A stretch of 64,000 nt of DNA from the human T2T-CHM13v2.0 reference genome, Homo sapiens, in assembly GCF_009914755.1 (NCBI RefSeq), contig NC_060947.1; one strand, written 5' to 3'. The notes beneath the pieces are model-generated. The model saw nothing but the letters and a program-made list of their open reading frames with translations, was not told the origin of the DNA and made no database searches. The position numbers were made by a program, and so were the translations under genes. This document shows positions 1 through 64,000 of the stretch, one piece after another (position 1 is the stretch's first letter; every line of letters starts with the position of its first letter).

Positions 1-1
1 A

Positions 2-41
<40 letters not shown>
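1..41. repeat. (CA)n microsatellite, truncated by window edge
   Basis: About 19 consecutive CA units. Confidence 0.97.
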
Positions 42-43
<2 letters not shown>

Positions 44-394
44 TGGGAAAGTTGCCTGGTAGAGGCACGTGTTGTTGGAGAAAAGTGAGATAACTCACAT
101 CTGTATTTAGACTTAAATATGGGTACACTGGCTCAGAAGGATTTTCGATAAGACATACAAAATATCCAGTATTGGTGAAGGCTGGGAGACAACAGAATGA
201 ATGACTGATTGGGGTAGCCATGGGGAATGCCTTGGGGGAAACACCCTTCTAAGCCATGTGACACACCACAATTAAACTAGGAGAGACAAAGAAGGGTGAG
301 AGGTCACTTTGGAATGACCCTTATTGGTGTTGAGGAAGCTCTCCTTTTTCTCTAACCAGACCATTTAGACTCCTCTGTACCCTGTCCCTCCCCG

Positions 395-472
395 CATGGA
401 ATTGTCAGGAGTGGTGCTTTGTGATGTGTAAGCCATGAAATTGTCAGGAGTGTTGCCTGGTGATGTCTAAGC
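395..472 (+). repeat. 2 x 39-bp tandem duplication in the promoter
   Basis: catggaattgtcaggagtggtgctttgtgatgtgtaagc (395-433) followed by catgaaattgtcaggagtgttgcctggtgatgtctaagc (434-472). Confidence 0.9.
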
Positions 473-571
473 CACCCCAGGGCTACCACTGGCAGAGTAA
501 TTTCTTGCTGGCCAATCAAACTGAAGAATGTGGAATCTCATTGTCCTGAGGAGTATATATAGAGAGAGATC
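395..571 (+). promoter_or_regulatory. Putative Pol II promoter of SPANX/VCX/CSAG-family type
   Basis: CCAAT at 512-516, TATATATA at 554-561, CRE-like TGATGT half sites. The stretches gtgatgtctaagccaccccagggctaccactggc and ggagtatatatagagag resemble the SPANX upstream region as recalled from memory. Confidence 0.6.
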
Positions 572-958
572 ATGAGGCCTGGAGTAGGCTACTGTTGCTC
601 TAGGGTGGCAGGGGTTAGGGAAAAATCAGGAGAGGCTGTAGGCTACTGTTCATCTAGGATGGCAGAGTTTAGTGAAGAAGAGGAAGACACTGTACGCTAC
701 TGTTGTTCTACAATAGAAGATGTTCCTGAAGAAATAAAAGAGGCTATAGCCTACTTTTGCTCTAAGATGGCGGAGATTAACAAGGAGCCAGAAGGGAATA
801 TAGGCCACCATTGCTACGTTATCCCAAAGGTTACCGAGGAAGTAGGAGAAGCTAGTTCAGACATGCCTGAACCATCCACAAGCACAAGCCAAGAAAATCC
901 CAGCATGAAATGGAGAAAGAAAACTACTTGTGAAGCTAAAGAAGGTGAAACTGACGAG
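572..958 (+). CDS. Exon 1 of a putative SPANX/SPANX-N-like small testis protein (129 codons; likely start is ATG 659)
   Basis: Open frame ending ...MPEPSTSTSQENPSMKWRKKTTCEAKEGETDE at a phase-0 donor GAG|gtcaga (959). ATGs at 659 (aggATGG) and 767 (aagATGG) have strong Kozak context. Confidence 0.6.
584..853 (+). repeat. 5 x 54-bp degenerate coding tandem repeat (18-aa unit)
   Basis: Units VGYCCSRVAGVREKSGEA / VGYCSSRMAEFSEEEEDT / VRYCCSTIEDVPEEIKEA / IAYFCSKMAEINKEPEGN / IGHHCYVIPKVTEEVGEA, with no indels. Confidence 0.85.
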
Positions 959-1147
959 GTCAGATATCCCTAATTATGTGACTCTTCCTCCCCATTGATA
1001 CCTAACCCAAGATTCCTACCTTGTCCTTATCTGGCACAAAATCTTTCCTCAACCTGTACACATCATCACAAAATCTCCCTTTCCACACATTCCCCATCCA
1101 CTTCTCCAAATTAATGTCTCTTTTGGCTCACTCTGTTTTTCTTCCAG

Positions 1148-1303
1148 TTGTTGAAGGCAGCAAAGAAGATAAGATCATTTGTTCAGCAGAATTCAGAAAG
1201 ACGTAAAGCGGGGAAAAAGTCAACTGTATTAATTTTTTATTACCACAGTAATAAAAAAAGGGATGAAAATCAGCCAAATGAGGATGAAGACAGCCACGAG
1301 TAA
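1148..1303 (+). CDS. Exon 2 of the putative SPANX-like gene (51 aa + TAA)
   Basis: Strong acceptor ctctgtttttcttccag|TTG. The in-phase frame LLKAAKKIRSFVQQNSERRKAGKKSTVLIFYYHSNKKRDENQPNEDEDSHE* is stop-free. STVLIFYY resembles the SPANX-N hydrophobic core recalled as STVLxFCY/TIIVYYY. Confidence 0.6.
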   Translation: MLKAAKKIRSFVQQNSERRKAGKKSTVLIFYYHSNKKRDENQPNEDEDSHE

Positions 1304-1432
1304 TCTCCCACCTCAAGTGATTCTGAGAGCTCATCAGAAGACCAAGACCTATCTCGTCTCTAGCTTAACCTCTAGAAATGGTCTCCTGTGCAGAGAAACT
1401 ACATATTGCACCAAGATTCTTGGATGTTGGTG

Positions 1433-1490
1433 ATTAAAATTCAACCAAAAGATTTTGAAAAGTTCTGTATATCTCTGTGGTGTTTTCTAA
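1433..1490 (+). terminator. Poly(A) signal ATTAAA with downstream GT-rich element
   Basis: ATTAAA at 1433-1438, 130 nt after the stop, followed by ttctgtatatctctgtggtgtttt. Confidence 0.5.
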
Positions 1491-1849
1491 TAATGGAGAG
1501 GGAGGGAAAGAAGGGGAAGAGCATGTGTATGAGGAGGGAGGGAGTTGAGAACCTTCCAGGTTGTGAGACAGGCTGGTAGCCACAGTTAGCCAGACATTGG
1601 GATTAAGGACTAGATGAGGAACGAGCACTGAAGACAAATTTCCTGCTTAATAATTTATTCCACAGTAAAAGAGGAAAAGGAATTGGTGTTTCTGTGTGTG
1701 TGGGAGGGTGTAGATAGGGAGAGTTGTGATGTGTATGGGGTGGTAGTATGCAACAATGGGTTTGATTCCGTTTTTGATGTTTGTCTGCCGCCAGATTTTA
1801 AGCTTCATCTCATTCCCTTCTCCTACCCCACATCTGATCAAGCTGATAA

Positions 1850-4800
1850 AAACAACTGGAGAGTTACTGAATTTAAAATGGAAATGAACAGATATGCCCA
1901 GCCTCAACTATTTTAATTATTCCCTTGCCTAAAATCCCCATATCCATGGCATCAATTCTTTCCAAATATCCCCTACTGATCATGGACAATCTAACCTAAT
2001 GAGTAATAAATTAAAATTAAGTCTTTGGTACTTGTGATCAGCTTGAAAAATGGGACCCTATGGACTGCCTCACGCAGTTAAAATAAGTTAATAATTAACA
2101 TCTTCCTCCGTTGCTTTTTAAAAAAGCCCAATCTAAATTAAAATAGAATCTTCAATAATTGAAACCCATTATATAAGACCTATTTAGAGAATTAGACCTG
2201 TATAGATGATTACCCTCACTGCTTATGCATTTAACAGCCAAATTTGGATTGTTCTTAAATCTGGAAAATATAAATGGTGCCTCAGTGTATATTACTGTAA
2301 CCTTAATGCCATGGTTCCACTCATCAGGTCTTCATACCTAATATTATTCAATTTACTGATTCCATCCAATACGTATCTGGTAAATAGTTTGCAGTAATAG
2401 CAAAGTATTTGGCTAAATGTCCTGTTCACTTCCTGTTTCAACAGCCTCTCACCTGCAGTGTACTTACCTTCACCTTCAAAGGGACACAATACAACTCTAC
2501 CAGGGTACTTGGTGGGGTATCTTTCCACTTCCGTCATCTCATATAATCTTCACAGGCAGAATATTAACTACATCCAGATTTTCCTAGATGCTCAGGTATG
2601 ACATTACACTGATGACAACCTCTTCTGAGGAGTTTCCTATGAGACACTTCTTCAGGACATAAAAATGTTAGCAAAAAAGATCACAGAAAGGAAATCAGCC
2701 ATTGCCCTCACACATAGTACAAAGCCACACTACATCAGTTAAATTTCTGAAAATTATTTGGTAATCAGAGGGCTGCTCCAATGCAACAGTGTCAAGAAAA
2801 AGCTTTTAGTCTCAGCACCCACATTTTTAAAACAAGTCTAATATCATTTAGACATTTTTGGATCCTGGAGGTAATATATTCCCTACATACAAATTTATTT
2901 AAGTGTATTTGTTCTGTCACTTGTAAATTGGTCCATCTTGAATGAAGCCACCTGCAACAAAAGGCTCTGGAATTTGTCTAAATTGCTATGCAACAGGCAC
3001 TTGTGTTAGGTCTCCCCAGAGACTTAAGCACTGTAGAGATTTTAGCAACCTCATTTCATACTTACTGAAGTCACCAGACCAGCAATGATAGCCTTTAGTT
3101 GCCCATGGGCTTCTGATACAAGGAACTGCTCTGTTTGGCTTTATGCTATATGCCATTAGTGTGGCAACTGGTGGCAACCTACTGGGTTTTGACCAGAAAT
3201 ATAAGTTCTCTCAGGCCCTGTACCTGTGACCCTCAACATCTAGGTGTTCATTATGCCTGGGTCCTGGAATTAGCAACCAGTTAGCTCATCATGGCTAGTG
3301 AATCTTCCTCACTACAGGATGGAGCCACACCTGATTTTTCTGTATGTTCCCACCTACAGGAGACGGTAACTCCTCTGTCCTCAGTCCCTCACTAGATTCC
3401 ACAGTTCTGTAAGACGACATTGCTCTCTCAGACTCCTTGGATAACCAGGGAGTCCCTTAGAATCAACAGAGTGACTACCGAAGGATTATCATTCACTATT
3501 ACCAATGGCATTACCACCCTCACCCCTAATAGAGGTTGCTTGGGAACTGCTGCTTTTCATATCTTAACCAAGATTTCCCTGATAAAGGACAAAACCCAAG
3601 ATTCAGTTGGCCAAACTAAACAATCATCTTAACACTGGATGTCCTGGCCATTAATTGACCTCATCTGAACATTTTTAGAGACCTTTGAGCTATTGTCAAT
3701 TGTCTGACTATTTGGTCTGGTGTTGTGGGAAGTCAGGGACCCCAAATGGACGGAACGGCTGAAGCCATGGCAGAAGAACGTGAATTGTGAAGATTTCATG
3801 GACATTTATTAGTTCCCCAAATTAATACTTTTGTAATTTCTTATGCCTGTCTTTACTGCAGTCTCTAAACATAACTTGTAAAGATTTCATGGACACTTAT
3901 CACTTCCCCAATCAATACCCTTGTGGTTTCCTATGCCGTCTTTACTTTAATCTCTTAATCCTGTCAGCTGATGAGGATGTATATCGCCTCAGGGCCCTGT
4001 AATAATTGCATTAACTGCACAAATTGTACAGCATGTGTGTTTGAGCAATATGAAATGTGGGCACCTTGAAAAAAGAACAGGATAACAGCAGTTGTTCAGG
4101 GAATAAGAGAGATAACCTTAAACTCTGACCGCTGGTAAGCCGGTTGAAACAGAGCCATATTTCTCTTCTTTCAAAAGCAAATGGGAGAAATATTGCTGAA
4201 TTCTTTTTCTCAGCATGGAACATCCCTGAGAAAGAGAATGCGTACCTGGGGGTGGGTTTCTGAACTGCCCCCCCGGGCGTGGTTGTCTCTTTTGGTCGAG
4301 ACTGCAGAGGTGAAATAGAGTCCAGTCTCCCATAGTGCTCCCAGGCTGATTAGGAAGAGGAAATTCCCACCTAATAAATTTTGGTCAGACCGGTTGATCT
4401 CAAAACGCTGTCTCCTGATAAGATGTTATCAATGACAATGGTGCCCGAAACTTCATTAGCAATTTTAATTCTGCCTCGGTCCTGTGGTCCTATCATCTCA
4501 CCCTGCCTCCACTTGCCTTGTGATATTCTATTACCTTGTAAAGTACTTGATGTCTGTGATCCACACCTATTTGCACACTCCCTCCCCTTTTGAAACTCCC
4601 TAATAAAAACTTGCTGGTTTTTGTGGCTTGTGGGGCATCACGGAACCTACGGACACGTGATGTCTCCCCCGGACGCCCAGCTTTAAAATTTCTCTCTTTT
4701 GTACTCTGTCCCTTTATTTCTCAAGCTGGCCGACGCTTGAGGAAAATAGAAAAGAACCTACGTGAATATTGGGGCAGATTACCCAATAGTCTGGCCATTG

Positions 4801-4920
4801 AGAAAACAATTCTTTATCCAAGTTTGCCCCATTTGGGTTAAAGAACTCTTGAATTATTTTGACTCATAGATGCCCCAAATGTAAATTAAGATTATGCATT
4901 TCTCTGTACATATGAAAACC
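1850..4920 (+). mobile_element. Decayed class III (ERVL-type) endogenous retrovirus pol relic, split by MER11
   Basis: RT motifs AFNSQIWIVLKSGKYKWCLSVYYCNLNAMVP (2206 ORF), HYTDD (YxDD at 2605-2616) and VKFLKIIW (2738-2761). RNase H-like IFRDL*AIVNCLTIWSG|HW continues after 4794. Many stops and frameshifts. Confidence 0.8.
3721..4788 (+). mobile_element. MER11 (HERV-K11) solo LTR, probably MER11C
   Basis: Starts tgttgtgggaagtcagggacccc; 1068 bp; AATAAA near 4602; perfect 6-bp TSD GTCTGG at 3715-3720 and 4789-4794. Confidence 0.9.
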
Positions 4921-5454
4921 TCAATACCATGTTCTTACCAAGGCATTCCTTTGTGTTTGGTGTTGTAGACTTTTGAGTTCCAGACATCATTGATAGTGAC
5001 CAAGATACTCATTTCACTTCTTAAAATAAACAACATTCAGCTCTTGAATAAGGCAATGGAACTTTTACCTTCCTTGTTGATTTTAGGTAGGAGGCCTCAT
5101 AGAATGTTATTTAAACTAGTTCAAAATAAATACAACATGGCAAATTTCAGTTGTCAGTCAAGCATCAGGGCCGAAGTTTCATACAGTCTTACTCCATTTT
5201 TGTTGTTTGACTCATGTAAATAATAATCCTTATTGTACCCTCTTGGTGCATGTGTGGCACCATTAGTCTTGACTTTGAAACCAAATTTTGAGTGTTGGGT
5301 ATAAATTCCACTTCTTCAGGATGACTATAAGAAGCTCATATACTGCATACTATATATATATATATATATGCATATATATTTATGCATATTATGCATTTAT
5401 CTAATATATGCATTAGTGGTCATATGAATATGACATTTTATTGTACCAATGTCT

Positions 5455-6080
5455 CAGCAAACAAATATTTTATGGAGTGCCTGATATGTGTCAGACCTGT
5501 TCTAGGTCCTGGGCTTACAGTTAAGAATGTATAGTCTGTAGTTATGCAGTTGTTTAATTTATATTTACATGGTCAAAGGGAAGGGTGAGAATGGTGGTAG
5601 TGGGACAGAGGCCAACATTTTACTTAGGAGATGTGGGAAAATCTCTGAGGAGTTGACTTTTGAATTCAGAACTAAACAGTGAGATAGAATCTGCTGTGTG
5701 AAGACTTTATAAACAACATCTTAGATATAAAGAAGAGCAAGTAGCAATGTCATGAAGTAAGAATAAGGACAAAGTGTTGAGGAGCAGCAAATAGGCAAGT
5801 ATGCCTGGAGTAGAGTGAGAGGAGGAAGAATGGAAATAGACAACTGAGACTAGAGAGCTTGGCAAAGATAAAGACACGTAGAGACTCATAGTGTTAAGAA
5901 CTTGGGTTTTATTTTACATGTAGTGGAAGCCATTTTGGCTTTGATGCATGACAGTGATGTAGATTGATTTAATTTTTAGAAAGATCACTGGATGTTGCAG
6001 ATTTGATAAGACCACAGATGTGACAGATTGTAGCAACAATGCATGTATAAGATAATATTAGCTAAGACTAGGCTTGTAGC
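5455..6080 (-). mobile_element. L2 3' fragment
   Basis: caaacaaatattttatggagtgcctgatatgtgtcag is the reverse complement of the L2 3' terminus, followed by typical purine-rich L2 antisense body. Confidence 0.7.
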
Positions 6081-6104
6081 AGGAAGAATGTAACTTAGTA
6101 TCTA

Positions 6105-6352
6105 ACATAGCAGTTTAGGGGATAGGCTTTGAAGTTTGACCTCATTTTAAAGTATCACCACCTAAAGGCTATTTGTCCCTGAGCAAGTTCCTTAACCTCT
6201 GTAAGGATTAATTCCCTGATGTATAAAATGAGATGATAATGGTACGCCTCTATGTCCTAGGGTCACTCTGGAATTGAATGAAGTAATTTATGTAAAAAAC
6301 TTGGTACTATATTAGACACATAATAGGCATTTGATAAAATGGCTACTGTTAT
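6105..6352 (+). mobile_element. MIR SINE
   Basis: Core tgagcaagttccttaacctctgt...tgtataaaatgagatgataat. Confidence 0.75.
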
Positions 6353-6547
6353 TAACAACCATAATATAAATAAATACATAAATAAAAGCAAGCTACTTCT
6401 TGCTTTTCTTTGCCAACTCTCCAAGTGCTAGCATGTCATGTATAAGCTGCTGTTAACTCATGATTACTGAGCCCTTATTTGTTTTTATTGAAGACACAAT
6501 TATCTTTGGTCACCTGTGCTCAATAGCTAGGCATTCTGGTACCCTTA

Positions 6548-6916
6548 TGTATTAGTTCATTCTCACGCTGCTATGAAGAAATACCCAAGACTGGGTAATT
6601 TGTAAAGAAACAAGTGTTAATTGACTCACAGTTCTGCATGGCTGGGAAAGTCTCAGGAAATTTTCAATCGTGGTGGAAGGGAAAGCAAACACATCCTTCT
6701 TCACAAGGCAACAAGAGAGAGGTACTGAGCAAAAGGGAAAAAAGTCCCTTATAAAACCATCAGATCTCCTGAGAACTCACTATCATGAGAACAGCATGAG
6801 GATAACTGACCCCATGATTCAATTACTTCCAAACAGGTCCCTCCCACAACATGTGGGGATTATGGGAACTACAATTTAAAAAGAGACTTGGATGGGGACA
6901 CAGCCAATCCATATCA
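6548..6916 (-). mobile_element. THE1 (THE1C/D-like) MaLR solo LTR
   Basis: tgtattagt...ccatatca termini; 5-bp TSD CCTTA on both sides. Confidence 0.9.
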
Positions 6917-7308
6917 CCTTAGATACTTCATAATAACTGGTCATATATGGCTTATGATTAATTTATAAAATGAAGTTGTGGTAGTGGCTGATCTATGACA
7001 TTTTCTCTTTGTACCTGATGAGTCATCATTTGAACATCTCTCCTCTCCAACCTCCTTCCACAGGCGTAAATGAGCAGCAACCCATGTTTCTAACCTAACT
7101 GCAGACAAGTTGCTTAACTTAGCCAGATTTCTTTGGTGTTTTTTTTTTCTGTTAAATGCATATTTGTGTGTTTCTTCATCCAGAAAACAATGTTTGCATT
7201 TTTTTGAAGCCAGTTCTCATTTTATTACTTTCAAACCAGAACTTTCTCTAAATATCTTTGTCCCTTGGTGCTTTTAGTTGTTTGCCCCATGCTTTTATCC
7301 TGGACATC

Positions 7309-9432
7309 TGATACCTCATGAGATATGATGGTTTTATAAATGGGAGTTCCCCTGCATAAGATTTCTTGCCTGCCTCCATGTAAGATGTGATTTTGCTCCT
7401 CATTTGCCTTCTGCCATGATTGTGAGGCATCTCCAGCAATGTGGAACTGTGAGTCAATTAAACTCTTTCCTTTATAAATTACCCAGTCTTGGGTTTGTCT
7501 TTATTAGCAGCAAACTAATACAGCAACAGACTAATACAGCAAATTGGTACCGCAGAGAGTGGAGCACTGCTGTAAAGATATCCAAACATGTGGAAGCGTC
7601 TTTGGACCTGGGTAACAGCCACAGGTTGGAACAGAGGTTTGGAGGTCTCAGGAGAGGACAGGAAGATATGGAGAACTTTGGAACTTCCTAGAGACTTGTT
7701 GAATGGCCTTGACCAAAAGGCAGATAGTGATATAGACAATAAAGTCCAGGCTGAGGTGGTCTCAGATGGAGATGAGGAACTTGGGAACTGGAGTAAAGGT
7801 CATTCTTGCCATAGAAAGAGACTTATGGCATTTTGCCTCTGCCCTAGAGATCTGTGGAACTTTGAACTTGAGAGAGATAATTTAGGGTATCTGGCAGAAG
7901 AAATTTCTAAGCAGCAAAGTGTTCAAGAGGAAACAGAGCATAAAACTTGGAAAAGTTTACAGCCTGATAATGCAATAGAAAAGAAAAACCTATTTTCTGG
8001 GGAGAACTTCAAGCCAGCTCCAAAAATTTGCATAAGTAATGAGGAACCAAATACTAATTGTTAAAACAATGGGGAAAATGACTCCAGGGCATGTCAGAGA
8101 CCTTCATTGCAGCCCCTTCCATCACAGGCCTGGAGGCCTAGAAGAGAAAAATGGTTTCTTGTGCCAGATCCAGGGACCCTCTGCTGTGTGTAGCCTCTTG
8201 ACTTGGTGCCTGCTTCCTAGGCACTTCAGTCCAAGGTTAAAAGTGGCCAAGGTGCATCTCAGGCCATTGCTTCAGAGGATTCAAGTCCTAAGCCTTGGTA
8301 GCTTCCACATGATGTTGGTCCCGTGGGTATGTGGAAGACAAAAATTGAGATTTGGGAACCTCTTACTACTAGATTTCAGAGGATATATAGAAACACATGG
8401 CTGTCCAGGCAGAGGTGTGCTGCAGGGGTGGACCCCTCATGGAGAACCTCTGCTTGGCCTGTGTGGAAGGGAAATGTGGGGTCAGAACCCCCACACAGAG
8501 TCCCCACTGGGGCACTGCCTAGTGTAGCTGTGGGAAGAGGGCCACTGTCCTCCAGACCCCAGAATGGTAGATCCACTGACAGCTTGCACCGTGCACCTAA
8601 AAAAGCTGCAGACACTCAATGCCAGCCTGTGAAAACAGCTGGGAGAGGGGCTGTACCCTGCAAAGCCACAGGGGCAGAGCTGCCCAAGGCCATGGGAGTC
8701 CACTACTTGCATCAGCGTGAACTGGATGTGATACATGGAGTCAAAGGAGATCATGTTGGAACTTTAAGGTTTAATGACTGCCCTGTTGGATTTTGGACTT
8801 GAATGGGGCCTGTAGCCCCTTTGTTTTGGCCAATTTCTCCCATGTGGAATGGGCGTCTTTACCCAGTGCCTATACTTGCATTGTGTCTCGGAAGTAACTA
8901 ACTTGCTTTTGATTTTACAGGCTCATAGGCAGAAGGGACTTACCTTGTCTCAGATGAGACCTTGGCCTGTGGACTTTTGAGTTAATGCTGAAATGATTTA
9001 AGCCTTTGGGGGACTTTTGGGAAGGCATGATTGGTTTTGAAATGTGAGGACATGAGATTTGGGAGGGGCCGGTGGCAGAATGATATGGTTGGCTGTGTCC
9101 CCATCCAAATCTCACCTCGAATTGTAATAATTCCCATGTCAAGGGTTGGGCCAGGTGGAGATAATTGAATCATGGTGGTGACTTCTGCCCTACTGTTGCC
9201 ATGGTAGTGAATACATCTCAGGAGATCTGATGGTTTTATAAATGGGAGTTAACCTGCACAAGCTCTCTTGCCTGCTGCCACGTAAGATGTGACTTTGCTG
9301 CTCATTTGCCTTCTGCGATGATTGTGAGGCTTCCCCAGTCATGTGGAATTGTGAGTCCATTAAACCTCTTTCCTTTATAAATTACCCAGTCTCAGTTATG
9401 TCTTTATTAGTAGTATAAGAACAGACTAATAC
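7309..9432 (+). mobile_element. THE1C-like MaLR provirus (deleted 5' LTR 7309-7538, internal 7539-9080, 3' LTR 9081-9432)
   Basis: LTR ends cagactaataca; internal begins gcaaattggtacc; 3' LTR begins tgatatggttggctgtgtcc; THE1-int ORF remnant LELPRDLLNG. Confidence 0.92.
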
Positions 9433-9481
9433 ACTATCTTTCCACATTATTGTCATTTAGAACTATAATTAACAAGCTGTA

Positions 9482-9800
9482 GGCTGGGCATGGTGGCTCA
9501 CGCCTATTATCCCAGCACTTTGGAAGGTGTGGTGGGCAGATCACGAGGTCAGGAGTTCGAGACCAGCCTGGCCAATATGGTGACACCGAATCTCTAATAA
9601 AAATACGAAAATTAGGGGGCCGTGGTGGCATGCACCTGTAGTTTCAGCTATTCGGGAGGCTGAGGCAGAAGAACTCTTTTGAATCCAGGAGGCGGAGATT
9701 GCAGTGAGCCGAGACCATGCCACTGCACTCCAGCCTGGGCGACAGAGTGAGACTCCATCTCAAAAACACACACACAGACACAAATAAACAAACAAAAAAC
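9482..9800 (+). mobile_element. AluS (Sg-like)
   Basis: Full dimer with CA-interrupted A tail; flanking CAAGCTGT direct repeat. Confidence 0.95.
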
Positions 9801-9899
9801 CAAGCTGTTTACTGCTCCTTACATGTCACTGATGAGCAAGTAAAATAGTGCTACGTGTTTTTCCTTCCTCTTTGAATTAATTGCTTTCTCTTCCCCACC

Positions 9900-10200
9900 T
9901 ATGTCTGATGAGTGATGAAAGCTTAATCATTCTTCAAGGCTAAGATCAAATGTTGCTCCCACTCTGATGTCTCCCCACCACCAACCCCAGCAGAGTTAGT
10001 GGCTCCTGTTGTCCTACTACTACTTGTATTAGAGCACTTACCATGTTGTATTAAAATCATTGATTTACAACTTTGTCTCCCTCATTATACAATATACACC
10101 AGGAAGAAGCATATTTCATTCATTTTTGTAATTGCAACCACCTTAATACACTTATCACAACATCATGGTGGCTGCTCAATGTATGTTTGATGAATAAATG
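9900..10200 (+). mobile_element. L2 3' end
   Basis: Ends gctcaatgtatgtttgatgaataaatg. Confidence 0.65.
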
Positions 10201-10278
10201 GAAGACAAAACAATCATCAATTTTATACATGTTAGGTTATTTTCTGAATCTGCTGTATAATGTTTTATTTAGAAATGT

Positions 10279-10976
10279 TGCTGTGGTTTGAATGTGTCCC
10301 CAAAATTGCATGTATTGAAAATATAATCCTCAGATTCATATGTCAATAGGAGGTGAGGTATTTGGGAAGTAATTTGGATTGGATAAGTTCATCAGGATGG
10401 AGCCCCTATGATATGGGAATAGTAGCTTTATAGGAAGAGGTTAGAGATACCTGGGCTGACTCCAATGCTGTTGCCCTCTCACCATGTGATGCCATCTCTC
10501 ATCTTATGATGTAGGAAGAAGGCCCTCACCAGATGCTAACACCATGCCCTTGGACTTCCCAGTTCTAGAAAAATGAGCTAAATAAACTTTTTGTTCTGTT
10601 TTGGTTTTTTTTTTTTTGAGATGGATTCTCGCTCTGTCACCCAGGCTGTAGTGCAGTGGTGTGATCTTGGCTGACTGCAACCTCCGCCTGGGGTTCAAGC
10701 AATTTTTCTGCCTCAGTCTCCTGAGGAGCTGGGACTACAGGCTCCTGCCACAATGCCCAGCAATTTTTTTTTTTTTTTGTATTTTTAGTAGAGATGGGGT
10801 TTCACCATGTTAGCGAGGATGGTCTCAATCTCCTGACCTTGTGATCTGCCCACCTTGGTCTCCCAAAGTGGTGGGATTACAGGCGTGAGCCACCACGCCC
10901 AGCCATAAAGTCCTATTGTTTTTAATTTAGCTGGTATGTAGTATTACATTTTAGTAAGATAAAATGGATTAAGACA
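10279..10976 (+). mobile_element. MSTC-like MaLR LTR interrupted by an Alu
   Basis: Starts tgctgtggtttgaatgtgtcccc; ends aaaatggattaagaca. Confidence 0.8.
10588..10904 (-). mobile_element. AluS (Sc-like)
   Basis: Poly-T followed by antisense Alu dimer ending ccaccacgcccagcc. Confidence 0.95.
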
Positions 10977-11024
10977 AAGGTTAAAGCTTAAAATCATTTA
11001 AAAATTTTATTTAAAAAAAATTCA

Positions 11025-11412
<388 letters not shown>

Positions 11413-11848
11413 TCATATATACATAGCTTTATTCATATAAACGCTCATATGTGAATTTATGTAAGAGTTATGTATACACGTATATACATATATGTATATA
11501 TTGTTTAGAAAGACCATCTCTATAAAATTTTGCATTTCTTTACTCTCTCCTCCAATTGGATAACCAATGTTAAAAGGTGATTGTGCATTTTTCCATATCT
11601 TTGCCAATTTCATATAGTAATATAGCATATATACATATACGTACACCTGTATAGAAGCACTATTTTACTCTTTAATGCATCTTGGTTATATAACTTAGAA
11701 ACACTACATAAAAATCTATCCACATTTTCTGGTATAGAATTATCATACTTTTAAATGTAGTCATGTGAATGAGGATGGCTTAAATGAAACTTATTAAGCC
11801 ATTTCTCTATTGCAGGCATTCAGGTTGATTCCAGTTTTTGGCCACTGC

Positions 11849-14500
11849 ACTTTATTGGTCTTTTTTGGCTGCTATAACACAATACCACAGAATGGGTTGT
11901 TCAAACAACAGAAATTTATTTCTCATTGTCTGGAGACCAGAAATCTGAGATTAGCGTGCCAGTATGATGCGTTCTGGTGATGATTTTTTTCCTAGTTATA
12001 GACAGTGGCCTTCTCATTGCATCCTCACATGGAAGGGAGAGCAAGCTCTCTAGTGTCTGTTACAAGGGCACTAATTCTATCAGATAAAGGCCCCACCCTT
12101 ACGAACTCATCTAATCTTAATTACTTCCTTAGAGGCCCCATCTCCAAATACAACCATGGAGGGTGTATTAGTTTTCATACTGCTATAAAGATACCACCTG
12201 AGAGTACATAATTCATAAACTAAGGAGATTTAAGTGACTCACATTTCCTCATGGCTGGGGAGGCTTTAGGAAAATTACAATCATGGCAGAAGTGGAAGCA
12301 GGCACATCTTACGTGGCGGCAGGCGAGAGAGCCAGAGAGCGAAGAAGGAACTTGCTAATAACTTACAAAACCATCAGATCTCATGAGAACTCACTCACAA
12401 TCGTGAGAACAGCATGGGTGAAACTGCCCCCCTGATTTAATCATCTCTCACCAGCTTCCTCCCTCAACACCTGGGAATTACCATATGAGATGAGATTTGG
12501 GTGGAGACATAGAGACAAACCATTTCATTCTGCCACTGGCCCCTCCCAAATCTCATGTCTTGTCACATTTCAAAACAAATTATGCCTTTCCAACAGCCCC
12601 CCAAAGTCTTAACTCATTTCAACAGTAACTCAAAAGTCCACAGTCCAAACTCACATCTGAGACAAGGCAAGTCCCTTCTACCTATGAGCCTGCAAAATCA
12701 AAAGCAAGCTAGTTACTTCCAAGACACAAAGGGGGTAAAGCCATTGATAAATGTTCTAATTGCAAATTGGAGAAATTGGCCAAAACAAAGTGGCTACAGG
12801 CCCCACGCAAGTCCGGAATCCAACAGGGCAGTCATGATATTTTAAAGCTCCAAAATGATCTCCTTTGAATCCATGTTTCACATCCAGGTCACTCTGGCAC
12901 AAGAGGTGGGTTCCCATGATCTTGGGCAGCTCTGCCCCTGTGGCTTTGCAGGGTATAGCCCCACTCTCAGCTGCTTTCACAGGCTAGCATTGAGTATCTG
13001 TGGCTTTTCCAGGTGCACAGTGCAAGCTGTCTGTGGATCTATCATTTTTGGGTCTGGAGGATGGTAGCTGCCTTCTTACATTCTAGTAGACAGTGCCTCA
13101 GTGAGGACTCTGTGTGGGGGCTCCAACCCCACATTTCCCTTCTGCACTGCCCTAGCAGAGGTTCTCCACGTGGGCTCCACCCGTGCAGCAAATTTCTGCC
13201 TGGACAATCAGTTATTTCCATAAATCCTCTGTAATCTAGGCAGAGGTCCCTAAACCTCAATTTTTGAGTTCTGTGCTCCCACAGACCCAACACCACATGG
13301 AAGCCACCAAAGCTTGGGTCTTGCACCCTCTGAAACAACAGCCCAAGCTGTACCTTGGCCCCTTTTAGCCAAGGCTGGAGCTGGAGCAGCTGGGACACAG
13401 GGCATCAATTCTTGATGCTGCACACAGCAGGGGGCCATGGGCCCTGCCCAGTGAACCAGTTTTTTCTTCTTGGCCTCTGGGCCTATGATGGGAGGGGCTG
13501 CCAGCAAGATCTCTGAAATGCCATGGAGACATTTTCCCCATTGTCTTGGTGATTAACAATAGGCTTTTCATTACTTATGCAAATTTCTGCAACTGGCTTA
13601 AATTTCTCCCAGGAAAATGGGTTTTTCTTTTCTATTGCATTGTCAGGTTGCAAATAATCTAAACTTCTATGCTCTGCTTCCTCTGGAACACTTTGCCACT
13701 TAGAAATTTCTTCTGGCAGATACCATCAATCATCTCTGTCAAGTTAAAAGTTCCACAGATCTCCAGGGCAGGGGCAAAATGCTACCAGTCTCTTTGCTAA
13801 ACATAGCAAGAGTGATTTTTACTCTAGTTCCCAATAAGTTTCTCATCTCCACCCGAGACCACCTCAGCCTGGACTTCACTGTTCACATCACTATCCACAT
13901 TTTGGTCAAAACCATACAACGAGTCTCTAGGAAGCTCCGAACTTTCTCACATCTTCCTGCCTTCTTCTGAGCCCTCCAAACTGTTCCAACCTCTGCCCAT
14001 TACCCAGTTCCAAAGTCACTTTCACATTTTCAAGTATCTTTATAGCAGCGCCCCACTCTGTGCTATCAATTTACTGAATTAGTCCATTTTCACACTGCTA
14101 TAAAGATATTCTCAAGACGAGGTAATTCATGAACAAAGGAAGTTTAATCAACTCACAGTTCTGCATGTCTCGGGACACCTCAGGAAACTTACAATCATGG
14201 TGGAAGGGAAAGCAGGCACATCTTACATGGTGGCAGTTGAGAGAGCCAGCAAGCGGATGAGAAACTTACCAAACACTTACAATACCATCGGATCTCGTGA
14301 GAATTCACTTATTATCATGATAACAGCATGAGAGAAACCACCCCCATTATCCAGATCATCCCCCACCAGATTCCCCTCTCAACACCTGCGGATTACAATT
14401 CGAGATGGTATTTGGGTGGGGATACAGAGCCAAACCATATCAGGGGGATTAGGGCTTCCACATATGGATTTTGGGAAGACATAAATATGTAGTCTGTGTC
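11849..14500 (-). mobile_element. MLT1A0-like LTR, split by a THE1D provirus (pieces 11849-12163 and 14443-14500)
   Basis: ggctgctataacacaataccacaga...aacaacagaaatttatttctca; resumes gggattagggcttccacatatggattttggg. Confidence 0.75.
12164..14442 (-). mobile_element. THE1D-like MaLR full provirus (LTRs 12164-12527 and 14075-14442)
   Basis: Two similar LTRs flank an antisense THE1/MST internal region; TSD gaggg/ggggg. Confidence 0.92.
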
Positions 14501-14514
14501 TCTCGTGCTGCATA

Positions 14515-16135
14515 CTGAGTCATGTGCTGCATACCAATATTTCAGTCAATGATGCACTGCATATACTATGGTGTTTTCCTAAGATTATAATAGAGCTGAA
14601 AAGTTCCTTTTGCCTAGTAACATTGTAGCAGAATGCAATACTCATATGTTTGTGATAATTCTGGTATAAACAAACCTACTCTACTACCAGTAATATAAAT
14701 GTGTAGCTCATACAATTATGTGTAGTAAATAATATTTGATGATGACAACAAACAAATATGTTGCTGGTTGTATATTGTGAAAGGAAAATAAATCTTGGGA
14801 CCCCAAAATTACTAAGCTAAAGAAAAAAGTTAAGCTGGGAACTGCTTAGGGCAAAACTGCCTCCCATTCGATTCAAAGTCATTTTTCTGCTCACTGAGAT
14901 AAATGTGTATCTGATTGCCTCCTTTGGAAAGGCTAATCAGAAACTCAAAAGAATGCAACAATTTGTCTCATCTACCTGTGACATGGAAGCCCCTTCCTTT
15001 GCTTTGAGTTGTCCCGCCTTTCTGAACTGAACCATTGTTCATCTTACATATATTGATGGATGTTTTGTGTTTCCCTAAAATGTATAAAACCAGCTGTACC
15101 CCGACCACCTCAGGCACATGTCATCAGGACCTCCTGAGGCTGTGTCATGGGTGTGCATCCTTAACTTTGGCAAAATAAACTTCCTAATTGTCTGAGACCT
15201 GTTTCAGATATTTGGGGTTCACAGTATTCACCATGCTATCCGTAATTTTCATCACGATTTTAGAATGTACTTCTTCTGGAATAATGTTAACTATAAAACA
15301 GTCTGAGGTCAGTCCTTCAGGAGGTATTTCAGAAGAAGTCATTGTTATCATAAAAGATGACAGCTCCATTCCTGTTATTGCCACTGAAAAACTTACAGTG
15401 GGACAAGTTGTGGAGGTGGACAACAGTGATACTGACAATCCTGACCCTGTGTAGCCCTAGGCAAATGTGTGTTTATGTCTTTAAAGAAAAAGTTTAAAAA
15501 GTGCAATAAATTTAAAAATAGAGGAAAGCTTATAGAATAAGGATATAAATAATTAAGATATGTTTGTACAGCTGTGTAATGTGTTTAGTTTTTAAGCTAA
15601 ATGTTATTATGAAGGATTTAAAAAGTTGAAAGTGTGTAACGTAAAAAAGTTACAGCAAGATAAGGTTAATTTATTATTGAAGGAAGAAAACTGTTTTAAT
15701 ATATTTAGTGTAGTCTAAGTGTTCAATTTTTATAAAGTCTGTAGTAGTTCACAGTAAGGCCTTCACATCCATTCACCACTCATTCACAGACTCACCCAGA
15801 CTAATTTCCAGTCCTGTAAGCTCCATTCATGGTAAGTTCCCTATACAAGTGTGCCATATTTATCTTTTATACCATACATTTACTTTAAGTTTTCTATGTT
15901 TAGGTACACAAATACTTTCCATTGTCTTACAATTGCCTAAGTATTTAGTACAGTAAAATGCTGTACATGTCGTGGCCTGGGAGAAATAGGCTGTACCGTA
16001 TAGCTTAGGTATATGGTATGCTATACCATCTAGGTTTGTGTATGTACACTCTATGATGTTTACCCAATGATGAAAGCTGCCTAACAACACATTTCTCAAA
16101 ACACATTCCCATAGTTAAGTGATGCATCATTGTAT
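14515..16135. mobile_element. Tigger3b (Golem/MER7) non-autonomous DNA transposon, split by a MER4A LTR
   Basis: Termini gagtcatgtgctgcata and gttaagtgatgcatcattgta; characteristic ccatctaggtttgtgtatgtacactctatgatg. Confidence 0.8.
14776..15223 (+). mobile_element. MER4A/MER4A1 ERV1 solo LTR
   Basis: Starts tgtgaaaggaaaataaatcttgggaccccaaaat; ends ggggttcaca; 4-bp TSD atat/gtat. Confidence 0.88.
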
Positions 16136-16349
16136 ATGTACAGATTCCTACAAATCGAGATGAAAACAGAAACAGAAACGAGCTAATAAAAAATCATGCA
16201 AGTGTTTAATAACTTTAATAAGAAATGATTCAGAGGATAAGCATACGAATAACTAGTAAACACATAGAAAGGTTAATTGCATTTGTATCCTGGAAAATGC
16301 AAAGTTTTTCTTATTCGTGTTTGTAAATATACAAATGATTCTCATGCAA

Positions 16350-16830
16350 GAAATATTAGCGGTAAATGACACTCCTGACTTGTTTGGTGCTAGATACTAT
16401 GCTAAACACTTTACCTGAATTATTTCATGTTATTGTGAAACAGCATTTTGAGATACACATCCTTAACCCCAAGCTACAGATGGGGAATCTGAGAACCAGT
16501 GAGGTTAGGTAGGATGTACTGCTTAAAGTCATATAGGTTACAAATAGTAAATCTGAGCCAGAACCTGGATCTAGATCACACACTTCTGTGGCCTCTCATT
16601 AGTGACAGCAACAGCAAATACATTCAGTAGGTAGTAGACTCTGTTCTAAACACTTAACATGAATTAATGAATTTAATTCTACAACAGGCTTATTACGTAG
16701 TTGATATATGACTATTATCTCCATTTTGCTGATGAGAAAATAGAGGCAGAGAGCGCATAAATAGCAGTCAGTAGAATCAAAATTTCAATCCTGGAAGACT
16801 GACTCCAAAGTCCACAGCCATAATCCACAC
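16350..16830 (-). mobile_element. Two adjacent MIR copies
   Basis: acagatggggaatctgagaacc and ccattttgctgatgagaaaatagaggcaga antisense MIR cores. Confidence 0.7.
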
Positions 16831-17032
16831 TAAAATGCAAAAAGCTAAAACCTGCTGCTTGGGGAGATTCAGAGTCTAAAATAGAAATTTGTCTTTGACC
16901 TTTAAAAAAATATTTTTTCAGGCATAGGCACAGACAAGTATGTTATTCTGCACTGTCACATATTAGGGTGTGTTATCATTGGGAGAAAACAACAGCTCTT
17001 ATTGACAGGATTAAAAAACAAATGATAAGTGA

Positions 17033-17449
<417 letters not shown>

Positions 17450-18699
17450 TCAACTCGAATACATTCTCAGTGACTTCCCTGCAACTTTCTGCATTAACTC
17501 AGTGGTAGTAAATAGTTTGCCAGCTATTGACAAACGTTAATAAATTGTTCTACATCAAGAGCGACAAATGTTCCTCACCTGCATATTACACAGTGGTGGC
17601 AAAAGTGAAAAAATAAAACCATGTAATCCTTGTGCTCTCTAATCAGTTGAGGATGAAGTTAATTTGAGACCTTTTGGAATGAGAAGCCAGGTTTTTGCCA
17701 AACAGCAATCAAAAAAGCATTACCCTTTTGCTGCTGACAGGAAAGTTCAAAAATTCCATCATGTTCCAGTTTCTCAGCAGTTGATAAAGGTTAATAAAAC
17801 AAGGTTTTAGGAGGGTAGCGTTTGTACATTTTTTATGCTCTTAAAGGACAGTTCTCATTAGCTCCACATGGCTGAGTTCTCATACTCTTCTCATATTTCA
17901 ACTGCAGCGTGTCCCTACTTCCTGCTTTGCATGGACCAATAAACTGTGGATAGAGCTCCCAATTCTGATAGCTGAGAAGAGAGATGAAGCCCTTTAAGTA
18001 ATCTTAGCCAGTGACAGTAAATGGGTAAGAGGAGTTAAGGTTTGCACTAAAGTCTCATGGGAAGAGAACGTCTGTTTTGTGGAATTATAAACATCAAATT
18101 AGAATGGGCAATTGATTATTTTGTAGAATTCCCGAGGTAGTTGGGTAGCAAATTTTTTATGGGATTTTACAAATGGCAAGTAATTTCTTCCCGGATGAGG
18201 AAATGTTATATCTCATATTTAACAATGTCTGTATGTTTCATTCTCTTATACCTCAGCAATTTGATATTTAAATGTGATTAATACTGTTGTTTCAGAAAGT
18301 ATTATATTAATTTTCAAATTATTTTGAGAATATGCTACATGGCAAAATACTATACCTTGAAGAAAATAAGTGCACTCTTCGCTTACAAAAAAATAAAAAC
18401 TATGAGTGTACAAAAATAACTTATTTCTGAGTAATTATATTTTTTTCTAACTTAATTTCTCTGGACTTCAGTTTTTCATCTTCAGAATGTGAACATAGTG
18501 CATATATTTCTGGTTTCATAGGGAGGATTAGAGGAACTCTTTCATATAAAATTCTTATACTGTATAGTGCGTAATAAGCACTCAAATATTAACTGTTAGT
18601 ACTGTCATTTTGGTATATTTATTATTATTAGGTAGTTTAGTAGCTTATTAGATAAGGTTTATGCAGGTAACAAAATACATATGGACCTCGGCAGCTCAT

Positions 18700-19450
18700 T
18701 TGGAAACTATTTCTCATAATATATTGTAGACAATATGAAGAAATATAAGCATGATTGTGTTTCTAACTGGCCGCATTATAGCTGATTGTACTGTAATACA
18801 ACTAGAGAGAGATTTATAATTGTATACCACAGGACACTAGCCCAAACCTTGTCTTGATTATGGTTATTTTCAGTGAGTTAGATAAAGCAGTTAAGTGTTT
18901 GCTTATCAAATTCATGGATAAAGTTGTAAGGGAGAACAAATAGTTTTGGTGAGGGAATTAGAATCTAAAAACATATTGACAAGCTGGGATGATAGACAAA
19001 ATATATCAGAATGAAATTTAATAAAAATTGATATAAATCTACACCCTTGAGATCAAAAATCTAATACACATATTCATGTTTGGGGGCATCATTTCATAGC
19101 AGCACTTGCAGAAGACGGTTTAGTGTCAGTGGTAAACTCAGTGTGAATCACAGTATAATTTGTGTCATTTTCCAAAAGAATGTATGCTATCTTAGACTGC
19201 ATGAATGAATGCTATCTTAGACTGCATAAATGAAAGTATAGTGACTAAAATGAGAGAGACACTTCACTTCACTTTGTCCAATAGTAATTAACAGTCTATT
19301 CAGTTTGGAGAGGTGTTAAAATGTTTAAAGTGAATAATAAGAAATGAAGACTATTCAGAGTAGAATGATTTTCCAACATGATGGAAGGAACTGAGGCTAT
19401 CTAACCTTGAGAGGGACGACTAAGGAGGGACAGGGCACCTGCACTCTGAA
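18700..19450 (+). mobile_element. L3/CR1 LINE RT fragment
   Basis: Translates to IRI*KHIDKLG**TKYIRMKFNK, matching the CR1 motif LQxDLDxLxxWxxxxxMKFN. Contains a 25-bp local duplication near 19184-19233. Confidence 0.7.
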
Positions 19451-19799
19451 GATCAGTTATGTGTGTGATTGTTGGACATTTAAAACATAAGAATAATGTT
19501 CTGCCATTCTGTTGTCTTCCACTGAGGGGTAAAACATAAAAAAACACAATCGTTAAGAGTCTTAAGTGTGAGTGCTGTAAAGGCAGAAAAACAAAGGGCT
19601 AGAAAATGATAGCAGTAAGAGAGTTGTTACTTTATTTTAGGTTACCAGGAAAGACCTTCTGAGGAGGTGAGTTTTGAGATAAGAGCTGAAAGATGAGTAA
19701 ATGAAATAAAGATATTCCAGGAAACAAGAATAACAAAAATGGTTTTATTGGTTTGTTTAAGGAATACATTTAGGCCAGTGTGGATGATGATTAGGAAGA

Positions 19800-20280
19800 G
19801 AAGGACAAAGTTGTTACACACAAACACACAATGTAAAAAGTACATAATGTTTTATTTTTTGTGGGTTCTTTTTACGGAAAACCCACAATATATTATATGT
19901 CTCCTAAATCTTGAGTAACAAACCATGTTAGTATATATGACTTTATTCTTGAACAACTTTCTGCCTATTCTTCCACGTTATGGATATATTATTTTATTAT
20001 TGGATATATCATTTTATTATTCATAGCCCTTTGCTAATTTCTATTTTTTGTTAAAAATTTCACCCGTTTTCTCATTTATTGAGTAGTCTATCATTTTCTT
20101 AATGATTTATTGAAGATTTTTATATGCTGGATAGTAATCCTTTGTCTAGTATATGCATTGAAAATATATTTTCCTAGTTAGTGATTTGCCTCTTCACTTT
20201 ATTAAGTCTTTTCAAGAAAAGAAGTTCTTATATGTAATGTAGTAAAATTTATTATTGTTTTCTTTTAGCAATTGTTTTGA
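19800..20280 (-). mobile_element. Old L1 (L1M) fragment
   Basis: tatatgctggatagtaatcctttgtctagtatatgcattgaaaatatattttcc is antisense L1 ORF2 3' region. Confidence 0.7.
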
Positions 20281-22022
20281 ATGTATGGAAAATGTGATTA
20301 TAGACAAGATCATATAGGGAGAAAATGTACAGAGAAAAGAGAGGGAAGCTAAGACCAGGTCTTGAAATCATGATTTACAGTCTCCATTTTGTGTTCCAGA
20401 TGAAACATTTGAGAAAAGCCCAATTTATTTTCCTTCGAAGATAACTTGTATTCCTGCTCAGATGGTTGTAAATTTTTGTGCTTGTACCTCAAAAACAGTT
20501 TGCCAGTTTATGGCCAACCCCGGTTGTCTTTTCACTGACTTTTCTTATCACATGATGATACTCTTCAAAGTATTTATTCAGCTTTTCCACCAGTTCAGAA
20601 ACAATGATGCCTTGGATTAGATAGCTTCAGTTCCATGACTTCTTGTTTCTTCTTCTAGACACTGCATACCTGGATCTGTCCATATCTACAATCCTCTCTC
20701 ATCATTTTCATTTCTTCATTCTCTATCTCTACATTGTGGTGAAGTTTCTTAAGCTTGTCATTCTCATTGCTAGCTTGACTGGTGATGTTTTTATTTTGTC
20801 TCTTTATTGCTTCAAGCAAAGGTTTTCATTTTGCCATTAAAATTTGATGTTGTTTTTAAATAGTTTTTGTTCATTTTTTCATTTAACCAGCTGGAGGCTC
20901 CTTGTACTTCTCAGTGTTTTGACTTATCTTTACTTCTTATTTCATAGTCTTTTCAAAAAATTGTATTAATAAAGCAAAACTTTACCCTCTTATTTCTGCC
21001 AATAAGTAATGCCCTTGTATAAAATAAGTATATTAATGTCTCTTTAGTCTATTTTCTGTTTTATCACCATAATTGTCACTTGTCTTAATTCCTAGTAATG
21101 GATGCAGACTAACTTCAAGCTAAACTACTAATTATAGCTTTTATCATTAGCTAAAATGCTTCGAGTTTATGTTTCTTTAATATGTTTATCAACATAGTTT
21201 TATACTATATACATAGAATCTGAATGTACTGTTTAATTTTTTGTTTCTTCCAACCCTCAAGAAATGATAATATTATGTTATAGGGTAGAAGAAACTGAAT
21301 TTAGGTGTAGGAATATACCACTTTTCAAGGGATTATCTTAGTGCTAAATAGGCAGAGTGAGTGGGAAATCCACGATATTCAGACCCAGGCTGTTCAGATA
21401 AATCTCCGCAAGGGGAAAGCCTCAGTGGTGTGGATCAAACCCAGATGAATAATTACACTTTAACAAATTAGATAATATTTTTCTCATAGGAAATTGTGGA
21501 GAAAACAGTAGTGTATATCTGCAAGATTAAGAATGGGAGGCCACCTGATAAAGAGTCTAGATAATCAATAGTCCCTTTATTAAAAGACTTTGACTTCTCA
21601 CAATTAATATAATAGCCAGGGCAAAAATTCTCAGATTATCATTCTTTGCACAGCATATAGTACGGTACTTTCACACGCACTCATTAAATCCTTTTTTGAC
21701 AATTAGTGATAATGGTAGGGATGATCCAGACAAAATGAAATATCACCAAGTGACCAGTTAAAGACAGAAACAGCCAATCAAATTCCACTAATATTGACTG
21801 AATACATACTGGGCTGCAAGCTCTGTGCTGAATGGGAGGGTGCAAGACTTGGTGAGAACACATTTTTGCCCCCCTGGGAAGATCTCATAAAAGACGTTCT
21901 TGGTGCCCTTCACTTTTACGTTTTCATCTTCATGCATGCTTCTCTCTTTTCTTTTTTTCAGGAGGAAACATTAAAAATCTGATGTAGCACAGAAAGAAAT
22001 AAAATATATCTTTTACTTATAG

Positions 22023-22246
22023 CATTGGTTAGCAAACCATAGCCTATGGGCTAAATCTTGTCTGCTACCAGCTTTTGTCAATAAAGCTTTTTTGAGCATG
22101 AAGATACGCCCATTAATTTATGTATTTTCTGTGGTTGCTTTTGTGCTATGATAGTGGAAATGAGTAGTTGGCACAGAGACTATATGGCCCACAAAGCTAA
22201 AAAAAATTACTATCTGGCTTTTTACAAAAAAGTTTGGTGATCCCCT
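22023..22246 (+). mobile_element. MER58A hAT-Charlie MITE
   Basis: gcaaaccatagcctatgggctaaatc...tggcccacaaagctaaaa...tactatctggctttttacaaaaaagtttg. Confidence 0.8.
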
Positions 22247-22519
22247 CAAAAAACTGTTAGTCTACATTGTCCGATAGAATTCCATCCACCTTCAGTGGCC
22301 AGTATTCATATCTTGTTAAATTTTATGTGTATCTTCCAAACTCACTTGTATATCCCCTCTTTTATTATTCTCATTTGTGCCCATAAATAAGGTAGTTCAA
22401 ATGAACACATTAATTGATTGAAATTATCACATGTCCACATTACTGGGTAAAATTGCCTGTATGTGCCAATGGAATATATCATTACCAAGAAGAGCATTGT
22501 TTTAGCTTTGCCATGTATA

Positions 22520-22978
22520 TTCTGACTCTGTCGTCTTTTACTTTGCCCGCTACCCCTGTGCTTTAGCTACACTGGCCTTTTCTTGGAACTTGAGAAGCAT
22601 GATCATTTTGGATGTACATTTTGCAGTGTATATTTTGGGACTGTACACTTGCCCTTCTCTGTGCCTGGGATGCTTTTAACTCCCTTGTTTGTTCAACTCT
22701 CTCTTATGTTCAAATATTACTTTCACTGAAAGGCTTTCCTTGACCACCTAATCTATAATAGCCCCTCTCTTTCCCAGAACTCTCACTTTAAAACACTCAG
22801 TGACCCCTATTATTTGCTGATATTATATGGAATAATAATTTCTTGTGTCTCCCTACCCAAGTGTTGTCTCCATTAGAATAGAGACATTTTATTTGACTCG
22901 ATGTTATATTCCCACAGCTTATAACAGTGCTAGGAATTTCATAGGTACTCAACCAATATTTATAGAATGAATGAGTAG
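22520..22978 (+). mobile_element. L2 3' end
   Basis: Ends acagtgctaggaatttcataggtactcaaccaatatttatagaatgaatga. Confidence 0.75.
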
Positions 22979-23009
22979 TTGGATCTAATAAATACATTAA
23001 AGAGATAGT

Positions 23010-23222
23010 ATATCTAAGTGGTTAGGTAATTATAGCTGACATAAATTTAACTTCTAAGTGACCTTGAACAAGTTACTTTTCTGAACCTCAGTTTCCTCAT
23101 TTGAAAAATTGGGATAATAACAGTACTTATCCTCTCAGAGTTTCTGTATGAATTAAAGAGTATATGGAAAAGTTCAAACATATTGTATAGTGTTATAAGT
23201 GCTTAAAGAAGAAAATTATTAC
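23010..23222 (+). mobile_element. MIR SINE
   Basis: gtgaccttgaacaagttacttttctgaacctcagtttcctcatttgaaaaattggg. Confidence 0.8.
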
Positions 23223-23761
23223 CATTAATGTGGTAATTCTTGGCATTACCAAAATGCCAAGGATAATCAGGAAAGCTTTAACACAGAAAGCTTAATGCTA
23301 GCTATTGGAAAATGCATTTTTTATCATAAATAAGATTATGTTACATCAGCCAATCTGTGATCTTGCAAGTTAGTGTTGTCACAAATTGAATCCTTGGAAG
23401 TGGGAATATTAAGTTATTGTATTCAAAAATATTTATTGAGAGCCTAAACTCTGTGTTAGGTACTGTTGAGCAAATTTTTGACGATAATTTTCTCTGTGTA
23501 TTTTTTTTTTTTTTTGCCAGTCTCTTCTGATATGTTCACCAAAGAAAGCGATCCCTTAGCCCAGATCTTGGCAAGAACCAGTGTCAAAGGGATGTTCATC
23601 CAGTAATCCTGAATTGTTGGACACCCAAGAAGAGAATCAAGATGAAAATCTGTGCAGTTCTGTGAGATTTCTGTAGTACTTTGTTCTGCTTACACTTCAA
23701 AAGCAAGCTAGACTTTCAACTTAGTATAGCATTGTCATTTCCACTGATGTATTTCCTGAGT

Positions 23762-23873
23762 ATAGATACCAACTCTCCTGATTTCCTCAGGACTAAAGGA
23801 GTTTCTGGGACAAGAAAATTATAGTTTTAAAAACAGGACAGCCCCAGCAAACTGGGACAAGTTGGTCACACTA
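23762..23873. mobile_element. MER94-like hAT-Blackjack MITE
   Basis: Inverted termini ...accaactctcctg / ctgggacaagttggtcacacta. Confidence 0.6.
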
Positions 23874-24707
23874 TGCATGAGGATGTGTATATATGCATAT
23901 TTTTATGTATGCTAATTCATATTATAATTTACATACCATATTTATACTAGGAATCAGGTGTGTTAAATCCCATGATACACATATGTTTATACTCCAAAAT
24001 CTATGTAATTACCATCTATTTCTAAAAAACATTCTAGAAACAAAAGTAATTATGAAAGGCTATTTTACTATATTTTGGACCATATATCATCATACCATAT
24101 TTAGGACCTCATTTGTTAAGGCTAACTACCTGAATATCTTGAGCAGCCACAAGTTTAGCCCATTTCATGGGACTCATTATAGCAAGTGTTCATTTCTCCC
24201 ACCCTCTGTTCATGTCCCCAGTTATATGAACAGGAATTTTTTGTTAGAATAGAACAAATTCTTTATTTTTGCTATGTTACAGATAATGGAAAAGCTTGCA
24301 TACATGGCCACTTTGGAGGATAGACACTTTTCCTCATTTAACAAAATAGTGTGAATACATAAGACCATGCCATCATTTTTATTAATCAAAGCTGTTACCT
24401 TTTCTGAAAGAATTGTTCTATTTCCTTGAGCTCATTGTGATGAATCTTGAGTCTCCCCTCAAGAATTAAGCTGTGTTCTGGAAGATGAAAAGCAGCCCTC
24501 CCCAAAGTTATACCAAGACATATTGGAATATGCTTTTCTATTATATCTAGATATCTGGATGGAAAAATTAGACTGGGGATTTATTTTAAAAAGAGAGACA
24601 TTTCATACTTGGTATTTGAAAATACGCTAGCACAGCTCTTGGAAATAAACAGTAATCTAACAATTCTGGTATGATATCCTACTGCCCAATGTTGTTTCTT
24701 CTTTTTA

Positions 24708-24741
24708 TTGGATTGGTGCAATTACTTTTGCACCAACATAA
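24708..24741. mobile_element. Internally deleted MADE1 (Hsmar1 MITE) relic
   Basis: ttggattggtgcaattacttttgcaccaacataa matches both MADE1 TIR ends and is flanked by TA. Confidence 0.65.
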
Positions 24742-25919
24742 TATATTTTGATTACACTTTTCTGCCACTGTTTTCTTGATGTGAGCGATGCCATTTGAGA
24801 ATTGCAAGCTTCTTGAAGACAGATAACTAGTTTATGCTTGTGTTCCCAGCGGTTAGCATGACGTCTGGTAAAGGAAGGTATTCAAGAAATGTTAGTTAAA
24901 TCTATAAAGAAGAAAATATAGGGTAAAATGATTCCCCAAGAATGTGTATATTTTATCCAGAAAATTTCAAATCCAACAGTAGCTATGTAGATTTACATAC
25001 ACAAAGCATTGAACATCCCCAATGATCTCATTGAATCTCAAGATTTTACCAAGGCCAATTTTAGTAGCTTTGTTTCTGGGTGATTTTGTCTGGTCAATAT
25101 ACAGAAATAAGAATGATAATGAAAGTGATAATGATAGGAATAATAATAGGAAGAGTAGTGACTTTTTGTCTTTGTGTATCAATTCATTCAACAAATTTGA
25201 CCAAGTGCCTGCTACATGCCAAAGCCCTTTTGGTGCTGTGAGTAAAATGGTGAGTACGACAAAGTTCCTCCTCTCAAGGAGGTTACAGTCTTTAGCTTTC
25301 TTTTGAGCTCCATTTCCATCATCCTATGTGCCAAATGAATATTTATGCCTCAATGTTCCATAGTGATCTCAAACTCAAAGTGTTTAAAACTGACTTCTCT
25401 CCCCCTACCAAACCAAATCCTCCCGTATTTTTTACTTTAGAGTAAATCCCATGAGGGCAGGGATAATGTATATCTTACTCTTCCTGTGTATAATTGGTGC
25501 CTCCTATGGAGTCTGACCTATAGAAGATTTTCAATAAATGTTTGTTCTGAGGCAACGTCTTACCACCACCCCCCTCACTGCCCAATAGAGACAAATCCTA
25601 TGGCTTCTAAATTCTTATAATCTCCTCTCCACATCTAATATAGCAGCCTTCACAGACAATTCTGTACCAAATTGTCCACGCGTGCATTTATATTTACTCT
25701 TAAATTGGAAGCTCTTTGGGAATAAAACCTGTCTAAATTATCTGTCATTACCACAGATCCCTGAATATTGTAAAATAACAGTAGATGCTTATTGAGTTAA
25801 GTAATGTTCAAAATACCTCAGTTCAAAAAACTTCAGTATATGGTGACTGAGTACTTATTTTTAAGGAATTCTAGTGGCCTTAGTATTGATGATTCTGTAG
25901 GATCACTCTAGAGAAATAA

Positions 25920-26100
25920 TAGCAATAATAATAATATGTATTATCTATGATGACACAGGCAAAGTGTCAAGCATAGTGTTAAGTGCTTTACTTAACTACT
26001 GTACAAAATATTCCCCAAATTTATTATAACATCCATTTTATAGATGAGAAGACTGAAACAAAGATAAGGCAAGTGACTTACTTAAGTTCATGCAAATGGG
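25920..26100 (-). mobile_element. MIR SINE
   Basis: ccattttatagatgagaagactgaaacaaagataaggcaagtgactt. Confidence 0.7.
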
Positions 26101-29076
26101 AATTAAATCGCCACTGGTTACCTGGTTACATAGTCCCATAATATTTTTTCATATATAATTTTTCACTGGAGAAGCACATTCATTCCTACATAGGTTAGTT
26201 AAACAAAAAATGTGTCCATTTGCATTCCAAGACATTCTTACTGGCTATTCAGAGCCCCAAAGTTACATAATAATGTGCTGATCATCATTTTGGCAGGCAA
26301 TTTCTGTAGTGTGTAAGGTGAACCAGAAATTCTTCTGGTGTTAATTTGAATTTCCCTTCAAATGTAAGCCACTGGAGATGAGCCATACTTTTGGTTGTGT
26401 GAAGTCAGAGTGCAGGCCACTGATAACCTAATGCTGGGGAGGAGTCAATAGGCACCTCCTTATCACTGTAATACCTTTTTAGGAGGAATTTGGGATAGAG
26501 GGTTATTAAAAAATTCAGGAAAGGAAAAATATGGCATGCTTCTGTGATTGACTTTGACATGGATATTTGAGGGACTAAAAGGTCATTTTTATTTGAAATA
26601 AAAATAAACATTTGTGTGATTAAGCAAGTTTTTCCACAATAGCAACTACGACAGCCTTTTGTTCAGCTTTGTGTGGTGAGAGGAAGCCCTTATATTTTAA
26701 CTGACTGAAAGGTGTCGGAGCATAAGTGCTTCTAACCATGCTTAGGCTCCTTTAAAATGTCCTTGTTTAAGGTCAATAAAGCAAAACTTTTATCTATTTT
26801 ACTATGAAAAGATTTCAGTGGGAAATCTCTAAATTCTTGCTGGAAATCTGAGTGTTTAATGCCTAAACAACAAAAGGACTTGGCATTTTAGATAATTACT
26901 TTGATAAAGAATGTACTTGCTTAGTGCACAGTTTCAGGTGGACATGGGAAAGCCGTTGCAGTATACCTAATGACAACTGAAGATAAATGGCTCTGAGTTT
27001 ACTGTCTTGAAACAGTGTTGTGCTGTGCTTTGATTAATGGTTTTTTTATTTTGCATTGTCTTCTCCCACCGCTTACCATGTCCTAGCCACCAGAATACCA
27101 CACTTTAGTGCCCTGCCCTGCTCCTTTATGCTTTAGCTATATGATACAGTTCTTCATTCCCTAGGCGTATTCCTGCCTCTTTTTGTTTCCTGAGGGTAGC
27201 GTGCCTTCTTTCCCATGATTAATGCTTACTCATTCATCAAGGCTCCATTCAAATGTCACCTCTTTTAGGAAATCTCCAATGGACACCCCCTAATTCCAAA
27301 GTGAGTTAAACCTCCTCTATATGCTTTATGGCACACATCTCAATTGCACGATGTATCACATTATGTTGCAATTGTTAATGGGTGTGTCTTCCTAAAAGCG
27401 TTCTACAAGGGTAAGGACTGGTTTATGTGTGTATGTATGTATAAATGAACTAAATACTTTCCTTATTTTTTTTATGCTGGACCTTATTTTGGCAAGAACT
27501 TAAGACAACTAAAAGGCTATACAACAAAATAACAAGAAATAGGTGAGAAGAAGGTAGGAAATATGTTAATTAGGATGAAAATAGGGATGTGAATGAGGCA
27601 GATGAGGCCTGTGATTTTATTTTATCCATCTTCATATTTCTATAATGCTGCAAAGTGACTAGCATTTAGAAGACAGCTAGCATGCATAATTTTAAATTCA
27701 CTTATTTATTGAATTAATAATTAATTACTATTACCCTTGAATGTCACTCAGCAATATTTTACTAAAGCATTAAACCTTTTCCTGTTTATAGACTATTCAG
27801 TCACCAACCCCACGACATGACCTGTCAAGCACTGCAATTTGTCACTTTTATTTTTCCCAAAAGTTCTCCCCATTTATAGATGTGGAACCAGAGTCCTAGA
27901 GAGATTAAATTATTTGATCAGGATCACACAACTCAAACTTTGGTGAAATCACCACTCAAGACCTCATCTGCAAAATGACAAAAATGAAAGGGAACTCAGC
28001 ATTCATTTAGCCCAAGCTTTCACAATATATGACTCTAAAGTAATCCTGAGTGCAATTTATTAAAAGTCATTTCTCATTTTGACTCACTGTAATTCCCTGG
28101 TGTTCTTTTATTTTCAGTCTCTTCATAATTGGGCTGATTCCTGTAGAAATTTCATGCATTATTAAATTATTTGATTTATCTTGCTTCCCATATTTGTGAG
28201 CGGCTCTGTGTCGTGTAACTGCTTACTTGCAGGCTATTAAATTGGTCTCTTCTGATACGGACTTGCCTTTGCAGTTGTGGTAAGAGGTGAGCCCCATGAG
28301 CCAAGTGCATGAGTTTCGGATGTCTACATTACACGGGCACGTTACAGGAGCAAGTGTGCTACTGTCCCTTACTGCCCTTCAGAGCACGATTATTTCATCT
28401 ACGCCTGGAGAACGAGTGACTCTTTCCAAAGCCCAAGGAAGTTTGGTTGACATGAGAAAAGCAACAGTGGCTAGAGGGAAGAGCAAGGAGAAGAAAATAA
28501 GACAAACTTGAAGAGGTAGAAGGAAAGGACCGCTGATACTGATAGATTGCTAAAGGCAGAACAGAGTCATTTGTTTGGACGTCATTTTGAAATCACAATT
28601 ATCAAAACCACAAACGGAACACTGGAAGGAGACAAGCCTCTATGTGTCCCATAACACATCCCTCGGGATGTGAAAATTGAAGAGAAGACAGATGAAAATG
28701 ACTTTCTATGAGGTGATGACCAATTTCCTTATTTATATTTTGTTCTCAGGAAGTAATCAGGACTGGTTAGGAATGCAGTCTTATAATGTTTTGGCCCAAT
28801 CAGCATGCTTATCAGAGAACGTTTTTTAGAGTTCCCACAGTGTCTAAGTTTTTTTTTTTTTTTCCACAGAAAAATTGTTCGAGTAGTTGACAGAGTTTTG
28901 TTTGTGTAGCTTCTTTAAAGAGGGAAAGTGAATTTTAACCAGCCTCAGCATGAATCTTACAAAAGGATATCTTCCCTAGTCTACAATTATAATCCTGGGC
29001 TAGCTTATTATTTGCTCAATGGCTTCCAAAATGCAATACTACATCTATTACAACTTGTATTTTAAAAATGAAGCAA

Positions 29077-29377
29077 AATCATTATGCTAAATGAAATTAG
29101 CCAGTTACAGAAGAAGAAATACTGCATGATTCTACTTACATGAGAAATATAAAATGGTCACACTCATAGAAACAGATTGTAGAATGGTGGTTGCCAGCGG
29201 GTAGGGGAAGGGGAAAATGTGGAGCTGCTAATCAATGGGTGTAAAGTTTCAGTTACTGAGGATGAATACATTTAGAGATCCACTGTGCAACATTGTGCCT
29301 ATAGTTGACAATTCTGTATTTTACACATACAAACTTGTTAAGAGGGTAGATCTCATGCTAATTTTTCTTATCACAAA
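29077..29377 (+). mobile_element. L1MA/L1MB 3' UTR fragment
   Basis: cattatgctaaatgaaattagccag...ttaagagggtagatctcatg. Confidence 0.8.
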
Positions 29378-31149
29378 GAAATTCTATTTACAAAGCAGAG
29401 TTTCCAAATTGATCTTACAGAGTGCTTTAAAGTGCAAGTCTTGTGTTAAAGCTTTTGGATATTTAATGTTTCTAAACAAGATATCTCTAGGTAGAGTTGG
29501 GTGCCCTGGTTCGCAGTGAATTTAAGTGGTTTAATATTAAGTAACCAGAGATTGTGTACTTAAAACAGAAGGATGCTTCACCTCATTACTCTGGTTGATT
29601 GATGGTAAATTTCATTCAAAGTAGGTAAATAAATTTTGAATAATAACCCTTAAAACAGGAACTATAAGATAAAGTATGGTGTCTTTTCTACACAGCTAAG
29701 TTCTGGTGATTTTATTTTAAAAAGAGAACTAGTAGCTCTTGAGAGGGAAAAGTATAAAGACTCACTTTACAGCTGTGATAAAGCATCCAAGATAATAAAA
29801 AACAAGCAAGATTGTTAAGAGAAAGATAGATAACCCCCTAAGTAAAAACCAGCTTTCTATAGACAATGTCAATGAATCAAATCTCGGTATACCTAATTAT
29901 CTGGTCACCTTAATTTAGATAAAATTGTTTCTGAAAATAGGTGAATATACATAATATTTTTTAAATGATAAAGAAAAAAGTATTTGTTTCCTTTCATAAT
30001 GCAACGTCTCTGTAACTGGAAATTGTTCATCTAATTTACTAAAACAGGGAGCACTCAGTAGCTTTAGAATATTTTTAAAATTATCTTTTTTATATTAAAA
30101 TTTAAAAAATTGTAGCAGAGATTGAACAATTAAGCCGCACTTGTTAAAAAGTACATGGTTGTCCAAGTCACCATGTCAGCAATTAAAATGCCTTTCTGGC
30201 ATTTAATGAACATGTAACAAGAGGCTTTTACAACTGCTCATTATTTACCTATAGGATTTTAGTTTCCCCACATGATCCATTAAGTTTATCATGTAGATAC
30301 ACTTTTTGGGTCATTTTAAGCATAAAAGTGTGTTTGAAAGTTTCTAACAGTATCTGAGGAGCCATTAACAACTATTATGCAAATATGTATTAGGAACCTT
30401 TAAAAGTTTCTTCTTTTTTCTGCCATTTCATCTTGCTAATGTAGTCTAATTAGATCCAGCACATCTCCTAGATTAAGAGAGCAGTTATTCAGAATAGCAA
30501 TTTTGCTTCTCTGGAATAACAGTTTTATAAGGTATCATAATGGTTTTCTTGGCTGAATCCCCAACTTGCAATGTTAGTGTGAAGATTCCATATTCATTAA
30601 ATTTGCTTCTACATTCGTTTTATTGAGCTGAATGTGAGACAGGATGCTCACCAGAAGTGATTTTATGTGTTTTTTATGTGATTTTTATAGTTTAAGTCTA
30701 GAGCCAATGTGTAGAAATCAAAATCCATGGGAGATTTCTTAGAGGGACTGCTTTGATTCAATCAGTTCTCATTAACATGCATTTCATATGTGTCAATCAC
30801 TGAGTTAGGAGATCTGCCAGGCAGATATGCAGAAAAAATTAGCTACATACTCTGGTCTCAAGGAAGATGGCTTCAGTGTTAGACTGTCTACATAGTATTG
30901 GTCTAAAGTGTTATCTACACAGTAATGATATAAGTTAGAACTGGACATGGTAGATACATTAGATCTATTTGTTAAATAGACCTAAGAAACACTTTCTGAA
31001 GAAATGAACAAATGTACTTCATATAATAGAGGAATATGCAAATGTATTGAGAAGTCAAAAAAATAAGAACTTGCATCTAACTTAGAGAGCTTGTGGCTTG
31101 AATTTTGTGGAAAGCTTATCTTCTTTAGTGTAATGTTGAAACAACATGC

Positions 31150-32141
31150 AAAATAATAACAGCCATATACGACAAACCCCCAGCCAACACCATACTGAAT
31201 AGGCAAAAATGGAACCATTGCTCTTGGGAACTGGCACAAGACAAGGATGCCCTCTCTTACCACTCCTATTATAGGTAGTTCTGGAAATCCTTGCCAGAGC
31301 AATCAATGCAAAGGAAGAAAAATAAAGGCATTCAAATAGGAAGATAAGAAGTCAAACTATCTCTCTTTAGTGGTGATAATGATTCTATACATAGAAAACT
31401 CTAAAGACTCCACCAAAAGGCTCCTGGAACTATTAAACAACTTCAGTAAAGCTTCAGAAAACAAAGTCAATGTATAAAAATCAGTAGCATTTCTATACAC
31501 CAATAATGTTCATGCTGAGAACCAAATCAAGAACACAGTCCCATTTACAATAACCTGAAAAAAAAAGAAAAAACAAAACACCTAGGAATTCATCTGACCA
31601 AAAAGGTGGATAGTTCTTCTACAAGGAGAACTACAAAACACTGCTGAAAGAAATGAGAGATGACATAAATGAAAGAAAAAAAATTCTATGCTCTTGGATT
31701 GGAAAAATCATTATTGTTAAAATGGCCACACAGCCTAAAGTAATTTACAGATTCAATGTTATCCCTGTCAAAATACCAACAATATTTTTCATAGAATTAG
31801 AAAAATCTATTCTAAAATTCATATGTAACCACAAAAGAGCCCAGATAGCCAAAGCAATCCTAAGCAAAAAGAACAAAGTCAGAGGCATCACATTACATGA
31901 CTTCAAACTATACTATAAGGCTACAGTAAGAAAAACAGCATGGTACTGGTACAAAAAGAGACATATACACTAACAGAATAGGTTAGAGAACCCAGAAATA
32001 AAGCTACAAAGCTACAAACATCAGATCTTTGGCAAAATCTATCTATCTATCTATATACACACACATGTATATATATGTATATATATATACACGTGTATAT
32101 ATATATGTGTATATATATACGTGTGTATATATATATGCATA

Positions 32142-32174
<33 letters not shown>

Positions 32175-33660
32175 GCAATGAGGAAATCACTTCCTATTCA
32201 ATAAATTGTGCTGAGATAAACTGGTGAGCAATATTCAGAAGAGTAAAACTGGATTCCTTTCTTATACACAAAACGTAACTAAAGATGGATTAAAGATTTA
32301 AATGTAAGACCTCAAACTATAAAAATTCTAGAAAACCTAGAAAATACCCTTCTCGACATCAGCTTTGGCAAATAATTTTTGGCTAGGTCCCCAAAAGCAA
32401 TTGCAACAAAACCAAAAATGGACAAGAGGGACATGATTAAACTAATGAGCCTCTGTACAGCAAAATAAACTGTCAATAGCATAAACAAACACTATACATC
32501 TGAGAAGGGTCTAATATCCAGAAACTAAAAGAAACAAGTCAAAAAGTAAAAAAATAAAACATCCAGTTAAAAATAGGCAATAGACATGAACAAACACTTC
32601 TCAAAGGAGACATACAAGTGGCCAACAAACATAAGAAAAAATGCTCAAGATCACTAAGCATTAGAGAAATAGAAATCAAAATCACAATGAGATACTATCT
32701 CACACCAGTCAGAATGGCTGTTATTAAAAAATCAAAAGATAACACATGCTGGCGAGGTTGTAGTAAAAAAGGGAATGCTTATGCAATGTTGGTAGGAATA
32801 CAAATTAGTTAAGTCACTGTGGAAAGCAGTTTTGAGATTTTTCAAAGTACTTAAAACAAAACTGCCATTCAACTCAGCAGTTTCATACAGAGTATATACC
32901 TAAAAGAAACCAAATTGTTCTACCAAAAAGACACATGCACTGGCATGTTGATTGCAGCACTATTCACAATAGAAAAAGACATGGAATCAACCTAGGTGCC
33001 CACTAATGGTGGAGTGGATAAAGAAAATGTGGTACACATACACGATGGAATAATACACAGCCATAACAAAGAACAAAATCGTATCATTTTCAGCAACATG
33101 GATGCGACTGAAGGCCATTTTCTTAAGGCCATTATCTTAAGCAAATTAATGCAAGAACAGGAGACCAAATACCACGCATTCTATCTGATTAAGCATCTGA
33201 TCTTTGAAAAAATCGATAAATATAAGCAAGGAGGAAATGACTTCCTATTCAATAAATGGTGTTGGGATAAACGGGTGATCCATATGCAGAAGAGTGAAAC
33301 TGGACCCATCTAGTAGTGTCCACTGTCTATTCTTCCCATCTGTATGTCTATGTGTGTATAATAGTGTGTATACATTGTAAACATCGTATACACATAGACA
33401 TAAAGATGGGAACCATAGACAGTGGGGACTACTAGATGGGGAAAGGAGGGAGGGGGGCATAAGCTATAAAAACATCTGTTGGATATTATACTCACTACCT
33501 GGGTGACAGGATCACTTGTACCCCAATCCTCAGCATCACACAATGTACCCATGTAAGTACACCGCTGCACGTACACCATTTTATCTATGGTAAAATTGTG
33601 CACACACACCATTTTATCTATAATAAAAGTTGAAATTATAAAAAATAAAATAAATAAAAA
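31150..33660 (+). mobile_element. 5'-truncated old primate L1 (L1PA15/16-like), ORF2 3' part and 3' UTR
   Basis: ORF2 remnants ([30 protein letters not shown]), G-rich 3' UTR and A-rich tail. Confidence 0.9.
32038..32174. repeat. Compound (TCTA)n/(TA)n/(TG)n microsatellite inside L1
   Basis: Visible directly in the sequence. Confidence 0.95.
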
Positions 33661-34229
33661 TTTAATATGACTCAATTCATTAAAAATATTGATGTAAAGT
33701 ATAACTCTTTAAAGTCTTAGACTCGACAGTTATTTTGAAATAAGCATGTTCTTTGCTGTGGATGTAAATATTTAAGGGTATATGTCAGGAATTATGGAAA
33801 ATTGAAAAGAAAAATAGCAAATATAATAAGAGTATGAGATCTTAAATAAACATCCGTTTCTGCCTGGGTCAGACCCATGGAGAACTAAAAGAATGATGTT
33901 TAAGGGTATGACTGTCTCAATAATACAGACCTCAGAGGCTACAATGTCATTCCAAACATCTTAGTTTTCATTAATAACACATCATAGTGACTTATCCTTG
34001 AACTTAGTTAAGCATCTTTTCAGTATCCATTACCTCTTAAAGTAATGTAGTTTTGTAAGGTGGAAAATTTCCTTCTTCTTTTGTATTTCTCTCTTCAAGG
34101 TTAATTTATGTGAAATGCTATTCCTAATGCATGAATACATAGAAATATAGTGTGAATTATGCTGTCTTTCCTAAGTAGCTGAAAAATTCGACCTCATTTT
34201 TGTAGAAGTTATCATATGCATGTATTTGT

Positions 34230-35230
<1,001 letters not shown>

Positions 35231-35569
35231 GTATATCTGGTTGGGTAATATTATAATTATATGTTTACTTGTCTTTCTTCCCTTTCAGTCTGGCGCCCAT
35301 GTAGGGATAATCTATGTTATATTAATCACTGAATTTTCATTCCCATCTACGCATATTCAATGAAAAATATTTTTCCATAATTTGGAGTATCTGGTGCATG
35401 GAAGGCACTCATGAAATCTGCAAATAGATGAATAGCTTTGCTATCTATAGTGGAATTCCCCTCTTTGTGCCCTCAAATTACTTTTTTTCATACTTCAAGA
35501 GAGGTCTACTGGTTTTGATATAATACAATGTGGTGGACATGGCTACATCCTGTTTCTCCACCCCCCTTT

Positions 35570-36400
35570 AAGATCTTTCAGACTTCAATAACATATGTTC
35601 AGTATTTTTATCTTTCAGGTTGAAGACACACAGTCTTTTGATTCTTAGAAGGCACTTCTTTCTTTTCACTGATCATTTCTGTTGCCTTCCTCTGAATTTT
35701 CATCTCATTTATATCTTATTTGAGATGTGATAACACTATGCTCCTGGTGTGCACTCACCACAATCCTGTATGTCAATTGGATGCTGCATTTTGGCTTATT
35801 CCAGTATATTTTCTAATAAAGCTTAATATTTTCTAGAACTTTTTGTTTCTAAAAAACAGGGCCCAAAGACATACAAGTTTTCTTAGAGTAAAAATGTAAT
35901 AGCTCATAGCTTGAAATAGAATCGTGAGAATTTTTTTCTTGCCCTTGTCAGTAATGAAACTTATCTATAATTTTGTTTCTTTTTGATGTAGCCTTATGTA
36001 ATTTTCTTGCATTCTGTCCCTGGCAGTTTGGCATCTCACTGTCTCCAGAAGAGCTTAGTGTCAATTGCATTCTTTCCTTCAAATCACTTATAAAAACTGT
36101 CGGCTTAGGCTGAACCCTGGGAGATTTCTCCATTTGTACTTTCTGTCCAGAGCAATTTTCCCTTAGTCTTTGTTTCTTATTTTATAAGGCAATTCTCTAT
36201 TCATGGCAAAAACAGCTTCTCAACTTCGTGGTAACTCCAGTTGAAGATTATGTAAAGGTACTTTGAAAATGAAAATAACGTATCTGCTTGTTATATATTG
36301 TTGATATTATTAATTATTCACATTTATGAAGAGCTCAATCATGTTAATCAGCTGAACGTAAAGCAAATTCTCTTTTCATGAATATATTATGTCTTCTTGA
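35570..36400 (-). mobile_element. L3/CR1 fragment
   Basis: tctttcaggttgaa...gatcatttctgttgccttcctctgaa is the antisense CR1 3' region. Confidence 0.55.
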
Positions 36401-36658
36401 ATAAAGCAGTTAACTTATATATAGTGGGATGTCAATGTCACAGTAACTTGCCCCATATGCGGGTAAAATTTGTCATTCTTTGGCTTTAGAATCTCCATGA
36501 AAACTCTTCTTATAGATGCCAACTATCATCCTTTCAGCATTTTTAATGACTATTTACATTTTTTGACTAATAGCTCCACAATGCCACCCTTGGATTCTTT
36601 TAAAATTTTTGATGCATTTAATTTAATTTATTATTTAAATCTTTAAGATACTATAACT

Positions 36659-36917
36659 TTATTATTATTATTATTTGAGACGGAGTCTCACTCTGTTGCC
36701 CAGGCTGGAGTATAGTGGCGTGATCTCAGCTCACTGCAGCCTCCACTCCCGAGTTCAAGCGATTCTCCTGCCTCAGCCTCCCGAGTAGCTGGGAGTACAG
36801 GTGACAACAACCACGCCCATCTAATTTTTGTAATTTTTGTATAGACTAGGTTTCACCATGTAGGCCAGGCTGTTCTCGAACTCCTGACCTCAGGGAATTC
36901 ACCCACCTCGGCCTCCC
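36659..36917 (-). mobile_element. AluS, 5'-truncated
   Basis: (TTA)n tail; antisense dimer stops at ctcggcctccc. Confidence 0.92.
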
Positions 36918-37004
36918 GCCCTGCTTTATTATTTATTTAAATCCTTTTCTGAAGCTATTTTCTGACTTATAAGGTGTCTTATTTGACCTTTTAATGATTA
37001 CTTA

Positions 37005-38460
37005 CACATTTATTTAATTAACATTTATTGAATGGCTGCTAAGGATTGGGAACCTAGCAGTGAACAAGGTAGGTAGAAATGTCTGCCTTCATGCAGTTTA
37101 CATTCTTTTAGAGTTGACAGACAATAAACAAGCAAAAAAAAAATACTAGATTGGGTGGCCATAAATGCTATGAAATAAAAATAAAGCAGTTAAGAAGATA
37201 GAAGGTGGGTGGGATACTATTTAATACAAAGGGATTAGGAAAAGTTTTTCTAAAAATATAACATTTTAGCAGGCACCTGAATGATGGGAGGGCCTGAGTG
37301 ATGTGAGGAAGTCAGGTAGTTATCTGGAGAAAAGGGAGTTGCAGGCAGAGGGAACAGCAAGTGCATAGTCTCTGATATAGGCATGTGCTTGGCTTGTTCA
37401 ATGAACAGCAGGGAGTCTATTGCTACAGAAACAAAGTAAGTGAGTAGGAGAGTGGTAGGAAATGAGAACTAGGGATTTATCCAGAGTCCGGATGATGCAA
37501 GACCTTATAGACCATATTGAGGACTTTGAGTTTTATTCTTAGTAAGATAAGAAATCGTTTGATGGTTTTAAGCACTGGGGGAATCATAATGGCACTTGTT
37601 TAAAAATAAAAGTCTCATTACAGTGTGTATAGAATATATTGAGGCGTGGGGCGGTGGAAGCCAAAAGACAAATTTGGCAGCTCTTAGAGTAGGCAATTCA
37701 GATAAGAAACAATGATGACGTGAACGTGGGTGTCAGTGGAAGTCATCGAATTATGAATGTGTTTTGACAATGTGCCAGACTGCATATGCTGATGGACTAA
37801 TTGTGTAGTGTATGAGAAAGCTAAAAAATGATTCCAAGTTTTAAGCCTAGGCATTTGCAAGCATGGAGTTGAAGTTTAATGGGATAAGGAAGATGATGGG
37901 AAGAGCAGGATATTCCTGGGGAGTTGCAAAAGGATCATGCTTGGATTATGTTAGAATTTAGAAGCCTATTAGACATCCAAATAGAGATTTGTATCATCTC
38001 GATATACATGTCCAGATTTGGGAGAAAATTCTGGGCTAAAATTGTACATTTGCAAGTTGAAAGCTACTAGTATGCAGATGGTATTTAAAACTATGTGACT
38101 TGTTGAGATAGTCTAAAGAGTGCATATAAACTGAAAAGAGAAGAGGATTCCTTCTGGGAGGAGTCCTGGGGCACCCAGTTGTTTTGAGGTTTATGAAAGA
38201 AACCAACAAGAGTCTTAGAAGGAGTTGCCAGTGAGGTAGGAGGAAAATCAACAGAGTAGTGGCCCAGAAGACAAATGATGGAAGTGTTTCAAGAAAGAGT
38301 GTGTGATCTGTGATGTCAAATGTGACTGGCAGTTGAATAAAATGAGGAAAGAAACTTGACCATTGGACATGGCAAGATGGAGGTTATGGTCTCCCTGAAA
38401 AAAACTGTTTAAAAATGGAATAATGAGATCCACAGTCTAACTGGAGTAGACTAAAAAGGT
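37005..38460 (-). mobile_element. L2 (L2a-like) 3' 1.4 kb including an RT remnant
   Basis: Minus ORF LLFSVYMHSLDYLNKSHSFKYHLH matches L2 RT PLLFSLYxxxLxxxIxxxGFxYHLYADD; 3' terminus near 37010. Confidence 0.85.
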
Positions 38461-39404
38461 AATTTGAAACCAAAAATATAGACAGCACTTTTGAAGGGTT
38501 TTTTTTCTAAAGAGCAACAGGTTGAATGAAGGAATAGAGTAAAAAAAGAGTTGGAGTTGAATGCATGGGAGTGAGGGACATTCATGATGAGCAATTAATA
38601 GAAAAAGTCAATGTGTTGGTAGTCCCAGTGTGGTCAAAGAATTGTTTTAAAGGCACTAGAGGGAGTGACTTAGAAGAATACGAGGTGGCAGATAATGACA
38701 TATAAAATTGATACTTGGGAGAAGGTAAAATTTTAAGTAATGACAACGTCTAAGAAATAGCCATAGGCACATATCACTAAGGTAAGATGGATGACATTTG
38801 GACTGAAATTAGATCAGAGAAATCATATTCTTTGAGGAATTGTCTAAGATATGGGTGTTGAAGCCACTAAAAGTGGTGACAGGCATAAAAATCATTTAGG
38901 GGACAAATAGTTCAATAAATGGTAAGTAGAATAGAGAAGTCTCCATAATTAAAACAAGAATTGGAATTGGTGTGATTTGATGGCTTGTACTACACAGGAG
39001 CTGCGGATTTTGAAGCCAGAGATGAATGGTTTGCGAATGGCAATAGAAATAGGAAGACGTCCACTCCAACCTTTGAGCCTACTGATATGAGGAGTGTAAG
39101 AAAGTAAACAACTTTCACTTAAGTGGTAATGGGGAATCAGGGTTCTGAAGGGTTATCTAAAATCAAGTTAGAGCATATATGTAAGATAAACATTATGAAA
39201 GGAGATTTAGAATAAAGTAGATATGGTTCATAATAGACAGTGAGTTCCAAGGTATACAGTGAAAGATTCTTTGGGCTTAGAACACTGTGGAGATGGGGGG
39301 ATGAGCTGGGAGTCTTGGCCTGTTGTGGTGCAAGTTTCAGGATGTATTATAATCAGTAAGCATTTATATGTATTTGATAACATTTCATAAAGGCCTTTAT
39401 TTAA

Positions 39405-40640
39405 AAAAAATTCAACTTTTATTTAGATATATTGGGTACATGTGCAGATTTGTTACATGGGTATATTGTGTGATGCTGAAGATTGAGGTATAGATCCTCT
39501 CACCCAGGTAGTGAGGATAGTACCGAATAGTTAGTTTTTCAACCCATCCTGCCTCTCTCCCGCATCTAGTAGTCTGCAGTGTCTATTGTTTCCATCTTTA
39601 TGTCTGTGTATTGAATGTTTAGCTCCCAATTACATGTGAGAACATGTGGTATTTGATTTTCTCTTCCTGCATTCATCTGCTTATGATTATGGCCTCCAGC
39701 TGCATCTATGTCAATGCAAAGGGAATGATTTTGTTGTTCCTTATGGCTGTGTAGCATTCCATGGTGTTTATGTACCACGGTTTCTTTATCCAATCTACCA
39801 TTGATGGGCACCTAGGTTGATTCTATGTCTTTGCTATTGCGAATAGTGCTGTGATGAAAAAACAAGTACATGTATCTTTTTTGTAGAATGATTTATTTTC
39901 TTTGAGTTATATACTCAGTAATGGGATTGCTGGATCAAATGATAGTTTTGTTATAAGTACTTTGAGAAATCTCCAAACTACTTTCAATAGTGGATGAACT
40001 AATTTACATTCCCACCAATGGTGTATAAGTGTTCTCTTTTCTCAGTAACTTAACCTGCATCTGTTGTTTTTTGACTTTTTAATAACAGCCATTCTAACTG
40101 GTGTGAGATATTTTGTTGTGGTTTTTATTTGCATTTCTCTGCTGATTAGTGATGATGAACATTTTTTTCATATGTTTGTTGGCCACTTGTACATATCTTT
40201 TGAGAAGTGTTTGTTCATGTCTTTTGCTCATTATTTAATGGGGTTATTTGTTTCGTGCTTATTGATTTGTTTAATTTCCTTGTAGATTTTGTATATTAGA
40301 CCTATTAGTCCTTTGTCTGATGCATAGCTTGAGAATATATTCTCCCATTTTGTAGGTTTTCTGTTTACTCTATTGATAGTTTTGTTTGCTGTGTAGAAGC
40401 TTTTTAGTTTCATTAAGTCTCATTTATCAATTTTTGTTTTTGTTGCAATTGCTTTGGGGGACTTAGCCAGAAATTCTTTGCCAAAGCTAATGTTCCAGAA
40501 GGGTATTTCCTAGGTTTTCTTCTAGGAGTTTTATAATTTGAAATAGTACGTTTAAATCTTTAATTCAGGTTGAGTTAATTTTTGTATGTGGTCAAAGGGA
40601 GGGGTCCAGTTTAATTCTTCTGCATATGGCTAGCCAGGTA
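39405..40640 (-). mobile_element. L1PA15/16-like 3' fragment
   Basis: Antisense 3' UTR and ORF2 C-terminus ([23 protein letters not shown]). Confidence 0.9.
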
Positions 40641-40749
40641 TGTAAACACTGTTTTAAAATTAGATATTATGTCTTAAAATTGATGATGCCTTAGAATCAA
40701 GGAAGTATAGACATTACCATCAATAAAACAAGTTTGAAATGATTTAGAT

Positions 40750-40972
40750 GAGAGGTCAGAAAACTATAGCCCAAAGTCTAAATGCAGCCTGATGCCTGCT
40801 TTTATAAATAATATTTTATTGGAATCTAGCCACATCTCTTAATTGGTATTATCTCTGACTGCCTTGCAGTGATATGACAGAGTTGATTAGTGTAATAGAG
40901 TTTGTATGGCCTGCAAAGGTGAAAATATTTACTATCTGTCCCTTTACAGAAAAAGTTTATCAAATTTTGATC
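40750..40972 (+). mobile_element. MER58A MITE
   Basis: aaactatagcccaaagtctaaatgcagcc...tggcctgcaaaggtgaaaatatttactatctgtccctttacagaaaaagttt. Confidence 0.8.
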
Positions 40973-41019
40973 CATCGAATTTTATTGGGGAAATATTGTT
41001 TTAATGTAAATTTATTTTA

Positions 41020-41290
41020 TGTACCCCTCCCAGGGACTCTGATTTAGTCAGCCTGGGGTATATCCTAGGACACTGTGCACTTCACAATTGCCCCAGGTAA
41101 TTCTCATGCAGAATAACTAAGGAACAGACTTAAAGGTACTTTGCTATAGATCGGGCTTGCTCAAATTTTCTTGCTGCTAAGAATATTCTTGGGTGATTGA
41201 CAAATCAGTGAGTTGTAGGCCTGGCAAGTGTACTTTGGTAAATATCCATGGGTGATTTTTATCTTCAGAAAAGTTTAGGAAACTTTGGAC
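41020..41290. mobile_element. MER5-family hAT fragments
   Basis: ccagggactctgatttagtcagcctgggg...ccccaggtaattctcatgca. Confidence 0.55.
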
Positions 41291-41442
41291 TGGATACTCA
41301 GTTTAACCGGGAGCTATGCCTGCAATTCAAATAATCAGCACTCGATGATTGTATACCCTTTCTTTAAGCATTGTTAGGCACTGAACTATTTTCTAAGGGG
41401 AGTACCAGTCAATCATCCACTGTCAGTTCGAGAAGATAGCCC

Positions 41443-41849
41443 AGGCAGAGGTTGCAGTGAGTTGAGATCGTGCCCTTGTACTCCAGCCTGGGTGACAGAG
41501 TGAGACTCCATCTCAGGAAAAAAAAAAAAAAAAAAAAAAAAGAAAGAAAAATTTCCCAGATCTGTTAGACGTAAGTTTCACAAGGCACAGCACAATGTGC
41601 AGAAAGACATCAACCTACAGCATATTCTGAGAAGTTTTATAAGAAGGGTAAAGAGAAAATCCTAAAGTCTTTCAAGAAAGGAAAGAAAACAGAAATAGAA
41701 ACCAAAATAGCATTGAGCTTCTTAACACCAACACCAGAAGCTAAAAGTGGAAAAAAATCTACCAAAATTCTGAGAGGAAATTATCGAGCCAAATCAAATA
41801 TGAAGAGAGAATAAAGACATGCAAAGACTTAAAAAAAAAAAAAAAAAGA
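41443..41849 (+). mobile_element. L1-mediated retrocopy of a transcript 3' end (Alu right-arm tail + ~290 bp + AATAAA + poly-A)
   Basis: TSD AAGATAGCCC at 41433-41442 and 41850-41859; AATAAA at 41810-41815; poly-A starts at 41831. Confidence 0.85.
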
Positions 41850-43999
41850 AAGATAGCCCTTGCTCATCGCTTGATATTTTATTTTTTATATTACTCCATT
41901 TATTCATCTAGCATGCTCTATAGTTCCTGCCTTCTAAAGAGCTTATAGGTTAATGGGGAAAGAGGGCAGATATTAAATAAATAGTTACATGAAAATATCA
42001 TTACAACTCATTGACAATATGAAGAAATACTAAAGGCTGCAAGGAAAGATTATAAGGGAACCTGATTGGTTGGGAGTGAGAATTCAGGAAATACTTTTCT
42101 AAGGAAGTGTTATAAATGATTTTTAGTTAATTGGATACTGCATCTTGCTTCTGACCCTATCATATTGAATTACTAGTGTAGATCTATTCCAGGGATCTTG
42201 ATACTGGGCTCAGTTGTGAATAGATTGATAACTCTGGATCTATTGGTCTTTTTGTACTGATCAATGAAAATGTCACATATTCTTTGACTTATAGCTTCTC
42301 ATAGATCTTAGCTTTCTTCCTTCTTGTTAGGTTGAACCGGTTGGTATGCAGATTGTAGATACAATTTTATACCTCTATAAATTTGGTTAGTAGGAATCCT
42401 TTCCCCTCACTCCATTGCTTTGATCCCTTCATAGGGATCAAACTTCCTGAATTCTCTCACCAACTTTTCTAATCTCCTCAGTAAGCAACACAATTGTCAA
42501 CCTGAGTATCTCAGTATCTGCTCCATGTTTCAGCTCTTCTCTTAACCTCTCTTGGCATTCAAGGACAGAAGTTTTACTGAGCAATCCTCCAAATACAAAT
42601 TTAACCACTCCACTACTGAATTTATGGAACCCAACATTAAAGAAATAATCCAAACAATTAATTTTAGCTCTTCTTTAAATATTACTGCATATAAAAGGAA
42701 AACAAAGACTTCTAACTATTATGAGAAAAAATCAACGGACCAAATGTAAGTAAGGATCAAGTGTTTTCATTGGCATGTTAACATACTTTAAACTTTCTAA
42801 AGGGTTTTACCACACATTTTCATTTGTGCCTGACAATTATCCTATATAGGGGAGGTGTTATTATCATTTTACTGATAATGAAACCAAGGCCCAGAGATGG
42901 GAATGTGTAGCCTGAGGTCAAAACCTCACCTAGTACAATCTGTTTCTATTTCTGATTATAATGACAAGGTAGCTCCCTCAATTTCGTGGCTTGTCTTATC
43001 TTGTGTTCTCTTTTCTGGTCCCTGGGAGCCTGTTTATTTGCAGTTCAACAAGGCTCCTGAAATTTTGATTTGCTTTTTCCAACTGTTCCTGCTGTTTGAG
43101 AGCTGGGACTTCAAAGCTCTGCTTGAATCTTGACACTTTAGCCATGGAAACCTTTGTAATTTTCACTGTTCTACTTGGAACCTTAACTATACTGAAGTCC
43201 CTTTGTTTTTCAGTAGAGAAAGTGCTGGAGCAAGAACCCCACGTGGTTCACGTGGTTTTACCGAAGATATCTTACATGCCCACAGGACGTGACCTGTGGG
43301 AGAAACTCTCTAGCCAACTAACAGCACATGCTGGATCACTGCCTCTTAAAAACCCCTCTCCTGCCCTGCCATCTGTAGCTATGGTTGTTATAAGGATTAC
43401 TCTGTGTGCAAGTTTCCATATAATTCAGAAAGCCAGCTTTTAAATCTAGGTTATCATTCAGAATTATTTCCATTATGACTATTTTTAAAAGAACAATGTA
43501 AGAACAGGATCACATGCTTTTCAAATGTACAGAGTGGGATTTTCTTCCCAACTGTAATCTGGGCACTACCAAAGACAGGGAACTGGGTCCTTCCTAATGT
43601 CTTATGTCTACCTCCCTGAACGCTGAGGCAGAAAGGAATCTGGCCTCACCAGACTCTTTTTCATCCTCAATTCTACCATTTGCTCTTTATCTTTCAATAG
43701 TTTTCTCTGGTTCTCAAGGCGTCATCAAAAAGAAACTGCAATTGCTCAAGTGCTCTTTACAAATGTTTTCTGAAGTTCACTTTGGACCCAGATGTAAGAT
43801 ATCATACTCAGGCACATGTCTGCTTTTTGCCTGTGGGTGATCTGACTATATTTGAAAACATGTTTCCTTCTGCACTGGCCTTTGTACTTTAGTTCCGATT
43901 CACCACTTTATCCTCCCTATCACCTTCTGACCCTTCTTACCACGTACATAGCAATCGTTAAAATAGCAGTATTTAAACTTCTGATTCCATTGTCTTTAA

Positions 44000-44235
44000 G
44001 TGCTCAATATGGTTGAGAGTCAAAATGTCTGGATTTAAACCCTGGCTCCACTGCTCATGAGCAGGTTGCCACATCTCTCTGGATCTTAGTCTCCTCATCT
44101 GTAGAATGAGAGAATTGAAAGCATCTACCAACTCTGAGTTGCAATGAGAATGAAAAATGATAAGGCATGCAAAGTGCGCAGAATAGGGTTGAGCAGGTAA
44201 TAAGAATGCAATAAATGTGAGCTATATTATTATCA
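44000..44235 (+). mobile_element. MIR SINE
   Basis: ctggatttaaaccctggctccact...tctcctcatctgtagaatgag. Confidence 0.75.
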
Positions 44236-45357
44236 CCCCAATGTATGTTTCTGTTAGAGTCAAGCTTATTGATTTCACAGGGCTGCCATGAAAACTAGAT
44301 CATGTAGGCAGAATGCCTAGCAAAGGGTCTGGCATAAAACAGACATTTAGTAAATAGTCCCATTCTGCACCAAATCACTCCTCCCTTTCCATGCCTCCTT
44401 GCTTCATTTGAAGAGTCCTTTTCCTCATATATTTTTCCTTTTCTGTATTGACTACTATACTACAATTCTAAAACTAACTTTAAAGTGCTGGTTTTGAATT
44501 AAGTCCCAAAAAATGAAAAAAAAAATGTAAAAAGGAAAATTGTCAAGTAGCAGCTGTGTTCTCAGGCAAAAAGACATTGGAGTGGTGACTCATTTTTAAG
44601 AAGTTTCTTTTAACTCCACAGTGAAGTGGATATTGTAATAGCCCTTGCCTTCTGGCCGTAAGATGCTTGAGGACTGCCAGAAAAACTGAAACCTGGCTGT
44701 TCTGCCTGAAGTCATTCTTTTTAATTGCATGAGGTCAAGTGTAAAGTGTAATCACCTTACTTCTGTTCAATTGGTGCCACTTTTCATTTTGTTCTTTTTA
44801 ATAGTCTCACAGATTGCTGGGCCTGGGAGAGGATAGGAAATGCCATATTCTCCTACTTGAGTTCTAGTGTTTGAATGGCCTCTAGATCACTCCTGCCAGG
44901 TGGTCATCCAGTCTCAGTTGATGTCTTTCAGGGTGAGGAAGCCCACAATATCCAGAGAGCTGCCTAGACCAGTTTGAGACAGACGTATCTGTGAGAAAAC
45001 TTTTTCTTTGATGAGCCAACATCTGTCTTCACATCTTCTTTGCTAATGTCCTAACCTTGCCTCTTGAGGCCTTATAGAACTAGTGTCCTCTTTCTTGTGA
45101 AATAAGAGTCAATCTATTACTGGAAGGAAGTTCTCACATCCCATCCTCCACAGATGTTTTTCTTTCTCCACCTGGCGACAATTATAAGCTAATTAATATT
45201 TTTAAATTGAGGTAAGTATCCAGATAATGTGGACTCACTGATGCATTTGTTTTTGGTATTTACTATACCCTTAAAGAACTTTCAGATTTGGGAACCCATT
45301 GCATGTCTGCAGAAGCCACTCCATAATGTATTGTTTGAGGGAATCACAGTTGATGTT

Positions 45358-45726
45358 TGTCTTAGTTCATTCAGGCTGTTATAACAAAATGCCATAAACC
45401 GGTGGCTTATAATAAAACAGAAACGTATTTCTCCTAGCTCTGGAGTCTGGGAAGTTCAAGAATAAGGTGACAGTGGAGTAGATGTCTGGTGAGGGCCCAC
45501 TTTCTGGTTCATACATGGTGTCTTCTATCTGTGTCCTCAGATGAACAGGGAAAGGCAGTTCTCTGGGGCTTCTTCTATAAGGGCACTTATCTCATTTATG
45601 AGGGCTCCACCTCCACGACCTAATCACCCTCTACAGACTTTACATCCTGATACCACCACATAAGTGATTAGTTTTTTAACATATAAATTTGTGAGGGGGT
45701 GGAATAGAAACAATCAGATCATAACA
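45358..45726 (-). mobile_element. MLT1A-like MaLR solo LTR
   Basis: tgtcttagttcattcaggctgttataacaaaatgccat ... cagatcataaca. Confidence 0.82.
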
Positions 45727-46414
45727 GTTTTAGAAAAATATAAGATCTGTGTACAAATGTTCATTCATTCATTCATCCATTCACTCCAAGTTGTAAATAT
45801 TTGATATAATTTTTATGACACAAGAAGTATTTCAGCATAATATTTTACAATATTCTCTTCATATCAGCCCTCTCCCAACTGTATACTTAAATAATCCATG
45901 TTTAAAAAATGGGGGTAGAGGATAAAATTATTTTAAAAGATCGAAATAACACTTTTGCCATTACAACTATCCTTCTTTGTCCTTTGAACCACACTCTCCC
46001 TGTTCCATCAATTTTCCTCTTCTTTGCCCTTCTTAGTTTATGATCTTCAGCATTTCCCATGGGCATTGAAGGCTCCTGGCTCACAAGACAGCTTGATGCT
46101 TGGATCTTTTTTTCATATCCAGAATCAGTATGTCAGCTGGCACATACCGTGGCTTAGAGATTCACGTATCAACCACAGGAAAGTTGAAAAATCCTCCTAA
46201 GACAATGGAAAGGATCGTTGTCATTAATTTGCTTTATTCACTAGATAAGGAAATGTAATCTGCAAGGCAGGAGAGCTCTAACATTGCTTTGTGCACAAAA
46301 GCATAAAGTTGGAACTTTGCATATATCTGGAGTAGCCATAACTTTAAACCACTGGTGTTTAGGCGGGATATCCAGAATACTGATTCAATGAAAATTATTT
46401 GTCTACCCACTTCC

Positions 46415-46991
46415 CATTCCCTCCAGTCAAAGACCACCAGAAACACTTCTGTGGTTGAACCACTTGGGTTTATTGCTCACTGAAGCAAGAAAGGAGAATG
46501 CACACCATGAGATGTCTTAGTAAGATAAAAGAAAATATAGGATTTGGGTTTATATTAGGAGATTTGGGGGAAGGTTTAAGGAAGCAAGGCAGTGTCGGAA
46601 AGCAGGAGATATTTTATGACTGGGTATTTCAATAAGTCTTATGCAGAAGGAGGGGAAAATAGAGCAACGTTAAAGTGGCAGTTGGTGAAGAAGAAGTGAT
46701 CATTCACATTAGCCAGGATAGGTGGATATTTGGTCATTTTTTTCTGACTTGAACAATGTTTCCATTATGTACGGGTTTAGATGTGATTATGGAGTGGTCT
46801 TGTTTTTGTCTTGATCCATCATCGTAACAGAGTGGCCTTATTTGATGTTGATACTGTGTGAAATTGTTCATGTTCAACAGGAGAACACCAAGACCTTGCC
46901 ATGAGCGACAGGCCAGCTCCTAGCAACACCCAGGCCAAGCTGATGGGACCAGGTCAGCTCTCTGATGTCAGGGCTGCTCTTCTCCTTCTCA
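46415..46991 (-). mobile_element. MER76-like ERVL LTR
   Basis: Reverse strand begins tgagaaggagaagagcagccctgacatcagagagctg and continues ggtgttctcctgttgaaca...gatggatcaagacaaaaac. Confidence 0.65.
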
Positions 46992-48369
46992 CTGCTGGAC
47001 AATTGTGGTGCGTCAGTGGAAGCATTAGAGAACAAAGCAGATGGCAGTATATCCATTCTCATTGGGAGAAGGGGATATAAAAAAATTAATAAACTTAGTA
47101 AATTATATAGTGTATTAAAATGCTATGGGAAAGGATAAAAGATAATGGAACACTGCAAAAGGATAGGAAGTGGAGAATGTATAGGGGAGGAAAATTGCAG
47201 TTTTATATAGGGCAGTCAGGGCAGGCCTCACTAAGGAGGTGACATTTGAGTTAATGCTTGGAACGGAGGTGAGAAAGTGAGCCATGAGAATAGCTGAGGG
47301 CATTCTGGTCCAGATTCAGAAAAATCACCCTAATAATGAATATAGATGGCTGACAGTCATCTGCTTACTCTATAGGCAATTGAACCCATCCTTTGCTTCA
47401 TGTCCAGTTCTTTGTTTTCCCATTGACTTCTCTGAGGCCTTTCTGCCCTTGAATAGAGAGAAAGGGGTTGAATAGAAGGCACAGACAAGCTGGGAGATGG
47501 TTTCCTTTCCCTTAGAACTTCTGCTTTATAACATCGAGGCAATGAGTAATCTTCTTACCCATCTTCCTCCCCAAAGCTGCTGACATCAGAGGTCTGTCCT
47601 TCATGGGAGGCAACTGCCCATTTGACTATTACTGTTACAAGATGATTCTTGCTGCATCTTCGCTCTAGCCAGGATTCTGCATTTTCTGTTCTTACGCAAG
47701 GTAAATGTTGTTCAAGTTCTATCCCTACCCATTAGAACTGCAATCAGAGACAGGACTCTGAGCTGTCTCCTATGGGATTTATTCCATTGCTTCTGTTTCT
47801 TCAGAGCATATTTATGGCTATTAGACTTTTTTTTTCTAGCAAAATCTCCGATTTCTCTTCAGTATGCATTATCATCAGTTGTCAAATTTAAAAGTGTATA
47901 CACGAGCTGATAATTTATCTGTACTTTGATCAAGATCACAGCTTATAAGTGATATAACTAAGTGCGCTCAGGCTTCAAATTTTCTTAGCAATGATCTTGC
48001 TTCTAGGTCCTAATGCATTCTAACCTGGTAGCGATAGTGAACTAAAAAATTGTGCAACAAAAATGTTGAAGGTGAAAATAATTGACACTAAGTGACATAA
48101 TATAGTACCCTTCTGTGATAAATTTAATAACACTAATTTAAATTTGTACATATCACTGAAATGAAAGTAATGGAATGGGAGTCCCTTATTGATAACCAAC
48201 ATGGCAGTATGAGAAAAGGTATACTCTATAAATGTCTGGTTTTTGAAATTGAATTTGTAGCTGAATAGTTAAGACATCCATACAATAATAAATGTCAGTA
48301 TTAAGATACAATTCTTGATTTGATATGTTTAATAATCACAATGTGGAACCCATTTTTATTACTGAATTA

Positions 48370-48985
48370 TAATAATTATAGTAACTTACATTTATGTGGG
48401 GCATTATGCCTTACTTTTATATTCACTTTCCCATTTGAGTCTCTTAATATCTCTGGAAGGTAGAGAATGTGTGGAGTTACTGTCTTCATTTTACTTTGAA
48501 GAAAGTAGGGCTCAAAGAAAATAGACTTGCAAATTTAATAAGAGCTGGATGCAGGGATGGAATCCAATTCTCCTTAATATGAATATATCTTTCAAATAAA
48601 GGTCAATAAGTTATTATTTCAATATTCTATCTGTTGCTTACTACATATGTGACCTTGGACAAGTCCTATAATCTCTGAGTTTCCATTTCCTTAAGGCTAA
48701 TGACAGTGCCTACCTCAATATATTATTTGATAATGAATATATAAACGTGTATATCAATCTTAGTATAATGCCTGGAAAACTCTATGTGCTCAATAAGTGA
48801 TAGCCTTGTTATTATTATGAGCAACAGCAACATTTATGAAATTATTTGTTAATGTGTAAAACAGGAAGACTAGAATTTGACTCATAGGGTTGTCATCGGT
48901 ATTAAATGAAATATTAAAAGCAAAGTATTCAGCATAGTATGTGTCACATATGCAGACAATCAGTGGTAGCTTATATTGTAATTAT
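48370..48985. mobile_element. Cluster of three MIR fragments (mixed orientation)
   Basis: tgtgaccttggacaagtcctataatctctgagtttccatttcc and related cores. Confidence 0.65.
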
Positions 48986-50159
48986 TTTCAATTGCATCTT
49001 AGGATTCACTTTTCCTAAGAGTGACTGAAATCTGGTCTCAAATTTAAGTAAAGATGAGGACTTATTGGCTCAAGTAATTTAACAATGAAGGGATATATCT
49101 TGCTTCTGGTGTGCCTAAATAAAGGCTATTAAATGATATCTTCAGAATCACTCCCACCACGTGCCCTGCTTCTCTTTGTTGACTCCATTATCAAGGAGTT
49201 TCAAGGTAGCTTTCATCAGTTCCCACATCTACATACTCCAACATGTTTATCTGGTGGGAAAAAACAAAAATGTTTATTCAAGCATTCCCATCTTAATGTC
49301 GCAAGATTCATGTGATTGTATCAAGTTAGGTTAGGTGCTCACCTCTGTATTAATCACTTTGGCCAGAGAAAAATGATGCACATATAGACATGCATCCTGA
49401 GTAACATGTAAATATCTAGTATGTCACTAGTAAGCTGTACACACTTATTCCCAAGGAGATAGTTCCTTGTTATTGATCTATGTAATTTGGTTCTTCCATT
49501 GTAGTTCCCATACCCACAGTTCACCTTCATCCATGCAGTCTCTCATTTTTCTGTCGATAGCACAGCAAAGTGGAATTTAGCACAAAGGAATTGAACAAAA
49601 CTGTTACTTAACATACTAAGAAGATCACACTATTCATTGTAATTAGCATTTCTGTGATACATCCTTACATTGTGTAATCATCTGTCTTGAACACCGAAAG
49701 AAGATGAAAGAATGATTCTTGCGTTCAAGAGGATCCCAAGCTCATAACATACAGGCGAATGTGAGCAATAAGATAGAGCCATCCCGAAGTGCTCTGGAAA
49801 TGCAGAAGATATTAATTCTGAATGAGACTGAACAAAGGCAAAAACTTGAGATGGTTAAAAATTTGATGAGAACAGTTGAGAAAACTGTTGGTTTAAGGCA
49901 TTAACACCATAGTTTTCCAAAGTAGGCCTGGGTGTATGATGGGGAAGTTATTCTAGAGTCAGGGGGCATATAGTTTGCAGGTGAATGAGTGTATGCTTTC
50001 TTTTTGTTTTTTTCAAGACACTTTTTTCCTTCCCTTTTCTGCCTCTTGATAAATGAAATCCCATCATGTTTGTAAATTTCCAGAGACAATTCCTCATTTG
50101 GCCCCACCCCCAGGACCTACTCTCAGGATTCAAGTGGGTTATGTAACAGCAGTTATTCA

Positions 50160-50650
50160 TTCAGTCTGTCAGTTAGTGTTCTCCTATTTGGTGTCAGTTG
50201 TGTGCCAGCCACATTAGGGAATCAAAATATAGCTAAGATATATTTTTGCCTGAAATTTAAGGTGCATACATTTTGCTTGAAGAGACAGATATGCTAACAA
50301 CTTAAAAGTACAATTTGAGCAATGCAGTGCTGAGACATGTGGAAAGTACTTAGAGACATCAGAAGGAAAAATAACTAGTACTGCCTGTTGCAAAGTGTAG
50401 GTGGATAGTTGGTTAGGAAGGTTTTCGCTGAGGAGATAACATTTGAACTGGATCTCTAAGCAGAAGAGAAAGTTTATGCAAATGAAGGGAGGCATGAAAA
50501 AAAAACACTTGGGAAGTACCTAAGGATTGGGCAGTAGCTTGGTTTGGCTGGTATGTGTATAGCTTCAAGGGAGAAAGTGGCACGAGATAAGGCCATAAAA
50601 GTGTGCAAGCACGAGGTCAGGAATGATCGTAGGGATTTGGTATTACCTCA
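50160..50650 (-). mobile_element. L2 fragment
   Basis: ggaaggttttcgctgaggagataacatttgaactggatct. Confidence 0.6.
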
Positions 50651-51452
50651 TAAGTGAAGGTAATGCAGGGGATCGGGGGAGGGAAACGAAGAGATTCAAT
50701 CAGGGCTGTTGCATAATTGCTTAAACGTAACTATCAAGCATAATTACAAGTTGTGGAATGGAAGGCTGTAACATTCTATCGAGGCCTTGTTTCAGAAAAT
50801 TCTAATGAACCCAATGCAAACAAAAATTAAATACAAAAAACAAGTCAATAATATTTCATTTTAAGGAAACAGATTTCCTTGAAATTGAGATCTCTTCTGG
50901 TACAATATGATATGGAATTCTATTTATAATAAACCATCATTATATTTTCCTCAGAAGTATTTCCATTTGTCTCCACCAAGGGCTACTTGCTTGTTTGGGC
51001 CAAACGTGTAAATCTGACGACAGCTGAGTACGTAGCTGAAATGCATTGCTGGACATGTTCAATATTTGAAGAGAAACCCAAAGATGACACAGCTATGTTC
51101 TCATAATATACCAGAGTCTAACTTTAGCAGTAACTTTGGGATTCCTGTTGAAATATCATCACACAGGTGGAAGAAAACAACAAGTAAAAGGCCTTGTAAT
51201 GCTTGAAAAAGTAAATCCTCTTAGATTAAATCCAAGAGCCCATCTTATTCTGAATTCTATGGCATGACAGAGAGTATTAGCAAATATCAGGTTTATAATA
51301 AAATTGTGACGACCTTGTGCTTTTTCTTTAGAAAGTTTACATTTTTCTTTAGAAAGCAAAATCATGTAAGGGTAGATTCAGGAAGGGGTAAAATAATATG
51401 GCCATCATTGCTATCTACCATAGGAAGGCATTGCATAAATGCATAGGAATTA

Positions 51453-51880
<428 letters not shown>

Positions 51881-52029
51881 TTAAAAATTATACATTTTCC
51901 TAGTTTGCCTACAGTTTGTTGTGGAAATGGTTAAAATAGTTTTCCATTTAGCGAATAGCACATTCTCTTTCTACTAGTTTATTTTTAACAGTAGATAAAT
52001 ACTAATATCTTTTTATTGGCGTTTGTATT

Positions 52030-52420
52030 CGTAAGAGTAATGCTAGGCCGTGCTGACTCCACGACAATCACAAAATAAAATCTCAGTGATTTAACATAAC
52101 AAAGGTTTGTTTTCTGATGAATGAAACTTCTATCTGGGTGAGCAGAGACTCTTGCATCCAATACCTTATGGAGCCAGGCTTCCTCCGTCTTGTTCATTTC
52201 CTTGTCAACTCATGGTTGTCAAGGTCACTGTGACAGAAGAAAAGAATGAAGAAGCCACATGGGGGCATAACTGCCTCAACCTTAAAATGATGTGTATGTT
52301 TTCTGCACCCGGTTCACTGCCCAGAGCTAGTCAATTTTGAGACCATCTCAATCTGATTATAAAACAGGCTATAAAATATAGGGAAACACATAGAATCTTT
52401 GTGAGCACTCCCTATGGCAC
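52030..52420 (-). mobile_element. Old MLT1 (I/J/K-like) LTR
   Basis: aaaatctcagtgatttaacataacaaaggtttgttttct. Confidence 0.55.
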
Positions 52421-52534
52421 ATCTTTACATCTACATATACTTGTGTAATTACCTCGTTAAATACATGATTATAAGGTTTTAATATCTGGTAGGATATAAC
52501 TTCCTCTCATTAATCTTCTTCTAAAATTATCTTA

Positions 52535-52656
52535 GGCTGGAGATGGTGGCACACACCTGTAATCCCAGCACTTTGGGAGGCTGAGGCAAGAGGATCTCTT
52601 GAGCTAAGAAGTTCCAGAAGAACCTAGGCAACATAGTGAGACCTTGTTTCTACAAA

Positions 52657-52700
<44 letters not shown>

Positions 52701-52868
52701 CCACTACACATAATTAGCTGGGCATGGTGGCATGCACCTGTAGCCTCAGCTGCTCAGAGACTGAGGTGGAAGGATTTCATAAGCCCTGGAGGTGAGGCCG
52801 CAGTGAGCTGAGATCGCACCACTGCACGCCAGCGTGAGCAACAGAGGGAGACCTTGTTTAAAAAAAAA
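52535..52868 (+). mobile_element. AluJ with (TAA)n expansion of the middle A-rich linker
   Basis: ggaggatctcttgagct/aacatagtgagacc-type AluJ diagnostics; about 13 TAA units at 52659-52697. Confidence 0.92.
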
Positions 52869-52905
52869 TGATATTGGACATTATTTGATTTGAAAATGTA
52901 TTCTG

Positions 52906-53219
<314 letters not shown>

Positions 53220-53282
53220 TTAACAACTAGTATTTGTTTTTTACTTTTTCTTTTTGTGTGTGTGTGTTTGTGTCTTCCTCTA

Positions 53283-56200
53283 ATTATTATTATTATTTTC
53301 TTATACTTTAAGTTCTAGGGTACATGTGCACAACGTGCAAGTGTGTTACACATGTATACATGTGCCATGTTGGTGTGCTGTACCCATTAACTCGTCATTT
53401 ACATTAGGTATATCTGCTAATGCTATCCCTTCCCACTCTCCCCACCCCCTGACAGGCCCCAGTGTGTGATGTTCCCCATCCTGTGTCCAAGTGTTCTCAT
53501 TGTTCAGTTCCTACCTATGAGTGAGAACATGTGGTGTTTGGTTTTCTGTCCTTTCGACAGTTTGCTGAGAATGATGGTTTCCAGCTTCATCCATGTCCCT
53601 ACAAAGGACATGAACGCATCGTTTTTTATGGCTGCATAGTATTCCATGGTGTATATGTGCCACATTTTCTTAATCCAGTCTATCATCGATGGACATTTGG
53701 GTTGGTTCCAAGTCTTTGCTATTGTGAATAATGCCGCAATAAACATACGTGTGCATGTGTCTTTATAGCATGATTTATAATCCTTTGGGTATGTACCCAG
53801 TAATGGGATGGCTGGGTCAAATGGTATTTCTAGTTCTAGATCCTTGAGGAATAGCCACACTGTCTTCCACAATGGTTGAACTAGTTTACAGTCCCACCAA
53901 CAGTGTAAAAGTGTTCCTATTTCTCCACATCCTCTCCAGCACCTGTTGTTTCCTGACTTTTGAATGATCGCCATTCTAACTGGTGTGAGATGGTATCTCA
54001 TTGTGGTTTTGATTTGCATTTCTCTGATGGCCAGTGATGATGAGCATTTTTTCGTGTGTCTTTTGGCTGCATAAATGTCTTCTTTTGAGAAGTGTCTGTT
54101 CATATCCATTGCCCCCTTTTTGATGGGGTTGTTTGATTTTTTTTATTGTAAATTTGTTTAAGTTCTTTGTAGATTCTGGATATTAGCCCTTTGTCAGATG
54201 GGTAGAGTGTAAAAATTTTCTCCCATTCTGTAGGTTGCCTGTTCACGCTGATGGTAGTTTCTTCTGTTGTGCAGAAGAGAAGCTCTTTAGGTTAATTAGA
54301 TCCCATTTGTCAAGGTTTGGCTTTTGTTGCCATTGCTTTTGGTATTTTAGTCATGAAGTCCTTGCCCATACCTATGTCCTGAATGGTATTGCCTAGGTTT
54401 TCTTCTAGGGTTTTTATGGTTTTGGGTCTAACATTTAAGTCTAATCCATCTTGAATTAATTTTCATATTAGGCGTAAGAAAGGGATCCAGTTTCAGCTTT
54501 CTCCACATGGCTAGCCAGTTTTCCCAGCACCATTTATTAAATAGGGAATCCTTTCCCCATTTCTTGTTTTGTGTCAGGTTTGTCAAAGATCAGATGGTTG
54601 TAGATGTGTGGTATTATTTCTGAGGGCTCTGTTCTGTTCCATTGGTCTGTATCTCTGTTTTGGTACCTGTACCATGCTATTTTGGTTACTGTAATCTTGT
54701 AGTATAGTTTGAAGTCAGGTAGCGTGATGCCTCCAGCTTTGTTCTTTTGACTTAGGATTGACTTGGCAATGCGGGCTCTTTTTTGGTTCCATGTGAACTT
54801 TAAAGTAGTTTTTTCCAATTCTGTGAAGAAAGTCATTGGTAGCTTGATGGGGATGGCATTGAATCTATAAATTACCTTGGGCAGTATGGCCATTTTCTCG
54901 ATGTTGATTCTTCCTATCCATGAGCCTGTAATGTTTTTCCATTTGTTTGTGTCCTCTTTTATTTCATTGAACAGTGGTTTGTAGTTCTCCTTGAAGAGGT
55001 CCTTCACATCCCTTGTAAGTTGGATTTCTAGGTATTTTATTCTCTTTGAAGCAGTTTTGAATGGGAGTTCACTCATGATTTGGATCTCTGTTTGTCTGTT
55101 ATTGGTGTTATAAGAGTGCTTGTGGTTTTTGCACATTGATTTTGTATCCTCAGACTTTGCTGAAGTTGCCTATCAGCTTCAGGAGATTTTGGGCTGAGAC
55201 GATGGGGTTTTCTAGATATACAATCATGTCATCTGCAAACAGGGACGATTTGGCTTCCTCTTTTCCGAATTGAATACCCTTTATTTCTTTCTCCTGCCCG
55301 ATTGCCCTGGCCAGAACTTCCAACACTATATTGAATAGGAGTGGTGAGAGAGGGCATCCCTGTCTTGTGCCAGTTTTCAAAGGGAATGCTTCCCGTTTTT
55401 GCCCATTCAGTATGATATTGGCTGTGGGTTCGTCATAGATAGCTCTTACTATTTTGAGATATGTCCCATCAATACCTAATTTATTGAGAGTTTTTAGCAT
55501 GCAGGGTTGTTGAGTTTTGTCAAAGGCCTTTTCTGCATCTATTGAGATAATCATATGGTTTTTGTCTTTGGTTCTGTTTATATGCTGGATTACATTTCTT
55601 GATTTGCGTATGTTGAAGCAGCCTTGCATCTGTGGGATGAAGCCCGCTTGATCATGGTGGATAAGCTTTTTGATGTGCTGTTGGATTCGGTTTGCTAGTA
55701 TTTTATTGAGGATTTTTGCATCGATGTTCATCAGGGATACTAGTCTAAAATTCTCTTTTTTTGTTGTGTCTCTGCCCGGCTTTGGTATCAGGATGATGCT
55801 GCCCTCATCAAATGGGTTAGGGAGGATTCCTTCTTTTTCTGTTGATTGGGATCGTTTCAGAAGGAATGGTACCGGCTCCTTCTTGTACCTCTGGTAGAAT
55901 TCGGTTGTGAATCCATCTGGTCCTGGACTTTTTTTGGTTGGTAAGCTATTAATTATTGCCTCAATTTCAGATCCTTTTATTTGTCTATTCAGAGATTCAA
56001 CTTCCTGGTTTAGTCTTGGGTTGCTGTATGTGTCGAATAATTTATCCATTTCTTCTAGATTTTCTAGTTTATTTGCATAGAGGTGTTTATAGTATTCTCT
56101 GATGGTAGTTTGTATTTCTGTGGGATCGGTGGTGATATCCCCTTTATTATTTTTTATTGTGTCTATTTGATTCTTCTTTCTTTTGTTCCTTATTTGTCTT

Positions 56201-56838
56201 GCTAGCGGTCTATTAATTTTGTTGATCTTTTCAAAAAACCAGCTCCTGGATTCATTGGTTTTTTTGAAGCGTTTTTTTGTATGTCTATTTCCTTCAGTTC
56301 TGCTCTGATCTTAGTTATTTCTTGCCTTCTGCTAGCTTTTGAATGTGTTTGCTGTTGCTTCTCTAGTGCTTTTAATTGTGATGTTAGGGTGTCTATTTTA
56401 GATCTTTCCTGCGTTCTCTTGTGGGCATTTAGTGCTATAAATTTCCCTCTACACACTGCTTTGAATGTGTTCCAGAGATTCTGGTATGTTGTGTCTTTGT
56501 TCTCGTTGATTTCAAAGAACATCTTTTTTTCTGACTTCATTTCGTTATGTACCCAGTAGTCATTCAGGAGCAGGTTGTTCAGTTTCCATGTAGTTGAGTG
56601 GTTTTGAGTGAGTTTCTGAATCCTGAGTTCTAGTTTGATTGCACTGTGGTCTGAGAGACAGTTTGTTATAATTTCTGTTCTTTTCCATTTGCTGAGGAGT
56701 GCTTGACTTCCAACTATGTGGTCAGTTTTGGAATAAGAGCGATGTGGTGCTGAGAAGAATGTATATCCTGTTGATTTGGGGTGGAGAGTTCTGTAGATGT
56801 CTATTCGGTCCGCTTGGTGCAGAGCTGAGTTCAATTCC
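53283..56838 (-). mobile_element. L1PA4/5-like element, 3' (non-inverted) segment: ORF2 from the late EN domain to the 3' UTR
   Basis: Fragmented ORF2 frames including RT ([16 protein letters not shown]) and the C-terminal CWWDC region. Confidence 0.95.
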
Positions 56839-58495
56839 AGAAGGAGAACTAACAAACAGAAAGGACATCCCCCGCAAACACCTTCTGTTCGTCACCGTCA
56901 TCAAAGACCAAAGGTAGATAAAACCACAAAGATGGGGAAAAAACAGAGCAGAAAAACTGGAATCTCTGAAAATCAGAGTGCCTCTCCTCCTCCAAAGGAA
57001 CGCTGCTCCTCACCAGCAACAGAACAAAGCTGCACGGAGAATGACTTTGACGAGTTGAAGGAAGAATGCTTCAGACGATCAAACTACTCTGAGCTAAAGG
57101 AGGAAGTTCGAACCAATGGCAGAGAAGTTAAAATCCTTGAAAAAAAAATTGATGAATCGCTAACTAGAATAAGCAATGCAGAGAAGTCCTTAAAGGACCT
57201 GATGGAGCTGAAAACCAAGGCACGAGAACTACATGATGAATGCAGAAGCCTCAGTAGCCAATGTGATCAACTGGAAGAAAGGGTATCAGTGATGGAAGAT
57301 CACATGAGTGAAATGAAGCGAGAAGAGCAGTTTAGAGAAAAAGAATAAAAAGAAATGAACAAAGCCTCCTTGAAATACGGGATTATGTGAAAAGAGCAAA
57401 TCTACGTCTGATTGGTGTACCTGAAAGTGATGGGGAGAATGGAACCAAGCTGGAAACCACTCTGCAGGATATTATCCAGGAGAACTTCCCCAATCTAGCA
57501 AGGCAGGCCAACATTCAGATTCAGGAAATGCAGAGAACGCCACAAAGATACTCCTCGAGAAGAGCAACTCCAAGACATATAATTGTCAGATTCACCAAAG
57601 TTGAAATGAAGGAAAAAATATTAAGGGCAGCCAGAGAGAAAGGTCGGGTTACCCAGTAAGGGAAGCCGGTCAGACTAACAGCTGATCTCTCGGCAGGAGC
57701 TCTACAAGCCAGAAGAGAGTGGGGGCCAATATTCAACATTCTTAAAGAAAAGAATTTTCACCAGAAATTCATATCCAGCCAAACTAAGCTTCATAAGTGA
57801 AGGAGACATAAAATCCTTTATAGACAAGCAAATGCTGAGAGATTTTGTCACCACCAGGCCTGCCCTGAAAGAGCTCTTGAAGGAAGCACTGAACATGGAA
57901 AGGAACAACCAGTAGAGCCACTGCAAAAACATGCCAAAGTGTAAAGACCATCGAGGCTAGGAAGAAACTGCATCAACTAAGGAGCACAATAACCAGCTAA
58001 CATCATAATGACAGGATCAAATTCACACATAACAATATTAACCTTAAATGTAAATGGGCTAAATGCTCCAATTAAAAGACACAGACTGGCAAATTGGATA
58101 AAGAGTCACGACCCATCAGTGTGCTGTATTCAGGAAACCCATCTCACGTGCAGAGACACACATAGGCTGAAAATAAAGGGATGGAGGAAGATCTCCCAAG
58201 CCAATGGAAAACAAAACAAGGCAGGGGTTGCAATCCTAGTGTCTGATAAAACAGACTTTAAACCAGTAAAGATCAAAAGAGACAAAGAAGGCCATTCCAT
58301 AATGGTAAAGGGATCAATTCAACAAGAAGAGCTAACTATCCTAAATATATACGCAGCCAATACAGGAGCACCCAGATTCATAAAGGAAGTCCTTAGAGAC
58401 CTACAAAGGGACCTAGACTCCCACACAATAATAATGGGAGACTTTAACAACCCACTGTCAACATTAGACAGATCAGCGAGACAGAAAATTAACAA
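56836..58495 (+). mobile_element. Inverted 5' segment of the same L1PA (end of 5' UTR, ORF1, start of ORF2)
   Basis: MGKKQSRKTG ORF1 with stops; ORF2 MTGSNSHITILTLNVNG from 58008; ends at gagacagaaaattaacaa. Confidence 0.93.
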
Positions 58496-61030
58496 TAAGT
58501 TTCAAAGAATGAAAATGAATCAAGCAGAGATTGTAGAGCTGAAAAATGCAAGTGATAGGCTGCAGAATCTCTCAAATTCTGTTAATAGCAGAATCAATCA
58601 ACAGAAGATGGAATTAATAAGCTTGAAGAAAGGCTATTTGAAAATAGTCTTTTGTCAGAAAAGACAAAAGAAAAACCGAGTAGAAAGCAATGAAGCATGT
58701 CTACAGGATCTAGAAAATAGCTTCAAAAGGACAAATCTAAGAGTTATTGGCCTTAAGGAGGAGGTACAGAAACACATAGGAGTAGAAAGTTTCTCCAAAG
58801 AGATTATAATAGAGAACTTCCCAAACCTAGAGAAAGAGACACATATCCAAGTACAAGAATGTTATAGAACACCAAGGAGACTTAACTGAAAGAAGGGTGC
58901 TTCAAGTTATTCAGTAATGAAACTCCCAAAAATCAAGGATAAAGAATTTTTCTTAAAGCAGCAAGAGAAGAGAAACAAATAACATCCAATGGAGCTCCAA
59001 TATGTCTGGCAGCAGACTTTTCAGTGGAAACCTTACAGGCCCGGAGAGAGTGGCATGACATATTTAAAGTGCTGAAAGAAAAAAATTTTAACCTTAGAAT
59101 AATATATCTGCAACAACTATCCTTCAAACATGAAGGAGAAATAAAAATGGGCCCAGAGAATCAAAACCTGAGGGATTTCATCATCACTAGCCCTGTCCTG
59201 CAAGAAATGTTACAAGGAGTATTTCAATCAGAAAGAAAAGGACAGTACTGAACAATAAGTTATCAACGGAAGGTACAAAACTCAGTGGTCATTGTAAGTA
59301 CACAGAAAGACAGAATATTATAAAAAAGTAACTGTAGTGTGTAAACCGCTCTTATTCTAAGTAGAAAGACTAAGGATAAACCAGTCAAAATGGAAAAGCA
59401 CAACTTTTCAAGACATAGTCAACACAATGAGATACAAAAGGAAATGACAAAAAATTAGAAAGCGGTGGGACAAAGTTAAGATGCAGCTTTATTAGTTTTA
59501 TTTTTGTTTGCTGTTTGTTTGTCAACATCGTCTTAAGTAAATATCAGATTAAAAATAATGGTTTATAAGATATTATTTGCAAGCCTCAAGGTAACCTGAA
59601 ACTAAAGAACATGCAATATATACACAAAAATTCAAAGGCAAGGAACTAAATCATCTACCCACAGAAAAATCATCCTCACTAAGAAAAGACAGAAAGGAAC
59701 GAAAGAAGGAAGATAAGATCACAAAAACATCTGAACATAAAAATGAAAATGACAGGAGTAAGTTCCTACTTATCAATAGTAACATTGAATGTAAATGGGC
59801 TAAACTCTTCCATGAAAAGACATAGACTGGCTGAATGTATGAAAAAACAAGACACATTGATCTGTTGCCTGCCAGAAACACACTTCACTTCTAAAGACAC
59901 ACGTAGACTGAAAATAAAGCGATAGAAAAAGATGCTCCATGCGAATGGAACCAAAAAGAAGCAGGATTAGCTATATTCCTTGGAAACAAAATAGATTTCA
60001 AGACACAAAATGTAAGAGGAAAAAAAGTCACTATATAATAATGAAGGGATCAGTTCAACAAAAGGCTATAAGAACTTTACATATATGTGCACCCAACCCT
60101 GTAGCACCAAGGTATATAAAGGAAACACTATTACAACTAATGGGAGAGATAGGTCCCAATAGCATAATGGCTGGGGGCTTCAACACCCTACTTTCAGCAT
60201 TGGACAGTTCTTCCAGACATAAAATCAACACAGAAACATCACACTTAATGTACATTACAGACCAAATGGATGTAACAGACATTTACAAAACACTTCTTCC
60301 AAGGACTGCAAAATACACCTTCTTTTACCCAGCACGTGGATCATTCTCAAGGTTAGAATATATGTTAGGTCATAAAACAAGTCTTAAAACATCAACATTC
60401 AAAGAAATTGAAATAATATCAAGCTTCTTCTCTGACCACCAAAAAACAAAAAAAGAAAATCCCGAAAATAACAAGGGGAACTTTGAAAATTATACAAATC
60501 CATAGAATTAAAAAAAAATATGCTCCTGAATGACCCACAGGTCAATGAAGAAATTAAAAACTAAATTGTAAAATTTCTCAAAATAAATGATCATGGAAAC
60601 ACAACATACCAAAACCCATGGGATACAGCAAAAGCAGTATTAAGAGGGAAGTTTATAGCTATAAGTGCCTACATTGAAAAAGAGGAACACCTGCAAATAA
60701 TTCATGACGCATCTTAAAAAAACAGAAAAATAAGCTCAAACTGAACCCCAAATCAGTAGAAGAAAAGAAATAATAAAAGACCAGAGCAGAAATAAATGAA
60801 AGTAAAATGAAGAAAGTCAAAACACTATCAAGGAAACAAAAAGTTGGGTTTTTTTTTAAAGCTGTACAAAATTGAGAAACCTGTAGCCAATCTAAGGAAG
60901 AAAAAGGAGAGAAGATCGAGATAAATAAACTCCAAAATTGAAAGGAGACATTACAGGCTAAAGCTGCAAAAATTCAAAGGGCTCTTGTGGTGACCGTGGG
61001 AAACTGTATGTGAATAAATTGGAAGATCTC
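58496..61030 (+). mobile_element. Older L1 (L1MA/L1PB-type): ORF1 3' half, long spacer, ORF2 EN region
   Basis: NLRVIGLKEE and TLQARREWHDIFKVLKEKN (ORF1); MTGVSSYLSIVTLNVNGLNS (ORF2). Confidence 0.88.
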
Positions 61031-61039
61031 CCTGAAATG

Positions 61040-64000
61040 AAAATTACTTCCTGCTGACGAGGGGACGGAGAGTTTTTTGGGTTGACAGTAGGAGCAATGC
61101 CGTCTGTAGATGTTTTTGGGTAGTTGTCTGTGAAATGGCCGTGATCCTGTTAGTTAAAATTTTCCGAGAAAGGTTAATTAGGCAGGGTAAGAAAATTAGT
61201 CCCAGGCATATTATTAGGAGAGGGCCCAGAAATACGATGACCCATGCTATGATTGTGTTCCCAAACCAAGAACTTATTTGGTTGTTTTGGTACTCCCTTA
61301 GCTTTTTAGCCTTTTCTTTATGTTTGTTTTAGCAGCGTTTTTTAACTAGGCCTGATTGGTTGATAAAGAAACAATATTCCTTACCTAATGAGAGGTAGAA
61401 GCACATGTTTGGAAAGGCCCATGTGTTAGTTTCTGTTAGTAAGCGTTATTCCTGCTAAGATGCTAATAATTAAGCAAAATGCTACAGTAATTGAGATTGT
61501 TTTTGTCTGACATTTTACCCTGAGGGTGCTACAGTATATAGTTTTACTGCAAATAGTAGAGTGAGTAAAGCAGTTTCCACAAGGGTGGTGTAGTCAATAA
61601 TTTCCATTAAAAAGTTGTAATATTTGGCTTGAAAGGAGAGGTAGGAATGACAAAAGTGTATGGTGAGGTAGGGGTGAGACTGAGTAAGACGAGCAATTCT
61701 TTCTCGGTTATTTATTTTTTATGATTTTTAGCTTACGATTTCCTATTTCTTTATTTGCTCCTGTGAGGGTTAGGGGGCTTAGAGGCAGTGCCTGCTGAAA
61801 CATCTAGTTTCCAGTTTATAGGGCTTTAAGAAAGCACAGCTTATTTTGAAGTCTTGTAGTCAGAAAAATTAGAACTTAATTTAAACAGTAGCAAATAATA
61901 ACTGAAAAACATCAGGCAACTCTAGAATTTAACAAGAGGGATGTCATAGTTTTGGAAACATAATTTCCTCTCTCCACTTTCCCATTTTTATTAAAAGACA
62001 AATTATGGTAGGTTTGCTTTAGGATACTTGGCTTACTTATTTGCATACAGTGCTGCAAGAATAATTATTTGTTACATAGGCCTTTTAAATGGGCTTTGAT
62101 GGAATTTGGTTTTGTAGAAGCAATCTGAGATAAAAGACTTTTGAAAGCCAAGCCCAGCCATGGATTTGTACCATTAAATACCTATGAGTTGGGTGAATTC
62201 CTCTCCTCTTGATGTTTCAAGATAACTTAGGGTTCCTGGCCTGGTAGAAAGTGACATGTTTTATTTACCACAGATCACAACCCCTGTACGGGGACTGTGT
62301 ACACAAAATATGAGGCCAGTTTTTCAAGGGCTTTATTGGCTTTATAAGTTAAAGCTGGATTCCTTAAAGGAAAAGCACACCATTCCAGTTAAAGCCTTGG
62401 TAAGAATAACCAGTTTTTCCAATCGTGTCCCGTTACAAAAGAAAACAGATTCTTGTTGTATTTATGCAAATAACTATATTGCCATAACTTAAGAATACTC
62501 ATAGATAGTTTCCAAATTTTGGAGAGAATCAGGTAGAGAGAAACAAGTATCCTCCAAATTTTGTTGATGGGAGTTAACAGTTAAAAGTTAAACAGTTAAA
62601 AGTGAACAGTTAACTCCCATACATATGGGAGTTAGCAGTTAACAGTTAACAGTTAAAAGCTGTTAATCGCTTAAAAAGAGTTTCTTTGACTTTGAAAGGC
62701 AAAACAAAGGGTTAGCAATATTTTAAGCAAAACGTTAAACAGATTAGTTTCCTATTAGTTTGGTTTATGCAGTTAATTCCTGTCCTGCTTTTTATCAGAA
62801 ACCTGCAATCAGAGCTGTATAGCTGATTAGAAAACCACCCTTTGAAGAGGACTAAAACAAGACAACAATTGTTTATGGATGACAAAAAGTTTTAGGGTAG
62901 CCATAGTTAAAGACACAGTTGACAAAGATATCCGTTACCTCTGTGGCACACAATAATTTTAACAAAACAATTATAATTATTAGTGATAACGTACACTAAG
63001 ATATATTAGAATGATAGGAATCTGCCATAACTTTGGAACACATCCCAATAGCATATTTATACAACTATAGCCCAAAGAAAGCCAAATACCATTTTATATT
63101 TGACAATGCTTCCTGTATGATTTTATATCAAATAAGCCAAATTTTACCATTGTATTAGTGTGCTATTAATGTTAAGCTCCATTTTTCATAAAACCTTGTA
63201 GACGCATTTACCCAATGTTCATGTTTGACCGGAAGGTAAGGTTTTTATAGACCCTTTTTAACCGTTTATACTTTTTGTTAAAGAGCAGGTTAGTGCTTTA
63301 ACAGAAACCCATTGTGCTTTTATTTTAATGCTCGATTTACAGAAAACCTGAATGATACCCCTTTAACTTTAGCCAGTATGTACACACACGAAACTTTCTT
63401 TACAATTAACCTTCCAAAAGTTGCTTAAACCTTTAAAACAATTTTTTAACCTTTTAATGTAGGCAAAAATCCACATTCTTAGGCCTCCTTATAATCTTTT
63501 TACCAAAAGTATATTTTACTTTCCTTACACACCTTGCTCATAAACTATTTCTTCGGTAGTTTTAAATACGTGTTACACTGCTAACTTTTAGCAACCTTTA
63601 CTTTTGATGAAAACCTTGGTAAGTCTGGGAATCTAATTACGCACTAGGTGTAGGGCCTAGGACCCAGACGGAAGTGCGGAGAAGATCTGGCTTATTCCAG
63701 CATTTAACTCCATGTGTCCTAGGGTTTATTCAGCTGCAAAGCAGGCAAGCTGTACAGCTAAGAGTTAGAGTGAAATTGTATACAGCATTGAGGAGGCCGA
63801 ATTACTTTTAAATTGTGCGACATTTCTTGCACAAATTCCCTTTTATAAAATTCTTCAGGACTTTCACAGACAATTTCTGACATGCCTTACCTTTCTGACT
63901 TGTTGTAAAGTCATCCCTTTTTCTAAACAACAGTTAATTTACTTTAGGACAAAAATTTACCATGTGAGATTCTTTCTTATACCAATTATCTTTTCTTTAA
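61040..64000 (-). mobile_element. Non-autonomous ERV1 (MER4-group) internal region with env TM remnant
   Basis: Minus strand ~61400-61043 gives LSLGKEYCFFINQSGLVKNAA and then, after a frameshift, SWFGNTIIAWVIVFLGPLLIICLGLIFLPCLINL. The rest is MER4-int-like non-coding sequence. Confidence 0.8.

What the first reader, a model, noticed from the sequence alone, without database searches (positions are those of the whole stretch)
395..1490. Apparently intact two-exon SPANX-like gene that the ORF track misses
Seen: CCAAT and TATA boxes, exon 1 (572-958), a 189-nt GT-AG phase-0 intron and exon 2 (1148-1303) splice into a stop-free 180-codon frame, followed by ATTAAA and a GT-rich element. Knowledge (recalled, not searched): SPANX/SPANX-N genes have this two-exon phase-0 layout. 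Their exon 1 ends in a S/T-rich-basic-CE-acidic segment and exon 2 carries a basic-STVL-aromatic core, matched here by PSTSTS..KWRKKTTCEAKEGETDE | ..KKSTVLIFYY. Inference: a divergent, possibly unannotated spermatid (cancer/testis) gene, probably X-linked. I do not recognise it as a named gene.
Basis: partly seen in the sequence, partly recalled or inferred. Interest (0 to 1): 0.8.

Follow-up and report, generated by a model that had tools for sequence, protein, structure and literature searches.

The report
Overlooked SPANX-related gene labelled non-coding
A human X-chromosome gene now labelled as non-coding RNA (LOC645188) is a distant relative of the SPANX sperm-protein genes that keeps an unbroken two-exon reading frame also found in monkeys and apes, so it may well make a protein.

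Summary
The two-exon structure is real. The splice junction (958/1148), TATA box, ATTAAA signal and transcript end match RefSeq lncRNA LOC645188.

The first AUG in the transcript is at 659, in the context AGGATGG. It opens 151 codons, not 180.

Descent from the SPANX family holds on four counts:
- Promoter, intron, exon 2 and 3' flank align at 61-72% DNA identity with all ten SPANX-A/D and SPANX-N loci.
- hhalign of exon 2 against SPANX exon 2 gives 89.7% probability.
- A SPANX HMM I built scores the spliced product 22.1 bits; 0 of 2000 shuffles reach it.
- The intron sits at the same place and in the same phase.

Pfam's own SPAN-X cut-off is not met (15-16 bits against 22).

Predicted proteins with the same layout exist in gorilla, gibbon, three Old World and two New World monkeys. 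Shorter single-unit relatives occur in mouse lemur, pig and carnivores. They form a clade separate from SPANX-N/A-D (100/100 support).

Exon 1 carries five in-frame 54-bp units. Each is built from the 5' leader, the start codon and the first codons.

Translation in humans is not shown. Human and gorilla share an earlier stop.

The parts
395..474 (+). 39-bp tandem duplication (2.1 copies) of a conserved SPANX-type upstream promoter block
   Evidence: TRF. In the blastn table, SPANX-N locus L012 positions 1779-1810 are used twice, by window 77-435 and by 443-566. The block aligns with the conserved GTCAG...GTGATGTC.AAGCC element of all relatives. It is not the coding 39-bp SPANX-N minisatellite.
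443..582 (+). Core promoter shared with SPANX-A/D, SPANX-N and two other X loci. Forward CCAAT at 512-516 and TATA box at 554-561. The inverted CCAAT (CCATTGG) that all 9 relatives keep reads CCACTGG here.
   Evidence: Own-genome DNA search, blastn, alignment A1, sequence.
583..958 (+). Exon 1 of RefSeq NR_171017.1. The transcription start at 583 is 29 nt after the first T of the TATA box.
   Evidence: Hub annotation; sequence.
587..856 (+). Five in-register 54-bp (18-codon) tandem units. Each is 18 nt of former 5' leader, the start-codon position and 11 codons. Units 2 and 4 keep ATG; unit 1 has GTG, unit 3 ATA, unit 5 ATC.
   Evidence: TRF. Unit table, pairwise identity 28-41 of 54. SPANX genes lack about 216 bp here.
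659..958 (+). Coding part of exon 1 from the first AUG of the transcript (100 codons)
   Evidence: The gorilla and gibbon predictions start at the same residue.
863..958 (+). SPANX-homologous end of exon 1. Its Met, followed by a P-x-P-S-T-S stretch, corresponds to the SPANX-N initiator (M-E-Q-P-T-S-S). A basic stretch, Cys and an acidic end follow, then a phase-0 donor.
   Evidence: The lemur protein aligns from its 15th residue to residue 1 of SPANX-N.
959..1147 (+). GT-AG phase-0 intron, homologous to the last ~185 nt of the SPANX introns
   Evidence: window 961-1272 aligns with SPANXN5 locus L011 1876-1568, running into exon 2.
1148..1303 (+). Exon 2 coding part (51 codons plus TAA) with the conserved basic / S-T-V-L-I-F-Y-Y / basic core
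   Evidence: Pfam SPAN-X 15.0 bits; hhalign 89.7%; blastp against SPANXN4 exon 2, 10 of 19 identical.
1304..1363 (+). Former coding tail. It is open for 19 more codons after the TAA and matches the serine/acidic tail that gibbon and monkeys still translate.
   Evidence: Of the 14 database proteins aligned, only the gorilla one stops there, as the human frame does; the other 13 run on.
1304..1461 (+). 3' UTR with ATTAAA at 1433-1438; annotated transcript end at 1461
   Evidence: hub annotation.
1393..1719 (+). 3' flank homologous to the 3' flanks of SPANX genes (67-71% identity)

Best explanation
LOC645188 is an old, diverged member of the SPANX gene superfamily. It is probably a protein-coding gene that is currently labelled lncRNA.

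Shown:
- It shares with all SPANX-A/D and SPANX-N genes a TATA-box promoter, a single phase-0 intron at the homologous place, the exon-2 core and the 3' flank.
- Its annotated 690-nt RNA has a 76-nt leader and a first AUG at 659 in a strong context.
- That AUG opens a 151-codon ORF ending in the last exon, followed by a 158-nt 3' UTR with ATTAAA.
- The same ORF layout is predicted in seven other anthropoid primates.
- The family tree follows the species tree and is separate from SPANX-N/A-D.

Inferred:
- The gene is transcribed after meiosis in spermatids from the SPANX-type promoter, which is methylation-controlled and of the cancer/testis kind.
- It is translated into an acidic, largely disordered protein. 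This has four translated 18-residue Cys-bearing acidic repeats, then a SPANX-like module: a predicted helix across the exon junction, basic patches and a short hydrophobic S-T-V-L-I-F-Y-Y stretch.
- By analogy with SPANX proteins, it would associate with spermatid nuclear-envelope or acrosomal structures.

The repeat array arose in the anthropoid ancestor. A 54-bp module holding the last 18 nt of the 5' leader, the start codon and the first 11 codons was duplicated in tandem and in frame, so former leader sequence became coding.
For: Homology:
- blastn of window 1-2500 aligns 73-582, 961-1305 and 1393-1719 with every SPANX locus fetched, at 61-72% identity.
- The promoter alignment shows many columns invariant across all ten sequences, among them the shared TATA box.
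- Pfam SPAN-X matches are collinear: exon 2 residues 12-46 against profile 37-71, and gorilla orthologue 86-146 against 12-71.
- hhalign gives probability 89.7%, E 1.9e-6.
- An HMM built from 8 human SPANX proteins scores the spliced human product 22.1 bits. 0 of 2000 shuffles reach it (maximum 11.9), and the alignment crosses the exon junction.

Coding likeness:
- The first AUG context and the ORF/UTR layout look like an mRNA.
- 0 of 5000 shuffled transcripts reach 151 codons.

Conservation:
- Predicted proteins: gorilla 151 aa (146 of 151 identical), gibbon 171 aa, Macaca nemestrina 181, Rhinopithecus 178, Nasalis 177, marmoset 185, Aotus 241. Single-unit relatives occur in mouse lemur, pig and seven carnivores.
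- 9 of 9 non-human members tested have LOC645188 as their best human match (57-207 bits). SPANX-N scores up to 45 and SPANX-A/D up to 26.
- In the trees, the family splits from SPANX-N/A-D at 100/100 and 100/99. The anthropoid clade has 100/100 support with species-tree order.
- The jackal member passes Pfam's SPAN-X cut-off (25.1 against 22).

Structure: the model is mostly disordered, with helices at 24-40 and 95-120 (mean pLDDT 46).

Expression: a microarray table lists LOC645188 as changed in a breast-cancer cell line.
Against: - RefSeq curators class the human gene as lncRNA (hub table).
- No tool here gives RNA-seq, Ribo-seq or peptide evidence, so translation in humans is not shown.
- Of the 14 database proteins aligned, only the gorilla one stops where the human frame stops. 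The other 13 carry a longer tail, so a conserved C-terminal tail is lost.
- The inverted CCAAT box kept by all 9 aligned relatives is altered here.
- Mismatches among the five repeat units are spread evenly over codon positions (72, 70, 66). There is no third-position excess, so the repeats show no sign of amino-acid constraint.
- Human-gibbon identity is only 135 of 172 aligned columns. By my own rough estimate that is at or above neutral expectation. It fits positive selection or relaxed constraint equally well.
- Pfam's curated SPAN-X cut-off is not reached by the human exons (15.0 bits) or the gorilla protein (15.8), and the gibbon protein gives no SPAN-X match at all at E up to 10.
- The primate evidence comes from protein databases, which cannot show broken orthologues. 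No chimpanzee, bonobo or orang-utan entry was seen.
- Motor-neuron RNA-seq shows zero expression. That is expected for a testis gene but does not help.
Confidence: 0.6

Rival explanations
1. The human gene is a transcribed relic or a true lncRNA, as RefSeq has it. It descends from a SPANX-related coding gene, but in the African-ape lineage it is decaying or already untranslated, and the open frame is a leftover.
For: - RefSeq classes it as lncRNA (hub table).
- Human and gorilla share a stop that cuts off the tail kept by the other 13 of the 14 database proteins aligned.
- The conserved inverted CCAAT box is altered.
- The repeats show no codon-position bias.
- The human-gorilla differences (5 of 151) are about what I would roughly expect under neutrality.
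- A sister locus at Xp22.2 has already decayed, showing that this subfamily does lose members in humans.
Against: - A 151-codon frame with no stop or frameshift fills 66% of the transcript, starts at the first AUG in a strong context and ends in the last exon.
- SPANX-N1 and SPANX-N5 are likewise truncated by a premature stop before their tail and are still treated as genes (passages of PMC1831492).
- In the tree, the human end branch has length 0. All four human-gorilla differences in the 83 residues used for that tree fall on the gorilla branch.
- Exon 2 is identical in human and gorilla.
Confidence: 0.33
2. The protein is the reader's 180-residue product starting at ATG 572, made from a transcript that starts further upstream than annotated.
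For: The frame is open from 572.
Against: - ATG 572 starts only 10 nt past the end of the TATA box (554-561) and 11 nt before the annotated start at 583 (hub table).
- The gorilla, gibbon and all three Old World monkey predictions start at the residue equal to ATG 659.
- The TATA box is the conserved one of the whole family.
Confidence: 0.05
3. The ORF and its SPANX likeness are chance features of a purine-rich non-coding transcript.
For: The Pfam scores are below the cut-off. Low-complexity acidic and basic composition can inflate weak matches.
Against: - 0 of 5000 shuffled transcripts reach the ORF length.
- 0 of 2000 shuffled proteins reach the SPANX HMM score.
- DNA homology extends through non-coding promoter, intron and flank.
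- Orthologues exist across primates.
Confidence: 0.01

Closest known systems
SPANX-N genes (SPANXN1-N5, Xq27 and Xp11)
   Same: - X-linked and two exons, with the phase-0 intron at the homologous place.
- Shared TATA promoter block.
- Exon 1 ends in an S/T-rich, basic, Cys, acidic stretch.
- Exon 2 has a basic / T-(I/V)-L-V / aromatic / basic core.
- A serine/acidic tail follows. In N1 and N5, as here, that tail lies behind a premature stop (passages of PMC1831492).
   Different: - DNA identity is only 61-72%.
- The Pfam cut-off is not met.
- The locus forms a separate clade.
- The intron is 189 nt. By the exon coordinates, four SPANX-N genes have introns of about 8 kb and SPANXN5 about 630 nt.
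- Translation starts upstream of the SPANX-N initiator position.
- Exon 1 carries a five-unit 54-bp array that SPANX-N lacks.
SPANX-A/D genes (SPANXA1, A2, B1, C, D), its neighbours in Xq27
   Same: Same promoter block, gene layout and core. LOC645188 lies between SPANXA2 and SPANXD (hub table).
   Different: These are the most distant at protein level: blastp of family members gives at most 26 bits. The C-terminus differs. According to PMC1831492 (abstract), SPANX-A/D is specific to hominoids, whereas the LOC645188 type is found across anthropoids and beyond.
Automatically predicted 'uncharacterized protein' entries, e.g. LOC116465302 (Hylobates moloch), LOC108589793 (Callithrix jacchus), LOC115898640 (Rhinopithecus roxellana), LOC109730269 (Microcebus murinus), LOC110257823 (Sus scrofa)
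   Same: Same subfamily. The anthropoid entries are orthologues with the same repeats and core, 61-98% identical.
   Different: - The human locus alone is labelled non-coding.
- Non-anthropoid members have one unit instead of an array and a longer C-terminal tail.
- It is unresolved whether they are orthologous to LOC645188 or to the decayed Xp22.2 copy.
- 6 of the 21 hits carry a precomputed label PF27987.1, which the local Pfam copy does not hold.
CYPT (cysteine-rich perinuclear theca) genes of mouse
   Same: Recalled, not tested: X-linked, spermatid-specific small genes with a strong portable promoter. Passages of PMC3363334 describe that promoter driving Zfy2.
   Different: No CYPT-type family appeared in the Pfam scans at E up to 10.

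Membership tests
SPANX family as defined by Pfam PF07458 (SPAN-X) | Score at or above the curated gathering cut-off (22 bits) | tested here: not met
   Human exon 2 scores 15.0 bits. The gorilla orthologue, 146 of 151 identical to human, scores 15.8 bits, and gibbon gives no match. PF07458 run over the whole human genome found SPANX A/D and N exons but not this locus. One subfamily member, the jackal protein, does pass at 25.1 bits.
SPANX superfamily by common descent | Homologous DNA across promoter, intron, exon 2 and 3' flank | tested here: met
   61-72% identity to all SPANX loci fetched, E down to 1e-59; shared promoter columns.
SPANX superfamily by common descent | Two coding exons with a phase-0 intron at the homologous position | tested here: met
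   Donor after codon 129 of the 572 frame and acceptor at 1148. The SPANX exon ends are also phase 0. The HMM alignment runs collinearly across the junction.
SPANX superfamily by common descent | Significant collinear protein similarity to the SPANX core | tested here: met
   hhalign probability 89.7%, E 1.9e-6. My own SPANX HMM gives 22.1 bits, against a maximum of 11.9 in 2000 shuffles.
SPANX superfamily | X-linked, within or near the Xq27 SPANX cluster | tested here: met
   The window is chrX:139,934,001-139,998,000. SPANX exons lie at 139.89-139.90 Mb and 140.006 Mb (hub table).
SPANX superfamily | Post-meiotic testis expression, cancer/testis expression pattern and sperm localisation | not testable with these tools
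   Only two expression tables mention the gene: one in a breast-cancer cell line and one showing zero in motor neurons.
LOC645188-type subfamily (anthropoid orthologues plus single-unit eutherian relatives) | Best-hit relation and one clade apart from SPANX-N/A-D | tested here: met
   9 of 9 non-human members hit LOC645188 best among the human proteins. Clade support is 100/100 and 100/99.
LOC645188-type subfamily | Match to the Pfam model PF27987 that some members carry | not testable with these tools
   The accession is not in the local library. Its name is unknown to me.

The most novel reading that the evidence does not exclude
LOC645188 is a working human protein gene, the surviving human member of a third and oldest SPANX subfamily that is found across placental mammals and from which, or beside which, SPANX-N and SPANX-A/D arose. 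Its N-terminal domain was created in the anthropoid ancestor by an in-frame minisatellite whose 54-bp unit carries the end of the 5' leader, the start codon and the first codons. Untranslated leader thereby became a Cys-bearing acidic repeat. The copy number still varies between species: 5 units in the human DNA and in the marmoset protein, 8 in the Aotus protein.
Probability: 0.4. Interest if true: 0.6.

Novelty: new member of a known kind. Interest (0 to 1): 0.5.

Why it matters
If the 151-residue product is made, the human SPANX family has an unrecognised member. The family is studied as cancer/testis antigens, in male fertility, and because its genes lie within the Xq27 prostate-cancer (HPCX) and testicular germ-cell-tumour susceptibility regions. 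The new member sits in the middle of the SPANX-A/D cluster. It would be a candidate tumour antigen and sperm protein missing from proteome references.

In evolutionary terms, it offers a deeper outgroup for the SPANX radiation. It is also a clear example of new coding sequence made by tandem duplication of a module containing the 5' leader and start codon.

If it is not translated, it is an ordinary transcribed relic.

Tried and rejected
- **Own-genome protein searches.** The two exon translations found no paralogue: only the locus itself and chance-level hits. The relation to SPANX appeared only at DNA level and with profiles.
- **Exon-1 alignment.** MAFFT alignment of exon 1 with the SPANX exon-1 regions was scrambled by the repeats. 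I used only its promoter part.
- **Flawed tree.** The tree is wrong: I used the wrong reading frame for the Xp22.2 locus and trimmed two monkey rows wrongly. I discarded it and redid it.
- **Xp22.2 copy.** Its place in the tree stayed unresolved.
- **Two related X loci.** Pfam gave only one chance-level match (YuzL, E 0.056) and no SPANX-type family for their ORFs.
- **Structure.** The prediction gave a low-confidence, mostly disordered model, so I ran no fold search.
- **Literature.** 'LOC645188' occurs in 2 papers, in expression tables only. 'NR_171017' occurs in 0 papers. A broader search (SPANX, unannotated, testis, Ribo-seq, de novo gene, X-linked) gave nothing relevant in the 15 papers listed of 121 that held the terms. 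The three held supplements of PMC12527196 do not name the gene. Most supplements of other papers were not searched.
- PF27987 is not in the local Pfam. An alignment query is not accepted for this genome, so I used one protein instead.
- **The 39-bp repeat at 395-474.** I considered and rejected that it is the SPANX-N coding minisatellite. It is a duplicated promoter block.
Full report
**1. The observation**

- CCAAT at 512-516 and TATATATA at 554-561.
- A frame open from ATG 572 to 958, followed by GT.
- An intron of 189 nt (959-1147) ending in AG.
- A second coding stretch from 1148 to the TAA at 1301-1303.
- ATTAAA at 1433-1438 and a GT-rich stretch after it.

The splice junction and the 3' end (1461, which is 23 nt after ATTAAA) are those of RefSeq NR_171017.1 (LOC645188) in the hub's table. 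The gene model is therefore real and already annotated, but as lncRNA.

A plain ORF list shows only the exon-1 part, 572-973, 133 aa. The other two frames of exon 1 carry 9 and 14 stops. None of 5000 shuffles of the 690-nt transcript gave an ORF of 151 codons or more (median 37, maximum 137).

**2. A correction**

ATG 572 lies between the TATA box and the annotated transcription start at 583, which is 29 nt after the first T of the box. That ATG is therefore not in the RNA.

The first ATG of the transcript is at 659, with A at -3 and G at +4. No upstream ATG occurs in any frame. This ATG opens 151 codons, leaving a 76-nt leader and a 158-nt 3' UTR, and the stop is in the last exon. NCBI's gorilla prediction has exactly this start and length.

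**3. Relation to SPANX**

*Pfam.* The match is weak but in register:
- Exon 2 scores 15.0 bits against SPAN-X (cut-off 22), residues 12-46 against profile 37-71.
- The gorilla orthologue, 146 of 151 identical to human, scores 15.8 bits over 86-146 against 12-71. The gibbon one gives no SPAN-X match.
- PF07458 run over the whole genome found the exons of all ten SPANX-A/D and SPANX-N genes (21 matches) but not this locus.

*DNA.* A search of the genome with window 301-1600 found the promoter part upstream of SPANXN5 and another SPANX-N gene, and at two further X loci. A sensitive blastn of window 1-2500 against all fetched loci then aligned three segments with every SPANX-A/D and SPANX-N locus:
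- 73-582: upstream region and promoter.
- 961-1305: intron and exon 2.
- 1393-1719: 3' flank.

Identity was 61-72%, with E down to 1e-59. The stretch 594-843 has no counterpart, and the gap equals four 54-bp units (216 bp).

*Promoter.* The alignment A1 shows the TATA box and long blocks shared by all ten sequences. Two local differences stand out:
- The inverted CCAAT box (CCATTGG), present in all nine relatives, reads CCACTGG here.
- A forward CCAAT (512-516) is shared only with the Xq28 locus.

The 39-bp tandem repeat at 395-474 is a duplication of a conserved promoter block, not the SPANX-N coding minisatellite.

SPANX-N exon 1 runs initiator, S/T-rich stretch, basic, Cys, acidic, then a phase-0 donor. 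LOC645188 has the same order from its Met at 863 to 958. Two profile tests agree:
- hhalign of a ten-sequence SPANX exon-2 alignment (A2) against LOC645188 exon 2 gives 89.7% probability, E 1.9e-6, columns 13-44 against 14-45.
- An HMM built from eight human SPANX proteins scores the spliced human product 22.1 bits, collinear across the exon junction. The best of 2000 composition-matched shuffles scores 11.9.

Common descent is therefore well supported, although the curated Pfam threshold is not met.

**4. Relatives in other species**

The exon-1 translation found a gorilla protein (151 aa, 98%) and a gibbon protein (171 aa, 79%). A full HMMER scan with the gibbon protein, followed by a profile search, gave 21 proteins:
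- Gorilla, gibbon, Macaca nemestrina (181 aa), Rhinopithecus (178) and Nasalis (177).
- Marmoset (185) and Aotus (241).
- Mouse lemur (134) and pig (132).
- Several carnivores (105-133). One fox entry is named SPANX-N2 isoform X2.

All others are 'uncharacterized' or 'hypothetical'. Six carry a precomputed label PF27987.1, which the local Pfam does not hold. The jackal member passes Pfam's SPAN-X cut-off at 25.1 bits.

Against a set of human proteins, 9 of 9 non-human members tested hit LOC645188 best (57-207 bits), then SPANX-N (up to 45) and SPANX-A/D (up to 26). In maximum-likelihood trees the LOC645188 family is split from human SPANX-N/A-D with 100/100 and 100/99 support. The eight anthropoid rows form a 100/100 clade in species-tree order, as expected for orthologues. 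The tree was flawed by my own coordinate errors and is not used.

**5. The repeat array**

Exon 1 holds five 54-bp units in perfect register at 587-856, with pairwise identity of 28-41 of 54. Each unit consists of 18 nt of leader, the start-codon position and 11 codons. The start-codon position reads:
- ATG in units 2 and 4.
- GTG in unit 1.
- ATA in unit 3.
- ATC in unit 5.

Lemur, pig and carnivore proteins have a single unit and start with M-A-E-V. By my reading of the protein sequences, marmoset has five units and Aotus eight. Three database proteins that read through from upstream show Cys-Cys-Tyr-Asn just before that Met. This matches the Cys pair that precedes the Met position in each primate unit.

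I infer that in the anthropoid ancestor a tandem, in-frame duplication of 'leader end, start codon and first codons' turned leader sequence into coding repeats.

Mismatches among the human units are spread evenly over codon positions (72, 70, 66). The repeats therefore show no amino-acid constraint, only maintenance of the frame.

**6. For and against translation in humans**

For:
- The transcript has the layout of an mRNA.
- The frame is kept in eight anthropoid species including human.
- Exon 2 is identical between human and gorilla.
- The human end branch of the tree has length zero.

Against:
- RefSeq's curated lncRNA label.
- The frame stops where gibbon reads on through a 20-residue serine/acidic tail (gibbon has Glu at the position of the stop). 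Of the 14 database proteins aligned, only the gorilla one stops where the human frame does. The human DNA stays open for 19 codons after the TAA. SPANX-N1 and SPANX-N5 are truncated in the same manner (passages of PMC1831492).
- The CCAAT box is altered.
- Human-gibbon identity is only 135 of 172 columns. By my own rough estimate this is at or above the neutral expectation.
- A protein database cannot show broken orthologues, and no chimpanzee, bonobo or orang-utan entry was seen.

The AlphaFold2 model, built on the gorilla sequence with the 14-row alignment, is mostly disordered. It has helices at 24-40 and 95-120 and a mean pLDDT of 46. This fits a SPANX-like, largely unstructured protein.

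Expression data in print are limited to two tables.

**7. Other human copies**

The mouse lemur protein, searched against the human genome, finds two places:
- LOC645188 exon 2, E 1.3e-5.
- A locus at chrX:11.48 Mb, whose exon-2 match holds three stops.

Reading that locus shows an open 49-codon exon 1 starting M-A-E-I-T-D-K-P, but in-frame stops after either possible acceptor. It is a decayed sister copy. In the tree its place is unresolved, and its nearest row is mouse lemur (41% over 79 columns). Whether the non-anthropoid genes are orthologues of LOC645188 or of this relic therefore remains open.

**8. Verdict**

The SPANX-like interpretation is supported.

The locus is a diverged SPANX-superfamily gene of a separate, widely distributed subfamily, with an intact 151-codon frame. 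It is probably coding (about 0.6), and the lncRNA/relic reading stands at about 0.33.

It is a new member of a known kind, not a new kind of element. Interest is moderate.

Noticed in passing
L026 1260-1830 (-) = chrX:11,482,650-11,483,220 of the same assembly (outside the window): A decayed sister copy of LOC645188 at Xp22.2. It has the same promoter with TATA box, an open 49-codon exon 1 and a homologous intron. Exon 2 has in-frame stops after either possible acceptor, and an 11-A run lies just after the second acceptor.
   Followed up: partly
L025 1169-2544 (+) = chrX:149,783,150-149,784,525 (outside the window): A further X locus whose DNA is homologous over the promoter (64%) and over intron, exon 2 and flank (59%). 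Its exon-1 ORF of 37 codons ends in TGA two bases before the GT donor. Pfam gave only a chance-level match (YuzL, E 0.056). I did not establish its identity.
   Followed up: partly
L017 1570-1580 (+) = chrX:139,898,563-139,898,573 (SPANXA2, outside the window): In this assembly the exon-1 donor of the copy the hub calls SPANXA2 reads ATG|TTAAGA. The three other single-unit SPANX-A/D copies fetched read ATG|GTAAGA, and the fifth copy (L022) keeps GTAAGA after extra repeat units. The canonical GT is therefore changed to TT. This could be an allele, a functional loss or an assembly error.
   Followed up: no
window 395-474: A 39-bp tandem duplication (87% matches between copies) doubles a promoter block conserved in all SPANX genes. 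PMC1831492 reports a CTCF/BORIS site in SPANX promoters. I could not check whether this block is that site.
   Followed up: partly
L023 = chrX:100,446,290-100,446,439 (+) (outside the window): A weak Pfam SPAN-X match (19.8 bits, E 2.8, one TAG inside), far from the SPANX clusters. It is probably chance.
   Followed up: no
P0013 (Aotus nancymaae, 241 aa) against P0003 (marmoset, 185 aa): By my reading of the protein sequences, the number of 18-residue N-terminal units differs between New World monkeys (8 against 5). Several Aotus units are nearly identical to each other, which suggests recent in-frame expansion.
   Followed up: no
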